Shown here: positions 1 to 64,000 of the stretch, one piece after another | Layout of the letters: the number at the start of each line of letters is the position of its first letter | Numbering within the stretch: the first letter of the stretch is position 1 | Source of the DNA: a virus | DNA: 64,000 bases | IMG/VR virus record: IMGVR_UViG_3300037424_000665 | Span: 41-64,040 of that record | Reading direction: 5' to 3' (one strand) | Made by a program: the position numbers and the translations under genes | Notes under the pieces: generated by a model | What the model was told of the DNA's origin: nothing | The model's input: only the letters and a program-made list of their open reading frames with translations | The model's database searches: none

Positions 1-853
1 GCTTTCGAATAACATCGGCGACGCCCTTACCCCCTGGCTCATCGAGAAGATCACAGGTCAGACGCCTTTGTATGTGCTCTTCGACGTGCAATTCCCGAAG
101 TTTATGGTGACGGGCAGCGTGCTCAATCACGCCTCAGATTACACGACGGTCTGGGGGGCGGGCTTTGCCAACTTCGATGACTGCCTGCACGCCAAGCCTA
201 TCATCAAAGCCGTGCGGGGTCCCGTGACTAAGCAACGTGTGGAGTTTCAGGCGGGGATACCCGTAGAGGTTATGGGCGACCCGGCACTGCTCATGCCGAG
301 ATTCTATGATCCACGGACAGCCGGCAGAGATCGACATTACAAGGTCGGTTTTATCCCCCACTACGTTCACCAAGTAGAGACAGCCGCATGGCTCAACGAC
401 CGGGATGACATCAAGCTCATCAACGTCTTCGATACGCCGGAACACTTCGTCTGGAACCTTCTGCAATGCGATGTGGTATTCTCTTCATCCCTGCATGGTC
501 TGGTCATTGCCGACGCCTATGGTGTGCCGCGTGCCTGGTACAACGGGACGATCCAGTTAGGCGGCGACGGGGCGAAGTTCGCCGATTACTTCACGCTGGT
601 GCACGGCCCCGAGAAGAGGTCGCCGGCCCATCCGCACATCGAAGAATTGCCGAAAGACCTGAACGATCTTTACAAGTTGGCGATGCAGAATGAGCCGCCC
701 GATGTCAAGGCGATCTGTGATGCCCTGTGGGACGCCTGCCCGTTCAAACCACCCGTGCAGCAGGAACACAAGCTCGACAAGCCCTTGCCGCCGGTAGTTC
801 CCGGCCAGCCGCTTGCCCAGGAAGATGATATCGAGGAGATCAAACCGAAATGA
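1..853 (+). CDS. Polysaccharide pyruvyl transferase family protein (5'-partial; frame open from position 2)
   Basis: Frame reads LSNNIGDALTPWL...GSVL...WGAG...AVRGPVT...GDPALL...FIPHY...SSSLHGLVIADAYGVP, the typical PS_pyruv_trans motif set. Confidence 0.9.
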   Translation, partial: LSNNIGDALTPWLIEKITGQTPLYVLFDVQFPKFMVTGSVLNHASDYTTVWGAGFANFDDCLHAKPIIKAVRGPVTKQRVEFQAGIPVEVMGDPALLMPRFYDPRTAGRDRHYKVGFIPHYVHQVETAAWLNDRDDIKLINVFDTPEHFVWNLLQCDVVFSSSLHGLVIADAYGVPRAWYNGTIQLGGDGAKFADYFTLVHGPEKRSPAHPHIEELPKDLNDLYKLAMQNEPPDVKAICDALWDACPFKPPVQQEHKLDKPLPPVVPGQPLAQEDDIEEIKPK

Positions 854-1407
854 GCGACGTGAAACTCTCCATCCTGATACTGACGATACCGAGCCGTGCG
901 GACAAACTCGAACGACTGATGAAGATTCTCAGACAGCAGATACCCGTCGATGGCTCCGTGGAGCTTATCGTCAAAGAGAATCGTGCTATCCCCGACGGCG
1001 GGCCGACGATAGGCGAGAATCGCAACGCCGCACTGGCCGATGCGATAGGTGATTACGTGTGCTTCATCGACGATGACGACGTTGTATGTGATACGTACAT
1101 CGCGGAGATTATCAAGGCGACGGCCAGTTGCCCCGACGTGGTCGGCCTCAAGGGTCACTATATTTTAGGCGGCAACAAACCGGAGCTTTTCGTCCACTCG
1201 ATTCAGTACACCGAGTGGAAGACGGTCGATGGGGTGCATCAGCGATGCCCGAATCACCTCAATGCCGTCAAGCGCGAGCTGGCCTTGCAGGTCGGCTTCA
1301 CGCCGAAGAATCACGGCGAGGACAGCGACTACTCGATGGCCCTGCGACCGCTACTCAATTCAGAAGTGATGCCGGAACCCATCTTGTATTTTTACCTAAA
1401 GACTTAA
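850..1407 (+). CDS. Glycosyltransferase family 2 (GT-A)
   Basis: LSILILT N-terminus, IGENRN, YVCFIDDDD, GED motif; ATGA overlap with upstream gene. Confidence 0.85.
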   Translation: MSDVKLSILILTIPSRADKLERLMKILRQQIPVDGSVELIVKENRAIPDGGPTIGENRNAALADAIGDYVCFIDDDDVVCDTYIAEIIKATASCPDVVGLKGHYILGGNKPELFVHSIQYTEWKTVDGVHQRCPNHLNAVKRELALQVGFTPKNHGEDSDYSMALRPLLNSEVMPEPILYFYLKT

Positions 1408-1408
1408 A

Positions 1409-1690
1409 ATGAATAAAGTAATCGCTATAACAGTAACATACGATCAACTTATCGCTGCGTTAAATGAAGCACAACACTTCACCGGCGATGTGATTTCATT
1501 CAAGATACCTGCGCAATATCTCGACGGCCCTATCGTTGAGTTGCATATCACCGAACTTCCAAAACCAAGCACATGCCAACAACAGATATGGCTCAATACA
1601 CCCCCAGCAACGTCCCGAAGGCGTACCCCAAGATCAAGGGGCAGCAGGCCAAACGAAAGACGCCGGCCAAGAAACGGAGTAAGTGAATGA
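1409..1690 (+). CDS. Hypothetical protein (AT-rich block)
   Basis: ATG directly after upstream stop; coupled to next ORF. Confidence 0.5.
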   Translation: MNKVIAITVTYDQLIAALNEAQHFTGDVISFKIPAQYLDGPIVELHITELPKPSTCQQQIWLNTPPATSRRRTPRSRGSRPNERRRPRNGVSE

Positions 1691-2052
1691 ACAAGTTGGC
1701 AACGATTATTGATGTGAGACGATTCGACCCGTACAATAACACATGGCCTGTGTGCGTGGTTTCACCTGATAACAAGTACGATCCGCAAAATGCCTTCGTG
1801 GATACAATCAACGGTAGAATACAGATCACGCCCGGCATGTGGATATTGACTGACATACACGGGGACAGAGAAGTAATGCCGATTGAGTGGTTCCGGCCAT
1901 TCTTTTTTCACAAATCATATTGTAATGAAGACTTCGCATATACACTCTCAGGAACGACGTCAGACAGATCCGTTTTCGCGGATTGTCTGTATAAACACGG
2001 ACCGGAATGCACTCTTGGTGTTTCAGGAGAAGGATCAAAAAAATGGACGTGA
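1687..2052 (+). CDS. Hypothetical protein
   Basis: ATGA overlap, 121 aa ORF. Confidence 0.5.
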   Translation: MNKLATIIDVRRFDPYNNTWPVCVVSPDNKYDPQNAFVDTINGRIQITPGMWILTDIHGDREVMPIEWFRPFFFHKSYCNEDFAYTLSGTTSDRSVFADCLYKHGPECTLGVSGEGSKKWT

Positions 2053-2083
2053 AACAGAAGCGGCGCAAGTAGAAGGGAAAGTA

Positions 2084-2242
2084 ATGCGATTATTCTGCAG
2101 GATACTTGGGCATTGTTTCGCCTTCGAGAAATATGAGTTACTTTTTCGATGCCCTGAACCACCCGGATATGGCGCCCTTATCTGGGTAGTCAAATGCCGA
2201 CGATGCGGAATACAACGCAAAATGAGAAGGAGCGATAGATAG
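2084..2242 (+). CDS. Small Cys/His-rich phage protein
   Basis: RBS-like AAGGGA; MRLFCRILGHC...CRRC. Confidence 0.4.
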   Translation: MRLFCRILGHCFAFEKYELLFRCPEPPGYGALIWVVKCRRCGIQRKMRRSDR

Positions 2243-2256
2243 TAAAGGAGAATCCC

Positions 2257-2436
2257 ATGCCGAAAGGCTACGAGCACATGAGAGACAAGTTCATGCAAGA
2301 AGGCATGAGCGAAGACGCGGCCCAGGCGAAGGCGGCACGCATCTGGAACGCCGAACACCCCGGTAATCCCGTGACCGGCAAGCATCATGGCAAGAAGAAG
2401 AGTGTATCCAGCGGGAAGATGACGCGAACCAAGTAA
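2257..2436 (+). CDS. Small basic hypothetical protein (59 aa, below ORF-track cutoff)
   Basis: AAGGAG RBS; MPKGYEHMRDKF...KMTRTK. Confidence 0.6.
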   Translation: MPKGYEHMRDKFMQEGMSEDAAQAKAARIWNAEHPGNPVTGKHHGKKKSVSSGKMTRTK

Positions 2437-2463
2437 GCGAACAACGCCAGAAGACATAGGCAC

Positions 2464-2553
2464 AGGCGGAGTAGCTACCGCCGAGTGCTATCACCACGCA
2501 GCCTGTGATAGAGGCCGTAGGGTCGAAAGACTTTGCGGCCTCTTTCTTTTGGC
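2464..2553 (+). ncRNA. Conserved three-hairpin element ending in a terminator (copy A)
   Basis: GGCGG-AGTAGCTA-CCGCC; CTATCAC/GTGATAG; GAGGCCGTAG..GAAA..TTGCGGCCTC plus T-tract; second copy at 61468-61555. Confidence 0.5.
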
Positions 2554-2571
2554 AATGAAGGAGTCAGGAAA

Positions 2572-3822
2572 TTGAGATTCTTGTTCAAGTATCCTACGAG
2601 ACAAAGGCCCGAATGGTTTCGCCAGACCTTAGCCGCGTACTACAGGAAGCTCAGCGGCGTTCACGAGTACCGTTTCGTGATCACGATGGACACCGACGAT
2701 GCCTCGATGAACAACCAGCCGATGCGCCAGTGGCTCGAATCGCAGCAGCACTTGAGTTTCCACTACGGGGACCACAAGAGCAAGATCGAGGCGTGCAACG
2801 CCGGTGTGCCCGACGAGGACTGGGACATCCTCGTGCTGGTCTCGGACGATATGACGCCCATCGTGACGTGCTTCGACGACATCATCGCCCGCGATATGCA
2901 GCAGCACTTCCCCCAGCTCGACGGCGTCCTGCACTACAACGACGGCAAGGTGGGCTCTAAGCTGATGACGCTCTCAGTCTTAGGCCGCGAGTTCTACAAG
3001 AAGGTCGGGTTCGTCTATTGGCCGGCGTATCGGGGGACGTGGTGCGACAATGACACGATGGAGATGGCCCAGCAGTGGGGCAAATACTGGTACAGCGATC
3101 AGACCATCATTCGGCACGACTGGCAACAGCATGAGAAATACAAGGGCGATGCGGTCTATCAGAAGGGCGAATCAAGCTATCCAGCCGACAAACTCATCTA
3201 TGAATGGCGCAAGGGCCGCAAATTCCCCGTGTCCTTCTCACAGAACGATGAGGACTGGCCTATCCGCCGCTACTTCAAAGACAATTTCCACGGCAGGTTC
3301 CTGGATATCGGGGCCGGGGACGGCGTGACCTTCAGCAACACCAAGATTCTCTACGACATGGGCTGGGACGGTGTGGCGATGGAGCCCTCGCCGTCGCTTT
3401 TGGGCGCTCTTGAGATAAACATGCACCCCGGCAGGGTCAAGACGATTCGCGGCGCCCTGGCCCAGCATGATGGCGGGATCGAATTTTACCACGCCAGAGG
3501 TGATTTCATCTCGACAACGAACACGGCCCACCGCGACAAGTGGGCAACTTGCGCCCACGTGCCCTATGAGACTCTCAGCGTGACGGCTCTGACGTGGGAC
3601 GATATTCTCGCTCAACATGGTTATGACTTCGATTTCCTCAACCTCGACGTGGAAGGCGAGAATATCGCGCTGTTCAAACTCATCCCGGCGGAGCTGCTCA
3701 ACAGGCTCAAAATGGTCTGTGTGGAATACGACGGTAATCCGGGAGCCGTCAATGAGATATGCCAGCCTTACGGCTTCAAGCAGATACACAGCACGGGAGA
3801 GAACGTGATTCTGGCAAAATGA
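2572..3822 (+). CDS. Fusion of GT-A glycosyltransferase and FkbM-family methyltransferase
   Basis: TTG start after AAGGAG; LVSDDM and WCDND in N-half; FLDIGAGDGVTFSNT, EPSP, LNLDVEG in C-half. Confidence 0.85.
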   Translation: MRFLFKYPTRQRPEWFRQTLAAYYRKLSGVHEYRFVITMDTDDASMNNQPMRQWLESQQHLSFHYGDHKSKIEACNAGVPDEDWDILVLVSDDMTPIVTCFDDIIARDMQQHFPQLDGVLHYNDGKVGSKLMTLSVLGREFYKKVGFVYWPAYRGTWCDNDTMEMAQQWGKYWYSDQTIIRHDWQQHEKYKGDAVYQKGESSYPADKLIYEWRKGRKFPVSFSQNDEDWPIRRYFKDNFHGRFLDIGAGDGVTFSNTKILYDMGWDGVAMEPSPSLLGALEINMHPGRVKTIRGALAQHDGGIEFYHARGDFISTTNTAHRDKWATCAHVPYETLSVTALTWDDILAQHGYDFDFLNLDVEGENIALFKLIPAELLNRLKMVCVEYDGNPGAVNEICQPYGFKQIHSTGENVILAK

Positions 3823-5330
3823 CCCCTGATGAACAAACCCAACTCGACATCAACGGAATAGTCACCATAGCTTTCGGCGGTGAATACGACAAGATTGCCG
3901 CCGCCTGCATCAGGCACAGCCGCAAGTTCACGGGCCTGCCAATCCGGGTGTTGACCAATCTCACACAGGACCAGCGGAGTGACGTGTGGAAAGAAGTATC
4001 CGGTGTCTATTTCACCTATATCGACAAACCCAATAACGCCAATAGGCTCGTCAAGATTCTGCACGTCCAAGACCCGTTCTTCGACCGAACCATCTACCTT
4101 GACGCCGACGCACTGATTCAGCGCACAGGCATTGAAACCGTCTTGGGTATGCTGAATTACACGGATTTTGTATTCAACAGCGTCTATCACTGGAAGCCCA
4201 CCGACAAAATCCCGAACATTTACGCCAAGGCCCTCTTGGCAACGGGGGCCAAACTTCCTTTGCGAACCTACAGTGGGGGATTCTTCGCGTGGAAGAAGGG
4301 TCCTTTGGCGGAGGAATTATCGAAAGTCTGGCTGGACTATTGGCAGCGCACGGGCGGAGGCAGGGACATGCCCGCGCTGGCCTGCGCTGTTCAGCGAGTG
4401 CAACCGGCTATCTTCGATACGGGACTCTCGCCCATCTTCGCCGCCGAGCGAAAGGACCCTAAGTGTATCATCCAGCACAATTACAACGGGACATTCTTCG
4501 AGGACTTCGGACTGCCGAGGTTCCAGGAGAACAAGTGGTTCGACAGCGATCCCTCGGATTTCAGAATGACTGAATTCAAACGCACCGTAACAATCCAGAG
4601 CCACAACGGGATAGGCGACCTGCTCTTTGTGACGCCTGCGCTGCGAAGAATCAAGGAAGCCTATCCCGACTGCGAGATCATCGTCAATACGAACAAGCCA
4701 ACGCTGCTGATGGGCAATCCTTACGTCGATAAGGTCAACGTGGGAACGGATGGCGTCTTTTTGGGCTATACTGCCCCGGACAGCGGAAGACTGCCGGCCG
4801 AGCATCATATCCTCGAAGATTGGCGGATAGTGTGCAAGGCGTACAATCTCATCACCGAGCCGCCGGACCTGCGGCCCGAGCTTTACATCCCCAACCTGCC
4901 GCCGAAGCGGAACCTTATCGGCGTCCAGACCGTTCATAAGGGCAACTACCACAACAAAAGGGTCTGGCCCGGACTGATAGAGCTGTCTCGACGTGAAGGC
5001 TTCGAGGCTATCCCTGAGATCGTTGACGGCGATAAGATGATCGGGTTGGTGAGGAAACTGGCCGAATACCAGGCCGTCGTATGTCCCGAAGGAGGCATCT
5101 CCCATATCGCCGCCGCCCTGCATCTGCCGGCGGTCGTGGTCTTCGGGGGCTTTTCAGACCCCCAATGGACGGGCTATCCCGACCACGTCAATATCACCAG
5201 CGACATCGAATGCCGCCATTGCTACAACAACAACCCGTGTGTGAACAAGGAGCCGTTCAAATGCTTTCAGAGTATCTCTGTTCAAAGTGTAGAAGAGGTT
5301 GCCAAGGCGCTGATAAAGAAAAGTGCCTGA
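3819..5330 (+). CDS. Fusion of GT-A domain and GT9 (heptosyltransferase-like, GT-B) domain
   Basis: YLDADAL and RDMPAL in N-half; HNGIGDLLFVTPALRRIKEAYPD and EGGISHIAAALHLPAVVVFG in C-half. Confidence 0.85.
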   Translation: MTPDEQTQLDINGIVTIAFGGEYDKIAAACIRHSRKFTGLPIRVLTNLTQDQRSDVWKEVSGVYFTYIDKPNNANRLVKILHVQDPFFDRTIYLDADALIQRTGIETVLGMLNYTDFVFNSVYHWKPTDKIPNIYAKALLATGAKLPLRTYSGGFFAWKKGPLAEELSKVWLDYWQRTGGGRDMPALACAVQRVQPAIFDTGLSPIFAAERKDPKCIIQHNYNGTFFEDFGLPRFQENKWFDSDPSDFRMTEFKRTVTIQSHNGIGDLLFVTPALRRIKEAYPDCEIIVNTNKPTLLMGNPYVDKVNVGTDGVFLGYTAPDSGRLPAEHHILEDWRIVCKAYNLITEPPDLRPELYIPNLPPKRNLIGVQTVHKGNYHNKRVWPGLIELSRREGFEAIPEIVDGDKMIGLVRKLAEYQAVVCPEGGISHIAAALHLPAVVVFGGFSDPQWTGYPDHVNITSDIECRHCYNNNPCVNKEPFKCFQSISVQSVEEVAKALIKKSA

Positions 5331-5839
5331 CGGCGCCGGCCCTCAACTTGGGCAGCGGTTTCATGCTCAAGAAGGACCATATCAACTTCGATATTCTCGA
5401 TATTCAGGTGGATACCGTGAAGACCGATATCGTCGGCGACGTTCGCACGGCAACCTCCGTTTTCCAACCCTGCATGTTCGCTTCGATTTTCTGCGCGCAC
5501 GTCATCGAGCATTTCTACGCCGTCGAAGCGCAGCATCTTCTGGCGGACTGTTTCACACTGCTCCGGCCCGGCGGACTGATGGTTCTTGAGGCGCCCGATA
5601 TCGAGAAGATCATCCTGACCTACGAAGTGGGTCAGATTAACCAGGTTATCCAGGAAATCTACGGCGATCATCAATGGATGGCTAAGTACGGCGATAAGTG
5701 GATGCACAAATGGGGCTGGACGGGCAAGCGGGCCGCCGATGCCATGCAGGCGGCGGGTTTTAGGATTCGCATGATAGGCGACGGAATCTCGCATCACAAA
5801 CCATTCAGAGACTTTCGGGTGGAAGGAGTTAAGCCATGA
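5327..5839 (+). CDS. Class I SAM-dependent methyltransferase (start uncertain: CTG 5327 or ATG 5262)
   Basis: LNLGSG, FDI, CAHVIEHF, LLRPGGLMVLEAPD. Confidence 0.8.
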   Translation: MTAPALNLGSGFMLKKDHINFDILDIQVDTVKTDIVGDVRTATSVFQPCMFASIFCAHVIEHFYAVEAQHLLADCFTLLRPGGLMVLEAPDIEKIILTYEVGQINQVIQEIYGDHQWMAKYGDKWMHKWGWTGKRAADAMQAAGFRIRMIGDGISHHKPFRDFRVEGVKP

Positions 5840-6813
5840 ATTATCTCGTTACAGGGATTACGGGTTTTGCCGGCCCGCATTTGGCCAGGCTGTTGTTGGA
5901 CGAAGGCCACGAAGTCTATGGCCTGATTCGCGGCTCGAACGGCAGAGAAACCGACCTGCTGGACGTGATGACGGAGGCCGAACTCAAACGGATTCGCTGG
6001 TTAGTGGCCGACCTGGTGGACTTTCCGAGTCTCGAACAGGTCATCAGGCAGAATGCCCTTGACGGCATTTTTCACTTGGCGGCGCAGAGCCATCCGCCGA
6101 CCAGCTTTTCGCAACCCGTTATGACGTTTCAGAACAACGTCATGGGTTCGGTGAATCTCATCGAGGCCGTCGCGCAGCATCAGCCGCATTGCAAGCTGCA
6201 TTTCTGCTCGTCGTCGGAGGTCTATGGGAACCAACAGGACTGCGAATGGACCGAGGACGCCCCAATCAAGCCCGCCAATCCCTATGGGGCCACCAAAGCG
6301 GCCATCGACATCTTCATGCAGGAACGGCTCAGAAACCAATATATTCGAGGATTTATCACCAGGGCGCACTGCCATACGGGGCCGCGAAGGGGCTACCGAT
6401 TCAGCATCTCCTCGGATGCCTACCAGATTGCTAAGATGATCCTCGATCTGCAGGAGCCGGTCCTGTTGATAGGCAATCTCGATACCACCCGCCAGGTCAT
6501 GGACGTTCGGGACTGCGTTCGGGCCTATTACAGACTGATGCAGGCGGACCTCAAACACCACGTCTATAACGTCTCGACCGACCATAGTTACGCGATGCGG
6601 TTCTTCACCGAGACCCTGATAAAACTGTCGGGCCTCAAGGACGTGGTCCAGAAGATTCACCCTCCTTTCTGGCGGCCCATTGACATTCAGGCTCAGCATT
6701 CGAGGACGGAGCGTTTGCGGTCGGAGATCGACTGGAAGCCGGAAATTCCCATCGAGCAGACGTTAGGGGATTTGCTGGCGTACTGGGTGGTGAAGTTGCG
6801 AAAGAGCAAATGA
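5836..6813 (+). CDS. gmd: GDP-mannose 4,6-dehydratase / GDP-6-deoxyhexose reductase family (extended SDR)
   Basis: VTGITGFAG, HLAAQSH, SSSEVYG, YGATK, GNLD..R..MDVRD; Gmd vs Rmd not separable by eye. Confidence 0.8.
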   Translation: MNYLVTGITGFAGPHLARLLLDEGHEVYGLIRGSNGRETDLLDVMTEAELKRIRWLVADLVDFPSLEQVIRQNALDGIFHLAAQSHPPTSFSQPVMTFQNNVMGSVNLIEAVAQHQPHCKLHFCSSSEVYGNQQDCEWTEDAPIKPANPYGATKAAIDIFMQERLRNQYIRGFITRAHCHTGPRRGYRFSISSDAYQIAKMILDLQEPVLLIGNLDTTRQVMDVRDCVRAYYRLMQADLKHHVYNVSTDHSYAMRFFTETLIKLSGLKDVVQKIHPPFWRPIDIQAQHSRTERLRSEIDWKPEIPIEQTLGDLLAYWVVKLRKSK

Positions 6814-7484
6814 ACGTCGAATTTGAGATAACCCTGCGCTGTAACGCGGCTTGCGACTCCTGCTCGCGGCACTGTCACTATGGGATGTATGATGAAGCAT
6901 CGGACGTGACGATGGGCCAGGTCTCGCGGTTCATCGAGGAAGTCAAAGGTCATCCCGATATCGACATGATTCACGTCATGGGCGGCGAGCCTACGCTGCA
7001 TCCCGAATTCAATACGATTGTCTCGATGCTCAAATGCACCTTGCTCGATACCGGCAAGATCAAAAGACTCCAGATCGTCAGCAACGGTTTGATCCCTATT
7101 GACCCGGCGCTCGGTGTCGGCGTGTGCCTATCCCCGCCTGAGAAGTCTGCGAGGCATCGCTGCATGTTCGTAGCGCCGTGCGATACCGGCCAGGAATTGA
7201 AGGACTGCCCCGTCCCCCAGGATTGCGGCATCAGCTTCGGGGCCTACGGCTATTGGCCGTGCGGGGCCGGAGGCGCTATCTGCCGGCTGTTCGGCTTTTC
7301 GATGTACCATCGCATGACCATCCCCAAAGACGAGAGAGACTTTCCTTACGAGATGGCGATGTGCGCTTACTGCCAGGCGAAAGCCAAGATGTATCTGATG
7401 TGCAAGGACTTCGGCGAAATCAAGAGCATCAGCTTCCGCAAGGCGTTTCGGGAGTTCAATGCGAAGAAACTCAGGAGATATTGA
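6810..7484 (+). CDS. Radical SAM protein
   Basis: CNAACDSC (CxxxCxxC), MGGEPTLHP, SNG, Cys-rich C-terminus. Confidence 0.85.
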   Translation: MNVEFEITLRCNAACDSCSRHCHYGMYDEASDVTMGQVSRFIEEVKGHPDIDMIHVMGGEPTLHPEFNTIVSMLKCTLLDTGKIKRLQIVSNGLIPIDPALGVGVCLSPPEKSARHRCMFVAPCDTGQELKDCPVPQDCGISFGAYGYWPCGAGGAICRLFGFSMYHRMTIPKDERDFPYEMAMCAYCQAKAKMYLMCKDFGEIKSISFRKAFREFNAKKLRRY

Positions 7485-7486
7485 GA

Positions 7487-7723
7487 ATGAAGATCGAAGT
7501 ACGATTGATACCCGACTTCGCGCGGGACTCAGAAAAAGAGATTGAGCACGAAATCGGCGTGTTGAATGATATTCTCGGTCATGATGCCGCACATTGCAGA
7601 GAAAAGACTGACGGAATCAGTGGGCCTCTCGTGAGGAACTATGCTTTGTGGACCGGCGATTTCTGGGAACTCTACAAGCGAATCAAGGACCGCATCTACC
7701 GGCGACTGGAGGCACAGAAGTGA
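7487..7723 (+). CDS. Hypothetical protein
   Basis: AGGAG upstream; 78 aa. Confidence 0.5.
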   Translation: MKIEVRLIPDFARDSEKEIEHEIGVLNDILGHDAAHCREKTDGISGPLVRNYALWTGDFWELYKRIKDRIYRRLEAQK

Positions 7724-7933
7724 AAGTCATCGACAAGCTGAAAAAAGTATGCGTTTCAGAACCATCCATTAACCGGCCCCGAACCAGGCGAGGGACCCGA
7801 AGCATATGGGGAAAGATGTCGGCAATGGGCAAGGGAACAATGTATGATTTTCAGTGGATACCATAAAGATGATGAACATTGCCGGTAAGCAGAAGATGTT
7901 GCCGCAAGCGCCGATGCAGACAGTGGGGGCGAC

Positions 7934-8152
7934 ATGATAGCGCAGGAAGTGATAGAACGGTGTCGCTCAGCGAAGCGTCTTATCCCCGTGGTCATTGAGG
8001 GTCAAGAGTATTATTTGGCGATCGCGCATCCTCGAATGTATTACTTGCTCAAGGTGGCGGCGGCCAAAGAGAAATACAGACACGAGCGATGGGTGGAGCG
8101 ATACAATCGTTGGCGGCGAAGCCACGGGGAGGGCGCAAACCCCAATGAGTGA
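7934..8152 (+). CDS. Hypothetical protein
   Basis: GGGGG RBS-like; ORF in operon order. Confidence 0.45.
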   Translation: MIAQEVIERCRSAKRLIPVVIEGQEYYLAIAHPRMYYLLKVAAAKEKYRHERWVERYNRWRRSHGEGANPNE

Positions 8153-8324
8153 TACTTGTGTAGTAATTTGTCTATCTCTGTGGCTGATCGTTGGCTTTGT
8201 GAGTTATGTATATGGAATGATCAAGTTTGATTGTGAATTTTATGGATTTGTCCATTTTGTTTTTTGGATTCTTCTGGGACCAATCGGATTGTTTATAAAT
8301 ATGAAAAATTGGAAAAATGAATGA
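8145..8324 (+). CDS. Small membrane protein (AT-rich insert)
   Basis: Two hydrophobic stretches; 5' end duplicates that of 8492 gene. Confidence 0.5.
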   Translation: MSDTCVVICLSLWLIVGFVSYVYGMIKFDCEFYGFVHFVFWILLGPIGLFINMKNWKNE

Positions 8325-8499
8325 TCGAAGACGACATCCATTATTTGATGATCAAGATGGCACGTGGACATATTTCGGAAAACAATATACCAGTTTAGAA
8401 CTTGATAAAAAATTACATCTATCAAAGCGATTGACAATCATTTCACATATTAAGGAGCGTCTTCAAAAGATAGAGAAGATGAAGCCATCCAATGAGTGA
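8317..8499 (+). CDS. Hypothetical protein (AT-rich insert)
   Basis: Overlapping start/stop with neighbours. Confidence 0.4.
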   Translation: MNDRRRHPLFDDQDGTWTYFGKQYTSLELDKKLHLSKRLTIISHIKERLQKIEKMKPSNE

Positions 8500-9172
8500 T
8501 ACCTGTGTCGTCAACTATTCCTCCGGCTGGTTCGTCAGGGGCCAGCAGCGATTGAAACAAGCCTGCCTCGACGTGGGCTACAAGGGGGATTTCCTGCTGT
8601 TCAACGACGAGAACCCCTTGAAGTGCCCGCCGCACAGCCAAGTGCCCTACGGCTTCAAGCCCTACGCGATGAAAGAGGCGCAGAAGCGAGGTTATCGGTT
8701 CATCTTATGGTGCGATTCGAGCGTGTACCCGGAAAGGCCCCTGGACGCCGTGTGGGCTCTGCTGCGCGAGCAAGGCTATATGTTCTTACAGTGCGGTCAC
8801 AACTGCGGAACGTGGTGCACCGACGTGGCGTTGCAAGTCCTTGGTATCGACAGGGAACTGGCTTTTACGTTACCACAACTCGTCGGCGGCTGTCAGGCCC
8901 TCGATCTTCAGAATGAGTTGGCGAGGAAGTATCTCGACCGATGGTTTGAATTGGCCAACGACGGTCTGAGCTTTCATGGTGACTGGACCAACGAACACGG
9001 GCAGGTCTCGAAAGCCCCCCGCGTCAAAGGACATCGCCACGACCAAGTTATCGGAAGCCTGATTGCCTATCAGTTGGGCATGACGGACTTCAAAGGAAAC
9101 TGGCTTATCTACGACGAGCGGGGCACAGTGCCGCGACGGCCGGAAATGATATTCGTGGTCAGGAGTGCATGA
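8492..9172 (+). CDS. GT-A nucleotide-diphospho-sugar transferase-like protein
   Basis: YGFKPYAM, ILWCDSS, HRHDQVIGSL. Confidence 0.7.
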   Translation: MSDTCVVNYSSGWFVRGQQRLKQACLDVGYKGDFLLFNDENPLKCPPHSQVPYGFKPYAMKEAQKRGYRFILWCDSSVYPERPLDAVWALLREQGYMFLQCGHNCGTWCTDVALQVLGIDRELAFTLPQLVGGCQALDLQNELARKYLDRWFELANDGLSFHGDWTNEHGQVSKAPRVKGHRHDQVIGSLIAYQLGMTDFKGNWLIYDERGTVPRRPEMIFVVRSA

Positions 9173-9440
9173 TATGCGCGGTCTCTTATTGGAAGTTAGC
9201 GTTCTTAATCCAGACGAATATGATCTTGAAACATTCTGCAAGGAATTGGTCGAATGCGCAACACGCCTCACTATCAATGTTGAGGCCCCATTTCGGGGAA
9301 CGACCATTCTTGCAACGCCTACAAGCACCTCAGAAGAGTTGGTAGCCAATTTCCGTAGGCGATTGGAGAAACACCGGGAAGAACAGAAGAATCTCGGCAT
9401 TTTCAGTATGGATGAACAAGTGAAATACAAAGGGATGTAG
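9165..9440 (+). CDS. Hypothetical protein
   Basis: AGGAG RBS, overlap with upstream stop. Confidence 0.45.
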   Translation: MHDMRGLLLEVSVLNPDEYDLETFCKELVECATRLTINVEAPFRGTTILATPTSTSEELVANFRRRLEKHREEQKNLGIFSMDEQVKYKGM

Positions 9441-9444
9441 TGTT

Positions 9445-10233
9445 ATGAGCGTTGCCCGCAAATTCCGCCGTCAGCATTTGTCTTCCACGCCTATCGGCAA
9501 GGAGCCGCCGGTCCTGATTGTCAGGCCGCATAAACAGGAGGGCTTTACCTGCGAGGCCACGAGCCAGTTCCTGTCCAAAGCCTTCAAGCGGGGCATCGCC
9601 GACTACAAGTGCATGGAAGCCCGGACGCCTGACGTCGCCCGGAATCTCGCCATCCTGGAGTTTCTCAGTAATCCCATACACGCCAAAAAGACGCACCTGT
9701 TCTTCCTGGATGACGATTCGACGCCCTGGAATGATTTTGTTATCGAAAGGCTCCTGAGCCTGGATAAGCCCGTCATTGCCGGCGTGACGCCTATCTTCAG
9801 GAAGAAAGACGCCATCGACTTCAAAAAGATTCGGATGCTGATGCTCGGCGTTGTTCAAAATGAACCTGCCCAGATGGATTTGTATTGGTCGCCTATCCTG
9901 ATGAAAGCCGGCCATTTGGAGCATATCGGTATCGACGAACTGCCCAAGACGCCGTTTGTGGCCCATCGCACGGGAGGTACGTGCCTGCTGATTCGCCGTG
10001 ACGTTCTGGAAAAGCTCAAGCCGCCGTATCAGAAATTCGAGTTCGACGAGCAGCAGATCAAGCTCCTGCGGTCAGAGGACATCTACTTCGCCGATCAGAT
10101 ACGGGAGGCTGGATTCCCTATCTGGATCGACCCCGAGAGCATTTGTCATCACTTTCACGTCCTGGATATTTTGGACATGTTCGCCATAGCGATTCAGGCC
10201 AAAGAGATGGGCAAAACAGGGGAAAAAAGATAA
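9445..10233 (+). CDS. GT-A glycosyltransferase-like protein
   Basis: ARN, THLFFLDDD, GGTCLLIRRDVLE, SEDIYF, ICHH. Confidence 0.8.
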   Translation: MSVARKFRRQHLSSTPIGKEPPVLIVRPHKQEGFTCEATSQFLSKAFKRGIADYKCMEARTPDVARNLAILEFLSNPIHAKKTHLFFLDDDSTPWNDFVIERLLSLDKPVIAGVTPIFRKKDAIDFKKIRMLMLGVVQNEPAQMDLYWSPILMKAGHLEHIGIDELPKTPFVAHRTGGTCLLIRRDVLEKLKPPYQKFEFDEQQIKLLRSEDIYFADQIREAGFPIWIDPESICHHFHVLDILDMFAIAIQAKEMGKTGEKR

Positions 10234-10454
10234 TGGCTGATAGGAATTTTCAATCTTCAGGAAGCCCCAAACCAGAGACGCGAGAAAGTGTGATTCATCG
10301 TATCGGTCAAGAACTTGCTGCCAAAATGCCGAACTTATACGGCAGTATAAGATTCAATTTGCAGGGCGGTCACTATGCGAACGCCAACATTGAAGAAAGC
10401 GTGAAACCTGATGGAGTATCCGGCAATGGCAAAGCCGACAAAAGAACAGGCTGA
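10233..10454 (+). CDS. Small hypothetical protein
   Basis: TAATG coupling; MADRNFQ. Confidence 0.5.
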   Translation: MADRNFQSSGSPKPETRESVIHRIGQELAAKMPNLYGSIRFNLQGGHYANANIEESVKPDGVSGNGKADKRTG

Positions 10455-10577
10455 CCAAGAATGGAAATGGAAAGTCGAATCCGCCGCGAATACCTTCAGA
10501 TAATGGGGAACTGATAAGGGGCTTTGCCTCTGCCAATACAACTGAATAACGTGTAACGAGACGATCTGAAAAACAGA

Positions 10578-10620
10578 AGCTCGTATTTCGCCTGACGGCG
10601 AGATGCGGGCTTTTTTTATT
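10578..10620 (+). terminator. Intrinsic terminator
   Basis: AAGCTCGTATTTCGCC-TGAC-GGCGAGATGCGGGCTT followed by T-tract. Confidence 0.65.
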
Positions 10621-10786
10621 GCGCTTACGCAACCTGCGGCGGTCAACGGCAGGGCGTTACGGCAACGCAACATTGTGCCGGGTCGTTCACGACGCTGCGC
10701 GGTACAGCAGCCCGCAACGGCGACGGATTCGCCGGGTAACAGACGGCCAGATGTAACCCAGGCCGGGAAAAAGAAAGGGTAGCTCT

Positions 10787-11755
10787 ATGACAACTGAAAA
10801 TGAAGGTTTCGACGTGGAAAAGTTTGCTCAGGACGGACTGGATCAGGCCGGGATAAAGCCGGAAGAGACGACGGCAGACGATCAAGTGCAGCAGCAGCCC
10901 GCAGGCGTTGTGTCTAAAACCAACCAGGAACCGGCAGGGCCGGAACCCGATGGGGCCACGCCTCAAGAGGATGAACCTAAAGAGACACCAACCGATGCGG
11001 TCCAGGCAGCATTGAAGGTTACCGAAGAGCCTCCGAAAGCCGACGAACCCGAACCTGAAGTCGAATCGACGATTGCCGAGCTCCTGCCGAAAGCCGAGGA
11101 GCCTGAAGCCAAGCCCGGACCCAAAGTGCCGCTTGATGATCATATCAAGCTGCGCCAGCGGGCCCAGCAGGCCGAGCGCGAACGCGACGAGGCCCTGCAA
11201 AGGCTGGCGGCCACGACCCAGCAACAGACCCAAGAGGTCGAGCCGCTGGAGAAGTGGACGACTGAGAATCCTGAAGATGCTCAGATAAGTCCTCCGCCGG
11301 CGTCAGTCATGCTGGCACAGAGGAAATTCGAGCAGGCTCAAGGGCGAACCAGGGCCGAGGCGCAGCGCAGGGCCGATGAGGCCGAAGCGGGCCGCCGGCA
11401 GGCAATGGCAGGCATTCAAGCCAAAGCCTCGAAAGCTCAGGAGTCGGAAAAGTCCTTTCGGGCTTCTCACCCGGACTATACCAAGGTAACTAAGGCGGCC
11501 CTCAAAGCCAATTTGCTCAGCAAAGAGGAAAGAGACGCCGTCCTGGACGCCGAGAATCCCGGTCAGGAGCTTTACGACCTGGCAAAGGCCAAATTGACCG
11601 CCATCCAGGAAGGGCTGGGCATTACTACTCCCACAGCGGAACCGCAACCAAAACCAGCGGGCAACCAGACGCCGGCTACAGGGGCTCCCGGAGAAGAACC
11701 GGAATTGAGTGATGACGACATCTTCGACGAGGTCTTCAAAGACAAACCCCGATAG
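10787..11755 (+). CDS. Capsid scaffolding protein
   Basis: Acidic, low-complexity, coiled-coil; VPL..HIKLRQR; short acidic C-terminal helix; immediately upstream of capsid gene. Confidence 0.75.
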   Translation: MTTENEGFDVEKFAQDGLDQAGIKPEETTADDQVQQQPAGVVSKTNQEPAGPEPDGATPQEDEPKETPTDAVQAALKVTEEPPKADEPEPEVESTIAELLPKAEEPEAKPGPKVPLDDHIKLRQRAQQAERERDEALQRLAATTQQQTQEVEPLEKWTTENPEDAQISPPPASVMLAQRKFEQAQGRTRAEAQRRADEAEAGRRQAMAGIQAKASKAQESEKSFRASHPDYTKVTKAALKANLLSKEERDAVLDAENPGQELYDLAKAKLTAIQEGLGITTPTAEPQPKPAGNQTPATGAPGEEPELSDDDIFDEVFKDKPR

Positions 11756-11794
11756 TCCGTGTTCTGAGTGCTTGCTGGGGGAGTAACGAAAACA

Positions 11795-12988
11795 ATGGCA
11801 AGTACAACCTTTCAGCGAGGCTCGACACATACGAACCTCGTTCCTCAGAAGTGGTCCGCACAGGACTACAAATTCGCATTTGAGGCCAATCCTCTGGCCC
11901 AGTACATCGGGCCTGGGGACGGCATGGTCGTTCAAGTCAATAAGGATTTCACCAAGGAAAAAGGCGACAGGCTCACCTTCGGACTCCGCGCCTTGCTGTC
12001 CGGCGACGGTCAAACCGACGACGGAACTTACGCCAACAACTCCGAAGGCATGACGTTCTACGATATGAGCGTCGATCTCCATGAGCGAGGCCATTCCGTG
12101 GCGCTCTCGGGCAATATGACCGAGCAGGCGGCCTGGAAGAACCTGCGGCCCCAGGGGATGCAGGCACTGCGAGAGTGGGACGGTATGGTACAGTGCGCCG
12201 ACATTATCGCGGCCCTGTCCGGCCTGACCACCAAGAAGCACATCGCAGGCCGGATCACCGGTGCCAATGCCGTCAACGCGGCTGCGGCGCAGATCGGAAC
12301 CGTCAACCAGGTCAGTCTGACCAAAGGTGCGACGGCGACGCGATGGTTCGGCGGGGGCCAGAACTCCAGCGGAACCATTGCCAGGGTCGCTACCGACTCG
12401 GCGATCAACTCGACCTCCAATCACTTGTTCGGCACGGACGTTATCGAGTACCTCTGCCGAATGGCGAAAAAGACGGTCGATGGCTCCGGCAACGCGGTCA
12501 ATCCCATCCGGCCCATCATGGTCAATGGCGAGCCGTGGTATCTGATGCTCATCGACCTGCTGCAAAAGAAGCAGCTTCAGGCAGATACCAAGTGGAAGAA
12601 CGCTCTACAGAACGCCCTTCCGCGAGGGACCAAAGACCACTGGCTGTTCAACGGCGCCGACGGTCTCTGGAACCAGGTGGTCATCAAGAGCACCGACTGG
12701 CTGCATCGCCGGACGGGTGCGGGCGGCATTCTCGCTACGGAGTATTTCGACACCACCGGCGACGCCTGCGCCTCCGGCTTCACCGTGGCGCGTGGCTTGT
12801 TCCTCGGCGCTCAGGCGGCCTGCCTGGCGTGGGGAAAGGCCCCGACCTGGAAGACGGGTTACAGCGACCCGCCTCACGACACCAAGTACACGGTCCATAC
12901 GGATAAAATTTTTGGTGTCAAGAAATCCGTGTTCAATTCCGTGGAACTCGGCTGCATCGTCTGTGATACAGCGGTGATCGGGGATTGA
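11795..12988 (+). CDS. Major capsid protein (N4-gp56/DUF4043-like HK97 fold)
   Basis: KDFTKEKGDRLTF.L...LSGDG, IRPIMVNGE.WY, DTKW..A, LF.GADG.W, RGLFLGAQA...AWGK, G.KKSVFN. Confidence 0.85.
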   Translation: MASTTFQRGSTHTNLVPQKWSAQDYKFAFEANPLAQYIGPGDGMVVQVNKDFTKEKGDRLTFGLRALLSGDGQTDDGTYANNSEGMTFYDMSVDLHERGHSVALSGNMTEQAAWKNLRPQGMQALREWDGMVQCADIIAALSGLTTKKHIAGRITGANAVNAAAAQIGTVNQVSLTKGATATRWFGGGQNSSGTIARVATDSAINSTSNHLFGTDVIEYLCRMAKKTVDGSGNAVNPIRPIMVNGEPWYLMLIDLLQKKQLQADTKWKNALQNALPRGTKDHWLFNGADGLWNQVVIKSTDWLHRRTGAGGILATEYFDTTGDACASGFTVARGLFLGAQAACLAWGKAPTWKTGYSDPPHDTKYTVHTDKIFGVKKSVFNSVELGCIVCDTAVIGD

Positions 12989-13010
12989 TAAGTCCTTACT
13001 GTATAAGGAC

Positions 13011-13544
13011 TTACAAAAGATTATGGGCAATCCTATCACAAATAGGACACAGTGGAATGACATCCAGATAATGTTCTGGTTCATAACCTTTATAATGATG
13101 CCAGAATTTGGCTTGTTTTCCACATTGCGTGCATTTATGGAGAGAGGCGGACTCCATGTCGCCTCTCTCTATTGCATGAGAAACTGCAAGTCGTGCCTGA
13201 AATTTATCAGGATACTTCTGCCGGCGTTTTTTGTCGGAGCGTTTTCTGTAAGTCTTACCTTTCTCGCTTTGTATATAACGACGAAATCCTTTTCTGTGAG
13301 CAATCTTACCTCTTGGTGTATCCAGATAACGTCGCATCCTTATTTTGCGTTGAGGATTATTAAGGTCTCTCAGATAACTCACTTTTCCTTTCTCGCTTTG
13401 CTTGTAACGATGACTTGCTTCATTATGGCATTTTTTACATTGATTGTGCCGACCATCGTTACTCTTTTTGTTCCGTGGAAATTCCTCAAGCGGCTTAAAT
13501 TTCTTGCAGTGCGAGCATTGTTTTGTTTGAATGGCCTCAGACAT
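13011..13544 (-). CDS. Zn-binding HNH endonuclease-like protein (antisense, AT-rich moron)
   Basis: CSHCKKFKPLEEF..NKKSNDG..CKKC; CTQC...HH..Y...LDVIPLCPICD.IAH. Confidence 0.75.
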   Translation of the reverse strand: MSEAIQTKQCSHCKKFKPLEEFPRNKKSNDGRHNQCKKCHNEASHRYKQSEKGKVSYLRDLNNPQRKIRMRRYLDTPRGKIAHRKGFRRYIQSEKGKTYRKRSDKKRRQKYPDKFQARLAVSHAIERGDMESASLHKCTQCGKQAKFWHHYKGYEPEHYLDVIPLCPICDRIAHNLL

Positions 13545-13756
13545 GATCGTTTCTCCAATAAACGGTTGTGTTTAGAGCCATCTTTGCCGTTTACGCGGCG
13601 GATGGCTCGTTTTATTTCGGGCAAGTCTAACAGAAGGCGCTTCGCACGTCAAGTCAAAGATTTCGTTCTCTCGGGGCTTTGTGCCGTCGAGGGACGCTAC
13701 CTTAGTAACCGGCAGGGGTGGATAGGCTCGCCCCTGCCCATCTTTTCAGGTGGCTT

Positions 13757-14335
13757 ATGAGCATAACAGTCAGTGGCGTTCGCACACGGGTACGCCAGAT
13801 TACACGGCGAGACAACACGACGGAACTGTCGAACGATGATCTCGATGTATTGATCCTCGAAGCCTGCCGCGAGATTTCCAAGCGAACCTTCTGCCTGAAG
13901 AGCAGTACGACGGGAACCCTGGCGGGTGACGGTACGACGATCAGCAAACCGTCTGACATGGTGGATTCGGAGTCGGCGATAGATGCGTTCTATCTCGATT
14001 CCAACCTCGAAGACCCGATTAGCTTTGACGAATGGCGGGCTGGCTATGTGGCCGGCTACGCCTACAGGGACCAGACTATCCACGTCAATCCGTCCTCAAG
14101 CAATACCCGATCCTATACGCTTTATTATCGCGCCATGCACGCGGCACTCAGTACGAATCTCGAATTCGAGGACGATCTCAAGATGGCCGTTGTGTGGCTC
14201 ACTTCGAAGAGGGTCTATGAAAATTATGAACTCAACGAGCAGGCGGTGAAGGCGGAGCGCGAGTACGAGCGAGAGCTGCTCGTGAACGCACCGGTCGAAC
14301 CGACTATTTCCCGGATGAGAAAAACCCGCGAATGA
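13757..14335 (+). CDS. Head-tail adaptor (tail tubular A-like)
   Basis: Position after capsid; size; T.S..RT.VR N-terminus. Confidence 0.6.
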   Translation: MSITVSGVRTRVRQITRRDNTTELSNDDLDVLILEACREISKRTFCLKSSTTGTLAGDGTTISKPSDMVDSESAIDAFYLDSNLEDPISFDEWRAGYVAGYAYRDQTIHVNPSSSNTRSYTLYYRAMHAALSTNLEFEDDLKMAVVWLTSKRVYENYELNEQAVKAEREYERELLVNAPVEPTISRMRKTRE

Positions 14336-14346
14336 GGATATAACAC

Positions 14347-15123
14347 ATGAGTAAAACCGACCCTATCGACCCCGCAGTTCCTGCGGGCTCGGAAGACCCG
14401 AAGTTAGGCGATAACAGAATCCGTGAGTTGGCGGCCGCCGTCGCGGAAATCCTGGCCGTCGATCATTACATTGGCACCAATGGCGGAGCCGGGACGGGAT
14501 ACAACGAGGACGCGGCAGGCGAGCACGCTAAGGTGACGATCCGCAACGGTTCGGCCCCGACGGCAGCGGCGGGCAAAGGATTTCTGTACGTCGTCTCAGG
14601 GGAATTGTACTACAAGGACCCCAGCGGCAACGTCATTCAACTGACCAGCGGCGGCATTCTCAACAGCCTCAATCTGACCGGCAACCAGACGGCGGCGGGC
14701 GTCAAGACGTTCTCGTCTCAGGCGGCTTTTGCGGCCGGCCTGACGGCGGCGGCGGCGATTATCAGCACACTAGTTACGGGTACGGCGCCTTTCACGGTGG
14801 CCTCGACGACGAAAGTGGCAAACCTCAATGCCGACCAGGTGGACGGCTTCCACGTGACGGCCCCCGACGGCACGCAAAGTTATACTATCGCCGGTGGTTT
14901 GATTCTCAAACAGGGCCAAGCCGCTTTTTCCGGCTCAGACCTTACGGTCACTTTTGGGGAGGCGTTTCCGACGGAATGTATCCGCGTGATTGCCTGTTTG
15001 AACGACACCGCATGGTCCACAAATTACGCGCCGAAGATCATCTCGAAGAGTGCAAGTAATTTCGTCGTCAGCATGGGTAATGCAACGAGTTTGAACATCG
15101 ACTGGATTGCGATTGGTAGATGA
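14347..15123 (+). CDS. Short tail fibre / virion appendage protein
   Basis: LTGNQTAAGVKTFSS, LNADQVDG, C-terminal GGLILKQG...VTFGEAFPT..WIAIGR (gp53-like fibre tip). Confidence 0.65.
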   Translation: MSKTDPIDPAVPAGSEDPKLGDNRIRELAAAVAEILAVDHYIGTNGGAGTGYNEDAAGEHAKVTIRNGSAPTAAAGKGFLYVVSGELYYKDPSGNVIQLTSGGILNSLNLTGNQTAAGVKTFSSQAAFAAGLTAAAAIISTLVTGTAPFTVASTTKVANLNADQVDGFHVTAPDGTQSYTIAGGLILKQGQAAFSGSDLTVTFGEAFPTECIRVIACLNDTAWSTNYAPKIISKSASNFVVSMGNATSLNIDWIAIGR

Positions 15124-16952
15124 AGCGATTTGCCATATACTCGCCGACTCTCGGCCTGCGTGAGGATTATCCGGGAATCCTCTTGCAGAAGGCCCTCTTG
15201 CCCGACGCGAACTACGTACAGGTCCGTTGGGGTGAAATCTGGAAGGCCAAGATGCGGACTTCGGAACTGCTCAGGACGATTCACGCCGTGGCCTCCGTCG
15301 ATACCTCGGCCAATACGGTGACTATCAGCGGCAACGTGGTTTCGATGTACCCCAACGGGGCCGGGATTACCCTCTACGATACCGACAACGACTACGAGAC
15401 CAGCTTTACGCTTTCTACGACGGCGGCCTATAGCTCAACCTCAACGATTCTTACCGTGACCGGCGACATCACCAGTACGACGCCGGCGGACTTCGTATTC
15501 CGCAATGACGACGTGGCCTCCAGTGATCCCGCGAGCGTCGATTTCCGCAAGGTCGGCTTCCCGGACGGCAATCCTGTTCTGGACTACCAGACGTTGACGC
15601 TCTCGGACGGCACGGAGCGGTTGTGCGGCTTTACGAAGGACCATATTTACTACTGGAATACCACTCTAACCGAATGGACTTTGCTCCATACCTGCGCCTC
15701 ATCCTGCACGTTCTGGTCCACGGCCAAGTACGGCGACAATCTCTGCGCGACGAACAACGTCGATAGGCCCGTCTATTGGGACGGCAATACGGCCAATACC
15801 TTTGAGAACATCGATACGCAGTACACCTCCGCGAGCGCCGATTACGTCGCCAAGGCCAAGTTCATTGCCAGCTATCATAACTACCTCTTTTTGGGCAACG
15901 TGGAGTTATCGAACGGCAGTCGGTATCAGAGCCACGTCTATTATTCCACTATCGGCGAGGGCCTGACGGCGGGCGGCTGGCAGCAACTTGCCACCAAAGA
16001 CGCCGGCTCAGCCTACGTAGCCGGGGACGGCGAGATCACCGGCGGCTTCGGCCACTGGCAGGGCTATCTGTGCATCTTCAAGAGGCGATCTATACGCAAA
16101 TGGTGGTTCGTCGGCCTATCCATTCCCTTCGAGCAATCGGAGCTCTCGCCGGACATCGGCTGCATTGCGCCGGGTTCCGTCGGCAACGACTGGGAAGGCG
16201 ACCTGTACTTCTACGGCACGGACAAGAGCTTTCACGGCATGGCGGCAGGCAACGTCAGCCAGGCCATCGACAAGACGGCAAGAGACATCAATCCCTCCCT
16301 GCTCGAAGGCATAAGATTCCTCGCCGTCGATGAATACCGGGAGCTTCGATGGTCCGTACCCTACGGCAACTCGGCGACGGCCAATAACAAGATCGTCGTC
16401 TATGTGCCGGGCGAACGACGGTGGGACTGTGATATGGATGTCGCGGTGACGGCCTTCGGAACCTATACGCAGCAATCGAACTGGACGTGGGACACCCTGC
16501 CGTTCTCGTCCTGGGACGAATGGGGGTGGGACTCCTGGGACGCCATCGAGGCGTCGTCGGACTTCCCGGTGGATATTGCCGGCGACGCCAACGGTTATAC
16601 CTACGCCCTGCACGGCGGCTATCTCGATGACGGTTCAACCTACGAAAGCTCGTTCGTCCTGACGACGGACCTCGCCGACAAGCAGGCCTTGCCCTATTAC
16701 AAGAGGGTGACGCAGTTGTTCGTCTATGCGAACAAAGAGGGTACGGGCACGCTGACGCTCGAAGTCAAACGCGATAACGAGGCGAACTGGAAGTCGTTGG
16801 GCTCCGTCAATCTGACCGGGACGGAAGACGTGTTGCGCCAGCGCTTGGCCGTTGACTTCACCGGCCGGCATTTCCTCATCAGGATAACGGGGACCAGTGC
16901 CTTTCGTTTTATCGGCGTCGAGATAGAGTTTAACGTGGAGGGACATCGCTGA
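15120..16952 (+). CDS. Tail nozzle / packaged-DNA stabilisation protein (P22 gp10 / T7 gp12-like)
   Basis: Beta-propeller-like repeats, GCIAPGSV, C-terminal GRHFLIRI; position in tail module. Confidence 0.65.
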   Translation: MKRFAIYSPTLGLREDYPGILLQKALLPDANYVQVRWGEIWKAKMRTSELLRTIHAVASVDTSANTVTISGNVVSMYPNGAGITLYDTDNDYETSFTLSTTAAYSSTSTILTVTGDITSTTPADFVFRNDDVASSDPASVDFRKVGFPDGNPVLDYQTLTLSDGTERLCGFTKDHIYYWNTTLTEWTLLHTCASSCTFWSTAKYGDNLCATNNVDRPVYWDGNTANTFENIDTQYTSASADYVAKAKFIASYHNYLFLGNVELSNGSRYQSHVYYSTIGEGLTAGGWQQLATKDAGSAYVAGDGEITGGFGHWQGYLCIFKRRSIRKWWFVGLSIPFEQSELSPDIGCIAPGSVGNDWEGDLYFYGTDKSFHGMAAGNVSQAIDKTARDINPSLLEGIRFLAVDEYRELRWSVPYGNSATANNKIVVYVPGERRWDCDMDVAVTAFGTYTQQSNWTWDTLPFSSWDEWGWDSWDAIEASSDFPVDIAGDANGYTYALHGGYLDDGSTYESSFVLTTDLADKQALPYYKRVTQLFVYANKEGTGTLTLEVKRDNEANWKSLGSVNLTGTEDVLRQRLAVDFTGRHFLIRITGTSAFRFIGVEIEFNVEGHR

Positions 16953-17266
16953 TGCACGCTCCGGTTTCCATCCAGGTTCAGCCCGCGATTGTCCTGCCGG
17001 GAGATTCCGACCAGGTCCGCGACTTGAAGAACAAGCTCAACGAGGTCATTCGCAAGTTTGACGAGGTCTATCGGCTACTGCGGGCGGATGTGATGATTAT
17101 GGATTTCCGCCAGTTGCCACCGCACGCGGGTATTGACCACGCCTCCTGGAAACTTTACGAGAACCCTTCGACCGGCGATCTGGAACTCTGGCATCGCACC
17201 GATAGCACTTGGGCGAAAAGTTACTGGGACATTCTTGGCGACAAAACTCGTCGGCCTACGGTATGA
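16952..17266 (+). CDS. Small virion-module hypothetical protein
   Basis: TGATG coupling. Confidence 0.5.
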   Translation: MHAPVSIQVQPAIVLPGDSDQVRDLKNKLNEVIRKFDEVYRLLRADVMIMDFRQLPPHAGIDHASWKLYENPSTGDLELWHRTDSTWAKSYWDILGDKTRRPTV

Positions 17267-20082
17267 AGTATGCTTTCTATATTCTGTTGATGGTGTTGGC
17301 GGTTGCCGGCGGGGTGGCAATGGGAAGCTACGCTCCGCGCACGCACGTTGACTACGCTCCCTTTGACCAACGCCTCCCGCGTCAATTAGTGATGGTGGGA
17401 GATGAGGGCAAGATCGTACTCTACAACCAGGCCGGGGACGGCAACTGGTACTGGTGGTCGGTTCGCGCCTCGAACGACATGGTGACGGACGTCAATTACA
17501 TTTGGCCAAGCGTCGTCGGCGATGTCAATTCGGCCTTGTCGATTTACTCTATCGCTGGGAATGAGGTAACGCTTCGCTGGGGTGGATTCAGTGACGCCAA
17601 CGGATTGTTGCCCAGTAAGACGCCGTGGAACGTGATGTTCGTCGGCGCCGACGGCTATCCTTTGACCGAAGACCCAAACAACTTCACGTACTATCAGCCC
17701 GAGACGGCCTTTGGCTTGGGACTCGACAATATCGCCGAAAGCACATACGCCAACAACTACATCCAGGTCTATTCCCTTCTGGACTTCGAGCCGAACCTGT
17801 TCAACGTCACGATAGGCCGGGGCAGCGACGATACGGCCACCGGGCCGAACAACGTCACGATAGGGCATGGCGCTGGCGACGCCCTTGATGAGGGCTACGA
17901 GAATACCCTGGGGGGCAACTACGCGGGCCGCTATCTGATAGACTCGAACGACAACACCGGTTGGGGCTATGCGGTCTTGGGTGGGGAATCCAGCACGCCG
18001 GGCACGGCCTACACGCAGTACGTCGTTGGGATATATCCGAATCCAGCCAGCAACAAAATCGCGGCAATGGTTACGACGAACAACACCATCGTGACAAGCT
18101 GGGGAACGAACGGCTATTTCACTTACTATAGCGCCGAAGGAAGCGACGGACCCGAATACACCAGAGTGATACACCAACTCTCAGATGGGAGGATTTTGCT
18201 TGGTACGGATGGATTTAGGATTGACGCTCCAAACGGCGACCCCAATTGCTATATAGCAACATTGATAATGATAAATGCCGATGGGACTCTTGACACGACT
18301 TGGGGGCACAATGGCTTTTTTGGGCAACTCCAAGGCGTGGCATGGTACAGCAATCCGAATGCGATTCTTGAAGATAATGATGGGAATTTTCATATCTTCG
18401 GTCAAGTCGCAGCATTCGGCGGCGGTTATTACAAACTCTCGTCCGCAGGTGTATTCATATCGGGCTTGAAAGATACAAATTACTCAGTTCTTTATGCCTT
18501 CAATGGTGCCTGCTGGGCCGATGATGCAAAAACAAGGATCATCGCAGTTGGCACGCCAAACCAGATTTTCAACGGTGTGGGTTATACGTCCTGTAATGTT
18601 TCAGCTATCGATCCGGCTACAGGAACAAGAGACGACACCTGGACGGGCAATGTCAGTATCACTGGTACGGCGAAATACGGGGCGGAGGCTCCGACCTTAC
18701 TGTCTTTGTACTCGATAAACCGGATGAGCGATGACGGATTTGTGACCTATGAAAACGCTGGAAGCCCATCGTATCTGCACAAATTCATTGCCGATGGCAG
18801 TGCTTATGACACAGACTGGGGTACTGCTGGTAAGCTCCAGATGGGCATCTATAACATAAACATGCGCAGCAATTGTGTCATTCAGGATAGCGACACGATT
18901 TACATGTACACGCTCAACGATGCAAGCAAGGTCAGAATCAACAATGTCAATGGTGCTACAGGCGTTGTCACATCCTATTTCGATACGACGGTAAGTGCGG
19001 GCAGTTATGTGAGCATGGCCAAGATCAACGATTCTCTGTTTTTGGGACGCACGAACACACCGGCGCTGCAAGTTGAGGAATGGACGACCGCTCCGGCATA
19101 CGTCACCGGCATAGACGTTGGAGCATCTTCTGTCTGGTGGATTATGCCGGATTCAAGCACTCAGCTTCCCGGCGACGACTTCCACAACGCCGCCGCGTTC
19201 GGGGCCTATGCTTTGGGCAATCTCAAGACGGGCGGGGATAGTTCGCTGGGCCTGGGAACTTACGCGGGGCGGCACAACGAGACCGACCCCAACCGTTTCT
19301 TTTTGGACAATCTCGACCGCACGGACCTCAGTGGCGAGCAGACCAAAGGCATGATGTACGGCTACTTCGCCGACGATCCAAACGACCAGTGGCTCACGCT
19401 GAACGTCGGGGAGCTGAACCTGCCGATAGGCCGGTTCGACGTGAACGATGTCAACGTGGCGGGGACGCTGACCTTGCAGGGGCAGACGGCTTCGCGGCTC
19501 TTAGCAACGGACGGCTCGAAGAACGTCGTCTCGACGGACCTGGTGAGCTGGGTAGCGGCCACGGCGGATGAGACGACGGTAGCCGACGATGGGGACGGCA
19601 CGATAACGATAGGGATTGCCGACCCTTTGATTGTGGGCAAGGGCGGAACGGGCGCAGCAACATTGACGGATCACAGCCTCTTAGTGGGCTCAGGGACGGA
19701 TGCCATCACGCCTTTGGGCGCAGCGACGAACGGGCAGATACCCATAGGCTCGACGGGGGCCGACCCGGTTCTGGCGACTCTGACGGGCACGGCGAATCAG
19801 GTCAACGTGACAAACGAGGCGGGAACGGTAACGCTTTCGGCGCCGCAGGATATCGACCCCAATTCTTCGCCGAGTTTCGTGAATCTCCTATTGACCGGCT
19901 ATGTCGAGTTGACGGAACTTTCGGCGGACCCTACCAAGCCGTCCGAAGGCCAAATGATTATCTGGCTTTCGGATGGCACAGGATTCGGGGACGATGGCGA
20001 TGTTTGCATAGCAACTACGGCCTTCGGTGTGACAAGAAGAGCGATTTTATTTGATGCGAGCATGGGAGATGTATGGCCCTGA
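17263..20082 (+). CDS. Large tail-fibre/adhesin-like protein with N-terminal signal peptide, YadA-like repeats and inserted delta-60-like beta-propeller
   Basis: MKYAFYILLMVLAVAGGVAMG; NVTIG..AG/NT..G..A repeats; DG.LD.TWG repeats; fibre-like C-terminus. Confidence 0.6.
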   Translation: MKYAFYILLMVLAVAGGVAMGSYAPRTHVDYAPFDQRLPRQLVMVGDEGKIVLYNQAGDGNWYWWSVRASNDMVTDVNYIWPSVVGDVNSALSIYSIAGNEVTLRWGGFSDANGLLPSKTPWNVMFVGADGYPLTEDPNNFTYYQPETAFGLGLDNIAESTYANNYIQVYSLLDFEPNLFNVTIGRGSDDTATGPNNVTIGHGAGDALDEGYENTLGGNYAGRYLIDSNDNTGWGYAVLGGESSTPGTAYTQYVVGIYPNPASNKIAAMVTTNNTIVTSWGTNGYFTYYSAEGSDGPEYTRVIHQLSDGRILLGTDGFRIDAPNGDPNCYIATLIMINADGTLDTTWGHNGFFGQLQGVAWYSNPNAILEDNDGNFHIFGQVAAFGGGYYKLSSAGVFISGLKDTNYSVLYAFNGACWADDAKTRIIAVGTPNQIFNGVGYTSCNVSAIDPATGTRDDTWTGNVSITGTAKYGAEAPTLLSLYSINRMSDDGFVTYENAGSPSYLHKFIADGSAYDTDWGTAGKLQMGIYNINMRSNCVIQDSDTIYMYTLNDASKVRINNVNGATGVVTSYFDTTVSAGSYVSMAKINDSLFLGRTNTPALQVEEWTTAPAYVTGIDVGASSVWWIMPDSSTQLPGDDFHNAAAFGAYALGNLKTGGDSSLGLGTYAGRHNETDPNRFFLDNLDRTDLSGEQTKGMMYGYFADDPNDQWLTLNVGELNLPIGRFDVNDVNVAGTLTLQGQTASRLLATDGSKNVVSTDLVSWVAATADETTVADDGDGTITIGIADPLIVGKGGTGAATLTDHSLLVGSGTDAITPLGAATNGQIPIGSTGADPVLATLTGTANQVNVTNEAGTVTLSAPQDIDPNSSPSFVNLLLTGYVELTELSADPTKPSEGQMIIWLSDGTGFGDDGDVCIATTAFGVTRRAILFDASMGDVWP

Positions 20083-22901
20083 ATAGCAATAATAGTGTGA
20101 GTGTTTTAATTGCGGCGCGCAACGAACCCTATCTCGGCCAGACCATTGCCGACGTGCTGGCCAAGGCGCGTGGGGATATTGAAGTCATCGTCGTGCTGGA
20201 CGCCTACTGGCCGGAGCATCTTCCTCCTGAATACAGCGACCATGAGCGGGTCACGATCATCCATCCCGGCCGCAACATCGGCCAGCGGCCCGCCGTCAAC
20301 GAGGCCGCCCGCATCGCCAAGGGCAAGTATATCTTCAAGCTCGATGCGCACTGCATGGTCGATGAAGGCTTCGACGTGAAGCTGGCCGCCGACTGCGAGT
20401 ACGACTGGACGGTGATTCCCCGAATGTACCAGTTGGATGCCGAGCACTGGAAGCCGAAGCTGGGCAAGAAAACGGACTTCATGTTCTTCCGTGCGCCGGA
20501 CGCCGACGAGCATCCCTTTCGCATCGACTACTACGATGGACGGATTGCACACAAGTTCTGCGAAGAGTACCGGGCCTACAAGAACGCCACATGGCGGCAG
20601 GGGGATATTTGCGACACCATGACCTGCATCGGGGCGGGATGGTTCATGCACCGGGACCGCTTCTGGGAGCTGGGCGGCATGGACGAAGAGCACGGCCATT
20701 GGGGACAGATGGGCGTGGAGCTCTCCTGTAAGACGTGGCTATCCGGGGGGCGAATGGTCGTCAACAAAAAGACGTGGTTCGCGCACCTGTGGAGGGGGCA
20801 CGCGCCGTGGAAACTGACGCAGAAGCAGGTGGATAAGGCCAGGGAATACTCGAAAGACCTCTGGCTCAGCGGCAAGTGGCCGTTGCAGAAGAGGCCGCTG
20901 TCATGGCTCATCGAGAAATTTGCACCCGTCCCGACGTGGGCAGACTATCAGTTCAATGAACCCAAAACGAAAGGAGAACCCATTAACCCTCAAAACACAG
21001 GTGATTTGACCCTGCTCTACTACACAGCGAACCGGATTGATGAAACATTCAGAGATAAGGTGATTGCGCAGTTGCAGTATGCCTCTCCGAATACACTAGT
21101 CATCACTGTCTCACAGAAACCGATGGGCAGTGATGACGATATAGGTTACAACATCTGCGTCGGTGAAATAGGGGCATCCCTCCAGAACATCTACAAGCAG
21201 GTTCTTGCAGGACTGCGGGAAGTCAAGACCGAGTATGTCGCCCTGGTCGAGGATGATTGCCTCTATGTGCCGGAGCACTTCACATTCCGGCCTACGCATA
21301 TCGCCTACAATCTCAATCGCTGGCTGCTGCACGCTGATAGCGAGCACGTCTTTTCCTACCGAAGGCGTCCGATTCTCTCGCAGTGCATCGCTCCGACGAA
21401 ACTCTTGTTGGAATGTCTGCAACAGCGCGAGGGCAAGGATATCCCCAAGAAGTATTCCGGCGAGCCGGGCCTGTTCGAGGGCAAGCTGGGATTGAAGGAA
21501 TATCCCTATGAGACGTTCGAGACCAAAGAGCCGAACGTCGTTGTCTGCCATAACAAGAACACGTCGGGCCGCAAGTATCTGGGCAAGGACGCCGAGCCGC
21601 GAAGCGAGTTGCCGCCCTGGGGACGCGCTTGGGATTTGCTTATGGCGCTCGGACTTATTGAAGGGCGGGATAATTCTTCAACACCAAGCATTTCGTCGGG
21701 AACTATGGAAGACGAAACGAATGAGGAATCACACGACAAAGAAGATGAGGAGCAAAACATGGCCAAGTTCGGCAGGGGCTCGTGGAAGCGCTGGCAGCAC
21801 TCGTATATCGGCAGCATCATCTTCGGTATGGACGAGATCATGGGACAGCTCATGAACTTCGCCGACCGCAGACGACCGGGCAGGGCGGAGCGAAGGATGA
21901 AAACGCTGCCGCCGTTCGTAGAAAGAATCGCCAACCAAGAACTGAGTTCTCCCTTTGAAGAACAGCAACTCCGTGATGATCCGTGGTTCGCTTACCTGTG
22001 TGAGCTCTACCCAACGTGGCGGAAATCCAAACGAGAGGCCAGAGTGCTTCAAATCATGCGGGAAACTGTCAAACTCTTTCACGACATCAAGGAAAATGGC
22101 CTCAAGTCGCCCCTCGATATGTGGCGTGAGGGTAAGGACAGGCTCATTCTGCATCGCGGCTGGCGCAGACTTATCATCATGCACGAACTTCACAAGCGGG
22201 GTCTTCGGGACTTCTCCCGCGTGCCTGTGCGGGTGTTCAAGAGCAAAGCAATCTTCCAGAAGTACGCACCATCGCCGAAGTGGGCCGAGGGGCCTGTCGA
22301 TGACAATTCCATTCACGGCCTCGCTATGAAGCAGTTCTGCGAGAGGGGCATCTATGCCACGGATAAATACTGGGTACACGGTTATATTCGGCAGTACGAC
22401 CGGCACTTTGCGCACCTGCGAGACAAGCCGGTGAAGCTTCTGGAGATCGGCGTCTTTCGCGGGGCGTCGCTGCTTCTGTGGAAAGAGGCATTTCCAAAAG
22501 GTCAGATTTTCGGCCTCGATAAGAATACGGCGATCTGGCAGAAGTTCCTCAAGGGCCAGCAGCGAATTCACGTCTTTGTCGGCAAGCAGGAAGATGAGTC
22601 ATTCCTGAAGGCTCAAGTCATTCCCGCTGGGCCTTACGACATTATCGTGGATGATGGAGGGCACACGCCGGAAGAGCAGTTGGCGAGCTTCAATCAGTTG
22701 TGGCCTCATCTTGCGCCGGGTGGTATTTACGTCATCGAGGACATGCACGGCAACTACTGGGAGAAGCGAGCCAAAAACGGCCCGCTGATGGCGGAGCGTA
22801 TCAAGGCCATGATTGACGAAACTGTGGGGACAAATGACTGCCTCGATTATCAGTCTTTGGCAGTCTATTACAACATCGCGTTCATCGAGAAGAACCGCTA
22901 A
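20073..22901 (+). CDS. Multidomain enzyme: ppGalNAc-T (GT27)-like GT-A, second GT-A, ParB-like segment, sugar O-methyltransferase
   Basis: LDAHC, GGMDEEHGHWGQMGVELSCKTWLSGG, AHLWR; VEDDCLY; IKENGLKSPL...HRGWRRL; TDK..HGY...YDRHF...LLEIGV.RGASL..WK..FP. Confidence 0.8.
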   Translation: MALNSNNSVSVLIAARNEPYLGQTIADVLAKARGDIEVIVVLDAYWPEHLPPEYSDHERVTIIHPGRNIGQRPAVNEAARIAKGKYIFKLDAHCMVDEGFDVKLAADCEYDWTVIPRMYQLDAEHWKPKLGKKTDFMFFRAPDADEHPFRIDYYDGRIAHKFCEEYRAYKNATWRQGDICDTMTCIGAGWFMHRDRFWELGGMDEEHGHWGQMGVELSCKTWLSGGRMVVNKKTWFAHLWRGHAPWKLTQKQVDKAREYSKDLWLSGKWPLQKRPLSWLIEKFAPVPTWADYQFNEPKTKGEPINPQNTGDLTLLYYTANRIDETFRDKVIAQLQYASPNTLVITVSQKPMGSDDDIGYNICVGEIGASLQNIYKQVLAGLREVKTEYVALVEDDCLYVPEHFTFRPTHIAYNLNRWLLHADSEHVFSYRRRPILSQCIAPTKLLLECLQQREGKDIPKKYSGEPGLFEGKLGLKEYPYETFETKEPNVVVCHNKNTSGRKYLGKDAEPRSELPPWGRAWDLLMALGLIEGRDNSSTPSISSGTMEDETNEESHDKEDEEQNMAKFGRGSWKRWQHSYIGSIIFGMDEIMGQLMNFADRRRPGRAERRMKTLPPFVERIANQELSSPFEEQQLRDDPWFAYLCELYPTWRKSKREARVLQIMRETVKLFHDIKENGLKSPLDMWREGKDRLILHRGWRRLIIMHELHKRGLRDFSRVPVRVFKSKAIFQKYAPSPKWAEGPVDDNSIHGLAMKQFCERGIYATDKYWVHGYIRQYDRHFAHLRDKPVKLLEIGVFRGASLLLWKEAFPKGQIFGLDKNTAIWQKFLKGQQRIHVFVGKQEDESFLKAQVIPAGPYDIIVDDGGHTPEEQLASFNQLWPHLAPGGIYVIEDMHGNYWEKRAKNGPLMAERIKAMIDETVGTNDCLDYQSLAVYYNIAFIEKNR

Positions 22902-25430
22902 ATGGCGACGACAGGGGCAAAATATCCGACTTTAGGCACGACGACGGCAGAGTTGCCCTACGATGATTTCGCCTGGCAGACGCCGACGAATATCTACGGG
23001 GATGAGGGCAACAACGCCTACGTCGATGATAATGCCTTCGATAGCGGAAGCTACACCCAAGTCCTCAAGGCATCCGGTTTCGATTTCTCGGCCATTCCCG
23101 ATGGGGCGGAGATTCTCGGCGTTACCGTCAAGATCGAGGCGCACTATACCGTGGGCGCTGCGAAGCTTTCACTGGCCCAGCTTCTCGACGTGAACGGCGC
23201 GAAGGTCGGCACGAATCTCTGCGCAACGCCGGTGGCCCTGACGGTGACAACCCCGACCGTCATCACCAGAGGAGCGGCGGATTCGCTCTGGGGCAACTCT
23301 CTGACGGCGGCCTGGGTCAAAGACCCCGACTTCGGCGTGGCCCTGGGCATCGACGCGACCGGCAACAACTCCAACGTCTATATCGACTACGTGACGATGG
23401 AAGTGACTTACGTGGGAGTTTCGCCTTCGGTTAGCCCGTCTATCAGTCCTTCTGGTTCGCCGTCCGTAAGTCCTTCTGGCAGCCCTTCGGTCTCGCCGTC
23501 TGTCAGCCCGTCAATATCTCCGTCAGTTAGTCCGTCCGCGTCGCCATCCATGAGCGCGACACCTTCGGTCTCACCATCCATAAGTCCTTCGGCCTCGCCC
23601 TCACCGTCGGTCAGCCCGGCTCCCGGCCAGAACTGGTTCATGGATGACTCAAGTTGTATAGCCGTTTGGAACCTCGAATCCGGGGCATTGACCGTCGATT
23701 CCAAAGGCACGAACACGCTGACAAATTATGGTGTCACTTCTGATATTTCAGATTACAAGCAAGGTGCTGGAAGCGGTGTTTTTGAGGCAGTCAACGGCGA
23801 TCACTTTTATATTTCTGATACTGATTTGGATTCCGGATTTCCCGGCAAAGATGGTGAAACGAATCGAAATTTTACATTCTGTTTTTGGTTCAAGCCTGCA
23901 TCGGCTAATATTTCTCGGTATGTGTTTTTAAAGCAGGGTGCATTAGAGACAGACAAGTCGTATGGTTTGTATTATTCGACCTTTAAGCAACTGTCTCTCA
24001 TGTCCTCTATGGATGGAGATGCTTGGCAATTTTTAAGCGCCTCATCCACGTACACAATAGAGCCTGGCACTTGGTATCATTGTGCATTGTGGGCAAATGT
24101 TGCGACAGGTGCTTGGGGTATCCGAATACACAATAGTACAGAACTTGTCACGTCACAGGATAAAACGGGCGTTGGCTCATATTGGATTGGACCAAGTGAG
24201 TTTTATCTTGCGTGGGTAGCTTCACCAATAGGTATAGATGGCAAGCTCGATGAAGTCGTCGTTTTCAATCGCGTGCTGAGCATCGATGAGATTGACGATA
24301 TTTGGATGGGTGAATTCGGCAAGGTGACGCCCTCCATCAGCCCCTCCGTTACGCCCTCCGTCTCACCGAGTGTTACTCCGTCTGTGTCTCCGAGCCTGAG
24401 TCCCTCGGCCAGCCCCAGCGCATCAGCAACGCCCTCGGTCAGCCCAAGCATTTCTCCGTCGGCGTCCCCGTCCGTGAGTCCGTCCGTCAGTCCATCGGCG
24501 TCGCCAAGTGCCAGCGCAACACCATCGGTCAGTCCTTCTATAAGTCCGAGCGCCTCGCCATCCGCATCGGTATCGCCCAGCGCTTCGCCGTCGATTAGCC
24601 CGTCGGCGTCCCCATCCATTTCCGCGACGCCTTCGATCAGCCCGAGTGCCAGCCCGAGTATTTCGCCTTCGGCCTCCCCCAGTCTTTCGCCTTCTATAAG
24701 CCCTTCGCTGTCGCCCAGCATCAGCCCAAGCGCTTCGCCCTCAATTTCCCCAAGCGCAAGCCCTTCGGCCAGTGCTACGCCGAGCGTCTCACCTTCGGTA
24801 AGCCCGTCGGCGTCACCCAGCGCCAGTGCTACACCGTCTGTATCTCCGAGTGTAAGTCCCTCGCTCAGTCCCAGTGCGAGTCCGAGCATTTCACCGAGTA
24901 TCAGTCCTTCAGTGAGTCCTTCGGCGTCGCCTTCAATCTCAGTCAGTCCAAGCGTTTCACCATCGGGAAGTCCTTCGGCAACACCGAGTACATCCCCGTC
25001 GGCGAGTCCCAGCGCGAGCGCAACTCCGTCTGTTTCACCCAGTTTATCTCCCAGTGCATCGCCGTCTGCGTCCGCTACGCCTTCGGTATCACCATCCGGC
25101 AGTCCCAGTGTTAGCCCTTCGATTTCTCCGAGTGTCTCGCCCTCTGGAAGTCCAAGCATAAGCCCATCGGTTTCACCATCCGCGTCACCCAGTGTTTCTC
25201 CGTCTATCTCGCCGAGCGCTTCGCCGTCATTTTCCGTCAGTCCTTCCATGAGTCCCAGCGGTTCGGCCAGCGTATCTCCATCTGGAACGCCGAGTGCATC
25301 ACCCTCGGCTTCCGCAAGTCCGAGTCCGGGACCGGCAACGATGTTGATTGTTCATTTTATAGAACCCGTAACAACAGGTCAAGTTATTATGTTTGATGGT
25401 CAATATTGGACCAATGAAGATATTCCATAA
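22902..25430 (+). CDS. Mucin-like Ser/Pro-repeat virion protein with LamG/ConA-like domain
   Basis: Two (S/T)PS(V/I/A/L) tracts flanking a LamG-like block (FTFCFWFKP, WYHCAL, GKLDEVVVFNRVLS..EI). Confidence 0.8.
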   Translation: MATTGAKYPTLGTTTAELPYDDFAWQTPTNIYGDEGNNAYVDDNAFDSGSYTQVLKASGFDFSAIPDGAEILGVTVKIEAHYTVGAAKLSLAQLLDVNGAKVGTNLCATPVALTVTTPTVITRGAADSLWGNSLTAAWVKDPDFGVALGIDATGNNSNVYIDYVTMEVTYVGVSPSVSPSISPSGSPSVSPSGSPSVSPSVSPSISPSVSPSASPSMSATPSVSPSISPSASPSPSVSPAPGQNWFMDDSSCIAVWNLESGALTVDSKGTNTLTNYGVTSDISDYKQGAGSGVFEAVNGDHFYISDTDLDSGFPGKDGETNRNFTFCFWFKPASANISRYVFLKQGALETDKSYGLYYSTFKQLSLMSSMDGDAWQFLSASSTYTIEPGTWYHCALWANVATGAWGIRIHNSTELVTSQDKTGVGSYWIGPSEFYLAWVASPIGIDGKLDEVVVFNRVLSIDEIDDIWMGEFGKVTPSISPSVTPSVSPSVTPSVSPSLSPSASPSASATPSVSPSISPSASPSVSPSVSPSASPSASATPSVSPSISPSASPSASVSPSASPSISPSASPSISATPSISPSASPSISPSASPSLSPSISPSLSPSISPSASPSISPSASPSASATPSVSPSVSPSASPSASATPSVSPSVSPSLSPSASPSISPSISPSVSPSASPSISVSPSVSPSGSPSATPSTSPSASPSASATPSVSPSLSPSASPSASATPSVSPSGSPSVSPSISPSVSPSGSPSISPSVSPSASPSVSPSISPSASPSFSVSPSMSPSGSASVSPSGTPSASPSASASPSPGPATMLIVHFIEPVTTGQVIMFDGQYWTNEDIP
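23421..23622 (+). repeat. SPSx tetrapeptide tract 1
   Basis: About 16 units, synonymous codons scrambled. Confidence 0.9.
24327..25329 (+). repeat. SPSx tetrapeptide tract 2
   Basis: About 80 units with periodic SASAT variants. Confidence 0.9.
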
Positions 25431-25469
25431 AATTCGCAGCGAATTTTAGATAGAAAGTGAAGGTGACTT

Positions 25470-26321
25470 ACGGGACTGTTCACGGAAGATGTCAAAACGA
25501 AGATCAGGCCGGAAGTTTTGTACGGCGCTCAGACCCTGCAGAACCTTGCCGGACAGACGCCAACGATCCCTCAGCAGGGCGTCGCCGAACTGACGCCGAT
25601 GCAGCAGTTGATCCAGAGCCAGTTGCCGGCCTTACTCGGCAATATCAATCAGACGGGCCAGCAGGCGACGGACTACTACAGTGACGTGCTCGGCGGCGAT
25701 TACGACCCCCGCACGAGCCCCTACTACGAAGGTCTGCGCCAGGAGTCCGAGCGTTTGAAGGGCCAGGGCGTAACAAGTCTTCGCCAGCGCGCGGAACTCG
25801 GCGGGATGCTCCAGAGCAGTAACGCCGCCGGGGTCGAAGGGCAATTCGTGAATCAGTCCAACGCGGCATTCCTGAAAGAACTCGGCGGACTCTATGAGAC
25901 CGAACGCAACCGGCAGGGCCAGGCGGCTCAGGGTATTCAGCAGGCAGGCACCCAGCAGGTCCAGAACGTCGCCGCGGTCGGGGGTATCGCCGACCAGCAA
26001 AGGGTCATCGAGCAGGCCCAGCAGGACGCCCTCTACCAGCAGCTCATCATGCAGATTTTGTTCCCGTACCAGTATCAGGCCCAGCTCGCGCAGGCGTTGA
26101 TGGGTATGCCGGGCGGCGTCCAAGTGACGGGCGGCGGAATGACGGACCTCTCGCAAGGCTTGATCTTGGGCGGCACAGTCGCCGGGGCCGTGCTGAATCC
26201 TTCCGGCGGGGCGGAGGCAATGACAGGCGGTGGCGGCACAGCATCGCAATTGAGCGGCTATCCGACGTGGACACCCGCTCAGGCCGATAGAACCGCTGCT
26301 GTATGGGGCGGACAAACTTAA
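25470..26321 (+). CDS. DNA ejection/pilot protein 1 (probable ACG start at 25470; ORF track starts at TTG 25518)
   Basis: Q/G/A-rich helical protein; AGGTGA-ctt-ACG GGA CTG TTC. Confidence 0.65.
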   Translation, partial: TGLFTEDVKTKIRPEVLYGAQTLQNLAGQTPTIPQQGVAELTPMQQLIQSQLPALLGNINQTGQQATDYYSDVLGGDYDPRTSPYYEGLRQESERLKGQGVTSLRQRAELGGMLQSSNAAGVEGQFVNQSNAAFLKELGGLYETERNRQGQAAQGIQQAGTQQVQNVAAVGGIADQQRVIEQAQQDALYQQLIMQILFPYQYQAQLAQALMGMPGGVQVTGGGMTDLSQGLILGGTVAGAVLNPSGGAEAMTGGGGTASQLSGYPTWTPAQADRTAAVWGGQT

Positions 26322-26331
26322 CAGGTGAATT

Positions 26332-27045
26332 ATGAGTGTACTTGACCTACGAGAAAATCCGGCACAGCAGATGCAGGTTGTACAGGGCGTCGGCGGCGGC
26401 ATCAGCGATATGCTCAACGCCTATCGCAACCGCAAAATGGAGCAGCGGGTCATCGGCGTCTTGAACGATCCCAATATGAACGCCGAGCAGAAGCGGCTGC
26501 AACTCCTGAAGGATGCGGATTTCCTGCGCTCGCCGACGGGCCAGAAGATGATGTCCGATGAACTGTCGGGTCAGGCGGCCATGCAGATGCAGGAACGGCA
26601 GGCGCGGCTGGCGAATCTCCAGGCGGGGACGCGAGCTACGCAGGCCAGGGCCAAATACTACGAACAGGGCGGGGCAAGAAAAACAGCCACCGATCCGACG
26701 ATTCGCATCAGACGTTTGCAGGAGATCAAGAATCAAGCCTCAATCGACGGAGATGCGGAAATGGAGGCGTGGGCGGACGGCGAACTCAAGAAATTACTGC
26801 CTACTCAAGCGCAAGGACCCCAAGGACCCGTCGATGCCGTCACGATGGCCTCACCGAGCATCCAACCGACCGATATTCAGCCGCCACAACCGTCGGGAGG
26901 GACACAGCGAGAGCTTGAACCCTTGACGGACGAGCAGGCCCGGCGCAACGCCAGACCCATAGCGAGCAAGGAAGAATACGACGCCCTGCCGCCGGGGTCG
27001 TATTTCATCGCCTCCAATGGAGAGCTGAGGCAGAAAAATGGCTAA
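26332..27045 (+). CDS. DNA ejection protein 2
   Basis: Q/A/G-rich; AGGTGA RBS; lies between pilot and large internal protein. Confidence 0.6.
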   Translation: MSVLDLRENPAQQMQVVQGVGGGISDMLNAYRNRKMEQRVIGVLNDPNMNAEQKRLQLLKDADFLRSPTGQKMMSDELSGQAAMQMQERQARLANLQAGTRATQARAKYYEQGGARKTATDPTIRIRRLQEIKNQASIDGDAEMEAWADGELKKLLPTQAQGPQGPVDAVTMASPSIQPTDIQPPQPSGGTQRELEPLTDEQARRNARPIASKEEYDALPPGSYFIASNGELRQKNG

Positions 27046-30000
27046 CTGGTGGGAAGAAGGTTCGACGGCTGTAGCGGTCCCGAAAACGCAGGAGAATTTC
27101 TGGGAGAAGGATTCCACGCTTATCGCCGCTTCCGCCCGGCCGGTTGAAACGGCTATGCCTGAAATTATGGGGCCTCGCTACGAGCGCCGACCTTCAGGGA
27201 CGCAGATCATCGAGGATACGGCGTTCCCGGCGATTGACCCCGAGATTCTCAAGGTAGCCGAGGGACTCAAGGCCGGGACGGTGACGCCGCCGGTGGAACC
27301 TACGCAGGCGGTCAGGCTGGGTACGCCGAAGCGGCCGTACACACCGTATATCCAAGCTGGGATCGGCGGGTATGGTGTAACGCCGCCAGATTTGGCTGTA
27401 CGTCTTGGTAAGCACGTTCTCAATGCCTTCCCCGAACTAGCAAAGGGCATTCTCTCATCGCCACTGTCACCCGCCAGTTTCTCTGATGAAGACCTTCAGC
27501 CTTATATGCAGCAGGCCCTTAACGATGTCGGGAAGACCTTTAAGGGCAGTGCGGCAGAGACATTCAAGTTAGCCAAGACAAGGGCTGCTCAACTGGCGGC
27601 TGAGGAGAAGGTTCCCGCCTTCAAGATCGAAGCGGCCAAGCCGGGCGAGACTGGCAAGAAGGCCATCGACATTGCCGGCGGACTTGGCAAGTTTGTGACC
27701 CAATTGGCCGTCCTGCGCAGGGTAGCCCCCAAAGGCGCCCCGGATGCCGTGATCTGGGAGATGCAGAACCAGTTGACGGGTGGCGTCCCAGGACAGGGCT
27801 TGGCGACTCGCAAGGCTTTGGGGGGTATTGGCAGGATTCCCACTGGCTCTATGGTTGGCAAGGTTGCCAAGACGGGAGCAGAGTCAGGGTTGTTCGCCGG
27901 GATAACCGCCGTCACGGGCGGCAACGCCGAAGACATCATCGTTTCGGCCTTAGTGCCGGTAGCGTTCAATTCCTGGCATTTCGTCAAGCAGAAAGCCTAC
28001 ATTCAGGACTACGAGAGGCAGCTTCGCGCAGAGGCCCGCAAAGAATACAACAAACGCATCCAGGAGGGTATGCCGGAGCCTTTCAGCAGGAAGCACCTTG
28101 AGATCGACCTTCGCACCGTCGATACAGCCGTCGCAAAAGCCAAGCAGCGGATTTACAGCGACGATGCCTTTGCACCGGCAAAAGACAAATGGGAGGCCGA
28201 AAGGCAGAAGGCCCTCAAGATGGTGGCGACCGGCAGGCCGGAAATGGTTCGCAGAGGCAACGATATTCTCAACTTCATGGCGACGACCGCGCCTCCGGGA
28301 GAGCAATTGCCAATCCCCACTACCCGCGTCGGCGAGGTCATCGAGACAGCCAAAGAGATTGTAACGAAGCCCGGCCAGGCGATTCGAGAGGCCGTCAGGC
28401 CCACAAAGCCCCCCGTCATGCCTGCCGGATCCGCCTTGAAACCGCCGCAGGTTGCCCCCGAGGGGGTTACGCCACCGCCGCCCGCTATTGAAACCGGAAA
28501 AGCCCCCACAGCCGAAACGGGGGCCGTAGAGCCAGCAGCGGGAAAGCCATTAACCAGGATGTCTCCAAAGGAACGCAATACTTTCAAACTCGGTATGCGT
28601 GCTGCCTTCAAAATGAAAGATGGCCGGATTATCGAAACTGGTTACGTTCATACAATGCCCGAAGGCATGAAGACTGAGGATATTGCAGAGGTTGGATTCA
28701 CCCGCCCTGATACCAAAGAATTTCTTACAAGAGAACAAGCAGGCGAATTGACAGGCATAGATGAAGGTGTCGAACTTGAACAGTTTTCAGAAGAAATCTC
28801 TGAAGCGCCACCAGAAGAATTACCAGATAGGGAGTTGGCGGAAGAATTGCTATCGGCCAGAGAAGACCGACGGCCCAAAGAGGTTGTACCGATTCAGCAG
28901 GCCCCTCCCGCTCCCGCCGAAGGCAAGGGTCAACCTGTGCCCCAGGTAGCGGGAAAGAAGGTGATACAGGCGTATGTAAAGGATGAACAGGGGAATATCT
29001 ACACTGCAAATACACACGGCGAAGCCTATATGAAAATGGAGGATGCCGGGGGCACGGAAAAGGCTATCCGAGATTCTGGCTTTGTTGTGGACGGCAAACT
29101 GATACCAGATAGCGAAATCAACCGTGGTGAATTAGAGAAACAAGGTTATATTTCGCAACCTCCCGCCCCCGCCGAAGGCCAGGGGCAGAAGCAGGCGTGG
29201 GAGATGACTTATGCTGAAGCCGAACGGCTGTATAGACAGAATACAAAGAAATCTGTTGGTCAATCGCAAGAAATGTTAGAAGCGATGCCAACAGATGAAC
29301 TTCTTGCACTGGATGATTCGAGAATTGCAAAAGGCGACTTGGACGCGGTTGTACGACAGGAACTGGCTACTCGATACAATGCGTTGCCGCACGAGTACAA
29401 GTATGAAACCGATTTTCAACAATGGAAAGAATCTATTCGGCAAGCGGCCCTGAGCCAGCAGGCGGGCCCCACGCCTTCGGCAGAGGCGAGGGGGAAACTG
29501 GAAGGGCCAGAGAAGCCCAAAGGCGGCGGGGCAGGTGGTTCCTCTGTTGCCGCCGCATCTGCCGAAGCGACGGGATCAGGTTACGGCACGATTGCCGCCA
29601 GCGAAAAGAGTGCGTTCAGCGAGAAGACTGACCACAAACGTCTCAATGCGGAGATGCCGGCCAGACCATCGTTGCAGATCATCGACAACACGCTCAAGAT
29701 CGCTGCTCCCGCTATCCGTGGCGAACAAGCCAGGGCAACGGCCCGCGTTGTGCGAAAGAATCTCGGTCAACTGGCGCAGGAAACATCAGTGCTTCACGAG
29801 ACACTGAAAAAGGCTCATCGTGCCTTTGTCTTTATGCAGCGGGATGATATTTACAGCTTCATCGACCGCATGGAGAACGGCCAAGCTCAATCGACGCCGA
29901 AGTTGGAAGAGATTTCCAGGAAGTTGCGAGAGCTTTTGGATGACCGCAGGGATCGTGTGCAGGGACTCGGCAAGGGATTGCTCGAACACTTTTATGAGAA

Positions 30001-32713
30001 CTACTTCCCCCATATCTGGAAGAATCCCAAAGGTGCCGAGGCCGTCATTCGTCAGTTCTTCACCAAGCGGCGACTTCAAGGCCCCAAGTCCTTTCTCAAG
30101 AAGCGAACGATTATGACGGTAAAGGAAGGCCGAGAATATGGTCTTGAATTAGTCAGCGAGAACCCCGTCGATCTGGTATTGCTCAAACTCCACGAGATGG
30201 ACCGTTTCCTGATGGCGCACCGAATCATTCAGGACATGAAAGGCCGGGGTCTTATCAAGTTTGTCTATTCGAGACTGAAGGCCCCCGATGGCTATATCAA
30301 AATTGACGACCGGGCGTTCACCGTCTATATGCCACCGGAGATCACGAAGAAGGAAGCCTACGATGTGCTACTGGTCGATCAACTTATGGATGTGGCCCGG
30401 AGTATGGGAATCGACACGCAACGGTTTGTCTCTATCGGCGGTAAACGATGGGGCTTTGCTCAATGGCCGCATGGTGCGCCCGGAAGTGGACCGTTCAAGG
30501 TCAGAACGAAATACGCCGGGCCGGAGTCTGTACTGGCCCATGAAATAGGACATATCCTCGGAGCCAAGTACAATCTCTACGATACATTGCGGCGCGTCAA
30601 AGAGGGTGGATTCAGAACCGTCAGTCGCGGCGAAAAGGCAGGCGAGCAGAAGTTCGTTCCCGCCCAAGAAGCCGTTGAGCATCGCAAGACGATTGATAAG
30701 GAGTGGAGAGCGTTAGCCGATGCCCGCTACAAAGGGCAGGACGTCGGGCCGGGGTTCAAGGGATACGTTCGTAAGGCCGAGGAAAAAGAGGCTGTCATGC
30801 TCGAAGCCCTGATTCATGCCCCCGATGAATTCAAGGCGATTGCCCCGACGCTGCATAACTTGTTCACGAAGTTTCTCAACAGTCACTCCGAACTGCGCCC
30901 CATCCTGGATATGAAACCATCTTTGGTTCTCGGCCAGTCCGATGCCCAGATCAAGATACCAGGCTTTACGGTCCTCGGTCATTACTATGCGCCCGAACCT
31001 GCTGCACGGTTGCTCAACAACTACCTGTCACCGGGTCTGCGAAATAATGAAAATCTGCTCCTGAGCGGCGGTTACAATATGCTCCGCAAAGGCGGGAACA
31101 TCCTGAATCAAGCGCAGCTTTCGCTGAGCCTCTGGCACGCACTGGATACGACCATTGACACGATGAACTCGACGATGGCGATGGGCATTCGGCGGCTGAT
31201 GACGCCGGAACAAAGATTGGCGGGTCTCGGCAATATCCTCTCGGCGCCTTTGGCTCCAATTCTGCGTACCTGGGATGGCATAAGGTTGCGCAGGGCCTAC
31301 CGAAACCAAATAGACACGATTGAAGACCCCAGATTGCGAAGTTTGGTAGAAGCCGTCGTTCTGGCCAATGGGAGGGATAAGCTCGATCCCTTCTACTATA
31401 ACCATGCCACGAAGAATCTGACCAACACTCTCAGTCAGATTATCAGGGGTAGCGGACTCGAAAAACTTTCGGGGATACTTCGGTTGCCGGCGGACGCAGT
31501 CACTTCGACGTTGGAAGTCTTGGCTAAGCCGCTGATGGAATGGTATGTCCCCAGCGGCAAAATGGGCGTATTTTCAGTCATGGCCGAACATGAGATGAAA
31601 CGCGCCATGACGGGCCAGATTAGCGATGAACAGTTGCATGAGCGCCTCGTCCGAAGTTGGGATAGTGTTGATAACCGAATGGGCGAACTTGTCTATGACA
31701 ACCTCTTTTGGAACAAGACGCTCAAGGACCTCCTGATGCTCTCAATGCGTTCTGTCGGTTGGAACTTAGGTTCATTCCGTGAATACGGCGGCGCGCCTAT
31801 CGACATTCTGATGACCAAGCAGCGACTCAACCGGGGGGACCTGTGGCTGAGCCTCAAGATGTCCTATACCATAAGTTCGGTGTTGCTCTACGGGATGATC
31901 GGTGCGGCCATCATGTATCTACTCACGGGCAAGGGACCCGATGACGACCGAGACTATTTCTTCCCGAAGACAGGCCGCAAGAATCCCGATGGTTCGGATG
32001 AACGGCTATCTCTTCCTACCTACGCAAAGGACTGGTACGGCTTTGGGCTCCAACCTATTCAACAGACAAGAAACAAGGCGCATCCCTTCTGGAGCGTTCT
32101 GAATGATCTTGTTCAGAATAAAGACTTTTTCAACGTCCAGATTCGAGACCCGAAAGACCCACTCTCGAAACAGATTCTCGCCGTAGCAAAACATTTGGGT
32201 GCTGAATTTCTGCCGCTCTCAGCGAAGAACTATCAGAAGATGCAGAAGGCCGAACCGGGCCAACAGGGCAAAAACTTGTGGGTATCGCTAACGGGAATCA
32301 CATCGGCCCCGTCGTACATTACACGCTCGCCAGCCCAGAAGTTGATGTACCGATACATCGTCGAGAAAATCCCTGACAAAACAGTCTCAACGGAGCAATA
32401 TGAATTGCGGATGTATCGCAACAATCTCAAAACACTTTTGCGCAAGGGCGCGCCTGTTGACCCAATTGAAGCCAAAAAGCGATTGGGTCTTACGGAATGG
32501 AATCGGCTCAAGACCGAAGCGAAGAAGGACCCGTTTGCGGAATCGTTTTCTCGCTTGGGCCTGGAAGAAGCGTTGAACGTCTATGCAATAGCAAGCCCGG
32601 AAGAGAAGGTAAAAGTCAGTACGGTCTTGCGGACAAAATACAATAACGCAGAGACCAAAACGAAGACGCCTGAGATCAAAGAGCTTTACAACCAACTTCA
32701 AGGCCAGCAATAG
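27038..32713 (+). CDS. Large internal virion / polyvalent protein with zincin-like HExxH motif
   Basis: 1891 aa; VLAHEIGH; C-terminal helical region typical of large ejection proteins. Confidence 0.7.
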   Translation: MANWWEEGSTAVAVPKTQENFWEKDSTLIAASARPVETAMPEIMGPRYERRPSGTQIIEDTAFPAIDPEILKVAEGLKAGTVTPPVEPTQAVRLGTPKRPYTPYIQAGIGGYGVTPPDLAVRLGKHVLNAFPELAKGILSSPLSPASFSDEDLQPYMQQALNDVGKTFKGSAAETFKLAKTRAAQLAAEEKVPAFKIEAAKPGETGKKAIDIAGGLGKFVTQLAVLRRVAPKGAPDAVIWEMQNQLTGGVPGQGLATRKALGGIGRIPTGSMVGKVAKTGAESGLFAGITAVTGGNAEDIIVSALVPVAFNSWHFVKQKAYIQDYERQLRAEARKEYNKRIQEGMPEPFSRKHLEIDLRTVDTAVAKAKQRIYSDDAFAPAKDKWEAERQKALKMVATGRPEMVRRGNDILNFMATTAPPGEQLPIPTTRVGEVIETAKEIVTKPGQAIREAVRPTKPPVMPAGSALKPPQVAPEGVTPPPPAIETGKAPTAETGAVEPAAGKPLTRMSPKERNTFKLGMRAAFKMKDGRIIETGYVHTMPEGMKTEDIAEVGFTRPDTKEFLTREQAGELTGIDEGVELEQFSEEISEAPPEELPDRELAEELLSAREDRRPKEVVPIQQAPPAPAEGKGQPVPQVAGKKVIQAYVKDEQGNIYTANTHGEAYMKMEDAGGTEKAIRDSGFVVDGKLIPDSEINRGELEKQGYISQPPAPAEGQGQKQAWEMTYAEAERLYRQNTKKSVGQSQEMLEAMPTDELLALDDSRIAKGDLDAVVRQELATRYNALPHEYKYETDFQQWKESIRQAALSQQAGPTPSAEARGKLEGPEKPKGGGAGGSSVAAASAEATGSGYGTIAASEKSAFSEKTDHKRLNAEMPARPSLQIIDNTLKIAAPAIRGEQARATARVVRKNLGQLAQETSVLHETLKKAHRAFVFMQRDDIYSFIDRMENGQAQSTPKLEEISRKLRELLDDRRDRVQGLGKGLLEHFYENYFPHIWKNPKGAEAVIRQFFTKRRLQGPKSFLKKRTIMTVKEGREYGLELVSENPVDLVLLKLHEMDRFLMAHRIIQDMKGRGLIKFVYSRLKAPDGYIKIDDRAFTVYMPPEITKKEAYDVLLVDQLMDVARSMGIDTQRFVSIGGKRWGFAQWPHGAPGSGPFKVRTKYAGPESVLAHEIGHILGAKYNLYDTLRRVKEGGFRTVSRGEKAGEQKFVPAQEAVEHRKTIDKEWRALADARYKGQDVGPGFKGYVRKAEEKEAVMLEALIHAPDEFKAIAPTLHNLFTKFLNSHSELRPILDMKPSLVLGQSDAQIKIPGFTVLGHYYAPEPAARLLNNYLSPGLRNNENLLLSGGYNMLRKGGNILNQAQLSLSLWHALDTTIDTMNSTMAMGIRRLMTPEQRLAGLGNILSAPLAPILRTWDGIRLRRAYRNQIDTIEDPRLRSLVEAVVLANGRDKLDPFYYNHATKNLTNTLSQIIRGSGLEKLSGILRLPADAVTSTLEVLAKPLMEWYVPSGKMGVFSVMAEHEMKRAMTGQISDEQLHERLVRSWDSVDNRMGELVYDNLFWNKTLKDLLMLSMRSVGWNLGSFREYGGAPIDILMTKQRLNRGDLWLSLKMSYTISSVLLYGMIGAAIMYLLTGKGPDDDRDYFFPKTGRKNPDGSDERLSLPTYAKDWYGFGLQPIQQTRNKAHPFWSVLNDLVQNKDFFNVQIRDPKDPLSKQILAVAKHLGAEFLPLSAKNYQKMQKAEPGQQGKNLWVSLTGITSAPSYITRSPAQKLMYRYIVEKIPDKTVSTEQYELRMYRNNLKTLLRKGAPVDPIEAKKRLGLTEWNRLKTEAKKDPFAESFSRLGLEEALNVYAIASPEEKVKVSTVLRTKYNNAETKTKTPEIKELYNQLQGQQ

Positions 32714-32845
32714 TCATCGTCTCAAGGCGGCCTGACTTCGGCAGAGATTCTCAGGCTTATTCGGGAGCAACAACAGAAATAGACACCACTGGAGAGCGCC
32801 AGGACCGGCATTACTTCTGAGATAAGAGGAAAAAGGAAAACAGGC

Positions 32846-33121
32846 ATGGACCAACTGATAACACAGGTCGGCGTCGGGGGCGTGATCGCCCTCTTAGTGA
32901 TTCGAGAGGTTCTCAATTACCTCAAAGGCCGCAATGGCACCAATGACAAGAACGAGAACATCGAATGTGTCCGGCGCAAAGAATTCGAGGACCACAAAAA
33001 GGCCGTTCGCTACACCGACACGTGCGACAAGGTCCATGAAGGCATCCAGCGCCAATTCAACCATCTCAACGACTCCCTCAATCGCATCGAGAAGCTGATC
33101 CGCAATGGACATGGCGAGTAA
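32846..33121 (+). CDS. Holin-like membrane protein
   Basis: Single N-terminal TM (VGVGGVIALLVI) plus coiled coil; last gene of late operon. Confidence 0.5.
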   Translation: MDQLITQVGVGGVIALLVIREVLNYLKGRNGTNDKNENIECVRRKEFEDHKKAVRYTDTCDKVHEGIQRQFNHLNDSLNRIEKLIRNGHGE

Positions 33122-33541
33122 GAACCCTGCCTGATTTACCGGCGCGCGTATTCGGCCTGCTTGACCTTCGTGTCGCAGATGATCTTCTCCAAGACCTCGA
33201 CGCGGCCGGTCAAGGCCCGCACGTCTTTGGTCTGGGCCTTCAGATGCGAGAGCATCAGAAGTCCGGCGTCTCTGGGAGCGGCCCTTCGTCGGGATGCTCG
33301 TACATCTGATCGAAATGGGCGTCGTGGCTGCCCTGACGTGGTTGATTGTAAAATGACAATCAAATTCTTTCACCGTGGCGGCGGCCGGGCCTGTCTTATT
33401 TTCATTACAAAACGTAAACCCGTCCCGAAAGTGAAAAAGAAAAATGGGCGGGGATGAAAAATATATGCTTTCATAACTATTTGTATTCACGATAGTTATA
33501 ATGCCATTGCAAGATATTTGCAAAAATTTCAAAAATAAGTC

Positions 33542-33570
33542 TTGCACAAAACGTCGGGGCAGTCGATAAT
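33542..33570 (+). promoter_or_regulatory. sigma70-like promoter, probably leaderless
   Basis: TTGCAC-N17-GATAAT; ATG 6 nt downstream; AT-rich with inverted repeat ATAACTAT/ATAGTTAT (33473-33499). Confidence 0.6.
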
Positions 33571-33576
33571 ATCATT

Positions 33577-33741
33577 ATGAAGAATGGACGAAAGATACAA
33601 ACCGAAAGCAGACATCTATACATTACGTTGGGGAAGAACCTCTGGAAATCTTTCGATAAGTTAGCGACCCAACGTGGTCTGCTAAATACACGCGAGGCGG
33701 TCAAAGAGTCCATAAGGCAATTTGTGAGAGCCAGAAGATAA
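33577..33741 (+). CDS. Ribbon-helix-helix (Arc/CopG-like) regulator, 54 aa (not in ORF track)
   Basis: RHLYITL (ribbon) GKNLWKSFDKLATQRG (helix) LLNTREAVKESIRQFV (helix). Confidence 0.65.
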   Translation: MKNGRKIQTESRHLYITLGKNLWKSFDKLATQRGLLNTREAVKESIRQFVRARR

Positions 33742-34065
33742 TCTGACACGAGGATACACAAGAATGATGGTCGGCGGAATCCAATTCGGAAGAATAGAAA
33801 GACGAGAAGAATCTTTTTACTGCGCACGGGGTCTTGGTCCTGAAGTCTTCGCCGACCGTCAGCCAGGACCCTGTGTTTTTTCGAGGAGAAAGCATGAACT
33901 TGAACGAACTGGCGCAATGGCTGGCCTGGGTATTGCTATTTTTGATGATAATGGGCCACGCGGTCGGGCCGCACAAACATTGACCTTCACACATTCAGAC
34001 GTGGGGCGGCTCCGGGACCACTCCAAGCACTCCTCCGCCGGGGCCGCCCAGATTTTCGAGGCAAG

Positions 34066-34338
34066 ATGATGCACATACCAACCGCACAACCCGTTAAGAC
34101 GCGAAGCCGGACAGAGCAAATCGCCGAGCGGCTGGCACAGATACCGGAAAGCCAGCAGGGAATCTACCGCAGGGCCATCGAGCGAAAGAGTATGGCGGCA
34201 GCCGTGAAAGCCTTCTGTTACGAGTGCATGGGATATTTGCGGGAGGAAGTGAAGGTCTGTACCGACCGTGCCTGCCCGCTATGGATGTATCGACCGGGCC
34301 GCAGTACACAAAAAACAGTAGAGGTTCAGAATGTCTAA
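34066..34338 (+). CDS. Small Zn-binding phage protein
   Basis: AVKAFCYECMGY...CTDRACPLW. Confidence 0.7.
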   Translation: MMHIPTAQPVKTRSRTEQIAERLAQIPESQQGIYRRAIERKSMAAAVKAFCYECMGYLREEVKVCTDRACPLWMYRPGRSTQKTVEVQNV

Positions 34339-34897
34339 ACTAATATCCCTCACAAAAGGCCAATTTGCAATCGTTGATGATGAAGATTATGACATCCTGA
34401 ATCAGTGGAAGTGGCACGCATGTTGGAATAGGACAACTCAATCCTACACTGCAAGGCGTAGAAGACATAAGGAAGAAGAAGGGGGTTCTGTTCATGTGTT
34501 GATGCACCGTCAGATTTTGGATACTCCCGAAGATTCCCAGGTTGACCACGGGAATCATAATACCTTGGACAACCGAAGATCCAACATTCATAACGCGACT
34601 GGTTCTGAAAATTGCCATAACCGGAGAAATATAAGGGGTTGTGTTTGGCATAAGCGAAAGAAGAAATGGATGGCAGCAACAAAGATACATGGAAAATCCA
34701 TTTTCTTGGGGTATTACGATACCGTGGTTGAAGCACAAAATGCCTATTGGGTGTTCAAATCAGCGAATGTAAGGCCCTTATTTGTGTATCGTCCGGGCAG
34801 TGGCGCATCCAAGATGGCCAAAATAGGGCCGCCGTTGAGCGCAGAATCGACGAGCGGCCCCGTGAGCGGTAAATCCCCCAGCCAAAGCTTATTTTAA
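34331..34897 (+). CDS. HNH-AP2 homing endonuclease
   Basis: LTKGQFAIVDDEDY; MHRQI...VDH.NHNTLDNRRSN; GCVWHK...KW; FLGYYDT..EA..AY. Confidence 0.85.
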   Translation: MSKLISLTKGQFAIVDDEDYDILNQWKWHACWNRTTQSYTARRRRHKEEEGGSVHVLMHRQILDTPEDSQVDHGNHNTLDNRRSNIHNATGSENCHNRRNIRGCVWHKRKKKWMAATKIHGKSIFLGYYDTVVEAQNAYWVFKSANVRPLFVYRPGSGASKMAKIGPPLSAESTSGPVSGKSPSQSLF

Positions 34898-34923
34898 GCC
34901 TAACTGTGGAATTGAGGCATTTT

Positions 34924-34936
34924 GGCTCTTTGACAA
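34924..34936 (+). promoter_or_regulatory. boxA-like antitermination motif
   Basis: GGCTCTTTGACAA, upstream of hairpin-T-tract at 34974-34995. Confidence 0.4.
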
Positions 34937-35097
34937 GTGAACGGGAAACATAACACTGCTTGCACACTTAACCGGCTGTTGCAAGCAGCCTTTTTCAGGG
35001 GCCTACGGGCCTCTGCCCTCCTAGGGCCGGATGTCTTCTCCTTAAGGTAATGCCTCGCTACGGCATTTGCCCTCCATCAAGACGCCGGCCCGATTTT

Positions 35098-35168
35098 GCT
35101 CTCGTAGTTTAGTGGCAGAATATCGGGTTTTCGTCCCGATGGCCTGAGTTCGATTCTCAGCGAGAGTA
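35098..35168 (+). tRNA. trnE: tRNA-Glu(TTC), CCA not encoded
   Basis: Acceptor GCTCTCG/CGAGAGT, D-loop AGTGGCA, anticodon stem TCGGG/CCCGA with loop TTTTCGT, T-arm CTGAG-TTCGATT-CTCAG. Confidence 0.9.
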
Positions 35169-35518
35169 TCCCTCGCCAATTGAGATTACTCCGCGAAAGC
35201 GGAATCTCGACATGACTGGACGAGTTCACCCTTACAGACGGTCAATAAATGTCAGATAAAGGGTCGGCGAATTGGCCACCTGCCGTAAATGTGGCCCGAT
35301 TTTGAGATTACTCCGCGATGAGCGGATTCACAAAGCTCAAGAGTGCGCCTCGCTTTCCGTGAGCGGTAGAACGGCGTCCCCTGCCCCAGGGGGTGATCTG
35401 GGGCTGCTACGCACGGGAAAGGGCCGTGTGCCATACTCGACGGCAAAATTCGAGCGAGCCGGTGGAAGGCCGGCATACTTTGGAAAGTGAATATCCCCGC
35501 TTGAAGGGGGCGTTTATG

Positions 35519-35620
35519 GGGCAATGGCGGAGATGTGGCAACGTCGCAGCAGGCGCCGCTCTTCTGCACGCGACAGTGGCTACCACCGCGTGGCAAGGGG
35601 AATCCTGCCCGCCATTGCCC
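35519..35620 (+). ncRNA. Candidate multibranch structured RNA
   Basis: Perfect 12-bp closing helix GGGCAATGGCGG/CCGCCATTGCCC enclosing four hairpins. Confidence 0.45.
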
Positions 35621-35650
35621 AGCATTTTAACAACGAAAGGACGAGCTCTT

Positions 35651-36109
35651 ATGAAAACACTTATACAAACTGTGAACCTGATGGGCCTGATGGTCTCGGC
35701 CTTTGTCATCGGCTACATCGTTGGCCTGAATCCGGCCCTGCCGCCGGCAGATGCAGAAGTGGCAGAAGTGACAGAAGCGGCACAACAGGCACAGGGTGAA
35801 TCGTTTATTGCCACGGTTAGCGCCTATTGTGCCGGGGAGTGCTGCTGCGCTGGCTCCGCCGATGGCATTACGGCCAACGGGCACCGCATCAAGCCCGGCG
35901 AGAAATTCGTTGCCGCCGATAAGCGTTTCGCGTTTGGCACGATGCTCTCGATTCCCGGCTACGGGACCGTGCCGGTTTTGGACAGAGGCGGCAAGATTCG
36001 AGGCGACTGCATTGATATTTTCTTTGACGATGCCGACGGCAAGAGCGGCCATCAGCGTGCCCTTGAATGGGGCGTGCGAAACCTGAAAGTGACGGTAAAC
36101 AGCAGATGA
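35651..36109 (+). CDS. 3D-domain (MltA-like) cell-wall protein with N-terminal TM
   Basis: TVSAYC...DGITANG...VAADKRFAFGT.L.IPGYG...V.DRGG.I.GD.IDIFF. Confidence 0.85.
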   Translation: MKTLIQTVNLMGLMVSAFVIGYIVGLNPALPPADAEVAEVTEAAQQAQGESFIATVSAYCAGECCCAGSADGITANGHRIKPGEKFVAADKRFAFGTMLSIPGYGTVPVLDRGGKIRGDCIDIFFDDADGKSGHQRALEWGVRNLKVTVNSR

Positions 36110-36325
36110 AACGTCGAAGATTCAAACTGCGTAAATTCTTGGCGGCGGTCGCCGTAGCAGTCGTCGCCTTTGTCGAACTGTGTCTGACCGGACAGGCAGC
36201 GACAGCCTGGCGGCTGGCCGAGAAAAAGACGTTACCTCTGCAACTGAGCCGGACTTCGTCATGGATGGGACTGAGAGAAGGGGGCAGGGAGGCCCTTTCC
36301 GGCTCGGTGATTGAAGGAAGCAGCC

Positions 36326-36637
36326 ATGGAAACTAAAACGAATCTCCAGTCATTGGGCTCACTCAATCGCCTTCAAAAACGGACATTGATTGAAACCTAC
36401 TGCAATATAGCCAACTTGCTCCCGGCGCATAAGCGCATTCTCTTTCACTTGTACTACCGGTATGGCGTCTCGACCGTGGAGATTAGCCAACTGTTAATGG
36501 TTCATCAGACGACGGTTGCACGACGGATTGGCCGAATCGCCGGAGAACTAACGGATCTGCTTCAAGGGAAAAATATCGGGCCTGACAATGAGAGGCAAAT
36601 TTTTATACCGATGGGCCTGAGCAAAGAACGGAGTTAA
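36326..36637 (+). CDS. sigma70 region-4-like HTH protein
   Basis: LPAHKRILFHLYYRYGVSTVEISQLLMVHQTTVARRI. Confidence 0.75.
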   Translation: METKTNLQSLGSLNRLQKRTLIETYCNIANLLPAHKRILFHLYYRYGVSTVEISQLLMVHQTTVARRIGRIAGELTDLLQGKNIGPDNERQIFIPMGLSKERS

Positions 36638-36809
36638 TGATGAAACCATTAAGTAAATCTCAACCCATTAAAGAGCGATTGCGAAGACTGGAAGTCCACA
36701 CGCGCAAACTGGAACAACAGATGTGCAAGTTGCTCAGGGAAACCAAGTTAATGGCGATTAACTTGAGTCGAAGAATCGACAACATCCACGACACCCCGGA
36801 GGCCAAGCC

Positions 36810-37064
36810 ATGACGGCGAATCTTAACCGATTCAATTGCGGCTTCACGCCGTCGGTTCCCGAAGAAGTCGGTGACTGCCAAGCGTGCGGGGCGACGATCT
36901 ACGACTACGATCTGCGAACATGCGATGCCTGTGGAGCTCACGTGCATCGGGACTGCATCGAGAAATGCGAAATTTGTGGAGCGGATGGTTGCCGGGCTTG
37001 CCTCATTGAGGATCCTGAGACGGGCGAACGGCGGTGCGAGGAGAATTGCGAGGCCAAGCCGTGA
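36810..37064 (+). CDS. Cys-rich zinc-finger protein
   Basis: Multiple CxxC motifs. Confidence 0.6.
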   Translation: MTANLNRFNCGFTPSVPEEVGDCQACGATIYDYDLRTCDACGAHVHRDCIEKCEICGADGCRACLIEDPETGERRCEENCEAKP

Positions 37065-37273
37065 AGAAGAAAACAAAGCGACCCACGACGATTGAATTGG
37101 CGACGATCCGCCAAGCGGTTGGCGATTACATGCAGAGCGAAGGCTGTTCGTGTTGCTCCGACACGGAAGCCCACCGCAAACACAAAAAGCGGCTGGCGGC
37201 ATTACTCAACGTGCCCATATACCGGGATGGTTCCGGTTTCGACTTTGAGCGTTTCTGCACGAAAGCGAGGTGA
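37061..37273 (+). CDS. Hypothetical protein
   Basis: GTGA overlap; YMQSEGCSCCSD. Confidence 0.55.
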   Translation: MKKKTKRPTTIELATIRQAVGDYMQSEGCSCCSDTEAHRKHKKRLAALLNVPIYRDGSGFDFERFCTKAR

Positions 37274-37277
37274 CACT

Positions 37278-37652
37278 ATGGGAATTGATTTTGCATACAT
37301 CAAACGCGAGAGATTGCCGATAGGCACGCGGCCCCATTGGTCGTATTCAGGCTTTAGCCACTTCCGCACGCGACTTGCTGAAGCCGTCGGCATTGAGTTA
37401 GACCAAATGGACGGCTTCAAGGCGGATGGGCGCGAATGGACAGAGTTTGCGAGCGATCCCATCGTGAAGTTGCTCAATCACAGCGATTGTGATGGGCAGT
37501 TGACCTGCGAAGAGTGTAGGGCTATCGCGCCTCGCTTGCGAGAATTGATCGCAAAATGGTCCGATGATGATTACGACAAAGACCACGCATCCAAGCTCGC
37601 AAGCATGATGGAGCAATGCGCAGCCAACGAATGGGATTTGGAATTTTGTTAG
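37278..37652 (+). CDS. Conserved phage hypothetical protein
   Basis: GAGGTGA RBS; WSYSGF..FR; LLNHSDCDG. Confidence 0.7.
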   Translation: MGIDFAYIKRERLPIGTRPHWSYSGFSHFRTRLAEAVGIELDQMDGFKADGREWTEFASDPIVKLLNHSDCDGQLTCEECRAIAPRLRELIAKWSDDDYDKDHASKLASMMEQCAANEWDLEFC

Positions 37653-37663
37653 CGAGGTGACAC

Positions 37664-37846
37664 ATGTACCTGTGCAGCAATAACCATGACGAGGTCTGCT
37701 TTGAAGGCCGCAAGTGCCCCGCCTGCAATATGCGGGAAGATTTGCAGGACAGCATTGGCGAGTTGAAAACAGAGAACGCGAGCCTGAAAGCGGACTTCGA
37801 GGCACTCCAATTCTCGATATCTGGTCTTGAGGAGGCCAAGCCATGA
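37664..37846 (+). CDS. Hypothetical protein
   Basis: GAGGTGA RBS; CSNNHDEVC..CPAC plus coiled coil. Confidence 0.55.
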   Translation: MYLCSNNHDEVCFEGRKCPACNMREDLQDSIGELKTENASLKADFEALQFSISGLEEAKP

Positions 37847-37935
37847 ACGGAAGTAGAGGCGGCAAAAGCCTATGACCAAAAAGCCAAGCAGTTATATGGA
37901 GAATTTGCACACACCAATTTTTGAGAGGAAATCCA

Positions 37936-39915
37936 ATGGATATTAAACTCATCAATTTAAGGCTCGAAAATTTTAAGGGATTGCATCGTTTCGAGGCATC
38001 ATTTGATGGACAAGATGCAATTGTTCGCGCCGAAAATGGCGCAGGCAAAACCACCCTCTTTGATGCCTGGTTGTGGCTGCTGTTCGGCAAGGATTCGACG
38101 GGCCGAAAAGACTTCGAGGTCAGGCCGTTGGGCTTTGACAACCACCCGCTCAAGGGCCTGATCGTTCTGGTCGAAGCGACGATTGCCGTCGGGCAGGGGG
38201 GTGGGACGCACACACTCCGCAAGGAACAGCACGAGAAAGTCGTCAAGGACCAATTCCGGGGCTATGAGACCTTGTGTTGGATCGACGAAGTGCCGAAGAA
38301 AGTCGGCGAGTTCCAGGAGTTCATCGACTCGCTCGTCCCGGAAGAGCAGTTCAAGATGTTAGCGGACCTGTCGTACTTCAACGCCAAGCTCCACCACACC
38401 GAACGTCGAAAGATGCTGCTGGCGTTGGCCGGCAACGTCGCCAGTCCCCAAGGATGGGAGAATCTATTGGCCGTCCTCAAGGGCCGCAGCGTCAAGGACT
38501 TTGAGAAGGTGCTCAAAGACCAGAAGAACCGGCATACCAAAGACCGCGACGAAATCAACCCGAGAATCGACGAGATTCACAGGGGCCTGCTTGAGTATTA
38601 CAAAGCGGGCCACCCTCTTGCACATGATCATAGTGTCGATGACACGGCCCTGCAAGCTAAACGGCAGGCCATTCAAGATACCATCGCCGACCTGGATGAG
38701 CAGCGTAAGACCTTGCTGGACGACGAGAAGGCCCGCCAGGACCTCATCAATCGTATCAACCACTTGACCGTCCAGCGTCTCGACCGGCAGAGCCAGATGC
38801 GCAGCGAGGGCAACCAGACGCAGGCCCTGCTGGCCGAGAAGGCCCGTATCGCTGCGAATCTCGCCGAGAAAGAAGAGGCGGTCAATGCATTGCACCGGCA
38901 GATTAAGTCGATTGAGCGAGATATTGAGTTGGCCCAGACGGAGTTGAAGCAAACGCAACAATTCCTGGATAGAGCGCGTGCTGAAATCGAGGCTGTCGAT
39001 AAGGTCAACATCGCTTCGGTTTGCTACGCCTGCGGCCAGAAGTTGCCGAAAGCCAAAGCCGAGGAGAATCAAACGAAACAACAGGCTCAAAAGCAGGCGT
39101 TGATCCAGAATGCCGAGAAATTCAAAGAGGCCGTCAATGCCAATGATGCGAAAATCGAGCAGTTGCAGCAACAGCGCACGGCCCTCTCCGGCAAGGCGGC
39201 GGAGCTTTACAAGAGCTTCCGCGAGCTCTGCGACTCAGCCAACGTCCGCAAAGCCGAGATCGACGCGGCTATCGCCAACCGCCCCGAGCCGAACTATAGC
39301 CTGGACCCTGAATATGACAAGTTGAATTGGCAGATTACTGAGTTGCAGGCACAGGTGGGCGCCCCTGTCGCCGAGCAGTTGGACGCTATCGAGGCCCGCA
39401 AGACTCAGGCCGAGGCCGAACTTGATAAGCTCAACGCCGCCTTAGCCCAGGCCGACCGCGCCAAGGCCGACAAGGTGCGTATCGCGGAACTGGAGGCCAA
39501 AGAAAAAGACCTCGCTCAGAAGATTGCTCAGGTTGACCAACAATTGGCCGACTGTGCCGCCTACAGGGCGGCGGAGAGCCGGCTGATCGAAACGGCCGTC
39601 AACGGCAGGTTCACCCACATCCAGTTCAAGTTGTTCAATTACAATCTGAACGGCAGCATCGAGGAGTGTTGTGAAGCAACACTGAACGGCGTCCCGTATG
39701 CGGATATGTCAACGGGACAGCAGATTCTCGCCGGCGTCGATGTGATAAACGCCCTGTCGGAGCATTACGGTATCAGCGTCCCATTGTGGATCGATCATGC
39801 GGAATCCTTGACGTTGCCCCTGGAGGCCAAGTCTCAAGTGGTCGAGTTGTACGCACAGAAGGGCGTCCACGAGTTGACTATCGAGATCGAAGAGAAAGCG
39901 GCGGTGGCAGCATGA
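37936..39915 (+). CDS. SbcC/Rad50-like AAA ATPase with long coiled coil
   Basis: LENFKG, NGAGKTT (Walker A), MSTGQ signature, WIDHAES. Confidence 0.9.
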   Translation: MDIKLINLRLENFKGLHRFEASFDGQDAIVRAENGAGKTTLFDAWLWLLFGKDSTGRKDFEVRPLGFDNHPLKGLIVLVEATIAVGQGGGTHTLRKEQHEKVVKDQFRGYETLCWIDEVPKKVGEFQEFIDSLVPEEQFKMLADLSYFNAKLHHTERRKMLLALAGNVASPQGWENLLAVLKGRSVKDFEKVLKDQKNRHTKDRDEINPRIDEIHRGLLEYYKAGHPLAHDHSVDDTALQAKRQAIQDTIADLDEQRKTLLDDEKARQDLINRINHLTVQRLDRQSQMRSEGNQTQALLAEKARIAANLAEKEEAVNALHRQIKSIERDIELAQTELKQTQQFLDRARAEIEAVDKVNIASVCYACGQKLPKAKAEENQTKQQAQKQALIQNAEKFKEAVNANDAKIEQLQQQRTALSGKAAELYKSFRELCDSANVRKAEIDAAIANRPEPNYSLDPEYDKLNWQITELQAQVGAPVAEQLDAIEARKTQAEAELDKLNAALAQADRAKADKVRIAELEAKEKDLAQKIAQVDQQLADCAAYRAAESRLIETAVNGRFTHIQFKLFNYNLNGSIEECCEATLNGVPYADMSTGQQILAGVDVINALSEHYGISVPLWIDHAESLTLPLEAKSQVVELYAQKGVHELTIEIEEKAAVAA

Positions 39916-40113
39916 ACGGCAGACAGATTTTCACACTGGACGATTTGAAAAACGCCGTAAACGCGAAGCAGTCTATTGTGGTGCCGAATACCAGGAGTTT
40001 TCAAGGCCCTATTCCGGCAGCATTTGCAATCAACATGAGCGGCACAATTCTATTGCGGTTGTTCGGCGACGGCATGTTCATTTACGAGAAACCCAAGAAA
40101 GGAAGCAAGAACC

Positions 40114-41232
40114 ATGACAGAGCACACACAAATCCAGAAAAGAGAGTTAGGCCCATTGGGCGTGATGAAAGGCTATCTGGCCGACGAGTCCATCAAGAAG
40201 CGATTTGAGGAGGTCTTAGGCAAGCGGGCTGGGGCGTTCATCAACTCGATTATCAACGTCGTCGGTAGTAGCCAGCAGCTCCAGGAGGTTGCCCGCACGA
40301 ATCCAGGCAGTGTAGGCCGGGCGGCGATGAGGGCCGCAACGATAAATCTGGCGATTGACCCCGCCCTGGGCCATGCGGCTATCGTTCCATATAAGAATGA
40401 GGCGGTGTTCCAGATCATGTACCGGGGCGTGATACAACTCTGCATCCGCTCGGGCCAGTACCAGACCATCCATTGCTCGGAAATCTACCGGGACGAACTC
40501 AAGAGCCATAATCCGATTACTGGCGTTGTGGCGTTCAATGATCCCGACACATTCAAACTGCGTTACAGCGAGAAGCGCACGGACGGCGACGTGGTGGGCC
40601 ACTATGTGTACTTCAAACTGATTACCGGCTTCGAGAAGTCCGATTACATGACGCACGCCGAGGTCATGGCCCATGCCCGCCGGTACAGCAAGGCATACCA
40701 ATATGATTGCAGTGCCGGCAAGAAAGCCTCGCCCTGGTCCACGGACCCGATCCCGATGGGCAATAAGACCGTGCTCCTGCGATGCTTGAAGCGCTATGGC
40801 GTCATGTCGATAGAAATGCAGGAGATGATCGCCACCGACCGCGAGACGTTCGACGAGGCCCAAACGGAGTCCTCTGCGTTCATTGCCGCTGACCTGGGCA
40901 GCGAGTCGGTCGATGCCAGTTTCGAGAATGAGAACCAGACGCAGGCCCCTGCCACCGAGCCGCAGGCCCAAACCGAGACACAAAAACCAACGGCCGCCGG
41001 TAAGGGCAAGCCCGGCAAGAAAACGGCGAGTAAGCCCGCCCCACAGACGGCGGGCAAGAAGGCTGACGGCGAAATCCCGAAGTTCAAGTACACCTGCCGA
41101 AACGCCGGCTGCGGGCTATTCTTCGATGATCCTAAAATGAAAGGGCCGAACAATAGCGTGGCGACCTGTCCCGAATGCGGCACGCTGCAAATCGCGTTGA
41201 ATTCCGCCGATGCTCCGGCATTTGAGGAATAA
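40114..41232 (+). CDS. recT: RecT-family recombinase
   Basis: AATINLAIDPALGHAAIVPYK, FQIMYRG..QL..RSGQY, PW.TD..MG.KTVL..LKRYG. Confidence 0.9.
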   Translation: MTEHTQIQKRELGPLGVMKGYLADESIKKRFEEVLGKRAGAFINSIINVVGSSQQLQEVARTNPGSVGRAAMRAATINLAIDPALGHAAIVPYKNEAVFQIMYRGVIQLCIRSGQYQTIHCSEIYRDELKSHNPITGVVAFNDPDTFKLRYSEKRTDGDVVGHYVYFKLITGFEKSDYMTHAEVMAHARRYSKAYQYDCSAGKKASPWSTDPIPMGNKTVLLRCLKRYGVMSIEMQEMIATDRETFDEAQTESSAFIAADLGSESVDASFENENQTQAPATEPQAQTETQKPTAAGKGKPGKKTASKPAPQTAGKKADGEIPKFKYTCRNAGCGLFFDDPKMKGPNNSVATCPECGTLQIALNSADAPAFEE

Positions 41233-41234
41233 CG

Positions 41235-41987
41235 ATGATCTTCGAGGCGCATTACTCTTCGAGCTCAGGGAATCTCTACGTCGTCACTGCGGCCAATGGG
41301 CGGCGACTCCTGATCGAGTGCGGCGTGACGTGGAAGAAGATTCAGAAGGCCCTCAAGTACAAACTTGATAATGTGGTTGGAGCGATCTGCTCTCACGGCC
41401 ATGCTGACCATTCATGTGGTGCTGAGAAAATAATAGAAGCTGGCATTGATTTGTTTGCAAGCCAAGAAACGCTTGAGATTCTGGAACTATCAAACCAACG
41501 GCGAAGTCATGTACTCGAAGAGATGAATCGACAATCTGTATCTTCTGAGTTTGAAGTATTCAGTTTTCCGGTTCACCATGATATTGCAGGTGCATTTGGT
41601 TTTATCATCCATGATCGCTCAAGCAAGCCGCCGGAGAATTTGCTGTTCGTCACGGATACCTCGCACATCACGCAGAAATTTGGCGTAGCCTTCGATATCA
41701 TTGCGATCTCGGCGAGCTACGACAAGGACATCCTGGCCGGCCGGGTGGAGCGGCAGGAAATTGACGAGACGCTGGCCAAGCGATTGCTCGTCTCGCACAT
41801 GGAGTATCACGTCGCCAAACGATATATCAAGGAATTCTGCGATTTGTCCAAGTGTAGGGTAATCCACCTGCTTCATCCCTCGGCGGACAATATGGATAAG
41901 AAGGCCGTCCGCAAGGAGTTTGAGGATTCGTTTTTCGTGAAAGTTGTGATCGGAGCCGGGCGCCTTGCCCGCCTTTTGACAAGTTAG
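41235..41987 (+). CDS. MBL-fold metallo-hydrolase
   Basis: SSSSGN.Y, LLIECG, SHGHADH, TDT, HL. Confidence 0.85.
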   Translation: MIFEAHYSSSSGNLYVVTAANGRRLLIECGVTWKKIQKALKYKLDNVVGAICSHGHADHSCGAEKIIEAGIDLFASQETLEILELSNQRRSHVLEEMNRQSVSSEFEVFSFPVHHDIAGAFGFIIHDRSSKPPENLLFVTDTSHITQKFGVAFDIIAISASYDKDILAGRVERQEIDETLAKRLLVSHMEYHVAKRYIKEFCDLSKCRVIHLLHPSADNMDKKAVRKEFEDSFFVKVVIGAGRLARLLTS

Positions 41988-41995
41988 GAGCAGCC

Positions 41996-42553
41996 ATGAA
42001 CGAGAAGATAGAACAGGCGATTGAACAACTGCGAATACGCAAGGAAATCAAGAGCCAACTATGTAAAGAGGATTGTGTTGAAGAGGCCTTAGCCCTTCTC
42101 GAACAGTTTCAAAGCGAGCAGGCGGCAAAAGGCATGGAAGCGATGGGCTTCAAGAAAGTCGAATCCACGAAGGCCGAGCCTGCCGCCGTATGTGACTATT
42201 GCGGCACGAAACTTGTTGATAAATGCCCTCATTGTGGAGCACCGCAGTGCTGCCCATTATGTTGTGCCCAAGACAAGATTGACCGCCTGACCGCCGAGAA
42301 CAAAAACCTAAAGCGGCCTCTGGAAGTCAATGGTTTCAACGCTGAGGGCATGATGGCCGTTGGCAAAGAACTGTTTCGCCTGACCGTCGAGAACACTGAA
42401 TTGAAAGTGCGGATTGAGAAGCTGGAAAAAACACTTTTAGCCTACGGTGACCATACGCCAGGTTGTCAAATTTCCTACTCCCAATCTTGCGGGTGCGGTT
42501 GGAGCATAATCAAGCAGGCCATCGGCAAGGAGAAAGCATGCCCCGACAATTAG
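41996..42553 (+). CDS. Hypothetical coiled-coil/Zn-ribbon protein
   Basis: AGGAG RBS; CxxC motifs; RLT.EN repeats. Confidence 0.55.
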   Translation: MNEKIEQAIEQLRIRKEIKSQLCKEDCVEEALALLEQFQSEQAAKGMEAMGFKKVESTKAEPAAVCDYCGTKLVDKCPHCGAPQCCPLCCAQDKIDRLTAENKNLKRPLEVNGFNAEGMMAVGKELFRLTVENTELKVRIEKLEKTLLAYGDHTPGCQISYSQSCGCGWSIIKQAIGKEKACPDN

Positions 42554-43293
42554 GACTGATAACGTGCGCTGAGATGGTCCGGGCCTTCCTGGATGGCCGT
42601 AAGAGACAGGCGCGGCGGATCATCAAAAATATGCCTGAAAAATGGCATATTGGCAAGTGTGCCTTTGAAAAAAATGGTAACGGTGATGAATCATTTATTA
42701 TCTATGGCAAATGTGGCGAGAAAACAAGATATGCCCCTTACCGCGTCGGCGACGAACTGTACATCAAAGAGGCATGGCGTATCGGGTCCTGGAACGAAAA
42801 TGAAGGAACGGTGTGTATCGACTACAAAGCCGATGGTTACTGTCGTCAAGAATGGCTTCAAGTGCCGGACGAAGATGATTTTGTGCACTTGTGGGTTCAG
42901 TGTTCGGAAGACTGTAGAAAAGCCGGCCTTGTTCTAGACATTGATAACTCCTATCACTGGCATCCAGGCGAAAGCCCTTGCCGTTGGCGTTCCTCTCGCT
43001 TCATGTTCAAGGCGTTTGCTCGTCTTTGGTATCGCGTGAAGGCCGTCAAAGACCCGCAGAGGTTGCAGGACATCAGCGAAGAAGATGCTGAACATGAGGG
43101 TTGTGAATATTTTGGCGGCTATCCAATAGACGATCTTTGTCCGCGAACTACTGCGGGAGAAAAGAGTGAAATAGAAGTCTTTCAAACACTATGGGACTCC
43201 CTCCACAAGCCCGGCGAGCGATGGGCGGATAACCCCTACGTATTCCCCTACGAGTTAGAAGAACTCGAGAAGAAAGAACAGGAGAAAGCATGA
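42538..43293 (+). CDS. ASCH-like phage protein
   Basis: EMVRAFLDGRK...RR; PYRVGDELYIKE; RLQDISEEDA.HEG; WADNPYV. Confidence 0.75.
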   Translation: MPRQLGLITCAEMVRAFLDGRKRQARRIIKNMPEKWHIGKCAFEKNGNGDESFIIYGKCGEKTRYAPYRVGDELYIKEAWRIGSWNENEGTVCIDYKADGYCRQEWLQVPDEDDFVHLWVQCSEDCRKAGLVLDIDNSYHWHPGESPCRWRSSRFMFKAFARLWYRVKAVKDPQRLQDISEEDAEHEGCEYFGGYPIDDLCPRTTAGEKSEIEVFQTLWDSLHKPGERWADNPYVFPYELEELEKKEQEKA

Positions 43294-43682
43294 GCGAAAG
43301 AGACGACTATCAATCTCTAATGAGAAACAATCTTGCATACCGCATCAAAATAGAGGCGAACAGAAAAGAAATTGAACGCTTGACCGCCGAGAACGAGAGG
43401 ATGAAAGAAGGCATTTACGAAATTGGGCAAATTAGTTTTCATCCTCGAATAATGGAATTAAATGAACAACAGTTGCGTATAAAATTTGAAGATATTCGAG
43501 CAAGAGCAAGTTGTCTTTACGATAAGCAGGCCCTCGGCGACGCCCTGAAAGAGCAGGTCGAGAAGCAGGAGGCCGCCTTGAAAGAGATCAAGCAGATTGC
43601 TCGAACGGCATCCCGCCACGAGATATTCGGGATTGCAAACGATGCACTCGGCGATGAGGCCCTCGGCAAGGAGAAAGCATGA
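43290..43682 (+). CDS. Hypothetical coiled-coil protein
   Basis: ATGA overlap, AGGAG RBS. Confidence 0.55.
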   Translation: MSERDDYQSLMRNNLAYRIKIEANRKEIERLTAENERMKEGIYEIGQISFHPRIMELNEQQLRIKFEDIRARASCLYDKQALGDALKEQVEKQEAALKEIKQIARTASRHEIFGIANDALGDEALGKEKA

Positions 43683-43703
43683 GCAAAAGAAAGGCGGCGA
43701 CTG

Positions 43704-43979
43704 ATGAGAAAGGCAGACGTAATAAACTTTAGAACTCGAAAATATCAGATAATGGATTTCATTAGAAAAGCAAAACTGCCTCTCAAAACGAAAGCCGAGA
43801 AGACCCGATTCCGTGAGGCCATGCGAGACGCTTGCATGGTCGGCGCGTGCGAAGAACGCAGTCGAAATCTCAAAATCATTTGCGAGTATATCCCCGTCCC
43901 AATGCGGACCAAAACGATAGATGAGATTATCAAGAAGCCCGTGCTTAAAGTGCTCGGCTTTGAGAAAGGCGGCGAATAG
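43704..43979 (+). CDS. Hypothetical protein
   Basis: ORF in operon order. Confidence 0.5.
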   Translation: MRKADVINFRTRKYQIMDFIRKAKLPLKTKAEKTRFREAMRDACMVGACEERSRNLKIICEYIPVPMRTKTIDEIIKKPVLKVLGFEKGGE

Positions 43980-44246
43980 ATGGCAACAAAAAAGATTGAT
44001 GGAGTTACAGTATCGTTTAACAGCGAGCACCAAGACGACGACGGGTACTCCCGCTGCAACACTTGCGGGGAAAAGACGATTTTAGTATTTCCTTGCGGCG
44101 AATGGATTGCCGACGATGAACCCTACAAGAACGGCGAGCAAATGGAATTGGAAGAATCCGAGTTCGACGTTGGTGAGGTAACCGGGCACTTCTGCCAAAC
44201 ATGCAACATACTGGTATCTCTGAGCTACAATTTTCCGCGAAGATAA
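43980..44246 (+). CDS. Small CxxC protein
   Basis: CNTCG...CQTC. Confidence 0.5.
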   Translation: MATKKIDGVTVSFNSEHQDDDGYSRCNTCGEKTILVFPCGEWIADDEPYKNGEQMELEESEFDVGEVTGHFCQTCNILVSLSYNFPRR

Positions 44247-44255
44247 AGGGCCGAG

Positions 44256-44981
44256 ATGATGGCAACAAAAATCCCTTACGTTAATGAGGCGTGGAACCCT
44301 TTCAGCGAGGTCCAATTCCTTCCTGAGCGGCTTGACCAGCCCTTGCACTGGCGGCGACCGAGGGACATCATCGTATGCTCCCAGAGCGATTTGTTCCACG
44401 AAAAAGTTGATGATGAAAGAATATACAGTGTGATGATGGCTATGTATCTTGCTCGACATCATCGGTATTTTATTTTCACAAAACGAATAGAAAGAGCAAA
44501 ATCATTTTTTGATCTCTTTTGGCGCACCACAACGACTTTTGATTATTGGAAAGCTGATAACGTCTGGCTGATGCTCTCGATTTCCACGCGGAAGGAGGCC
44601 GACGAGAAAATCCCGATCCTGATCCAAACAAACGTCGCCCACCGGGGGCTGTCGATTGAGCCGGACTTGGAAGATATCTCTCTCCGCTGGGGTAGTTGGG
44701 CCCGAAGGGCACGTGATTCACAAGGTGGTATGTGGCTCAATGGTAAACCAGTCGGATCATTCAATGAGTACGATGCCCTGCGTATGCTCGACTGGGTCAT
44801 CGTTGGCTGTGAGTCCGGGGCGAAGCGCAGGCCATGCCCCATGGAGGCGATACGCGGTGTCGTTAAACAATGCCAAGAGGCTGGTGTCCCCGTATGGTGC
44901 AAGCAGCTTGAAGTCGGTGGAATTGTCCGGCACGAGATGAAATACTTTCCCGAAGAGTTGAGAATTCAACAAAAACCATGA
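44256..44981 (+). CDS. DUF5131 (Gp37/Gp68-like) protein lacking the N-terminal Cys cluster
   Basis: WNP, ERLDQPLHWRRPR, SDLFHE, TKR.ER, SIEP.LE, LDWVIVGCESG...RP, GVP.W.KQL. Confidence 0.8.
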   Translation: MMATKIPYVNEAWNPFSEVQFLPERLDQPLHWRRPRDIIVCSQSDLFHEKVDDERIYSVMMAMYLARHHRYFIFTKRIERAKSFFDLFWRTTTTFDYWKADNVWLMLSISTRKEADEKIPILIQTNVAHRGLSIEPDLEDISLRWGSWARRARDSQGGMWLNGKPVGSFNEYDALRMLDWVIVGCESGAKRRPCPMEAIRGVVKQCQEAGVPVWCKQLEVGGIVRHEMKYFPEELRIQQKP

Positions 44982-44990
44982 GGGCAAGCC

Positions 44991-45239
44991 ATGAAGACCA
45001 AGTACAAATACGTCGAGTTTGAAGAAACCCCGGTCATCTTAGGCGGTAAAGCCATTTGGCGTTGCATCAACATAACGAGCGGGGCACAGTTACTAAGGCT
45101 GATTTACTATGTTCACTGGCGGCGGTATGTTTCCTCTGATACTAACCAGAGTGCGGTTTTTTCCTCTGATTGTCACCGTGACATCGCTTCTTTCTTGGAC
45201 GAGTTGAACAAAGAGGGCCAAAATGAGCCAAGAAGATGA
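44991..45239 (+). CDS. Hypothetical protein (paralog of 45504-45752)
   Basis: MKTKY...F..ELNKEG. Confidence 0.6.
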   Translation: MKTKYKYVEFEETPVILGGKAIWRCINITSGAQLLRLIYYVHWRRYVSSDTNQSAVFSSDCHRDIASFLDELNKEGQNEPRR

Positions 45240-45507
45240 ATTACGAGAGGCTTTGGAGTCCATGTGCTGCCAGTTCGCGTTTTGGCGCGACGGTTGCGGA
45301 TTGTGGACGAACGGCCTATCTGCGTTAGAGGACGCATTTAGCGCATTGGGATGGTCTGACCCGTATCCCTGTCCTGAATTGCGGTGTGACGAGCCTGGTT
45401 GTGGCAAGCGAGGGACGTGTGGATTTCCCGCACCAAAGACAGAGGTGCATCCGAAAGGTTATCGCCGAACGTGCAGCGAACATTATAAGTCTGAGGGCAA
45501 GCCATGA
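45223..45507 (+). CDS. Hypothetical Cys-rich protein
   Basis: CCQFAFW; CDEPGC...TC..H. Confidence 0.55.
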   Translation: MSQEDELREALESMCCQFAFWRDGCGLWTNGLSALEDAFSALGWSDPYPCPELRCDEPGCGKRGTCGFPAPKTEVHPKGYRRTCSEHYKSEGKP

Positions 45508-45752
45508 AAACCAAGTATCGACACGTCCACTTTCACAAATTAGCCCCTTCACGCCCCACTTGGGCATGTCATCGAAATAATACGGAAGAAACGATAGGAT
45601 TCCTGGAAAAATACGAATTGTCAAGAGGTTGGTATTTTGACATCACCACCGGCAAGACTTGGAGTGTGCATGAAGTCAAGCGGTACATTAACTATCTACG
45701 AGACCTCGCCGACTTCATGGAGCAGTTGAACAAAGAGGGCAAACCGAAATGA
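45504..45752 (+). CDS. Hypothetical protein (paralog of 44991-45239)
   Basis: MKTKY...FMEQLNKEG. Confidence 0.6.
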   Translation: MKTKYRHVHFHKLAPSRPTWACHRNNTEETIGFLEKYELSRGWYFDITTGKTWSVHEVKRYINYLRDLADFMEQLNKEGKPK

Positions 45753-45937
45753 CTCAATCCATGAAACTGAGGGATTGGTGGGCCGAGCTTCAACACCTTT
45801 CCCGAACCGCTCGCTTGGAATGGCTGTTAGGCGATCAAGAAGCTAACCGGGACGCCTACGACGACGGCATGACTCCAAAGGAAACGCTGCAAGAGTTGTT
45901 TGACGAAGCACAACGACAAACTGAAAACGATGCCTGA
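45749..45937 (+). CDS. Hypothetical protein
   Basis: ATGA overlap. Confidence 0.45.
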   Translation: MTQSMKLRDWWAELQHLSRTARLEWLLGDQEANRDAYDDGMTPKETLQELFDEAQRQTENDA

Positions 45938-46317
45938 CTTGATTACAACCAAAGAACGGTTTTTCGGGCTTCGATTGTATCTCGACTCGACCGGAGAGGC
46001 CGATGTTGATGAGGCTATTCTAAGCCTTTTCCACGACCATTATACCGGCTCGGGCGCGTTGGAAATCAGCCGGACGGATTCTCAGATCGTATTGGAATGG
46101 AATAAGAAACGGGGCAAGAGACTACAAGCCGTCGATACCGGGGTGCCCGTCAAAGAGGCACGGCAGGGTCAAAAGGCCCTTTTTGAGTAGGAGCACCATT
46201 TTGTCTGCGCGCGCAAAATGGTCCGTGTAAGGAATAATGGAGTATGACGCAGGAAGAATCAAGGATGAGGATCAAGGCACTTTTTTTGGCTTTGTATTTT
46301 GGCAGCACGGAGGCACT

Positions 46318-47487
46318 ATGGCGCGGATTCGGTACTTGAAGCCAGATTTTTTTCTCGACGAGGATCTCGCGGAGCACCCATTGGAAGTCAGAATGCTCTT
46401 CGCTGGTTTATGGTGCATCGCCGATAAGGCGGGAAGGCTCGAAGATCGTCCCAAGCGAATCAAGGCCATGGTCTTTCCGTATGATGATGGAATTGATATC
46501 GAAGCGTGCCTCGACGCCCTTACCCAGCCCAAGACAAGTTCGGGACGATCTTTTATTCGCCGTTACGTGGTCAATGGGCAAGGGTACATCGACATTCCCC
46601 AGTGGGAAAAGCATCAGAAGCCTCACAGGACGGAAAAAGAAAGTATCCTTCCAGGCCCAGAGGGACAAATTATTGATAACCCGCCATATCCAGGCCGTGC
46701 TATTCGCAAACAAGTGTATGAACGAGACAACTTCCTATGTCTCTATTGCGGAGAAGATTTATCAAAGGAACCCCGCAAGATATGTCTGGATCATGTCATT
46801 CCAATCACAATGAATGGTTCCAATCGAATGGACAATCTGGCAACAGCCTGCAAGAAGTGCAATGCAAAGAAGGCAGGAAAACTCGCAGAACAGGTTGGTA
46901 TGAAGAAGCTGGATGGTTTAGGGAACACCATTAGGGAAGCTACTCCCCCCACACCCCCCGATGGGCAACGGACAACGGACAATGGGGATGGGGATGGGGA
47001 TGGGGATGGGGAACCAGGATGTCAACACACCGTCAACGTACCGTCAACGGGGGATCAGACTAAACTACAAGAAGTGTCAACGTCAACATCATCTTCCCCA
47101 AAAGAAACCAAATCCCACAAAGGCAGTCCAGCCGACAGAATCCTTTCCGCTTGGCAGAAGCTCCCCCTACCCCCCGAGAAGAAACAATTCGGTGCCGCCG
47201 ACATCCTCGCCATCGAGCGGGCCATCTCGATTTTGGCCGGCGATTCTCAGGAACCCGTCCACGCGGGTATGATTTTGGAGGCCATCGAGAACTACCGCCA
47301 AGCCCTTTCCCTCTCAGACAGCCAGACCTACAAGCACAAGCTTCACCCCTGGCTGATGGAGCATGTTCGCAAGTATGTCTCGTACAATTTCGATATAGAT
47401 CACCACCGGGGCAGTAAATACCAGAAGACAGGCAAGACCGATACGATGGCCGAAATGGAGCGACTGAAAGCAAAAGGCGAGTTATGA
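46318..47487 (+). CDS. Phage replication initiator with internal HNH domain
   Basis: GGAGG RBS; MARIR.LKPDFF.DE.LA...LF.GLWC.ADK.GRL..RP; insert RD.F.C.YCG...DHVIP...G.N..DNL..AC..CN..K. Confidence 0.8.
   Translation: MARIRYLKPDFFLDEDLAEHPLEVRMLFAGLWCIADKAGRLEDRPKRIKAMVFPYDDGIDIEACLDALTQPKTSSGRSFIRRYVVNGQGYIDIPQWEKHQKPHRTEKESILPGPEGQIIDNPPYPGRAIRKQVYERDNFLCLYCGEDLSKEPRKICLDHVIPITMNGSNRMDNLATACKKCNAKKAGKLAEQVGMKKLDGLGNTIREATPPTPPDGQRTTDNGDGDGDGDGEPGCQHTVNVPSTGDQTKLQEVSTSTSSSPKETKSHKGSPADRILSAWQKLPLPPEKKQFGAADILAIERAISILAGDSQEPVHAGMILEAIENYRQALSLSDSQTYKHKLHPWLMEHVRKYVSYNFDIDHHRGSKYQKTGKTDTMAEMERLKAKGEL
47021..47087. repeat. Iteron-like GTCAAC repeats (putative origin)
   Basis: GTCAAC at 47021, 47032, 47043, 47076, 47082; preceded by (GGGGAT)n run. 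Confidence 0.5.
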
Positions 47488-47912
47488 CCGATCTGCAAGC
47501 CCACGAAATCATCGATGACTGCATCAAAGCCCATTGGCCGGCCTGGGACTTCAAAGGGCGGGAGTTGGCTGTTTGGGTCGAAGAGCTTCGCAAGTTCGAC
47601 TTCCACGCCGCCCGGGACGGCATAGATGCGTGCTACCGCGATTGGGACGGTAAGCAGTATCCCCGCATGAAGAGCATCTTGCGCTATATCCGCACGAGGA
47701 CTAAGAGCCGAGTCCAGGCGTCAGGCATCCGCGAACATTACAAGATTTGTCGGGCGGATGGCCGTTTGCGATGGCGACCGTTCTGGGGATTGTCCAACCT
47801 GCCCCAGCAAGACATCGAGGAAGGCGCAATAGCGAAATTAGAGCGGGCCAATATCATCGAACCCGGTCATTATATCGTTTGGCCCAAGCGAGAAGCCAAT
47901 GTGCCGTTCTGA
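47484..47912 (+). CDS. Putative helicase loader/inhibitor-like protein
   Basis: Follows initiator with ATGA overlap; W.EEL..FDF. Confidence 0.45.
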   Translation: MTDLQAHEIIDDCIKAHWPAWDFKGRELAVWVEELRKFDFHAARDGIDACYRDWDGKQYPRMKSILRYIRTRTKSRVQASGIREHYKICRADGRLRWRPFWGLSNLPQQDIEEGAIAKLERANIIEPGHYIVWPKREANVPF

Positions 47913-48027
47913 GATTTGTAGCACGATGAAGCCAAACGCAACGACGCACGCACGCATGCGCGCGAGGGACCCAGGCGGACAAAATGAAATGACAATTTTG
48001 GGACACAGTAAAAAAGGCGGTGACAAT

Positions 48028-48870
48028 ATGAGCGACATCATCCGCGTCTTTGTGAGACGGACCAGTATGACGCCGACGGACGATCTGGTGGTCGTGGGTG
48101 AGCCGCCTCTGTTCAAATTGCCGGACCTGCCCATCCATGTCTCAGTTGTCTTCAGCTGGGACATCGACCGTGCAGATGAGTTGGCTACGGCGTGGGCGGC
48201 GGTCTATGGGATTGACCGAGTATCGCTCGGGGGGCCTGCCCTGAACAACGTGAGACAGACGGGCGATCCGGACGACCCTTTCGTCCCAGGCCGCTACCTC
48301 AAGGCCGGCGTGACGATCACTTCGCGCGGCTGCCCGAAAAGTTGTCCCTGGTGCCTGGTGAGGAAACGAGAAGGCAACTTGCGGGAAATCAACATCGCCC
48401 CCGGCTGGATCGTCCAGGACAACAATCTACTGGCGTGCTCACGCGGGCATGTGGAGCGAGTCTTCGATATGCTTCGGCAGCAGAAGCGAGGCATTAAATT
48501 CTCGGGCGGTCTGGACATCGACTATTTGCAAGACTGGCACGTCAAGCTGCTCAAGAGTATCAAGGTCGATGAGCTGTGGGTGGCCTGCGACGCTGAACAA
48601 GACTTGGCCCGGATCGACAAAGCAGTGGATATGCTTAGCGACTTCTCCGTCGAGAAGAAACGTTGCTACGTGATGATCGGTTTCGGCGGCGAGACACCGG
48701 ACGAAGCTGAGCGGAGATGTGAAGCGGTTTACGACAAAGGGTTTTTGCCATTCGCTCAATTCTACCGACCGTCCGGAGGTTGGCGCAAAGTGCCTGATGA
48801 ATGGCGATTCGTACAATGGAAGTGGAGCCGGCCGGCAGCGTACCGAGCCAGAAAGGAAGCGACAGCATGA
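48028..48870 (+). CDS. Radical SAM-like protein
   Basis: TSRGCPKSCPWC; DNNLLA; FSGGLD; YVMIGF. Confidence 0.8.
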   Translation: MSDIIRVFVRRTSMTPTDDLVVVGEPPLFKLPDLPIHVSVVFSWDIDRADELATAWAAVYGIDRVSLGGPALNNVRQTGDPDDPFVPGRYLKAGVTITSRGCPKSCPWCLVRKREGNLREINIAPGWIVQDNNLLACSRGHVERVFDMLRQQKRGIKFSGGLDIDYLQDWHVKLLKSIKVDELWVACDAEQDLARIDKAVDMLSDFSVEKKRCYVMIGFGGETPDEAERRCEAVYDKGFLPFAQFYRPSGGWRKVPDEWRFVQWKWSRPAAYRARKEATA

Positions 48871-49427
48871 GACTTTCATTTTTCGTTCCCGGCGACGCGA
48901 AGAGCAGCGGCAGCAAGCGTGGTTTTTTCAACAAGAAAACCAACCGCGTGAACTTCGCGCCGGACAACCCGAAGCAGAAGGACTGGCAGGCGGCGGTGAA
49001 ATGGTTTGCTGTGCAGGCGGCGAATCGCATGGTCCCGCTGACTGAGCCCGCGATACTGAGCTGCCGGTTTTACCGAGAGCGGCCGGCGGGGCATTACCGA
49101 ACCGTGGGCGGACGAAGGAGCCGACTGGTGCACCCTCGCTATGAGCAAGCCAAACCAGGCACAAAGCCCGACGAATTAAAGCTCTGCCGAGCCGTCGAGG
49201 ACGCAATGAGTAAGGTCATCTACGCCGATGATGCGCTCCTGTGCGACCACCACATCAGCAAAAGGTATTGTGACGCCGAGCATCCGACGCCCGGCGTTGA
49301 AATCACTATCGAAACGTATGACGAAAGGAAGGAAACTTATGGCAACAAAGACCAAAGAACAACCGGCCATCAAGACGACGCACGAAACCCGGACGCTCAA
49401 ATGCAAACTGACGGACGAGGAAATTAG
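48867..49427 (+). CDS. rusA: RusA-family Holliday junction resolvase
   Basis: FFVPGDAKS.GSK; KPDELKL.RAVEDAM..VIYADD; SKRY. Confidence 0.8.
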   Translation: MRLSFFVPGDAKSSGSKRGFFNKKTNRVNFAPDNPKQKDWQAAVKWFAVQAANRMVPLTEPAILSCRFYRERPAGHYRTVGGRRSRLVHPRYEQAKPGTKPDELKLCRAVEDAMSKVIYADDALLCDHHISKRYCDAEHPTPGVEITIETYDERKETYGNKDQRTTGHQDDARNPDAQMQTDGRGN

Positions 49428-49725
49428 GGAGGCCTCGGACTGTTTGGCGCGGACGCTCGATGAGTTCGAAATGCTCGAAGATGAGCAGCAGAAGATTAAG
49501 AGCGACTTCAAAGCGCAGATCGAGGCCAAAGAAGCGGCGACGCGCGTGCAGAAAAACCTCGTGCGTGACAAGTACGCCCATAGGCAGGTGCGGTGCACAA
49601 TGACGATGAACTACAGCACGCTCAAGGTCATCGTGGCGCGAGATGACACCGGCGAGATCATCACTGAGAGAGCCATGAACGAGGATGAGAAGCAATTGAA
49701 GATCGACTTCGACTCGGAGGAATAG
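49339..49725 (+). CDS. Conserved phage coiled-coil protein
   Basis: L.CKLTDEE; RAM.EDEKQL. Confidence 0.65.
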   Translation: MATKTKEQPAIKTTHETRTLKCKLTDEEIREASDCLARTLDEFEMLEDEQQKIKSDFKAQIEAKEAATRVQKNLVRDKYAHRQVRCTMTMNYSTLKVIVARDDTGEIITERAMNEDEKQLKIDFDSEE

Positions 49726-49730
49726 CATCT

Positions 49731-49967
49731 ATGCCCAAGATAAAAACAAATGTCACCAAGTGGCTGCCGGCTAAGGGCCAGTGGTTCAATGTGCACCTCA
49801 AGCGCAACAATCACCTGCATTCAGCGGGGCCGTTCAAGTGCGTTGATGTGGTGGTTTACGGCGACTACGTACAACAGATCGAAGCCGTGGACAGCGAGGG
49901 CGACCGCTGGCACTTTCCGCTGTCGGAGTTTCGATTCGAGCCGGCAGCAACGCAGAAAAAGACATGA
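49731..49967 (+). CDS. Hypothetical protein
   Basis: GGAGG RBS. Confidence 0.55.
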   Translation: MPKIKTNVTKWLPAKGQWFNVHLKRNNHLHSAGPFKCVDVVVYGDYVQQIEAVDSEGDRWHFPLSEFRFEPAATQKKT

Positions 49968-50008
49968 CTCGACTCGACAAGATAAGCCTTTTTTGAAAGG
50001 AGCACAAG

Positions 50009-50587
50009 ATGTATGAAATCAACGCAACGTACAAAGGTTTAGTACCGATGATGATGGACCGATTTGCCGACCCTTCCCAAACGGAGAGGCCGTCCAAGAA
50101 AAAGGCAAAAGGGCGCAATGAAGCGGAGATTCTCGCCAAACTGCACATGGACAAAAAAGGGGTTTTTGTTCCTTCCGACAATATCCGCATGATGCTAATT
50201 GGCAACAAGCATCGTCGCGGGGCAGCACAGATTTTAGGTTCAGACATGGAAGCGGCCAAAGGGACGAAATATCTATCGATTTGCAAGGGGTTGATTTGGG
50301 TTTTGGGGACCGACGACCCGATGAAAGTTTATATCGAGCCTCGTCGGAAAACGTATGACGACGTGGATGAGCGGTCGTTCCTCAACGCTACAGGCTCACG
50401 TTCTATGGCGTATCGGCCTATCATCAAGTTGCCTTGGTCGGTGTCTTTCATTATCCAGGTCACGGATGACAATATCGACCAGAGCTTCGTCCGGCAGTTG
50501 TTCGACGTGGCGGGCCTGCGGTGCGGAGTCTGCGCCTACGGCCCGACGTTTGGCCGGTGCATTATCTCGGAGTGGAAACAACGCTAA
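50009..50587 (+). CDS. Small RAMP/Cas7-like protein (candidate guide-RNA effector)
   Basis: N-terminal strand I.ATYKGLVPMMMDRF; YRPII.LPWSVSF.I; C-terminal Gly loop AGLRCGVCAYGPTFGRCII; directly followed by phased array. Confidence 0.55.
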   Translation: MYEINATYKGLVPMMMDRFADPSQTERPSKKKAKGRNEAEILAKLHMDKKGVFVPSDNIRMMLIGNKHRRGAAQILGSDMEAAKGTKYLSICKGLIWVLGTDDPMKVYIEPRRKTYDDVDERSFLNATGSRSMAYRPIIKLPWSVSFIIQVTDDNIDQSFVRQLFDVAGLRCGVCAYGPTFGRCIISEWKQR

Positions 50588-50589
50588 CA

Positions 50590-51345
50590 GAACGCCAAAG
50601 GAAGGGACGAGACTTGAGAAGAAGTGAGCAGAACTGAGCCGAGCAGAACGCCAAAGGACCCGATGGGACCGGACTTGATACGACCAGAACCGAACAGAAC
50701 ACTAAAAGATACGAAAGGACCCGAAGGAAACAGAAGCGACCAAAGAAGAATTGAACGCAAGAAGATCGGTGTTGAAGGGAGAAGAACCGAGACGAACCGA
50801 CCAGAGTAGAGCAGAACGCCAAAGGATGTGACCTGAGTGGAAAGAAATAGAGCACAGCAGAACAGAACGCTAACAGAGTGGACCCGAGACGATATGAGAC
50901 GATTCGAACAGAATCGAACGGAACGCCACTGGAGCGGACGAGATACGAGGCGATTCGAACAGAGCCGAACAGAGCCGAACAGAACACAAGGGGACGGGAC
51001 CAGAAAAGACCAGAACCGAACAGAACGCTATTTGATTTGAAGGGAAGTGACCCGAAAAGACAAGATGTGATGGGAATTGACTTGACCAGAGAAGAACACA
51101 AGGAGAAAAGAGAAGATCAGAGTTGAGTTGAGCGGGAAAGAATAGAGAAAAATAGAACGCAAGAGGAATCAAGAAGAGCCGATTGGAAAGGAGGGGAGTT
51201 GAGTTGACATGAGCAGAATAGAACGCGAATCACCAGAAGAACTGAGCAGAAGTGAGCAGAACTGAGTAGGAAAGAAGCGATCAGAACCGAACGCCAAGGG
51301 ATCGGAATAGAGCGGAAACAAAAAGACCAAAACAGAAAGGAACAC
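50590..51345 (+). repeat. Phased pentamer array: 13 units of GAACRC-HANNN-(GANNN)6-12
   Basis: 14 anchors; 109 of 120 internal pentamers begin GA, the other 11 differ by one base; 12 of 13 anchor spacings are 5n+1. Confidence 0.95.
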
Positions 51346-51348
51346 AAG

Positions 51349-51627
51349 ATGAACATGGAAATCACAGAAGCCAGAGCAGCACAATTTGACAAACTCGAAA
51401 ATCAGGCATGCGTATTGTTGCAGGAGTACCTTGAGGGCAAGCGGACGGGCGGGGACGATATTGTAACCGCCCGCTGCGTGCTCAATGTCATCCGGGGCAA
51501 CCGCCAGACGACTACAGCACGGGATGCCCTGAGATATGCGATGGTCAGCGACTTGGGCGACCCGAAGGTGCGTGAAAGATATGTGAAGGCGACCGAGCCT
51601 GAAATCAAAAAACTGCTCAAAGCATAG
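51349..51627 (+). CDS. Hypothetical protein directly after array
   Basis: RBS overlaps last array anchor. Confidence 0.7.
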   Translation: MNMEITEARAAQFDKLENQACVLLQEYLEGKRTGGDDIVTARCVLNVIRGNRQTTTARDALRYAMVSDLGDPKVRERYVKATEPEIKKLLKA

Positions 51628-51756
51628 GGCCGGGCCTATCCAAGAGACAGACCGACCGCTTAGTGCCGGCACAAGGCAAAGGCGGCCGTTAGCCGATGAA
51701 TAGGGTGTGGGCGAATGGCCCAAACAAACAATTTCAAACAGGAAGGAAAACCGAGC

Positions 51757-52047
51757 ATGGGCTGGCAAATTGGCGACAAAATCAGGTTTGCAGACGAGCG
51801 CGGGACATACATAGTCCGAGCAGCCAGTCCGCGTTATCTGGTCTGCACCAGGCCGTATAATTTCAAACGGACTGTATTCTATACGATTGTAGATTTAGTG
51901 GTCGAGATTCGTGGTACAGAGAATCTGATTTTCGGCTTGGGTGCTGAGACGGATCGCCAGTGCTGGGAAATGCTCGTTCGCATATTGACAGGCGAGAGCG
52001 AAATCTCGCACCGCAACAGAGTGCCATTACAGATACGAAAGGACTGA
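51757..52047 (+). CDS. Conserved hypothetical protein
   Basis: GDKIRF.DER..Y.VRA...RYLVCTRP; RG.ENL.FG.G. Confidence 0.65.
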   Translation: MGWQIGDKIRFADERGTYIVRAASPRYLVCTRPYNFKRTVFYTIVDLVVEIRGTENLIFGLGAETDRQCWEMLVRILTGESEISHRNRVPLQIRKD

Positions 52048-52049
52048 GC

Positions 52050-52241
52050 ATGGACTGGATTATTGAAAACTGGGATGAGATCGTTAAGGCCGTTGGTCTG
52101 ATTATTGCAGCGGCAAGCATCATCGTGAGACTAACGCCGACGCTCCGCGACGATTCGGCGCTGCTGCCTGTCATCAAATTCCTGGGCAAGTACATAGCCC
52201 TGGACAAATACGGGACCAACGAAGTCGAGAGGCCGAAATGA
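52050..52241 (+). CDS. Holin-like small membrane protein
   Basis: MDWIIENW; one TM; TPT.RDD. Confidence 0.6.
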   Translation: MDWIIENWDEIVKAVGLIIAAASIIVRLTPTLRDDSALLPVIKFLGKYIALDKYGTNEVERPK

Positions 52242-52948
52242 GCGATATAAAAGCAATCAAACCGTTGGGGCGCAAGGCTTACGGCAGCATAGGACACTTG
52301 CCGAACAGCCGCTTAGGTCCGGGCGATCACGCTGTCCCGGATGGCTGTGCTAAAATCTGTACGCAGAAGGTCCGCGATAAACACGATCTCATTGTCGTGC
52401 AGGAGAAGCTGGATGGTTCGTGTGTTGCGGTGGCTCTGCTTAATGGACGTTTGTATCCGTTGGGTCGTGCTGGATGGTCTGCGGAGTCCTCGCCTTACGA
52501 ACAGCATCAGCTCTTTGCGCAATGGGTTTGGTGCAACGAGGACAGGTTTCGTGCCGTTCTTCAAGAGGGGGAGCGCATCGTTGGCGAGTGGTTGGCGCAG
52601 GCACACGGGACTATCTACGATCTGAGCGTGAACGAACCGTTCGCGGCTTTCGATATCATGTGCGAGGATAAGCGGTTAAGCTACCACGTTTTTCAAGAGC
52701 GAATTGAGAGGCGCTTTTGCACGCCGACGCTGCTCCATGAAGGCGGTGCCATCTCCGTCCCAGAGGCCATGAAGTTGCACGAACAGTGGCACTGGCCTTG
52801 TGACCAAGTCGAGGGGATTGTTTATCGCGTCCACCGCAAGGGGCAAGTCGATTTTCTGGCCAAGTGGGTGCGGTTCGATAAGATTGACGGCAAATATCTT
52901 CCAGAGGTGAGCGGTAAAGACGCTGTTTGGAATTGGAGGCCGCGATGA
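52238..52948 (+). CDS. ATP-dependent RNA ligase family protein
   Basis: QEKLDGS (motif I KxDG), GEW, FDI, EGIVYR, K. Confidence 0.8.
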   Translation: MSDIKAIKPLGRKAYGSIGHLPNSRLGPGDHAVPDGCAKICTQKVRDKHDLIVVQEKLDGSCVAVALLNGRLYPLGRAGWSAESSPYEQHQLFAQWVWCNEDRFRAVLQEGERIVGEWLAQAHGTIYDLSVNEPFAAFDIMCEDKRLSYHVFQERIERRFCTPTLLHEGGAISVPEAMKLHEQWHWPCDQVEGIVYRVHRKGQVDFLAKWVRFDKIDGKYLPEVSGKDAVWNWRPR

Positions 52949-53277
52949 ACTTAGGTATCTGGGCGGCTGTCACGGCGTTGCTGGTCAAGCTCCTGAGCTT
53001 GTTCCGGGGCAAGGGCTACCGGGCCGATGTCACTATCAGGAGCGAAGAGGCCATCGAAGCCGACCGCGATAGGCTCGACGAATTATACACCAAGCTCAAG
53101 GAGAAACGCGATGAAGTCAAGACCAAAACCAAGCAGGATTGCAAGGCTCGCAAGAACAAGCTGTATCGCTATGCTGATGAGTCTATTCTGCCTGAGCTTC
53201 TACGGTTGCAACGCGAGTATCGAGACCTCCGACGGGACTTCGTCGCCGCAGGGGGACATCTCCCTCCAGGCTGGTGA
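52945..53277 (+). CDS. i-spanin-like protein
   Basis: N-terminal TM then charged coiled coil. Confidence 0.45.
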   Translation: MNLGIWAAVTALLVKLLSLFRGKGYRADVTIRSEEAIEADRDRLDELYTKLKEKRDEVKTKTKQDCKARKNKLYRYADESILPELLRLQREYRDLRRDFVAAGGHLPPGW

Positions 53278-53359
53278 AGCGTCGCCGATAGACGGGATGG
53301 TAGTTCCGTTCGAGCATTATCAACACATGCGAATCTGTGAGGCATTGTGCGATGACTGA
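53111..53359 (+). CDS. o-spanin-like lipoprotein overlapping i-spanin gene
   Basis: Basic n-region, hydrophobic h-region, lipobox-like FYG|C; out-of-frame overlap. Confidence 0.5.
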   Translation: MKSRPKPSRIARLARTSCIAMLMSLFCLSFYGCNASIETSDGTSSPQGDISLQAGEASPIDGMVVPFEHYQHMRICEALCDD

Positions 53360-53535
53360 GTTGAGAGGGCCGAGACATGACTGATGATTAACTGGCTCCG
53401 AGAATGCTGGGAGCGGGTGCCGAACGGCTGGAAGATGATTCAAGCTTTCCTCATCTTTGTCTTAGCGATAATCTATGTGGATTTTCGGTGGGGGCAAAGG
53501 AAAAACAGGAAACCCTAATTTTGAAAGGAACCAAG

Positions 53536-54078
53536 ATGAACACAAAATGGGTACAACTGATTGTGGCCTGTGCGCTGCTGCTGTGTGGCTCAGCGTTCGC
53601 GGGCGACGCAAACGAGCCGGTCATTCCGGCGGGACAGGGCCTGACGATCTGGGGCCTGACGGAAGGCGACTCAGACAGCACGCTCGAAGCGCGTATCGGA
53701 TGGGAACTTGAGAACAGCTTCGAGCCGGGTATCGGGGTCAAGTACTTTACGGGCGATCCTGAGTGGGGGCCTGAGCCTGATGCTGTCTCGGCCTATCTGG
53801 CCTACCACGTCCGCGAGATTGGTCTGATTACCGACGACACCCCGGACAACGCCTGGGAAGAGATTCTGCACAGCCTCAAGACGCGGCCCTATGCCTTGCT
53901 GGAAGTAGCTGTGCCAGTGGACGGGGAGCAGCGAAAGCCAAAGCTCAACTACGCTATCGGCACGCTGTTCGGGAACGACCCGTCGTTCGATACGGCTTTC
54001 GTGGTCGAGTGGATTGTGGGCGATCTGGCAGGTGAGTATGACCACGCCATCCGAATCGGCGGACGGTTCAGGTTTTGA
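53536..54078 (+). CDS. Secreted outer-membrane beta-barrel-like protein
   Basis: AAAGGA RBS; signal peptide ending AFA; alternating strands; C-terminal GGRFRF. Confidence 0.6.
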   Translation: MNTKWVQLIVACALLLCGSAFAGDANEPVIPAGQGLTIWGLTEGDSDSTLEARIGWELENSFEPGIGVKYFTGDPEWGPEPDAVSAYLAYHVREIGLITDDTPDNAWEEILHSLKTRPYALLEVAVPVDGEQRKPKLNYAIGTLFGNDPSFDTAFVVEWIVGDLAGEYDHAIRIGGRFRF

Positions 54079-54986
54079 GAAACAGATGAGTGAAGAAGAA
54101 CGTATCCGGCGCAAAATCCGTCGCCGCCTCAACAAATTGTGGCTGGACGGCTATCTGAGTTGCGGTCTGAACCGTCAGCTTAGCAACATCGAAGAGGCCA
54201 TGATGGAGATATGGCCGAAACGGAAACGGGCGCGGTCTTAGTTCAGGGCCGCGCCCGCATCTGCTTTCGGTGCAGGACAAAGGTGTGCTGATGGTCGAAT
54301 GTAAAATATGCGGCAAATGGCTACGGAGCAGAGGAAGGCACGCCAGAACACACCCTGGCTACAATAAGGCAGAGATTTGGTATGGCTTTCAAGACTGGCC
54401 TGCCAGAGATTCCAGTGCTCTCAACGACCGTATTGTACGCAGCTACATGGACAGAGGGCGAAGTCGGGAATTGGAAGAATCGGGGGCAACACTCGGCGAA
54501 TTCGATAGTGCGTGCAGATCAGCCGGGATTCATCTGACCGTGTTTTCTCTGTACTCGAACAGATTCCGGGGGCTTATTGCACAAACTCCTGGTATCGAAA
54601 AATTATTGCGTGACGTATAATTTGAAACCTATGGCGTCAGCTTACCTATGGACGGGCACGAGATTTGTGGCAACGTGGCACTACCGCGTCGATACCTACC
54701 GCCCGGACCCGGACATTGCCAAAGACCCGCAAGTGCTCGCTGAGCGCATGGCCTATGAGGAACGCAAGCATGATGGGTTGCCGGTGGAACGCGAGAGGGT
54801 TTGGTTTGGAGATAACTGAGCATGAGGACATCGAAAGCATATTTCAATCGCTTCAAGAAAGAGTTTGTGCGATGGCAGCAGTTGCTCGGGCTGACGCATC
54901 TGGCTCGGACAAAGCCGTTACATTGAAAGAAGCGACCTCGAAGAAGAGTGGGAGGCCATTGTGGTTCGCTTGGAAAAGGTATTGAA

Positions 54987-55355
54987 ATGATCGTGATCGT
55001 GGACGACATACGAGAGCGAGTGACAATCCTGGGATTCAGCTCCACGCAATTCCTGCAACTGTCGGCCATCATTCGGCTGGCGAGGATTCGCGGCAGTGCC
55101 CAGGTGCGGCGAGTGGCGGCGGAGTTGAACCTCTTCGTGCCGCGCATCTACGACGGCGAGACAGGAATGGCGGCGGTTATGCAGTTGACGTGGGAAGACG
55201 TGTTCGGCCTCAACTACGTGATGATGTGGCTGCTGGAACTGCTGCCGCAACCGCACGAGCGCCTTATCGCCGACGAGATTGTCGAGACCATCGACGCGGC
55301 GCTCGAGAGCGTGATTCACCTGGACCAGCTCCGGGATAGATACTTGCCGGGATAA
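54987..55355 (+). CDS. Hypothetical protein
   Basis: High-GC coding bias; AAGG RBS. Confidence 0.5.
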   Translation: MIVIVDDIRERVTILGFSSTQFLQLSAIIRLARIRGSAQVRRVAAELNLFVPRIYDGETGMAAVMQLTWEDVFGLNYVMMWLLELLPQPHERLIADEIVETIDAALESVIHLDQLRDRYLPG

Positions 55356-55361
55356 CTACGC

Positions 55362-55700
55362 ATGACGAAGTCCGAACTCGAGCGCATCAAGCGCCAGGCG
55401 CGCTGCGAGGGCGTCCGCGAGGGCCGGCGCCGCTCCCAGAAGCTCATCAACCAGCTCAGTGGGGCGATGGCGGAGGTCAGCGGTCTGCTCGGCGAGATCG
55501 ACTTCGAGTGGCCGCGCACCGGCGTCACCATCAGCTTTGCGACGGCGGACAGGATTATCGCGGCGCTGAAGCCCTCGGCGACGCAAAAGGCCCGGACGCG
55601 GCTGGCCGGTGAGCTGCGGCGCATGGTCATGGATTCGACCTGCGAGCTGGGCATGGACCTGGCCCGCGTCGAGAATGAGATGAGAGAGTTGATAGGGTAA
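55362..55700 (+). CDS. Hypothetical protein
   Basis: High-GC coding bias. Confidence 0.55.
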   Translation: MTKSELERIKRQARCEGVREGRRRSQKLINQLSGAMAEVSGLLGEIDFEWPRTGVTISFATADRIIAALKPSATQKARTRLAGELRRMVMDSTCELGMDLARVENEMRELIG

Positions 55701-55716
55701 AACGAAAGGATGAACA

Positions 55717-56391
55717 ATGGCAGTAAAAACGATAATTTTCAGGCGAGTTTACAATACATTTTTTTTAAGTTATTCTGCTAAACAACTCAATGGCAATATC
55801 GTCACTGGCTCAATCTGCAATAGCGGACAACCTCTACCCTTGCCCATGTTGCTGGAGTCTATCAACTATGATACCTCCCGTATTGTCTGGCCAAAAAATG
55901 AATCGGAAGCCGAAAGCGATTTTCAACTACTCCGGTCCGGGAAAGGTGATCATGGATATATAAATGGTCGATTGGCCAATTCGTTAGCCAGGGCGATTCA
56001 CAGCATTTTAGAATTCAATGTGTTTGCATCAACGCCGCCACCCCAAAACCCTATGGATATTCTGACGAATTTACCGGACGGTGTTCGCATAGACCTTCAA
56101 TTGATCGCCCCGACGGGCGTTGGGCCTTTCTCTTGCTCTGCGATTCAAGTAGTTGGTCCCTCTTTAGCCGATAAAGGCATCATGGCAATTTGTGACGAGC
56201 CCAACTGCAATATGTTCCCGCTGGAGCGGGTGGAGAACCATATCGACCATGCGGTGCAGTCTCTCTCGGGGATGAACCTGCCCGACGATTCCCAGGTCGA
56301 GTTGAAGAACTCCTGCCTGGCGGACCTCAAGGAACTCAGGGACGGCAACCTGCTGGCGCTGCGGAGGGCGATTGAGGCTGCCGCTGAGTAG
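55717..56391 (+). CDS. Hypothetical protein, AT-rich 5' part and GC-rich 3' part
   Basis: AAGGA RBS; composition shift near 56210. Confidence 0.5.
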   Translation: MAVKTIIFRRVYNTFFLSYSAKQLNGNIVTGSICNSGQPLPLPMLLESINYDTSRIVWPKNESEAESDFQLLRSGKGDHGYINGRLANSLARAIHSILEFNVFASTPPPQNPMDILTNLPDGVRIDLQLIAPTGVGPFSCSAIQVVGPSLADKGIMAICDEPNCNMFPLERVENHIDHAVQSLSGMNLPDDSQVELKNSCLADLKELRDGNLLALRRAIEAAAE

Positions 56392-56514
56392 GGTATAGCA
56401 AAAAAAGTGGCCCCCACGACTTCGCAGGAGCCACGATCTCGGTCGGGAGGGTATCAGAGGCTATCCATCCAAGATACATCTTCGCCTTTACAGATTGTAA
56501 CCGATTCAAAAAGC

Positions 56515-56712
56515 TCAATCATCGTCAAATTCGATCTTGCCGTTCAATTCGACAAGCAGGCATTGCAGGTAATCCGCCGTGAGCGCCCGCTTGCCGCTGA
56601 AATAGTCGTAGAGAGTTTGAGGGTGACATTCGATTCGACGAGCCATCGCCGGGGTGCTGATCTTGCGGCGGGCCATTTCTTTTTTGATCTGTTTGCGTAA
56701 ATCAACTTTCAC
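56515..56712 (-). CDS. XRE/Cro-like HTH regulator
   Basis: KEMARRKISTPAMARRIECHPQTLYDYFSGKR. Confidence 0.8.
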   Translation of the reverse strand: MKVDLRKQIKKEMARRKISTPAMARRIECHPQTLYDYFSGKRALTADYLQCLLVELNGKIEFDDD

Positions 56713-56733
56713 GGATTAAGTTCCTTTCAAAAA

Positions 56734-56782
56734 CCCGGCCCGGCGGCATACGCCAACCGGGCGGGGTTAAAAATGCTCAATC
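56734..56782 (-). repeat. 49-bp repeat R1 (hairpin module)
   Basis: Identical to 57161-57209. Confidence 0.9.
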
Positions 56783-56809
56783 TTGGTAGGCTTTGGATTT
56801 ACGCATGAG

Positions 56810-57118
56810 TCAAGCTCCTTTCTCCGCCAAGGCGATGGCGTCAAGCCCTCGTTGCACAGCAAATTTGTAATTGCAGTCAGGGTTCAAGGTTGCTTCATTG
56901 CTCACAATATCGAGCAATTCCTTGCACACCTTCATCAGGGCGTGGTGGTTGTTGCAGGCCCGGACGACGAAAGCGGCCTTAGCTTGCCAGTCTTTGGGGT
57001 CGCGGGATATCGTAGCGATCAAGAATCCATCACCTGCTACATAAGGGCCATATTCGATTCGTTGAGCGTTAAGACGATATGGCAACTCTAACTCAATGTG
57101 TTTCGTTTTCATGTTCAT
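56810..57118 (-). CDS. Early hypothetical protein
   Basis: W.A.AAFVVRACNNHHAL motif; RBS GGAG. Confidence 0.7.
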   Translation of the reverse strand: MNMKTKHIELELPYRLNAQRIEYGPYVAGDGFLIATISRDPKDWQAKAAFVVRACNNHHALMKVCKELLDIVSNEATLNPDCNYKFAVQRGLDAIALAEKGA

Positions 57119-57160
57119 TCTCCGTTTAAGCGGTTACGGATTGTAACCGATTCAAAAAGC

Positions 57161-57209
57161 CCCGGCCCGGCGGCATACGCCAACCGGGCGGGGTTAAAAA
57201 TGCTCAATC
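57161..57209 (-). repeat. 49-bp repeat R2
   Basis: Identical to R1; diverged third copy at 57454-57497. Confidence 0.9.
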
Positions 57210-57413
57210 ATCGTCAAATTCATCCATCGCGTCCGTCACGGCCATATCCCTGAGTACCTGGTCAGTGGCCTCTTCTGAGTCGTCATGTGCGACCGGGCGG
57301 GTGTCGGCGTATCGTTCCGCCAAGCATTTGGGGCACTTCCAACCCAAGCCCTTGTGCCATTGAAGATTGATGTGATGGATTTCACACGTCGGAATGATTT
57401 GTTGCCTTGCCAT
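57204..57413 (-). CDS. Small early Zn-ribbon protein
   Basis: GAAAGGGTTAAAAATG start; CEIH..CPKC. Confidence 0.55.
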   Translation of the reverse strand: MARQQIIPTCEIHHINLQWHKGLGWKCPKCLAERYADTRPVAHDDSEEATDQVLRDMAVTDAMDEFDDD

Positions 57414-57496
57414 TTTTAACCCTTTCGTTAGATGTTGGTATTGGTTTTCAAATCCCCCGCCCCCGGCACGCGCCAAGGGGCGGGGTTAAAAATGCT

Positions 57497-57847
57497 CTAC
57501 AATGACCCCCCACAACTGTGGGCGATCTCATTGATCATATTGCCGGTCCAGTCCAGGAGTGGTCGTCTATCATCGGCGCCGTGCATAATTGCAGCGAGCA
57601 ACCCTGTCCACTCATTCCAGGCACCATCGCGGAGTGCGTCGAGAGTATCGCCGGCACACAGCTTGCAGGCGAGGCCGTGTTGCCAGCGATAAGCGCCGCC
57701 GATTAGATCGTTCATCCCGCCAAAGCCCTGGCACATGAGGAGCCGGCCATGCGTAGGATGCTCAATGATTGCGATCGTATATTGCATACCATATTGACCT
57801 ATTTGCTCCTCTGACTCGACAACTTGTGTTTTTACGTTCGTTTTCAT
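57497..57847 (-). CDS. Early hypothetical protein
   Basis: GAAAGGGTTAAAAATG start; first gene after promoter. Confidence 0.65.
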   Translation of the reverse strand: MKTNVKTQVVESEEQIGQYGMQYTIAIIEHPTHGRLLMCQGFGGMNDLIGGAYRWQHGLACKLCAGDTLDALRDGAWNEWTGLLAAIMHGADDRRPLLDWTGNMINEIAHSCGGSL

Positions 57848-57910
57848 TTTTAACCCTTTCGATTTTGCCCTCGCGGGCGACCCTATTGAGTTGTTCAAAC
57901 TACTAATCTA

Positions 57911-57939
57911 TATATACGGTTATATTAGATTGTTGTCAA
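57911..57939 (-). promoter_or_regulatory. Strong sigma70-like early promoter with overlapping inverted repeat
   Basis: Minus strand TTGACA-N17-TATATA; AATCTA/TAGATT inverted repeat. Confidence 0.75.
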
Positions 57940-58414
57940 CAGCTTTTTTGGAGATTTCGTAAAAATATCTGCAAAGCTCGGATTCCAACTCAGAAACGCG
58001 GATTTCAGCGAAAGATTTCTTGTAAGATTTTTTACGCTGTGTTAGCGTTTAAGTGATTTTGTTCTGATTGCCGATAAGAGAGGCATGAGTTATACTAAGG
58101 CTCAGAATGATTTGGAATTCGCCGGCAGGCATAGCTTTGCTTATCACAAAGAACCTATGCCTCGCCGGTTTTTTTGTTTTCGTGATCGGTTCTACCAAAA
58201 TGATAAGCGGAGCGGCAGCGGGAAAACGACACAAGCAGAGGTATCCTCGACGGGGATACTGTCGGGCCAAACCGGATAACCAATGGCACGAGCTGCAAGT
58301 CCGAGCTGAATAGTACAGGGTACGATAAACAAATCAACCCGAACCGATGAGATGCTGGATTCTTACTGGAATCCGGTAAAAACTGCTTGTGGCGAATGAT
58401 GATATGGAAACCTA

Positions 58415-58936
58415 ATGAGTGAAACTGAACAGAAAAGTACCGCGCAAGAGGAGCCACATCGAGGCCCAGGCCAACCGACGCTCTTTCGGGAAAAATACAT
58501 TGAGCAAGCCTACAAACTGACGCTTTTGGGTGCCACAGACGAGGAATTGGGCGATTTCTTCGGAGTGTCTAAGACGACAATCGAGAATTGGAAACTGGCG
58601 ATTCCTGAATTCTTTGACTCCATAAAAGCGGGCAAGACCCAAGCGGACAGCGAGGTTGCAGACAAGCTGTACCAACGAGCCAAAGGCTACTCGCACCCGG
58701 AGGAAAAGATTTTCTGCCACGAGGGGGAGATCATACGCACGCAGACGGTTCGCCATTATCCGCCCGATACGGGTGCCGCGTGCATGTGGCTCAAGAACCG
58801 CCGCAAGCAGAATTGGCGTGATAGCCACGACATCACGACTGACGGCGAACCCATCACGCCACAGGTCGTCAACTTCGCGGACCTGCTCAAAGCACAGCCG
58901 GCCGCAACTCCGCCCCAGGAACCACCCACGCAATGA
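58415..58936 (+). CDS. terS: Terminase small subunit
   Basis: GPGQPT, GATDEELGDFFGVSKTTI..W, LYQRAKGY, PPDT.A..WLKNR...WRD. Confidence 0.9.
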   Translation: MSETEQKSTAQEEPHRGPGQPTLFREKYIEQAYKLTLLGATDEELGDFFGVSKTTIENWKLAIPEFFDSIKAGKTQADSEVADKLYQRAKGYSHPEEKIFCHEGEIIRTQTVRHYPPDTGAACMWLKNRRKQNWRDSHDITTDGEPITPQVVNFADLLKAQPAATPPQEPPTQ

Positions 58937-60438
58937 GCATACCAGTCGAGTCATTTTGCCGGGGGATGCACAGGCACCAGGTTGCCTTCATGCAGGCTTT
59001 TGACAATCGGCGTGAGTCGGGTATCTCGGACACGCAGTATTTCTATGCGGAGTGGCACCGCCGAGCACGTAAAACCACACTGGCTCTCAACTTGGCAATC
59101 CGGGAGGCTTGCCGAGTGCCCAAGAGCAAATATGGCCACATCGCCCCTACGCAGGTCATGGCCCGCAATATCATCTGGGATGACCCCAATATGCTCAAGG
59201 CGTATCTGCCTGCTAAGCGCGAGATGGGCTGGGTGCCGAACGAGCAGAAGATGCTCATCACCTTCGAGAATGGCTCGCTGCTCAAGATCGGCGGCTCGGA
59301 CGAGCCAGACTCTTGGCGGGGGACGGACTTTGCCGGTGTGACGCTGGACGAGTGGTCTATGATGAAAGAGTCGGTCTGGATCGAGGTGTTGCGTCCGGTG
59401 ATGGCTGCGGAATTGCAGCCGCATATCAAGCTTCACCAGCCCTTCCGCTGGGTGTGCTACCTCTATACGCCGAACCCGGAAGGCCGTCATGCCTCGCGGA
59501 TGTTCGATGCCGCGTGCTGCTTGTCAGGGGGGGGCACACTACCGACGTGCGGCGTAGCCGAGAAGCTGGCCCCGAACACGTTTGCATCACGGCTCGACGG
59601 TGAATTGTCGGGGGTGTATTCGCAGTCCGCCCTGAACCAGATGAGGCAGGAAGTCAAAGACGGCAAGATACCCCAGGCCATATACGACCAGGAGATCAAG
59701 TGCAGCCGCGTGACGGCAGAGCAGATGACCCTGATTACCTCCGCCATGATCCAGGCCCTGAACGAACACCACGCCAAGACGCACGTGACCGATAGGCCGA
59801 TTCGCAAGATCGTCTCGATTGACCCCGCGTGGGGGGGCGACGTATGCCAGATCATGGGCATGGTCAATTACGAGGCCAAGCTTGAGCACCAAAAGGCGAT
59901 TCTCGATAAAATGCGGACGAGCGAGATTTGCATGGCGGCCAAGCTCGTGGCCCAGCAGATCGGCACCAAGAATTTCATCATCGACACCGTGAACGACCGG
60001 GGGGTGTACGATGGACTGAACGACGACGAGGCTTGCTATAGCGTCCAGGAGTTCAAGAGTTCGTACAAGCCTACCGAGAGGGATGACAGCCCCCAGGCCA
60101 TACGCTTCGCAAATCTCCGCGCCCAAGCCTACCATCACAGTGCCCAACTGATAGCGACCTTCCAGGCGGGTCCTATTCGAGACCCTGAGTTGATACGACA
60201 ACTGCCCTTAGCCAGCCGCTACACGACTCAGCGGAGTTCGGGCAAGCTCATCATTCAGCCAAAAGACAAGATCAAGGAAGATTTGGGCTGCTCGCCGGAC
60301 AAAGCGGACGACTACGTGATGGGCAATTGGGGCTTGGAGAGCGTTCAGCCCGAGACGGCGGGCGGCGGCTCTGTGATTCTCAACTTCTCGCAGGCACAAC
60401 GGTCTATGGTCCCTGACTCTATCGGGGTAGGGGTGTAA
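58933..60438 (+). CDS. terL: Terminase large subunit
   Basis: WHRRARKT, APT..AR.IIWD, TLDEWS, YTPNP, SIDPAWGGD, SPDKADD. Confidence 0.9.
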   Translation: MSIPVESFCRGMHRHQVAFMQAFDNRRESGISDTQYFYAEWHRRARKTTLALNLAIREACRVPKSKYGHIAPTQVMARNIIWDDPNMLKAYLPAKREMGWVPNEQKMLITFENGSLLKIGGSDEPDSWRGTDFAGVTLDEWSMMKESVWIEVLRPVMAAELQPHIKLHQPFRWVCYLYTPNPEGRHASRMFDAACCLSGGGTLPTCGVAEKLAPNTFASRLDGELSGVYSQSALNQMRQEVKDGKIPQAIYDQEIKCSRVTAEQMTLITSAMIQALNEHHAKTHVTDRPIRKIVSIDPAWGGDVCQIMGMVNYEAKLEHQKAILDKMRTSEICMAAKLVAQQIGTKNFIIDTVNDRGVYDGLNDDEACYSVQEFKSSYKPTERDDSPQAIRFANLRAQAYHHSAQLIATFQAGPIRDPELIRQLPLASRYTTQRSSGKLIIQPKDKIKEDLGCSPDKADDYVMGNWGLESVQPETAGGGSVILNFSQAQRSMVPDSIGVGV

Positions 60439-60490
60439 AGTGTCGTTATTCAGTTCAATATGGGTTCAACCTTAAAGAAAGGAAGCTCAA

Positions 60491-61435
60491 ATGTCGACTC
60501 CAAGAATAGGCAAAGAAAGCGTTATTATTAAAGTTGCAGGGCCGAAAGGCGAACACTTTGAGATGGGGTGGGAAATCCTCACGCCAGCAAAAGCCGGAAT
60601 GTACTTAACGAATCAAGGTAGGCAGCGGGATCTTTCGGATGTACTGGTCAGCAGATACGCGGCGTCGATACAGTCGGGAAAGTGGGATGATGTTGTGGGG
60701 GACCCATTGATTTTTGATACAAAGGGTCGTATGCAATCTGGGCAGCATCGCTGCAAGGGTGTGGTTTTGGCGCAACGCCCAATTATTGTTTTTGTAATAC
60801 GCGGGGTCCGGGATGACGCCTATTACAATATTGACGGCGGGAAAGCTCGAACTTTGGAAGATACCCTTCATATCGAGGGCGAAAACTACGCCAAGCAGCT
60901 ATCTGTAGTCCTGCGGGCTTTGTACCAGTTTTCAATTGGGCAACATGGCTCGACAGCGCCGGTATCATTGGACAATCGAACAGCGTATCAGTTCTTAAAG
61001 AAACATCCAGGGCTGCAAGTAACAATCCAGAGGACTAATGCACGAATCAGTACAATGCCTGTTAGATTGGCTTCTCAGGCAGCATTGGCGTACTTGACAT
61101 ACATAGTGGAACATATTTCATTAGAGAAGGCTCGTAGCTTCATGCGAATCATTTTCAGTGAAGCTTTACCAAAACCAGATACGGGGTGCCCAGCATCGCT
61201 TATGGTTCTGAAATTACAGGAGAGCCGAAATGCAACACAAAGACACTTGCGGTTGACGGCAAAGGAGCGTCTTGCGAACCTGGTAAAAGCGTGGAACCTT
61301 TTTGTTGTTGACCGTCGGGTGCCGAACGTTCGTTCGATCAGTTGGCGCATCGACGAAGACTGGCCCGAATTCCGCGATGACGAAGGCCAAATTGTTTTGT
61401 ATAAGGACATAACTTTCAACGCAAAAGATAATTGA
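60491..61435 (+). CDS. ParB/DGQHR-like protein (AT-rich insert between terL and portal)
   Basis: EILTP..A; RQR...V.RYA..I.SG.W; PLIFD..G.MQSGQHR; IDGGKARTL.D.L. Confidence 0.75.
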   Translation: MSTPRIGKESVIIKVAGPKGEHFEMGWEILTPAKAGMYLTNQGRQRDLSDVLVSRYAASIQSGKWDDVVGDPLIFDTKGRMQSGQHRCKGVVLAQRPIIVFVIRGVRDDAYYNIDGGKARTLEDTLHIEGENYAKQLSVVLRALYQFSIGQHGSTAPVSLDNRTAYQFLKKHPGLQVTIQRTNARISTMPVRLASQAALAYLTYIVEHISLEKARSFMRIIFSEALPKPDTGCPASLMVLKLQESRNATQRHLRLTAKERLANLVKAWNLFVVDRRVPNVRSISWRIDEDWPEFRDDEGQIVLYKDITFNAKDN

Positions 61436-61467
61436 CGAAGAAATAGCCAAAAGAAAGTTCAGGCAGT

Positions 61468-61555
61468 AGGCGGAGTAGCTACCGCTTAGTGCTATACCAC
61501 GAAACGCCTGTATAGAGGCCGTAAGGGTAAAACCTTGCGGCCTTTTTCTTTTGGC
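61468..61555 (+). ncRNA. Conserved three-hairpin element ending in a terminator (copy B)
   Basis: Homologous to 2464-2553 with compensatory stem changes. Confidence 0.5.
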
Positions 61556-61569
61556 TTGGAAAGATAGAC

Positions 61570-63612
61570 ATGGCAAAGCTCACAGACACCGAGATCACCA
61601 AGAAATGCCTGAAATTTGTTCGAGATGCGCAGCAGCACACTGTACGCAGGGACCAGCGGGAGCGGGCCTTGACGTACCAGGACTATTTTCGGGGCGGCAA
61701 ACATCAATGGACGCAGGAGGAGTACGATACCTACAAGAGTCGCGGCGTCGAACCCATAACGATCAACCGTTGCAAGCCTGTGATGAAGGGCCTTCTCGGC
61801 ATGTACTTGCAAGCCAAGCAGGACGTCAGAGCCAGGCCGAGGCGCAATGGCAGCTCCACCGTGGCCCAGGTCTGGACAGAGGTAATGAAACATACCCAGG
61901 ACGTGAGCTATGCCGATTACGTCTATGCCCAAGTGTTTCTGCGGGGCGGCGTCGATACCGAAGCCTACCTGAAATTAGAGATCGACCCCATAGCCAACGT
62001 CAACGGCCAGCCCGTCATCAAGCCGCTATCGCTGTGGGATGTGGAGGTTGATAGAAACGCCATCGAGTACAACCTCAACGATTCGGCGGCCTATGTCATC
62101 GAGTCGCAGTGGAAGGACAAGGACGAGATCGACGCCATGTACCCCGACCGCGACCAGGAGATTGCTACCGCCGTCTCAGTCATGGACGATCTCGAAGGAC
62201 AAAAGGGCTCGGACCGCCTGGTGACGTGGCTGACGCAGAGCGGCGATATCGCCGGCGACGATGCGGAGTTCGAGGATAACCAAATCCCCGACGTGGACCT
62301 TAAGCGTCAGTACCGCTACAAGGTCAAGCGTGTTTTTTGGAAAGAGACTATCGCCGCGATGATCGTCGGGGACCGGCAGGACCACGGCATGGCTATCGTC
62401 AAAGACGAGAAGCTCATAGCCAAGCTCAAGCGAAAAGCCGGCAAGTCCACGCGCTACGCGATAACACTGTGGCCGACGAAGGTTCTGCATGAGACCATCA
62501 TGCTCGGCGAGTATATGCTGGAGGATAAGCCCGAACCGCTGGGGCCGGGTATCTCCGATTATCCCATCGTGCGGTACTCGCCGATGTGGGACGAGGGCTA
62601 TGCGGTCGGCGCCCTCGACGACATCACCAGCCTGAACAAAGAGGAAAACATCCACCGCACGCAGACGATCAGGTTGCTCAATCAGACGGCGAACAGCGGA
62701 TGGATCGTCGGCTCGGCGGGCAACGAGGAATGGAACCGCATACTAAAAAATTTCGGGTCCGTGCCCGGCATTCTCATTCCCAAAGACAAGTTCGGGAATT
62801 CCGTCGAACGTATCGTGCCCAACCAACTCTCGCAGGGTCACTTCATGCTGGGCCAGCAGTTCGAGTTGGATATCAAGCGGGTGTCCGGCATAGACGACGC
62901 GACGCAGGGCTACAGCACTAGCCAAACGGAATCCGGTCGCGCGATAGGCTTGAAGCAGCAAAACAACCGCAGCAGTGCCGAGTGCTTCTTCGATAACTTC
63001 TATAGGACGCTGGAAATCTTAGGCAACTTGCTCCTGGCGGTCAATATCGCCAACGACTACTACAGTGACGAGGAGATCAAGGCGATTGTCGATGAGTCTT
63101 CGATGCTCGATAGCAAGCTCCTGGCACGCGCCAAAGCGAAGTTCATCGCCACGATAGGCTCGGACCTGCCGCAGCCGCAACCGTTGCCGCCCATGAATCC
63201 ACAGATGATGTTGGGTATCAAGCCGGAGGACAGGGGCCGCGTGCTCCAGACGATGCAGAAGGGTGTTGAGGGGGCCACGCAGTACATGAAAGCCTATCCG
63301 CAACTCTCGGCGTCCTACGAGGAGGTCATACGCGAGGAGGCCAAAGAGATGCTCTTGCAGGAGTTGAGGGCCGACAAGGGCATGTACGGCGTCAAGGTCA
63401 CGGTCTCGCCTTCGGCGCCCACGGAACGCCTGACGCAGTTCCTGCAAATGGACGCCCTGATGAGCAAGTACGGCAACATCATCCCGCCGGAGCTATTCAT
63501 CGACCTGACGGACTTGAAAAACAAGGATGAAATCAAGGCCGCAATCTCATCGAATCGGCAGGCCCAGATGCAGCCGCCGATGCAGGCCCGGCCGCAGGTG
63601 AGGGCGGCATAA
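61570..63612 (+). CDS. Portal protein (P22-like)
   Basis: YFRGG..QW...RG..PITINRCKP, SG.AI..KQ, Q-rich C-terminus; follows terL. Confidence 0.9.
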   Translation: MAKLTDTEITKKCLKFVRDAQQHTVRRDQRERALTYQDYFRGGKHQWTQEEYDTYKSRGVEPITINRCKPVMKGLLGMYLQAKQDVRARPRRNGSSTVAQVWTEVMKHTQDVSYADYVYAQVFLRGGVDTEAYLKLEIDPIANVNGQPVIKPLSLWDVEVDRNAIEYNLNDSAAYVIESQWKDKDEIDAMYPDRDQEIATAVSVMDDLEGQKGSDRLVTWLTQSGDIAGDDAEFEDNQIPDVDLKRQYRYKVKRVFWKETIAAMIVGDRQDHGMAIVKDEKLIAKLKRKAGKSTRYAITLWPTKVLHETIMLGEYMLEDKPEPLGPGISDYPIVRYSPMWDEGYAVGALDDITSLNKEENIHRTQTIRLLNQTANSGWIVGSAGNEEWNRILKNFGSVPGILIPKDKFGNSVERIVPNQLSQGHFMLGQQFELDIKRVSGIDDATQGYSTSQTESGRAIGLKQQNNRSSAECFFDNFYRTLEILGNLLLAVNIANDYYSDEEIKAIVDESSMLDSKLLARAKAKFIATIGSDLPQPQPLPPMNPQMMLGIKPEDRGRVLQTMQKGVEGATQYMKAYPQLSASYEEVIREEAKEMLLQELRADKGMYGVKVTVSPSAPTERLTQFLQMDALMSKYGNIIPPELFIDLTDLKNKDEIKAAISSNRQAQMQPPMQARPQVRAA

Positions 63613-63655
63613 ACCACACATACAAGCTCGACCTTAAAGAAAGGAAGCTCACAGA

Positions 63656-64000
63656 ATGAAACCCATCTATGCAACCTGGATGTTGTCGAATAACATCGGC
63701 GACGCCTTGACGCCGTGGCTCATCGAGAAGATTGCTGGGCAGACGCCGCTCTACGTGCCGTTCGATATGCCATATCCCAAGTTCATGGTTACAGGTTCAG
63801 TGCTCAATCACGCCTCGGACTATACGATAGTCTGGGGGGCGGGCTATGCCAACTTCGAGGATTGCCTGCACGCCAGGCCTGTTATCAAAGCGGTTCGAGG
63901 GCCGGTGACAGCGGCACGAATCGAATTCCAGGCCGGGATACCGATGGCGAGTGTGGCCAAGGGCGACCCGGCGCTGCTCATGCCGAGATTCTATGATCCA
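63656..64000 (+). CDS. Polysaccharide pyruvyl transferase paralog (3'-partial; not in ORF track)
   Basis: MKPIYATWMLSNNIGDALTPWL...GDPALLMPRFYDP; open to window end; AAAGGA RBS. Confidence 0.85.
   Translation, partial: MKPIYATWMLSNNIGDALTPWLIEKIAGQTPLYVPFDMPYPKFMVTGSVLNHASDYTIVWGAGYANFEDCLHARPVIKAVRGPVTAARIEFQAGIPMASVAKGDPALLMPRFYDP

Follow-up and report, generated by a model that had tools for sequence, protein, structure and literature searches.

A predicted VIPR cassette with a GA-NNN pentamer array in a 64-kb phage

VIPR systems and their published repeats

VIPR (Viral Interference Programmable Repeat) is a CRISPR-like, RNA-guided gene silencer that was first described in 2026 (10.64898/2026.04.26.720920). 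According to the texts that report it, the system of the Escherichia phage SUSP1 is a type II VIPR composed of Vipr (PDB 36pp), vap1 and four vrRNAs (10.64898/2026.04.26.720920, 10.64898/2026.04.26.720927, 10.64898/2026.10.15.759431). The published code is non-contiguous: a periodic one-base skip makes the guides blind to the wobble base of codons. The text of the discovery paper admits "a related consensus" beside GGY/NN (10.64898/2026.04.26.720920); thus, failing to conform to GGY/NN marks the system described below as a variant and does not exclude it from VIPR. The methods and the legend of figure S18 of the same paper mention the non-canonical repeats NNNGG, YNNNG and NNNNG, as well as "staggered arrays" with a 1-nt vrRNA overlap, and GAC/NN, CAC/NN, WGT/NN and TGH/NN are named as further repeat types in the text of 10.64898/2026.10.21.760802. 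GA-NNN, the repeat considered here, is unnamed in the VIPR texts consulted; it may belong to one of the seven published types, and figures S17 and S18 or data S4 of the discovery paper may already show it. For repeats with three variable bases, these texts give no targeting rule.

The cassette, its protein and its array

A VIPR locus is expected in a phage or provirus. The window analysed here, a stretch of 64,000 nucleotides, comes from a 64,140-bp virus record, and the related IMG/VR contigs carry phage genes and have direct terminal repeats. Positions 49966-51627 very probably form a VIPR cassette of this 64-kb phage. The predicted cassette belongs to a non-canonical class in which GA is fixed, three bases are variable, units have no structured tail and a one-base register shift separates one unit from the next. 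In this arrangement, vipr (50009-50587) would be followed by 13 head-to-tail vrRNA units (50590-51345) and by the gene of a 92-aa partner (51349-51627), all on the + strand. No terminator was found between vipr, the array and the 92-aa gene, and neither a promoter nor a terminator was found inside the array. The cassette has RusA, HNH, an RNA ligase and unknowns as neighbours. Its features are listed below, with the predicted guide units compared to those of G001, a 95%-identical phage.

49966-49985, + strand: vestigial mini-array of four phased pentamers, GACTC GACTC GACAA GATAA, read directly from the sequence; begins at the stop codon that ends the preceding gene
49995-50008, + strand: unit-end-like motif GAAAG GAGCA C AAG, read directly from the sequence; doubles as the ribosome-binding context of vipr
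50009-50587, + strand: vipr, encoding the 192-aa Vipr, a stand-alone Cas7-like RAMP by predicted fold and homology; TAA at 50585-50587
50590-50595, + strand: first boundary, a terminal-type pentamer GAACG followed by a further C, which moves the pentamer register by one base
50596-50650, + strand: guide unit 1, 11 pentamers; triplets AAG AGG CGA CTT GAA AGT GCA ACT plus tail; absent in G001
50652-50701, + strand: guide unit 2, 10 pentamers; absent in G001
50703-50757, + strand: guide unit 3, 11 pentamers; absent in G001
50759-50818, + strand: guide unit 4, 12 pentamers; absent in G001
50820-50869, + strand: guide unit 5, 10 pentamers; absent in G001
50871-50925, + strand: guide unit 6, 11 pentamers; triplets ACA GTG CCC GAC TAT GAC TTC plus tail; fused in G001 to additional 5′ pentamers
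50927-50986, + strand: guide unit 7, 12 pentamers; whole-pentamer differences (+GAGGT, -10 nt) in the copies of G001 and the soil run
50988-51027, + strand: guide unit 8, 8 pentamers, of which no more than about 4 vary; G001 copy identical
51029-51098, + strand: guide unit 9, 14 pentamers, the longest; G001 copy identical
51100-51159, + strand: guide unit 10, 12 pentamers; 2 substitutions relative to G001
51161-51225, + strand: guide unit 11, 13 pentamers; 2 substitutions relative to G001
51226-51233, + strand: irregular junction C GAATCA C, the sole departure from 5n+1
51234-51293, + strand: guide unit 12, 12 pentamers; G001 copy identical
51295-51344, + strand: guide unit 13, 10 pentamers; its 3′ end overlaps the ribosome-binding site of the next gene; G001 copy identical
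51349-51627, + strand: gene of a 92-aa all-helical protein, candidate Vipr accessory protein (vap) by synteny and AF2 model

Judged by its modelled structure, the 192-aa protein is a Vipr-family RAMP with a Cas7-type fold. The AF2 model (pLDDT 92.6) matches Cas7/Csm3/Cmr4 in a Foldseek search of the PDB (E about 2e-5), and its top 21 VIA-align matches are all CRISPR RAMPs, with Z of 12.0-10.0 for Csm3, Cmr4 and the type VII and type IV Cas7. In AlphaFold DB, the best match is X1U2U4 (E 1.1e-11, TM 0.74/0.80), which is the reference Vipr in the text of 10.64898/2026.10.21.760802. Homology to SUSP1 Vipr (36pp_D) is observed with E 1.2e-4 for the single sequence and 9.6e-8 for a family profile built from 77 homologues, in an alignment limited to the C-terminal 60 residues, thumb arginine and G-loop included. 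An earlier note on this DNA, made without database searches, had proposed a RAMP-like gene and named VIPR as the related system; the structure prediction that it suggested agrees with the first proposal, and its description of VIPR was correct (10.64898/2026.04.26.720920). The protein falls in PHROG 4652, of unknown function. Its nearest homologues in cultured phages are those of the Pseudomonas phages LESphi2 (OQ594955, P21_9; 31% identity) and Medea1 (MW862109, Medea1_0009; 25%), whose VIPR loci are unannotated and, unlike that of the window, have canonical GGY/NN arrays with hairpin tails.

The protein shares with SUSP1 Vipr a thumb arginine (R136 here, R138 in SUSP1) and a G-loop, C172-G-V-C-A176-Y177-G178-P-T-F-G-R183, that ends in P-x-F-G-R. 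In contrast, its triad A-Y-G corresponds to (D/E)-(W/Y)-R in the GGY/NN systems compared, that is, to D-W-R in SUSP1 and to the loops C-D-Y-R-P and C-E-Y-R-P of LESphi2 and Medea1. With residue roles taken from 10.64898/2026.04.26.720927, the residue that reads G1 in SUSP1 (D177) is replaced by alanine here. G1 of the pentamer is nonetheless conserved; thus, the mapping of residues to bases is not simple. The backbone Cas7 proteins of class 1 CRISPR (Csm3, Cmr4, type VII and type IV Cas7) are also alike in their RRM/RAMP fold, G-loop and thumb (Z 10-12), with one subunit per fixed number of guide bases and flipped-out bases at a fixed period. Nevertheless, the period is 5 instead of 6, and in the predicted RNA of the window array, fixed bases break up the guide information. 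Neither a CRISPR repeat-spacer array (direct repeats of about 23-50 nt) nor another cas gene was found in the cassette or its neighbourhood.

The first GAACGC of the array starts at 50590, 2 bases past the vipr stop. GAACRC is found at 14 positions (50590, 50646, 50697, 50753, 50814, 50865, 50921, 50982, 51023, 51094, 51155, 51221, 51289 and 51340), which bound 13 units of 8-14 pentamers. The spacings (56, 51, 56, 61, 51, 56, 61, 41, 71, 61, 66, 68 and 51) equal 5n+1 save for a single irregular one of 68 nt, which contains an additional GAATCA at 51227-51232. GA starts 122/133 of the in-phase pentamers, or 109/120 when the 13 terminal GAACR pentamers are left aside, and the 11 others are all one substitution off GA. 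These counts reproduce those of the earlier note, including the degenerate extra anchor in the one exceptional spacing. GA follows GA at lag 5 in 98 cases, compared with 27.5 +/- 4.5 (maximum 42) in 500 dinucleotide-preserving shuffles, and in 4-14 cases at lags 3, 4, 6, 7 and 8. The sole recurring element of the array is the boundary, of 6-11 nt. As had also been noted, no long ORF is maintained: none was found across the array on the + strand, and the long ORFs of the - strand (for instance, 50562-51101) are a product of the composition of a purine-rich strand. The array folds no better than shuffled sequences (z -0.12) and has no Rfam match, hence no hammerhead.

These features are not peculiar to the window. 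The clade comprises at least 118 proteins, and for about 90 the array itself was observed; a GA lag-5 array lies directly after the vipr homologue and on the same strand in 94 of 96 relative loci, with none on the other strand. The check on homologues that the earlier note had asked for thus came out in its favour. Both the unit grammar and the linkage to the gene are kept down to 45% protein identity. In the 408 bounded units from which this grammar was derived (85 loci, 4206 pentamers), position 1 is G in 95% and position 2 is A in 97%, whereas positions 3-5 are free, with 0.08, 0.01 and 0.00 bits of information, respectively; the GA code is, as supposed, a distinct variant of GGY/NN. Typical units have 9-12 GA pentamers, open with an (A)ANNN pentamer and close with low-complexity pentamers (GAACA GAACG). 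At the unit ends, only 2-4 low-complexity pentamers plus a C are conserved, and this one extra C between successive units offsets the register of each unit by one base from that of the adjoining units. Many relatives have a second, full array upstream of vipr, and extra GA pentamers stand at the site of the mini-array in a low-depth contig from the source sample. The motif of 49995-50008 recurs in nearly every letter at 51335-51348, ahead of the 92-aa gene.

A homologue of the 92-aa gene is directly downstream of the array in 70/96 loci, or in 43/48 of those with enough downstream DNA; any other neighbour gene is common to at most 3 loci. The AF2 model of the protein has four helices (pLDDT 69). 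Pfam, fold and atlas searches gave no match for it, nor was it linked to any of the published vap1-6.

Overall, the locus resembles the SUSP1 VIPR in having a phage-borne, small stand-alone RAMP (about 200 aa), predicted guides next to the gene that consist of about 9-16 pentamers, each with constant and variable bases, and a candidate small accessory gene. By contrast, two bases (GA) are fixed and three variable instead of three (GGY) and two, a 3′ tail with structure or pseudoknot is lacking, the 13 units stand head to tail, parted only by a one-base register shift, and the candidate accessory protein shows neither sequence kinship nor a fold recognisable as DNA-binding. With the published non-canonical arrays, as their texts describe them, the window array shares the pentamer period and an altered constant part, NNNGG likewise having two fixed and three variable bases; the published 1-nt stagger between vrRNAs probably describes its 5n+1 architecture.

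Reading of the variable bases

By analogy with the SUSP1 VIPR, one Vipr protomer would occupy each pentamer, gripping G1-A2 and presenting N3-N5 for pairing, while each filament would end at the break in register and at the first pentamer, which is non-G, and each guide would thereby be defined. Family-wide statistics make it moderately likely that N3N4N5 pair with three consecutive target bases, without a skip. The canonical 5:3 guide-to-target register would then be retained, and the base skipped by canonical VIPR would be read, which fits the change of the G-loop triad from (D/E)-(W/Y)-R to A-Y-G. When 470 guides were compared with 0.86 Mb of related phage DNA, local matches were in excess only under "positions 3-5, skip 0", a signal that in this small database consists of one strong match and a handful of partial ones: 5 real matches at a score of 17 or more, where 25 shuffles average 0.92 (maximum 4), 4 against 0.28 at 18 or more, and a best score of 21 against 18. 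Skips 1-3 gave 0 matches. This signal emerged from rescoring restricted to the variable part with local scores; 11 decoding rules gave no signal when whole guides were scored against 0.6 Mb, because conserved tail pentamers diluted the score. Likewise, a six-frame peptide search with frame-0 guide translations gave no excess over shuffles, since some guides are out of codon alignment and the noise is too high with peptides of 8-10 aa.

In addition, the guide triplets behave like pieces of coding sequence. Stop triplets in frame number 125, against 197 expected, and stops formed across the junction of two neighbouring triplets are rarer than in controls only when the triplets are truly adjacent (102 per 1000, compared with 125-134). 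Differences between homologous guides, tallied in a strict set given that loosely defined pairs are dominated by chance pairs, are of a synonymous type, and one guide pair spells FTDPPY.

It is unlikely, although this is the sole rule experimentally shown for any VIPR in the text of 10.64898/2026.04.26.720920, that the published reading is kept, with N4N5 or N3N4 pairing, each repeat skipping one target base and the remaining variable base unconstrained. Tested family-wide by computation, no skip rule gives an excess. Two-base rules show none over shuffles either, although such rules, "N3N4 read, N5 free" included, hold fewer informative positions and are thus more weakly tested. Closely related codon-aligned guides do differ mostly at N5, as a free position would. 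Nevertheless, every N5 difference between L008 and L014 is synonymous, one of them in a two-fold codon, there are too few stops running from N5 into N3 of the following triplet, and positions 3, 4 and 5 are equal in variability. Moreover, the best matches agree at all three positions (10/12 at N3, 9/12 at N4 and 11/12 at N5 for the guide of locus L025 against locus L067), and those in the 92-aa genes of rivals extend over 13-21 consecutive bases. The gapped target envisaged in the earlier note is not supported, and the evidence leans to a contiguous reading in the window class as opposed to the 1-nt skip of SUSP1.

For the wider proposal, the chances appear about even: GA-NNN VIPR may be a second recognition code, in which each repeat hides G-A and reads three consecutive target bases gaplessly regardless of codon phase, the "1-nt skip" is a trait of one branch of the family, and guide banks are renewed unit by unit beside vipr. 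The GA-NNN clade retains the Vipr protein and the five-base rhythm, fixes two bases and seemingly reads the other three. If this is true, it would provide a natural experiment on the Vipr residues that set the code (D/E-W/Y-R or A-Y-G in the G-loop) and a denser guide, with 3/5 instead of 2/5 informative bases, of interest for programmable DNA binding. It would also provide a compact array format without structured tails, where the boundary is a one-base shift, which raises the question of how guides are measured and cut.

Targets and turnover of the guides

The cassette would serve to silence genes of rival phages, including the 92-aa gene in rival VIPR cassettes. For instance, the L025 guide matches L067 at 29/33 bases (E 9e-6) and L123 at 29/36, in both cases in a gene upstream of rival VIPR loci, and matches L025's own copy of the targeted gene at merely 23/36. 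The 92-aa genes of rivals are enriched for guide matches at their NRQT and DPK..YV.AT motifs, as judged against six shuffles only, and no enrichment was observed in rivals' vipr genes. As in SUSP1, there are family-level matches in genes of rival phages, VIPR cassettes included, and no self-targeting by the window guides was found. Thus, the expectation of targets in competing phages stood at the level of the family, but not for the 13 guides of the window, which, once decoded, had no credible foreign target above shuffled background in the collections searched. Scans of IMG/VR returned nothing for unit 6 (degenerate codons, tail triplets included in the query), for units 9 and 11 (wobble-degenerate) or for the FTDPPY guide of L008 (tail triplets included).

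Two candidates were set aside. An exact 18-mer of unit 6 has 6 matches, each located at the DxD motif of a Poly_A_pol_cat (PF19244) gene without a PHROG family; these belong to giant viruses of eukaryotes and were judged to be chance, with about 1-2 chance matches expected per 18-mer. An exact 20-mer of unit 12 leads to a baseplate gene of a 31%-GC phage; the match is doubtful and best taken as chance, as the guide is internally repetitive and the phage ecologically remote.

It is very improbable that the array acts as DNA, offering phased iteron-like or centromere-like sites to the 92-aa protein or a host factor, with the RAMP-fold gene as a mere neighbour. Such sites would agree with the accompanying 92-aa gene (70/96 loci), with the lack of a promoter-like site found within the array and with the fact that the runs holding the window sequence are DNA runs only. 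However, in 94 loci the array keeps one strand with respect to vipr, the linked protein has a homologue solved with pentamer-repeat RNA, and the variable bases are coding-like and match genes of other phages; DNA repeats that bind proteins would not be expected to show any of this. A decaying or selfish simple repeat (a slippage microsatellite) or a translated low-complexity protein, without guide function, can practically be dismissed: strains do differ by pentamer-sized insertions and deletions and long - strand ORFs do cross the array, but these ORFs are explained by purine richness, a period of 5 with +1 shifts is incompatible with a reading frame, NNN is near-random while GA is 95-97% fixed (4206 pentamers, 85 loci), and relatives with as little as 45% protein identity keep the grammar and the gene linkage.

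Vipr-proximal units vary between near-identical phages: in G001, units 1-5 of the window are missing and units 6-13 are present, some of them altered. Comparison of these sequences suggests that the guide set is likely replaced unit by unit at the vipr-proximal end. Polarised guide replacement of some form is hinted at by this turnover next to vipr, and near-identical phages with unlike vipr-proximal units offer a way to study how guide sets change.

The cassette and its affiliation to VIPR

The locus in the window is a VIPR (Viral Interference Programmable Repeat) system, a known kind. Its clade, sizeable and unannotated, is marked by GA-NNN pentamers, by units that lack a tail and are shifted in register, by a G-loop of its own type, by a candidate accessory gene and, probably, by contiguous reading of three bases. 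Its genes and upstream neighbours are:

46237-47487, + strand: 416-aa protein, HNH endonuclease domain (upstream neighbour)
47899-48870, + strand: 323-aa protein, weak radical-SAM CxxxCxxC match below the Pfam cut-off (upstream neighbour)
48801-49427, + strand: RusA-type Holliday junction resolvase (upstream neighbour)
50009-50587, + strand: vipr, 192 aa
50590-51345, + strand: array of 13 units
51349-51627, + strand: 92-aa gene

VIPR systems were first reported in 2026. In the published description, the guide RNAs (vrRNAs) carry 9-16 YNNGG repeats, along which Vipr, a RAMP protein, oligomerises, each repeat being bound by a single protomer. The GGY bases are sequestered and the NN bases pair with a double-stranded DNA target, every third base of which is skipped; rival phages and satellites are silenced. 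Seven types have been described. The methods of the discovery paper mention NNNGG, YNNNG and NNNNG repeats, and a figure legend 'staggered' arrays, in which vrRNAs have a 1-nt overlap (10.64898/2026.04.26.720920). GAC/NN, CAC/NN, WGT/NN and TGH/NN units are listed in the text of a later preprint (10.64898/2026.10.21.760802). In the text of these publications GA-NNN is not named, and no rule of targeting is given for units that have three variable bases. The earlier note's account of VIPR agrees with them, and it named the locus correctly. Its proposal of a distinct GA-based variant also stands: the clade has GA-NNN in place of canonical GGY/NN.

No Pfam domain was found in the 192-aa protein, and PHROGs returned only an unnamed family. 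In a PDB sequence search it matched 'SUSP1 Vipr protein' (36pp_D, from the Type II system of an Escherichia phage) at E 1.2e-4, and a profile of 77 homologues did so at E 9.6e-8, the match being confined to the C-terminal 60 residues. Structure prediction, which had been proposed as a check of the RAMP-like gene, gave a confident AlphaFold2 model (pLDDT 92.6), for which Foldseek against the PDB retrieved Cas7 subunits belonging to effectors of types VII and III. When the model was compared with 48,161 chains by VIA-align, it matched Csm3 (Z 12.0), Cmr4 (11.7), type VII Cas7 (11.0) and type IV Cas7 (10.0), and the top 21 rows are exclusively CRISPR RAMPs. The best AlphaFold DB cluster, X1U2U4 (E 1.1e-11, TM 0.74/0.80), serves as 'the reported Vipr' in the text of the later preprint (10.64898/2026.10.21.760802). 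Thus, sequence and structure matches together demonstrate the RAMP fold and Vipr membership. By analogy, the array would function as guides, with putative expression, guide processing and RNA binding.

Direct reading reproduced the parse of the earlier note. The first GAACGC starts two bases past the vipr stop, which ends at 50587, and the + strand as far as 51345 resolves into 13 units.

Composition of a unit in the window's array
Opening: five-base group with A at the second place, usually without G at the first (CAAAG, TAAAA, AAGAA etc.)
Body: 7-13 pentamers in a single register
End: GAAC(G/A), then one extra C

The extra C puts the next unit one base out of register, so that unit spacings are all 5n+1; the sole exception, of 68 nt, holds an additional GAATCA at 51227-51232. 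GA starts 122 of the 133 in-phase pentamers, the remaining 11 being each one substitution off, which agrees with the 109 of 120 counted previously once terminal pentamers are omitted. GA follows GA at lag 5 in 98 cases, against 27.5 +/- 4.5 in dinucleotide shuffles (other lags, 4-14). The predicted array RNA is 72% purine, has no more predicted structure than its shuffles (z -0.12) and matched no Rfam family, and no promoter-like or terminator-like site was found between vipr and the 92-aa gene. Two long ORFs on the minus strand, 50562-51101 (179 aa) and 51169-51768 (199 aa), cross the array. They result from the scarcity of stop codons opposite a purine-rich strand, and gene-calling software could mistake them for genes.

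Relatives, unit grammar and the G-loop

The window's Vipr has 118 homologues (47-83% identity), every one metagenomic. Among 96 relative loci taken from IMG/VR, GTDB genomes and JGI metagenomes, a GA lag-5 array lies immediately 3' of the vipr homologue on the same strand in 94, a linkage that the earlier note had proposed to check, and on the opposite strand in none; about a fifth have a second array just 5' of vipr. A homologue of the 92-aa gene is directly 3' of the array in 70 of the 96 loci; where 1400 nt or more of downstream sequence is available, the figure is 43 of 48. Four loci have it upstream instead. RusA and other neighbours are each common to at most three loci. Therefore, synteny across loci delimits a cassette of vipr, array and 92-aa gene. 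The model of the 92-aa protein has four helices (pLDDT 69), and no fold match was found for it. A 236-aa RNA ligase with a KxDG motif (PF09414, E 1.3e-17) is encoded at 52238-52948 on the + strand, 600 nt 3' of the cassette, and is probably an unrelated neighbour, because no homologue was found near the other 96 VIPR loci. One related locus (L053, 9591-9760) has a third GA-phased array some 1.2 kb past the main array, on the side away from vipr, which may be a solo guide array. In another (IMGVR_UViG_3300022538_000700, 34-530; record G010, loci L014/L122), an in-frame TAA breaks vipr while the GA array is still there, which may be due to decay of the cassette or to a sequencing error.

The grammar of the unit was drawn from 408 well-bounded units of 85 loci, most commonly 9-12 GA pentamers long. 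G occupies pentamer position 1 in 95% and A occupies position 2 in 97%, while positions 3, 4 and 5 (N3, N4 and N5) hold 0.08, 0.01 and 0.00 bits. The six inter-unit bases read C-A(82%)-A(100%)-N-N-N, and the final two pentamers are conserved as GA-A-C-A/T and then GA-A-C/A-G/A/T.

The residues aligned with those that hold the repeat in SUSP1 Vipr, which may set the code, differ between GGY and GA-NNN readers. In SUSP1 Vipr, as described in the text of its structural report, H17 and D177 read G1, R138 and W178 flank G2, and a pocket including R179 and C173 holds Y3 (10.64898/2026.04.26.720927). In the window's protein, R136 aligns with R138, C172 with C173, and A176-Y177-G178 with D177-W178-R179; across the family A176 is conserved at 90% or more, and Y177 and G178 are invariant. 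The closest homologues from cultured phages, those of Pseudomonas phages LESphi2 and Medea1, have G-loops C-D-Y-R-P and C-E-Y-R-P and canonical GGY/NN guides with hairpin tails, in contrast to the tail-less GA-NNN guides of the window's clade. Thus, the GGY readers SUSP1, LESphi2 and Medea1 have acidic-aromatic-Arg in common, whereas GA-NNN readers have Ala-Tyr-Gly. From this alignment, losing the pyrimidine-pocket arginine may free position 3 as a guide base. In both Pseudomonas phages the canonical VIPR locus carries no annotation beyond 'hypothetical protein'. That of LESphi2 (OQ594955, 2030-3085; L124) has three GGY/NN hairpin-tailed guides between a sigma-factor gene and vipr, with CI/Cro adjoining, and that of Medea1 (MW862109, 1968-3215; L134) a single guide downstream, after an antirepressor gene.

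Reading of the variable bases

About 470 distinct guides were decoded under many rules, with the same guides pentamer-shuffled and order-reversed as controls, against a small database of 0.86 Mb, made up of the window, ten related IMG/VR records in full and the metagenome loci, with arrays masked. High local scores were in excess only when positions 3-5 were read with no skipped base.

Contiguous decoding (skip 0), real guides against 25 shuffles
Score >=17: 5 real; shuffles mean 0.92, maximum 4
Score >=18: 4 real; shuffles mean 0.28, maximum 2
Best score: 21 real; shuffles 18

The gapped target proposed in the earlier note fared worse, as skips of 1, 2 and 3 gave no real match at a score of at least 17, and no two-base rule departed from controls in this 0.86 Mb, where power for such rules is low. 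Stop triplets also bear on the reading: 125 were found among N3N4N5 groups against 197 expected, with none in the window's 107 variable triplets. Stops spanning neighbouring triplets number 102 per 1000 junctions, against 127, 125 and 134 for control pairings (i, i+2; i, i+3; reversed order), and zero lies outside the bootstrap 95% interval for the difference; such depletion is expected only if N5 and the next N3 adjoin in a coding target.

The strongest match is between a guide of one related locus, L025, and another locus, L067, in which 29 of 33 consecutive bases agree (E 9e-6). At this site the guide agrees with a further IMG/VR phage, L123, in 29 of 36 bases, and with L025's own gene copy in only 23 of 36. 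The site lies in the 3' part of a gene directly 5' of rival VIPR loci and encodes WHA(K/R)MI(K/Q)YYMN. This gene, the best-supported guide target, is found 5' of many clade cassettes (122-165 aa, motif WHAKMIKYYM), and no Pfam or PHROG family was found for it:

L069, 4626-4994
L025, 1253-1750
L123, around 7044-7075, minus strand

Mismatches fall mostly at wobble positions of the target gene, which correspond to guide position 4; the guide is thus not codon-aligned. Clearly homologous guides of different loci diverge as coding sequences do. For instance, four synonymous changes of the third base and one Thr/Ala change separate those of L008 and L014, and both read F-T-D-P-P-Y, in which DPPY is the motif of N6-adenine/N4-cytosine DNA methyltransferases; L005 spells WYVEFRDHEIK and L067 WYIDFRDNDIK. 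The 92-aa genes of rival cassettes draw more matches than shuffles do, over 13-21 consecutive bases, at the invariant NRQT motif and at the DPK..YV.AT motif, on both strands, one site being matched by guides of two different phages. Rival vipr genes showed no enrichment of guide matches.

Guide matches in rival 92-aa genes, real guides against the mean of six shuffles
Local score >=12: 23 real; 13.8
Local score >=15: 2 real; 0.2

Taken together, the rule comparison, the best hit, related guides, stop triplets and rival 92-aa genes make N3N4N5 without a skip the best-supported code, and, with one strong hit in a small database behind it, a moderately likely one. Under the contiguous reading, each protomer would still set five guide bases against three in the target, as in canonical VIPR, and canonical 'x N4 N5' would become 'N3 N4 N5' (same-sense notation).

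The window's guides and their turnover

The targets in competing phages suggested by the earlier note have candidates at the family level (L025 to L067), but the window's own 13 guides have no credible match in the sequences searched. None exceeded shuffles against the window itself and the 95%-identical phage G001, or matched rival 92-aa genes. Scans of IMG/VR found nothing for unit 6 (degenerate) and an L008 guide, both with tail triplets included in the query, or for units 9 and 11 (degenerate codons). An exact 18-mer of unit 6 has six IMG/VR matches, every one on the DxD catalytic motif in a poly(A) polymerase gene (PF19244; no PHROG family) of giant viruses of eukaryotes; for an 18-mer, chance alone should give about one or two. 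A 20-mer of unit 12 matches a phage baseplate gene, the phage having 31% GC. The matches of both units were treated as chance.

Guide sets turn over by whole units and whole pentamers, most strongly at the vipr end. The window is distinct from G001, the IMG/VR record that it resembles. The two have flanks 91-97% identical, an identical Vipr protein and eight distal units in common, apart from a few substituted bases and the gain or loss of whole pentamers; in place of the window's five vipr-proximal units, G001 has two others and an extended unit 6. The G001-like form recurs in contigs from independent soil-metagenome runs, which, relative to the window, skip 50588-50797, add GAGGT after 50946 and lack 10 nt at 50956. 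In X1, the sequencing run of the window's probable source sample, a 151-nt low-depth contig at window position 49961 carries more GA pentamers upstream of vipr (GACTC GACTT GATAG GACTC GACTT GACGC), a sign that a variant whose upstream array is longer may co-exist with the window's form.

Follow-up and report, generated by a model that had tools for sequence, protein, structure and literature searches.

VIPR (Viral Interference Programmable Repeat) systems, which silence DNA under RNA guidance and were first described in 2026, are carried by phages and, as described in the preprint text, pair a small ancestral RAMP protein (Vipr) with vrRNAs composed of 9–16 YNNGG repeats and a 3′ tail (10.64898/2026.04.26.720920). 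The same text describes a DNA code in which one base is skipped and repression directed at rival phages and satellites (10.64898/2026.04.26.720920). It distinguishes seven types, together with accessory vap genes, and allows a 'related consensus' for other types, with alternative repeats (NNNGG, YNNNG and NNNNG) and 'staggered' arrays being given in its methods and figs S17–S18 (10.64898/2026.04.26.720920). Cryo-EM has placed one Vipr protomer on each repeat, with one target base skipped per protomer (10.64898/2026.04.26.720927). In the protein of Escherichia phage SUSP1, recognition of the first G of the GGY motif depends on H17 and D177, R138 and W178 hold the second G, and the pyrimidine lies in a narrow pocket that includes R179 (10.64898/2026.04.26.720927). 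According to the text of a further preprint, 21 period-5 clusters with motifs other than GGY (GAC/NN, CAC/NN, WGT/NN and TGH/NN) are found beside Vipr-like folds (10.64898/2026.10.21.760802), while satellites are described, again in preprint text, as encoding stand-alone vrRNAs that redirect the VIPR of a phage (10.64898/2026.10.15.759431). Hitherto, GGY/NN has been the sole VIPR type to be studied biochemically and structurally.

Our study concerns a window of 64,000 nucleotides of viral DNA (IMG/VR record IMGVR_UViG_3300037424_000665, positions 41 to 64,040). We consider it very likely, with a probability of roughly 0.8, that the locus at 50009–51627 (+) is a VIPR system in a complete 64-kb tailed phage, and that it consists of three parts, namely a vipr gene, an array in the same orientation with 13 candidate guide RNAs, and a gene for a small, conserved helical protein (Table 1). 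The locus is a variant of published VIPR and does not represent a new class of system.

Table 1. Features of the candidate VIPR locus and its flanks, in window coordinates
Feature	Position	Strand	Description
Upstream GA run	49961..49985	+	Five in-phase pentamers: GACAT GACTC GACTC GACAA GATAA
vipr gene	50009..50587	+	192-aa single-domain RAMP (Cas7-like) protein; TAA stop 50585-50587
Candidate vrRNA array	50588..51348	+	Leading GAACG, then 13 head-to-tail units
Unit 1	50595-50650	+	
Unit 2	50651-50701	+	
Unit 3	50702-50757	+	
Unit 4	50758-50818	+	
Unit 5	50819-50869	+	
Unit 6	50870-50925	+	
Unit 7	50926-50986	+	
Unit 8	50987-51027	+	
Unit 9	51028-51098	+	
Unit 10	51099-51159	+	
Unit 11	51160-51225	+	
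Unit 12	51226-51293	+	13-nt irregular junction
Unit 13	51294-51344	+	
GAACRC anchors	50590, 50646, 50697, 50753, 50814, 50865, 50921, 50982, 51023, 51094, 51155, 51221, 51289, 51340		Spacings (nt): 56, 51, 56, 61, 51, 56, 61, 41, 71, 61, 66, 68, 51
92-aa all-helical protein gene	51349..51627	+	Conserved, directly 3′ of array
Terminator-like hairpin	51839..51855	+	Consensus scan; first on + strand past the three-part module

Comparison with described systems

Type II VIPR, known from Escherichia phage SUSP1 and a Pseudomonas fulva prophage (PDB 36pp), is likewise phage-borne and built around one RAMP protein of ~20 kDa with a single RRM. Its Vipr and that of the GA locus both have a thumb and a glycine-rich loop, over which the two are homologous in sequence. 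Also common to both are vrRNAs (candidates at the GA locus) of ~10 pentanucleotides with fixed and hypervariable positions, an array beside vipr, and a lack of cas genes and of a CRISPR array, and the GA locus has a candidate for the small accessory gene of the type II operon. The fixed motif is different, being GA followed by three variable positions at the GA locus and GGY followed by two in type II, as is the loop, which reads A-Y-G with no equivalent of H17 here and D-W-R in SUSP1. The order of the parts also differs, since vipr and the small gene flank the array here, whereas in type II VIPR the array follows both. Furthermore, the units of the GA locus abut via a 6-nt junction without a spacer or a predicted structured tail, whereas the SUSP1 tail is a pseudoknot, and the array RNA is 72 % purine, unlike that of type II VIPR.

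The non-canonical arrays described in the preprint texts resemble the GA locus in having a period of 5, a fixed part other than GGY, Vipr-like folds and ~10 repeats per unit. The YNNNG type named there is equivalent to N-G-Y-N-N, which would be the register favoured below for the GA array with Y in place of A, and such arrays were seen in four further loci (L051–L054). A fixed G-A with a free third position is absent from the motifs named in the preprint texts, figures and tables aside, and it is possible that one of the seven types already described includes the GA clade. Those texts give no residue-level account of motif changes.

The virus record comprises 64,140 bases and has a completeness rating of 100 %. 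The window encodes a terminase, a portal, a virion structural protein, RecT, an SbcC-like protein, RusA and a replication initiator fused to HNH. Among the neighbours are RusA, a radical SAM protein, the replication initiator and an RNA-ligase-like protein, and the VIPR locus lies within a replication/recombination module. A scan of the 64-kb window for repeats of ~25–40 nt with spacers revealed no CRISPR-like direct repeats, and no cas families were found among the window proteins scanned. As the virus genome is complete and has neither cas genes nor a CRISPR array, the locus was counted as a minimal, virus-borne system of the VIPR kind. A Cas7-like fold is the sole trait that it shares with class 1 CRISPR-Cas, from which it differs in having no Cas5, Cas6, Cas10, Cas11 or adaptation genes. 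The guide of VIPR is a repeat array with a step of 5 nt, rather than a spacer between CRISPR repeats read by class 1 Cas7 with a step of 6 nt.

The Vipr protein

An initial annotation of the window, made from the letters alone, had proposed that the 192-aa gene is RAMP-like, and our analysis bears this out. A RAMP/Cas7 fold was found for the protein, with a C-terminal glycine-rich loop (GLRCGVCAYGPTFGR, residues 169–183) and a thumb hairpin that contains R136-P137, and the protein is a homologue of the solved SUSP1 Vipr. The latter (36pp_D) was the sole match in the PDB, both when a single sequence was searched (E 1.2e-4) and when a profile of 44 sequences was used (E 2.4e-7). By tblastn, Vipr also matched Pseudomonas phage LESphi2 (31 % identity, E 1e-7), a phage that has GGYNN arrays. 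The RRM core, thumb hairpin and C-terminal glycine-rich loop are shared with Csm3, Cmr4 and type VII Cas7, and Cas7-family subunits, like Vipr of the solved system, oligomerise along guide RNA at a fixed step and flip bases at regular intervals; identity in structural alignments to these subunits was 6–16 %. The initial annotation had also referred to viral systems that pair a small RAMP protein with GGY/NN pentamer RNAs, and such systems do exist, as the preprint text describes (10.64898/2026.04.26.720920).

Alignment with SUSP1 Vipr, which is remote (~25 % identity), sets the loop triplet D177-W178-R179 against A176-Y177-G178 here, a triplet that is invariant or nearly so in the GA family. 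R136 corresponds to SUSP1 R138, and a 2-residue deletion spans the place of H17. These changes in the loop and at H17 leave the first G without its readers and take the arginine from the purine-excluding pocket, but the residues that hold the second G are still there. Members of the GA family are also present in NCBI (e.g. MFA5692285.1).

Anatomy of the array

The array begins 2 nt past the TAA stop of vipr; this start, the anchors and their spacings are all present as initially annotated. Each unit is built from a 6-nt junction, C-[C/T/A]-A-NNN, followed by 5–12 GANNN pentamers and a terminal GAACR pentamer, and there are 7–13 in-phase pentamers per unit. Anchor spacings equal 1 modulo 5 with one exception, the 68-nt unit at 51221, which had been singled out as irregular and which proved to be a +2 phase slip. 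The earlier count of 109 internal pentamers that start with GA was reproduced, whereas its total of 120, with 11 deviating, was not, as our recount gave 121 internal pentamers with 12 that are one substitution off.

Among the 110 in-phase pentamers, G occupied position 1 in 102/110 and A occupied position 2 in 108/110, while position 3 was free (A41, C21, G33 and T15). The fixed part is therefore not GGY, and the array does not follow the GGY/NN consensus (YNNGG), in agreement with the suggestion that a GA-based code would be a distinct variant. Positions 3–5 had an entropy of 1.90–1.92 bits, or 1.95–1.99 bits when the last three pentamers of each unit were left out. A GA was followed by another GA at +5 nt 98 times, compared to 12.2±3.5 (maximum 25) in 2000 mononucleotide shuffles, and the sole peaks in the GA distance spectrum were at 5, 10 and 15 nt. 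Tandem Repeats Finder reported only fragments within the array, since no unit is a copy of another.

RNA structure of the array was no better than that of shuffled sequences (z −0.12), and a scan of 49700–51800 against Rfam returned no family, hence no hammerhead between units. The arrayed units close with a short constant end, GAAMR across the family, and no structured 3′ tail was predicted. The initial annotation had stated that no long ORF is maintained, which calls for a qualification, as the minus strand has two mechanical ORFs (179 and 199 aa) that overlap or adjoin the array; these ORFs stem from composition, there being 7 TTA/CTA/TCA trinucleotides in 761 nt where ~36 would be expected at uniform composition.

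Conservation and evolution of the module

Metagenomes yielded 118 close relatives of the Vipr family, and 16 loci were compared, these being on 14 IMG/VR contigs and 2 MAG contigs with a Vipr protein identity of 45–100 %. The initial annotation had asked whether homologous genes are always followed by phased pentamer arrays. Phased GA runs were present directly downstream of vipr and on the same strand in 16/16 loci; GA was the only dinucleotide to pass the phasing test, and the opposite strand had 0–1 runs. Each of the 16 arrays has a short constant end of its own, within a junction that can be written family-wide as G-A-A-M-R / C-A-A-N-N-N / G-A-N-N-N. Its length was exactly 6 nt in 80 of the 97 junctions in the family, which advances the phase by +1 per unit, and the number of pentamers per unit across the family was 5–15, with a mode of 10. 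A profile search of the wider superfamily returned 1290 cluster representatives, in which the GA clade comprised only the top 11–14.

The sister phage G001 (91–97 % nucleotide identity) encodes an identical Vipr protein, and its promoter-proximal units have been swapped for different ones relative to the array in the window. In the distal units that the two phages share, all 9 in-phase substitutions (9/9) fell at N positions and 0 at the 152 G/A positions, and the single change in length was a 5-nt indel. This pattern is what would be expected of guides that carry specificity on a fixed scaffold. The 5-nt period, together with the 5-nt indel in the sister phage, means that the array cannot be a coding region, and the prospect that it is translated as a conserved protein, which the initial annotation had named as grounds for abandoning its reading, falls away. 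In the main, the interpretation given in that annotation is upheld.

The GA family is rare in Sedimentisphaerales, where it was found in 3 of 301 species genomes, two of those being distant canonical relatives. One Vipr homologue lies in a bin labelled Acholeplasmataceae.

Which bases are read

If the locus is a working VIPR, the register is probably N-G-A-N-N, in which only the first two of the three variable bases that follow GA are read. This register is favoured by three lines that agree with each other, namely the residue changes, the co-variation of loop and motif and the codon-like composition of the guides, and by the position of its skip base, which falls at the wobble position as in published VIPR. 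The G of GA would take up the site of the second G of GGY, where R136 and Y177 are kept, and the A would occupy the pyrimidine pocket, enlarged by the change of SUSP1 R179 to G178. The base before G would lie in the first-G site, without its readers (D177 to A176; H17 deleted), and the third variable base would face the wobble base that is skipped in the target. The initial annotation had the variable bases spell a gapped target, which we would retain in part, as probably just two of the three are read. It had also proposed that GA is gripped by one subunit, which would need to be revised by analogy with the solved system, in which each fixed motif is shared by a pair of adjacent protomers.

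Mapped onto GGYNN in the simplest way, GANNN would instead place G-A in both guanine sites of the same VIPR, with N3 in a relaxed pyrimidine pocket and a target of the form xN4N5, and the NNNGG type in the preprint text does have a relaxed third fixed position (10.64898/2026.04.26.720920). However, it is both readers of the first G in SUSP1 that have been lost here, while the holders of the second G remain. Loop and motif were also seen to co-vary across three or four independent clades, which are few and related. Loops of the form x-aromatic-G pair with NGA-NN arrays in 18 loci (the 16 compared above, L049 and L050), S/A-aromatic-R loops pair with NGY-NN (N-G-C, N-G-T) or TGT-NN arrays in L051–L054, and D-aromatic-R loops pair with GGY-NN arrays in AYO145A (a proxy for SUSP1), LESphi2 and L047. 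One locus, L052, is a partial exception, in that a GGC-NN array lies upstream despite a loop without the aspartate. Clades that have lost only the aspartate lose the first G while the second stays, which is again at odds with both guanine sites being filled by G-A.

The composition of the guides points the same way. The variable bases of 99 distinct guides were codon-like solely in frame N3N4N5, with z 5.1 against letter shuffles and z 3.3 against position-wise permutation. A resemblance to codon positions 1–2 was seen for N3N4 (z 4.7) and not for N4N5 (z 0.5), which speaks against a target of the form xN4N5. N3 is itself biased (65 % purine, C 13 %), as a base bound in a pocket might be, and this purine bias could reflect a preference of the protein instead of codon position 1. 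Taking the residues, the clades and the composition together, we regard the placement of G-A in both guanine sites as unlikely.

A contiguous read-out, in which all three variable bases pair and GA forms a 2-nt bulge at each protomer, would account for the three hypervariable positions and for the codon likeness of N3N4N5. Stop codons were depleted in the triplets decoded in that frame (30 compared to 46.5, P 0.001; TAA, TAG and TTA), and more weakly in other frames, which we treat only as a hint to the frame. Against such a read-out, each protomer of the solved filament accommodates one skipped base of the target in a pocket, and the contiguous 21-mer of the longest unit had no exact match in IMG/VR. 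The codon signal itself (0.045) exceeded the null (−0.07 to −0.20) but fell short of that in real coding fragments (0.26), as would be the case with one free position. Pairing of all three bases is, on this evidence, very improbable.

Proposed mechanism, targets and the nature of the array

A model that follows SUSP1 would have the array transcribed and then cut into unit-length vrRNAs. Vipr protomers would polymerise on each vrRNA, one per pentamer, sequestering the fixed bases and presenting the variable ones, and the filament would bind dsDNA of matching, triplet-spaced sequence and so block transcription. The DNA silenced in this way would most likely belong to a competing phage, a prophage or a satellite. 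We propose, more tentatively, that D177 to A, R179 to G and the loss of H17 recode the fixed motif from G-G-Y to N-G-A, with purine-rich, unstructured, tail-less guides that are cut from the head-to-tail array at GAACR/C; this is a possible account, and we rate it somewhat below an even chance.

The initial annotation had suggested decoding the units and searching phage and host databases, and these searches, which were weak, found no natural target. For a local test, the 16 arrays supplied 109 guides, which were compared with both strands of 0.52 Mb of related VIPR-bearing phage genomes, arrays masked, with 10 pairing rules (periods 2–5) being applied; best-match fractions equalled those of the reversed-sequence null, and the best matches (15/16 and 21/27) were at the expected noise level. 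Exact scans of IMG/VR gave 0 matches for unit 9, whether decoded as xN4N5, as N3N4x (pentamers 1–10 and 3–12) or as the contiguous 21-mer, and 0 for units 4 and 11 as N3N4x. An exact scan of JGI metagenomes with unit 9 as N3N4x also gave 0 matches, as did a search of 301 Sedimentisphaerales genomes with 12 pentamers of unit 9 and ≤3 mismatches. As the scans of large collections relied on exact matching, most units hold just 5–10 variable pentamers and no host is identified, these empty searches are uninformative and are no proof that targets are absent. The codon-like composition of the variable bases, confined to a single register, lends indirect support to natural DNA targets.

Empty searches would also be seen if the array were not a set of guides for its own Vipr at all, and instead acted as a decoy or sponge RNA that titrates the Vipr of a rival, or as protein-bound DNA repeats such as iterons or sites for the 92-aa protein. 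The stand-alone vrRNAs of satellites, described in preprint text as redirecting the VIPR of a phage (10.64898/2026.10.15.759431), offer a precedent for the former, and a position in the replication/recombination module would suit the latter. However, every locus compared has its array next to a vipr of its own and in the same orientation, and iterons are normally near-identical copies, whereas here GA is fixed and the N positions differ greatly from unit to unit and from one sister phage to the other, which is the signature of guides that carry specificity. We therefore consider a non-targeting array to be a highly improbable reading. Its purine-rich simple sequence and the two minus-strand ORFs might suggest that the array is a slippage microsatellite or encodes a protein of low complexity. 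Both readings were rejected, given an entropy near 2 bits at the variable positions, 5-nt indels that, like the 5-nt period, are incompatible with a reading frame, a scarcity of reverse-stop trinucleotides that explains the ORFs, and an architecture that persists at 45 % protein identity although the sequences differ.

Implications for VIPR

The GA clade leaves the general picture of VIPR unchanged. It does provide a natural experiment on the residues that set the fixed motif, as the loop residues that read GGY are exactly those that have changed, and it predicts that a swap of the loop would switch the motif. If this is true, the protein determinants of the fixed motif could be read from sequence and exchanged, and different constraints would apply to guide design; a third variable base may also give extra specificity over the published code, in which two of three bases are read. 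Guides without tails, in a compact array that delimits itself, could ease multiplexed programmable repression. The turnover of promoter-proximal units between phages with an identical Vipr points to fast retargeting in conflict between phages.

Flanking elements and the 92-aa protein

The gene directly 3′ of the array encodes a candidate VIPR accessory protein, comparable to the products of vap genes. Homologues of the 92-aa protein adjoin the array in 12 of 15 other loci by tblastn, and in the remaining three (L011, L013 and L016) the gene was recognised by reading of the ORFs. A helical protein of ~90 aa is thus syntenic in 16/16 loci, usually directly after the array, and is shorter in L013 and L016. 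Alignment of these proteins revealed a conserved AKNRQTLTAR motif, and the AF2 model of the 92-aa protein has four helices (pLDDT 75.7). The protein has no detectable similarity to anything named: Foldseek gave no PDB match below E 1, and no usable match came from Pfam, PHROGs or the protein atlas.

A consensus scan found no terminator-like site on the + strand between 49928 and 51839. The hairpin that follows (Table 1) may mark the end of a transcription unit comprising vipr, the array and the small gene, the number of terminator-like sites in the region being not above that in shuffled sequences. No sigma-70-like promoter was found on the + strand upstream, which is uninformative for a host that is probably not a proteobacterium.

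The upstream run of GA pentamers overlaps the stop codon of the ORF at 49731–49967 and could represent a solo guide unit or one that has degenerated. Upstream mini-arrays are likewise present in L002, L005, L008 and L012, and SUSP1 is described in the preprint text as having one vrRNA upstream of vipr (10.64898/2026.04.26.720920).

Possible guide turnover and composition of the array

Comparing the array of the sister phage G001 (IMGVR_UViG_3300031949_000031), which comes from the same sample series as the window phage, with that of the window suggested that guide turnover is polarised along the array. The Vipr proteins of the two phages are identical. The promoter-proximal units of G001 differ from window units 1-5, whereas the distal units are common to both phages, their differences being confined to variable positions and one 5-nt indel.

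The variable triplets, the three positions that follow GA in each pentamer, were counted over 606 variable pentamers from 14 arrays. GAC was the commonest (24 occurrences), TAA, TAG and CTA (2 each) and TTA (3) were rare, and at the first variable position C was under-represented (13 %). The bias may originate in the coding sequence of the targets, in a preference of the protein or in avoidance of out-of-phase GA.

A 17-nt motif, GAAAGGA[G/A]CACAAGATG, lies upstream of the starts of both vipr and the small gene that follows the array, which means that the last anchor, GAACAC (51340), is also within a duplicated ribosome-binding/start region. The unit end GAACRC is itself similar to this region.

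Coordinates of features in the window phage and related loci
Feature	Position	Strand	Remark
17-nt motif, vipr start	window 49995-50011
17-nt motif, small-gene start	window 51335-51351
Mechanical ORF, 179 aa	window 50562-51101	-	antisense to array
Mechanical ORF, 199 aa	window 51169-51768	-	antisense to array and small gene
G001 array	L001:6577-7186		compared with window 50588-51348
L047 canonical GGY-NN array	from about position 356 of reverse complement	-	directly 3' of Vipr-like gene stop
Genes near the array and elsewhere in the phage	window 47899-48870, 52238-52948, 5836-6813, 27038-32713

Arrays of other Vipr relatives

Locus L047 (G096:C57), in a Sedimentisphaerales species genome, has a Vipr-like gene with the loop G-D-Y-R and an array of the canonical published repeat. 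Its units run head-to-tail, each ending in a short constant sequence, GGTAGGGATGA, and the phase moves by +1; this shared layout indicates that the compact array architecture is not limited to the GA clade. Another relative, with the loop S-W-R (L052:1672-2700, Logan SRR14194061 contig), has an array on either side, and these differ in stringency: the upstream array is GGC-NN and the downstream one N-GC-NN. A single protein may work with both kinds, or each array may serve a different protein.

One phage sequence was present in two records, L016 (JBBACV010000011.1) and G009 (IMGVR_UViG_3300029288_000238), with identical vipr region and array. G009 is a 51-kb viral contig and L016 lies within a MAG binned as Acholeplasmataceae, a label that probably reflects an error of binning rather than the host.

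Antisense ORFs and other phage genes

The two antisense ORFs are artefacts of composition, with high contents of Ser, Leu, Phe and Val, and gene-calling software could report them as hypothetical proteins. Near the array and elsewhere, the window phage encodes a radical SAM domain protein, a nucleotide-sugar epimerase and an RNA-ligase-like protein (phrog_38169 and phrog_548). Its 1891-aa ORF, which had no PHROG match, is probably a tail or host-recognition protein.

What the first reader, a model, noticed from the sequence alone, without database searches (positions are those of the whole stretch)
50590..51345. Internal grammar of the array: fixed boundary, variable 5' part, codon-like triplets
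Seen: the pentamer right after every anchor is not GA but always has A in position 2 (CAAAG, TAAAA, AAGAA, CACTG, TATTT...). The last pentamer of a unit is mostly GA(A/G)CA or GAATA-like. The boundary consensus is therefore GARCA-GAACRC-HA, while the 5' half of each unit is the most diverse. Concatenated variable triplets read like natural sequence. Unit 11 is GAG ATC GAA GCC TTG AAG GGG GTT GTT CAT GCA ATA, and unit 9 is TTTTTTAGGAGTCCCAAACAATGTTGGATTCTTCC, with an RBS-ATG-like layout. None of the 133 triplets is a stop codon, but only 17 begin with T, so this signal is weak. Inference: the boundary is a processing site, the 5' half is a seed, and targets may be coding strands or translation-initiation regions.
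Basis: partly seen in the sequence, partly recalled or inferred. Interest (0 to 1): 0.8.

Follow-up and report, generated by a model that had tools for sequence, protein, structure and literature searches.

The report
Phage VIPR guide array, GA-NNN type
The 756-base block of five-base repeats is the guide-RNA array of a phage VIPR system, a CRISPR-related DNA-silencing system first described in 2026 preprints. It uses an unusual repeat (fixed GA plus three free bases), and what its guides target is still unknown.

Summary
Window 50590-51345 (+) holds 13 head-to-tail units of 6-14 GANNN pentamers. Each unit is closed by a GAACRC hexamer that shifts the phase by one base, followed by a non-GA pentamer with A in second place.

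The gene directly upstream (50009-50587) encodes a homologue of Vipr:
- Its profile matches PDB 36pp, 'SUSP1 Vipr protein', at E 2e-7.
- Its best AlphaFold DB matches are the five founding Vipr entries.

In 65 of 67 related loci the same kind of array follows the gene on the same strand.

Across 2398 pentamers G1 and A2 are 92-96% fixed and positions 3-5 are almost free. The last 3-4 pentamers of a unit are conserved and the 5' ones are hypervariable. In a near-identical soil strain the array differs by whole-unit swaps, indels of 5 and 10 nt, and four substitutions that all fall in NNN.

This is therefore a VIPR vrRNA array with three differences from type II: a non-canonical GA/NNN repeat, no structured tail, and a conserved 92-aa helical partner.

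The 'codon-like triplet' idea is not supported as stated. Stop triplets are depleted to about 0.6x, but not specifically. No target was found in a limited search.

This scan has met VIPR systems before, in at least 11 other genomes.

The parts
49961..49985 (+). Mini-array upstream of vipr: five phased GANNN pentamers (GACAT GACTC GACTC GACAA GATAA)
   Evidence: Read directly from the sequence. Several related loci also have upstream mini-arrays.
50000..50011 (+). Boundary-like motif GAGCAC-AAG-ATG that holds the vipr start codon. It has the same layout as the array's last anchor plus the start of the next gene.
   Evidence: Compare with 51340-51351.
50009..50587 (+). vipr gene: a 192-aa minimal Cas7-like RAMP, homologous to SUSP1 Vipr
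   Evidence: AF2 model pLDDT 91.8. PDB fold matches are all Cas7-family or other RAMP proteins, Z up to 11.5. The profile matches PDB 36pp_D 'SUSP1 Vipr protein' at E 2.2e-7. hhalign against a Felixounavirus Vipr homologue gives 96.7% probability. Five of the six best AlphaFold DB matches (ranks 1-4 and 6) are the five founding Vipr entries.
50590..51345 (+). vrRNA-type array: 13 contiguous units of 6-14 GANNN pentamers. Each unit starts with a GAACRC hexamer and an HA-NNN pentamer. A terminal anchor lies at 51340-51345.
   Evidence: The RNA is no more structured than shuffles, z -0.18. No Rfam family matches.
51221..51288 (+). Irregular unit 12 (68 nt) with an internal phase break. Its content resembles unit 1 (GAACT GAGCA GAAGT GAGCA).
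51349..51627 (+). Conserved 92-aa all-helical accessory gene (vap-like). Its RBS and start codon are embedded in the last array boundary.
   Evidence: Homologues lie next to the array in 17 related loci. No Pfam family matches. The AF2 model is helical, pLDDT 66.

Best explanation
Window 49961-51627 is a VIPR (Viral Interference Programmable Repeat) cassette of an uncultivated 64-kb phage. It consists of a Vipr RAMP gene, an array of 13 guide units and a small helical accessory gene.

Inferred mechanism, by homology with SUSP1 VIPR:
1. The + strand is transcribed together with vipr.
2. The transcript is cut at or near each GAACRC/CAA boundary into RNAs of about 50-70 nt.
3. Vipr protomers polymerise along each RNA, one per pentamer. 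They hold the fixed G-A with the thumb Arg-Pro and the glycine-rich loop, and expose the variable bases.
4. The 5-9 hypervariable 5' pentamers specify a gapped DNA target, most likely with a 3-nt period on the DNA, in rival phages or other mobile elements. The target is then silenced.
5. The 3-4 conserved 3' pentamers plus the hexamer act as the handle, replacing the pseudoknot tail of type II vrRNAs.

Shown here: the array grammar, the Vipr homology, the conserved gene-array linkage, purifying selection on GA, and fast turnover of NNN and of whole units.

Inferred, not shown: transcription, processing, filament formation, the pairing rule and the targets.
For: Protein:
- The A1 profile matches 'SUSP1 Vipr protein' (PDB 36pp_D) at E 2.2e-7 over the thumb and G-loop. 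hhalign gives 96.7% probability.
- AlphaFold DB ranks 1-4 and 6 are X1U2U4, A0A661D0E2, A0A0F9A1L0, A0A1F4YLN4 and A0A2D6XG06. These are the five entries the VIPR paper names as its founding hits.
- The fold is a Cas7-family RAMP, Z 11.5.

Linkage of gene and array:
- 65 of 67 related loci with at least 200 nt downstream have a GA-phased array within 150 nt of the vipr stop.
- There are 96 phased segments on the gene strand and 0 on the other strand in 350 kb.

Grammar:
- Over 2398 pentamers G1 is 0.92 and A2 is 0.96. Information at positions 3-5 is 0.18, 0.05 and 0.05 bits.
- Units are mostly 9-11 pentamers. The boundary is a hexamer in 214 of 219 units. Published vrRNAs have 9-16 repeats (10.64898/2026.04.26.720920).

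Evolution:
- A soil strain differs at only 2 of 418 nt compared in the vipr gene. In its array four units are replaced by 30 nt and one unit is swapped. One pentamer is inserted and two are deleted.
- All 4 substitutions in the aligned part fall at positions 3-5.

RNA-contact residues, aligned to SUSP1:
- R138-P139 is kept as R136-P137.
- D177 becomes A, W178 becomes Y and R179 becomes G. In SUSP1 these three residues read G1, G2 and Y3 (10.64898/2026.04.26.720927). The changes fit a changed fixed motif.

Relatives: Vipr homologues in Pseudomonas phage LESphi2 and Burkholderia phage vB_E436 carry canonical GGY/NN arrays.
Against: - No target was found. Four exact IMG/VR pattern scans (units 9, 11, 6 and 2) gave nothing beyond one chance hit.
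- 301 genomes of the order of a carrier MAG gave one chance-level hit.
- 152 guides searched against 434 kb of related phage DNA scored no better than shuffled guides, apart from one 19/21 match with about 0.06 expected by chance.
- No RNA data exist for the locus.
- The repeat is GA/NNN, not GGY/NN, and there is no structured tail. The type II pairing rule therefore cannot simply be assumed.
- Only the C-terminal third of the protein aligns to SUSP1 Vipr at the sequence level.
Confidence: 0.8

Rival explanations
1. The RNA is a protein-coated scaffold or decoy with no guide function. Vipr polymerises on the GA-phased RNA, but the variable bases carry no target information. Possible roles are titrating a rival's Vipr, protecting the transcript, or regulating the downstream gene.
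For: No target was found. Solo vrRNAs acting as decoys are described for satellites (10.64898/2026.10.15.759431). The start region of the downstream gene is embedded in the last unit.
Against: Positions 3-5 are close to maximal entropy while GA is 92-96% fixed. Units are nearly all distinct (219 distinct units). Strains differ by unit swaps while vipr is almost unchanged. This is the signature of diversifying guides and would not be needed for a scaffold. The cognate vipr gene is adjacent, so the array is not a solo decoy.
Confidence: 0.1
2. The array is a regulatory leader bound by a ring or oligomeric RNA-binding protein of the TRAP or CsrA kind, controlling translation of the 92-aa gene.
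For: Phased purine motifs every 5 nt resemble TRAP sites ((G/U)AG every 5-6 nt; own knowledge). The array ends at the RBS of the next gene.
Against: At 756 nt and 134 pentamers it is far beyond an 11-site TRAP leader. Position 3 is free, so there is no GAG or UAG triplet. In some loci the partner gene order differs and the 92-aa gene lies upstream of vipr. The conserved neighbour is a Vipr RAMP.
Confidence: 0.03
3. The feature acts at the DNA level, as iterons, a replication origin, a curved-DNA element or a recombination hotspot in the replication/recombination module.
For: It lies among replication and recombination genes: an HNH/replication-initiator-like gene here, and YqaJ-like, RecT-like, ERF and DnaB genes in relatives.
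Against: The strand asymmetry is strict, 96 segments against 0. The period is 5 nt with a 1-nt slip, not 10-11 bp. The purine skew is strong. The array is always co-oriented with vipr and adjacent to it.
Confidence: 0.03
4. It is a degenerate or atypical CRISPR array whose crRNAs load onto a phage Cas7.
For: The protein has a Cas7-like fold. Units of 51-71 nt have a conserved end and a variable part.
Against: The 'spacers' keep GA in every fifth position, so they are not captured foreign DNA. There is no 25-40-nt direct repeat. No cas gene was recognised among the 10 neighbouring ORFs scanned. The protein groups with Vipr entries before any Cas7.
Confidence: 0.02

Closest known systems
VIPR type II system of Escherichia phage SUSP1 and the P. 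fulva prophage (Vipr + vap1 + vrRNAs; bioRxiv 10.64898/2026.04.26.720920; structures 10.64898/2026.04.26.720927, PDB 36pp)
   Same: Both are phage-borne. Both have a minimal ~190-200-aa RAMP with the thumb Arg-Pro and a G-loop ending in FGR. Both have pentamer repeats with fixed and free positions, about 10 per unit, arrays flanking vipr, a small accessory gene and no cas genes.
   Different: The fixed part here is G-A with three free bases, not G-G-Y with two. The G-loop residues that read G1, G2 and Y3 are changed (D to A, W to Y, R to G). There is no ~40-nt pseudoknot tail; units abut directly through a hexamer and the RNA is unstructured. The accessory protein is a 92-aa helical protein whose relation to vap1-6 is unknown. 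The pairing rule is untested.
Non-canonical and 'staggered' VIPR arrays (NNNGG, YNNNG and NNNNG repeats and fig. S18 in 10.64898/2026.04.26.720920; GAC/NN, CAC/NN, WGT/NN and TGH/NN clusters in 10.64898/2026.10.21.760802)
   Same: These have a 5-nt period with a fixed part other than GGY. YNNNG (that is, G-Y-NNN) has the same layout of two fixed and three free bases, and GAC/NN shares the G-A. Staggered arrays have vrRNAs that abut, with the end of one marking the start of the next.
   Different: The exact motif G-A-NNN with a free third base is not among the motifs named in the text of either paper. Their figures and tables are not held here, so it cannot be checked whether this clade is already in their sets.
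Class 1 CRISPR backbone (Cas7/Csm3/Cmr4 on crRNA)
   Same: Both use the RAMP fold with a thumb and G-loop, bind one protomer per fixed number of guide nucleotides, and break the guide-target duplex periodically.
   Different: CRISPR has a 6-nt period with no sequence requirement in the spacer. It also has a Cas5/Cas6 handle, Cas1/Cas2 acquisition and large effector complexes. None of these is present here.
TRAP-binding trp leader of Bacillus (own knowledge)
   Same: Short purine motifs repeat about every 5 nt on an RNA and are read by an oligomer.
   Different: TRAP has 11 (G/U)AG triplets and a 75-aa beta-sandwich ring and acts by attenuation. Here there are 134 pentamers, only GA is fixed, and the partner is a RAMP.

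Membership tests
VIPR systems | Vipr protein: a minimal RAMP (RRM core, thumb, G-loop) homologous to described Viprs | tested here: met
   The profile matches PDB 36pp_D 'SUSP1 Vipr protein' at E 2.2e-7. hhalign gives 96.7% probability. The five founding UniProt entries take AlphaFold DB ranks 1-4 and 6, with X1U2U4 at E 1e-11 and TM 0.75/0.80.
VIPR systems | Tandem pentamer repeats with fixed and hypervariable positions, about 9-16 per RNA, in the intergenic DNA flanking vipr | tested here: met
   Period 5, units of 6-14 pentamers (mode 9-11), G1 and A2 fixed, positions 3-5 free. Adjacent to vipr in 65 of 67 loci.
VIPR systems | Canonical GGY/NN repeat | tested here: not met
   The repeat is GA/NNN. 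The papers accept 'a related consensus' (NNNGG, YNNNG, NNNNG, GAC/NN), so this excludes type II but not the family.
VIPR systems | Minimal locus: vipr plus an accessory (vap) gene, no CRISPR array or cas genes, mostly on phages | tested here: met
   The record is a complete 64-kb virus genome. A conserved 92-aa neighbour is present in 17 loci. No Cas family was found among 10 neighbouring ORFs. Only the neighbourhood was scanned, not the whole genome.
VIPR systems | vrRNAs are expressed, processed and co-purify with Vipr | not testable with these tools
   No RNA run holds the locus.
VIPR systems | Variable bases match natural DNA targets in rival elements under a gapped rule (NNx for type II) | tested here: inconclusive
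   No hit was found for four window guides in IMG/VR (exact patterns only), for one guide in 301 genomes, or for 152 guides against 434 kb of related phages. The tools allowed only a small fraction of the search done in the paper.
VIPR type II (SUSP1 clade) | Conserved structured ~40-nt 3' tail (pseudoknot) after the repeat tract | tested here: not met
   Units abut through a hexamer. The array folds no better than shuffles, z -0.18. The conserved 3' part consists of 3-4 GA pentamers.
CRISPR-Cas | Direct repeats of about 25-40 nt separated by unconstrained spacers; Cas1/Cas2 and effector genes | tested here: not met
   GA phasing runs through the 'spacers'. No cas gene was recognised nearby.
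TRAP / CsrA-type RNA leaders | (G/U)AG or GGA motifs read by TRAP or CsrA | tested here: not met
   The third base is free. No Rfam family matches. The partner is a RAMP.

The most novel reading that the evidence does not exclude
This GA/NNN clade may use a pairing code different from the published NNx rule. The G-loop residues that clamp G1 and Y3 in SUSP1 are lost here (D to A, R to G). Only two bases would then be sequestered per protomer and three bases read, giving either contiguous triplets on the DNA or 3+1. That would raise the information per protomer by half and would be a second, distinct noncontiguous code. The tail-less units joined by a hexamer would then be a minimal self-delimiting guide format.
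Probability: 0.3. Interest if true: 0.75.

Novelty: new variant of a known kind. Interest (0 to 1): 0.55.

Why it matters
VIPR is a newly described system (2026 preprints) for programmable RNA-guided DNA binding, proposed to predate CRISPR. This clade has at least 118 homologous proteins clustered at 90% identity and at least 219 distinct guide units, all from sediment and soil phages. One carrier contig belongs to a Sedimentisphaerales MAG.

The clade keeps the 5-nt protomer register but changes both the fixed bases (GA) and the residues that read them. It leaves three bases free and has no structured tail. It therefore offers a natural experiment on three questions: how Vipr recognises its repeat, how many bases per protomer can pair, and how vrRNAs are delimited.

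For annotation, the grammar (GANNN)n followed by a GAAxx pentamer and a CAANNN hexamer gives a simple detector for this clade.

Tried and rejected
1. Rfam: no family matches.
2. Coding region or pentapeptide reading: rejected. The 5-nt period with hexamer slips cannot keep a frame, and the long minus-strand ORFs are a by-product of the purine skew.
3. Self- or kin-targeting: six decoding rules tested against 182 kb, then four rules against 434 kb of related loci. Results equal shuffled guides except one 19/21 match.
4. IMG/VR exact scans:
   - Unit 9, period 3, 22 specified bases: 0 hits.
   - Unit 11, period 3, 18 specified bases: 1 hit in an AT-rich non-coding stretch, with 1 of 6 further positions and 2 of 12 p3 positions matching, so chance.
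   - Units 6 and 2, contiguous 21-mers: 0 hits.
5. 301 genomes of the order of the Sedimentisphaerales carrier MAG, up to 3 mismatches: one hit at the chance level.
6. Codon hypothesis:
   - The pooled stop depletion is real but not specific.
   - The codon-model likelihood gain vanishes once the six stop-related triplets are removed.
   - Co-occurrence of sense and antisense stops within units is at chance.
7. Third-position ('wobble') excess among paralogous units: 6:6:9 differences at positions 3, 4 and 5, too few to tell.
8. RNA evidence: no RNA run holds the locus.
9. Host genomes for L006 and L007 are not held.
10. The model of the 92-aa protein was too uncertain (pLDDT 66) for a fold search, so none was run.
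11. Decoded guides could not be sent to BLAST-type tools, because a concatenated decoded string has no reference. That step was left out.

Full report
WHAT IS THERE

Window 50590-51345 (+) is a 756-nt purine-rich tract lying between two + strand genes. It is built from pentamers that start with GA. Every 6-14 pentamers there is a hexamer GAAC[AG]C. Anchors lie at 50590, 50646, 50697, 50753, 50814, 50865, 50921, 50982, 51023, 51094, 51155, 51221, 51289 and 51340, and all spacings but one equal 1 mod 5. A run of seven phased GA occurs 31 times in the 64-kb window. All 31 lie here on the + strand, against 0.00 expected from shuffles.

- The pentamer after the anchor has A in second place in 14 of 14 cases and is non-GA in 13 of 14.
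- The last pentamer of a unit is GARCA in 7 of 13 units.
- Units 9 and 11 decode as written.
- There are 134 pentamers, 16 starting with T, and 0 stop triplets against 4.2 expected.

Unit 12 (51221-51288) breaks phase internally. A five-pentamer mini-array lies upstream of the preceding gene (49961-49985). Both flanking genes start in the same GA(G/A)CAC-AAG-ATG context.

No Rfam family matches. The RNA folds no better than shuffles, z -0.18. No + strand promoter-like site falls in 49500-52300, and no terminator-like site falls within the array.

THE NEIGHBOURING GENE

The 192-aa product of 50009-50587 has no Pfam family and matches only PHROG 4652, of unknown function. It has 118 metagenomic homologues.

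An AlphaFold model built on 40 homologues is confident, pLDDT 91.8. Its solved-structure matches are all RAMPs, led by Cas7-type backbone subunits (Csm3, Cmr4, type VII Cas7), with Z up to 11.5.

A literature search then turned up the VIPR preprints. These describe phage-encoded 'Vipr' RAMPs that polymerise on vrRNAs made of 9-16 pentamers, with GGY fixed and NN free. One protomer binds each pentamer. The complex reads dsDNA with a one-base skip (NNx) and silences rival phages and satellites.

Membership was tested directly:
- The profile of my alignment matches PDB 36pp_D, 'SUSP1 Vipr protein', at E 2.2e-7 over the thumb and G-loop.
- hhalign against the Felixounavirus homologue gives 96.7% probability.
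- In the AlphaFold DB cluster library, ranks 1-4 and 6 are X1U2U4, A0A661D0E2, A0A0F9A1L0, A0A1F4YLN4 and A0A2D6XG06. These are exactly the five entries the paper names as its founding hits.
- tblastn also finds full-length homologues in Pseudomonas phage LESphi2 (31% identity) and Burkholderia phage vB_E436. Their upstream intergenic DNA carries canonical GGY/NN arrays.

LINKAGE AND GRAMMAR ACROSS RELATIVES

Related loci were collected from IMG/VR, JGI, ENA and Logan contigs and from two MAGs.

- Of 67 loci with a complete vipr 3' end and at least 200 nt downstream, 65 have a GA-phased array starting within 150 nt of the stop.
- In 350 kb there are 96 phased segments on the gene strand and none on the other strand.
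- From 54 loci I parsed 219 distinct units with 2398 pentamers. G1 is 0.92 (1.50 bits) and A2 is 0.96 (1.70 bits). Positions 3, 4 and 5 carry 0.18, 0.05 and 0.05 bits.
- Units are mostly 9-11 pentamers. The boundary token is a hexamer in 214 of 219 units and starts with CAA in 147.
- The general rule is (GANNN)n, then GAAxx, then CAANNN.
- Within units, the last 3-4 pentamers are conserved per phage and the first 5-9 are hypervariable. This confirms '5' half most diverse'.

EVOLUTION

Contigs from soil metagenomes carry a close strain. Its vipr gene differs at 2 of the 418 nt compared, but its array is remodelled:
- 50588-50796 (four units) is replaced by 30 nt of other pentamers.
- 50822-50871 is replaced by 80 nt.
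- One pentamer (GAGGT) is inserted after 50946.
- Ten nucleotides are lost at 50956.
- The four substitutions in the aligned part fall at positions 3, 5, 4 and 4 of their pentamers. None falls in GA.

This rejects drift from one ancestral pentamer. It is the pattern expected of guides under diversifying selection with the phase preserved.

RNA-READING RESIDUES

In SUSP1 the contacts are as follows (10.64898/2026.04.26.720927):
- G1 is read by H17 and D177.
- G2 is read by R138 (thumb) and W178.
- Y3 sits in a pocket that includes R179.

In the HMMER alignment R138-P139 corresponds to the invariant R136-P137 here. D177 is Ala, W178 is Tyr and R179 is an invariant Gly. The changed fixed motif (GA, free third base) therefore has matching changes in the reading residues. 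Which of positions 3-5 are exposed for pairing cannot be deduced from this. That step is inference.

THE ACCESSORY GENE

The 92-aa product of 51349-51627 has homologues next to the array in 17 loci. It usually lies just after the array and sometimes before vipr. It has no Pfam family, and a modest-confidence model is all-helical. It is the likely counterpart of the 'vap' genes. Its relation to vap1-6 is unknown.

DECODING AND TARGETS

Stop triplets. Pooled over the first 12 arrays, stop triplets in the p3p4p5 register looked strongly depleted. The codon-model likelihood was higher than for column shuffles, but the gain came entirely from the six stop-related triplets. With 1741 variable-part triplets the picture changed:
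- The depletion is partial: 44 against 72 for sense stops and 40 against 61 for antisense stops.
- Non-stop triplets such as CAC, CCT, GGA and TCC are depleted as much.
- Units holding both kinds of stop are as common as chance, 5 against 6.5.

The triplets are therefore not a faithful in-frame mirror of ORFs, and the stop-codon argument is no evidence for codon targeting.

Target searches were limited by the tools:
- Exact IMG/VR scans for units 9 and 11 used a period-3 mask, which also covers the contiguous triplet reading. Scans for units 6 and 2 used contiguous 21-mers. Together they gave only one hit, of chance quality.
- 301 genomes of the order of the Sedimentisphaerales carrier MAG gave one chance-level hit.
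- 152 guides against 434 kb of related phage DNA under four rules equalled shuffled guides. The exception was one 19/21 contiguous match of an L072 guide to a small gene beside the VIPR locus of L033, with about 0.06 expected by chance. This is a lead only.

No self-target was seen, as the published systems also report.

VERDICT

The array is the vrRNA array of a VIPR system. It is a known kind, published as preprints in April-October 2026, and this scan has met it in at least 11 other genomes.

It is a variant in four respects:
- The repeat is G-A plus three free bases. The papers name YNNNG, NNNGG, NNNNG and GAC/NN, but not this motif.
- The G-loop residues are changed.
- Units are tail-less and abut through a hexamer, akin to the 'staggered' arrays.
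- It has its own small helical partner.

Its specific claims remain untested: processing at the boundary, a 5' seed, and codon or translation-initiation targets. The codon argument is not supported.

Noticed in passing
L011:4979-5248 against window 51349-51627: The 92-aa accessory protein of phage L011 is 84-86% identical to the window's, although the two Vipr proteins are only 54% identical. This suggests modular exchange of the accessory gene between VIPR cassettes.
   Followed up: no
window 49961 (run X1, record 2): In the same sediment sample a 151-nt contig joins the region just upstream of vipr to at least 30 nt, and up to 110 nt, of GA-phased pentamers (GACTC GACTT GATAG ...). A co-occurring variant therefore has a longer upstream array.
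   Followed up: no
L015:4627-5828: A related phage (IMGVR_UViG_3300031673_000201) carries a 1.2-kb array of about 18 units with the handle GAAAA GAAAA CAAC. Two adjacent units differ at only 3 positions, indicating recent unit duplication.
   Followed up: partly
L072:1364 to L033:7993: One guide decodes, as contiguous triplets, to a 19/21 match in a small gene about 750 nt downstream of the VIPR array of another phage. About 0.06 such matches are expected by chance in the whole cross-search. It is a possible kin-targeting lead.
   Followed up: partly
L008 (= L004 reversed) and L007: In relatives the cassette sits inside the recombination/replication module: between a YqaJ-like exonuclease and a RecT-like gene in L008, and after ERF and before DnaB in L007.
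   Followed up: no
L034, L035: Carrier contigs occur in a Sedimentisphaerales (Planctomycetota) MAG and in an 'Acholeplasmataceae' MAG. The latter array is identical to L007 and L016 from other samples, so it is probably one widespread phage binned into different MAGs.
   Followed up: partly
window 46237-47487 and 52238-52948: A 416-aa protein joins a replication-initiator-like N-terminus to an HNH nuclease domain. A 236-aa RNA-ligase-family protein lies 600 nt downstream of the cassette.
   Followed up: no
decoded units, all loci: An SD-like motif followed by 4-10 nt and a start codon occurs in 5 of 219 decoded units against 1.9 expected (P 0.03). This is weak and was not corrected for the many tests run.
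   Followed up: partly
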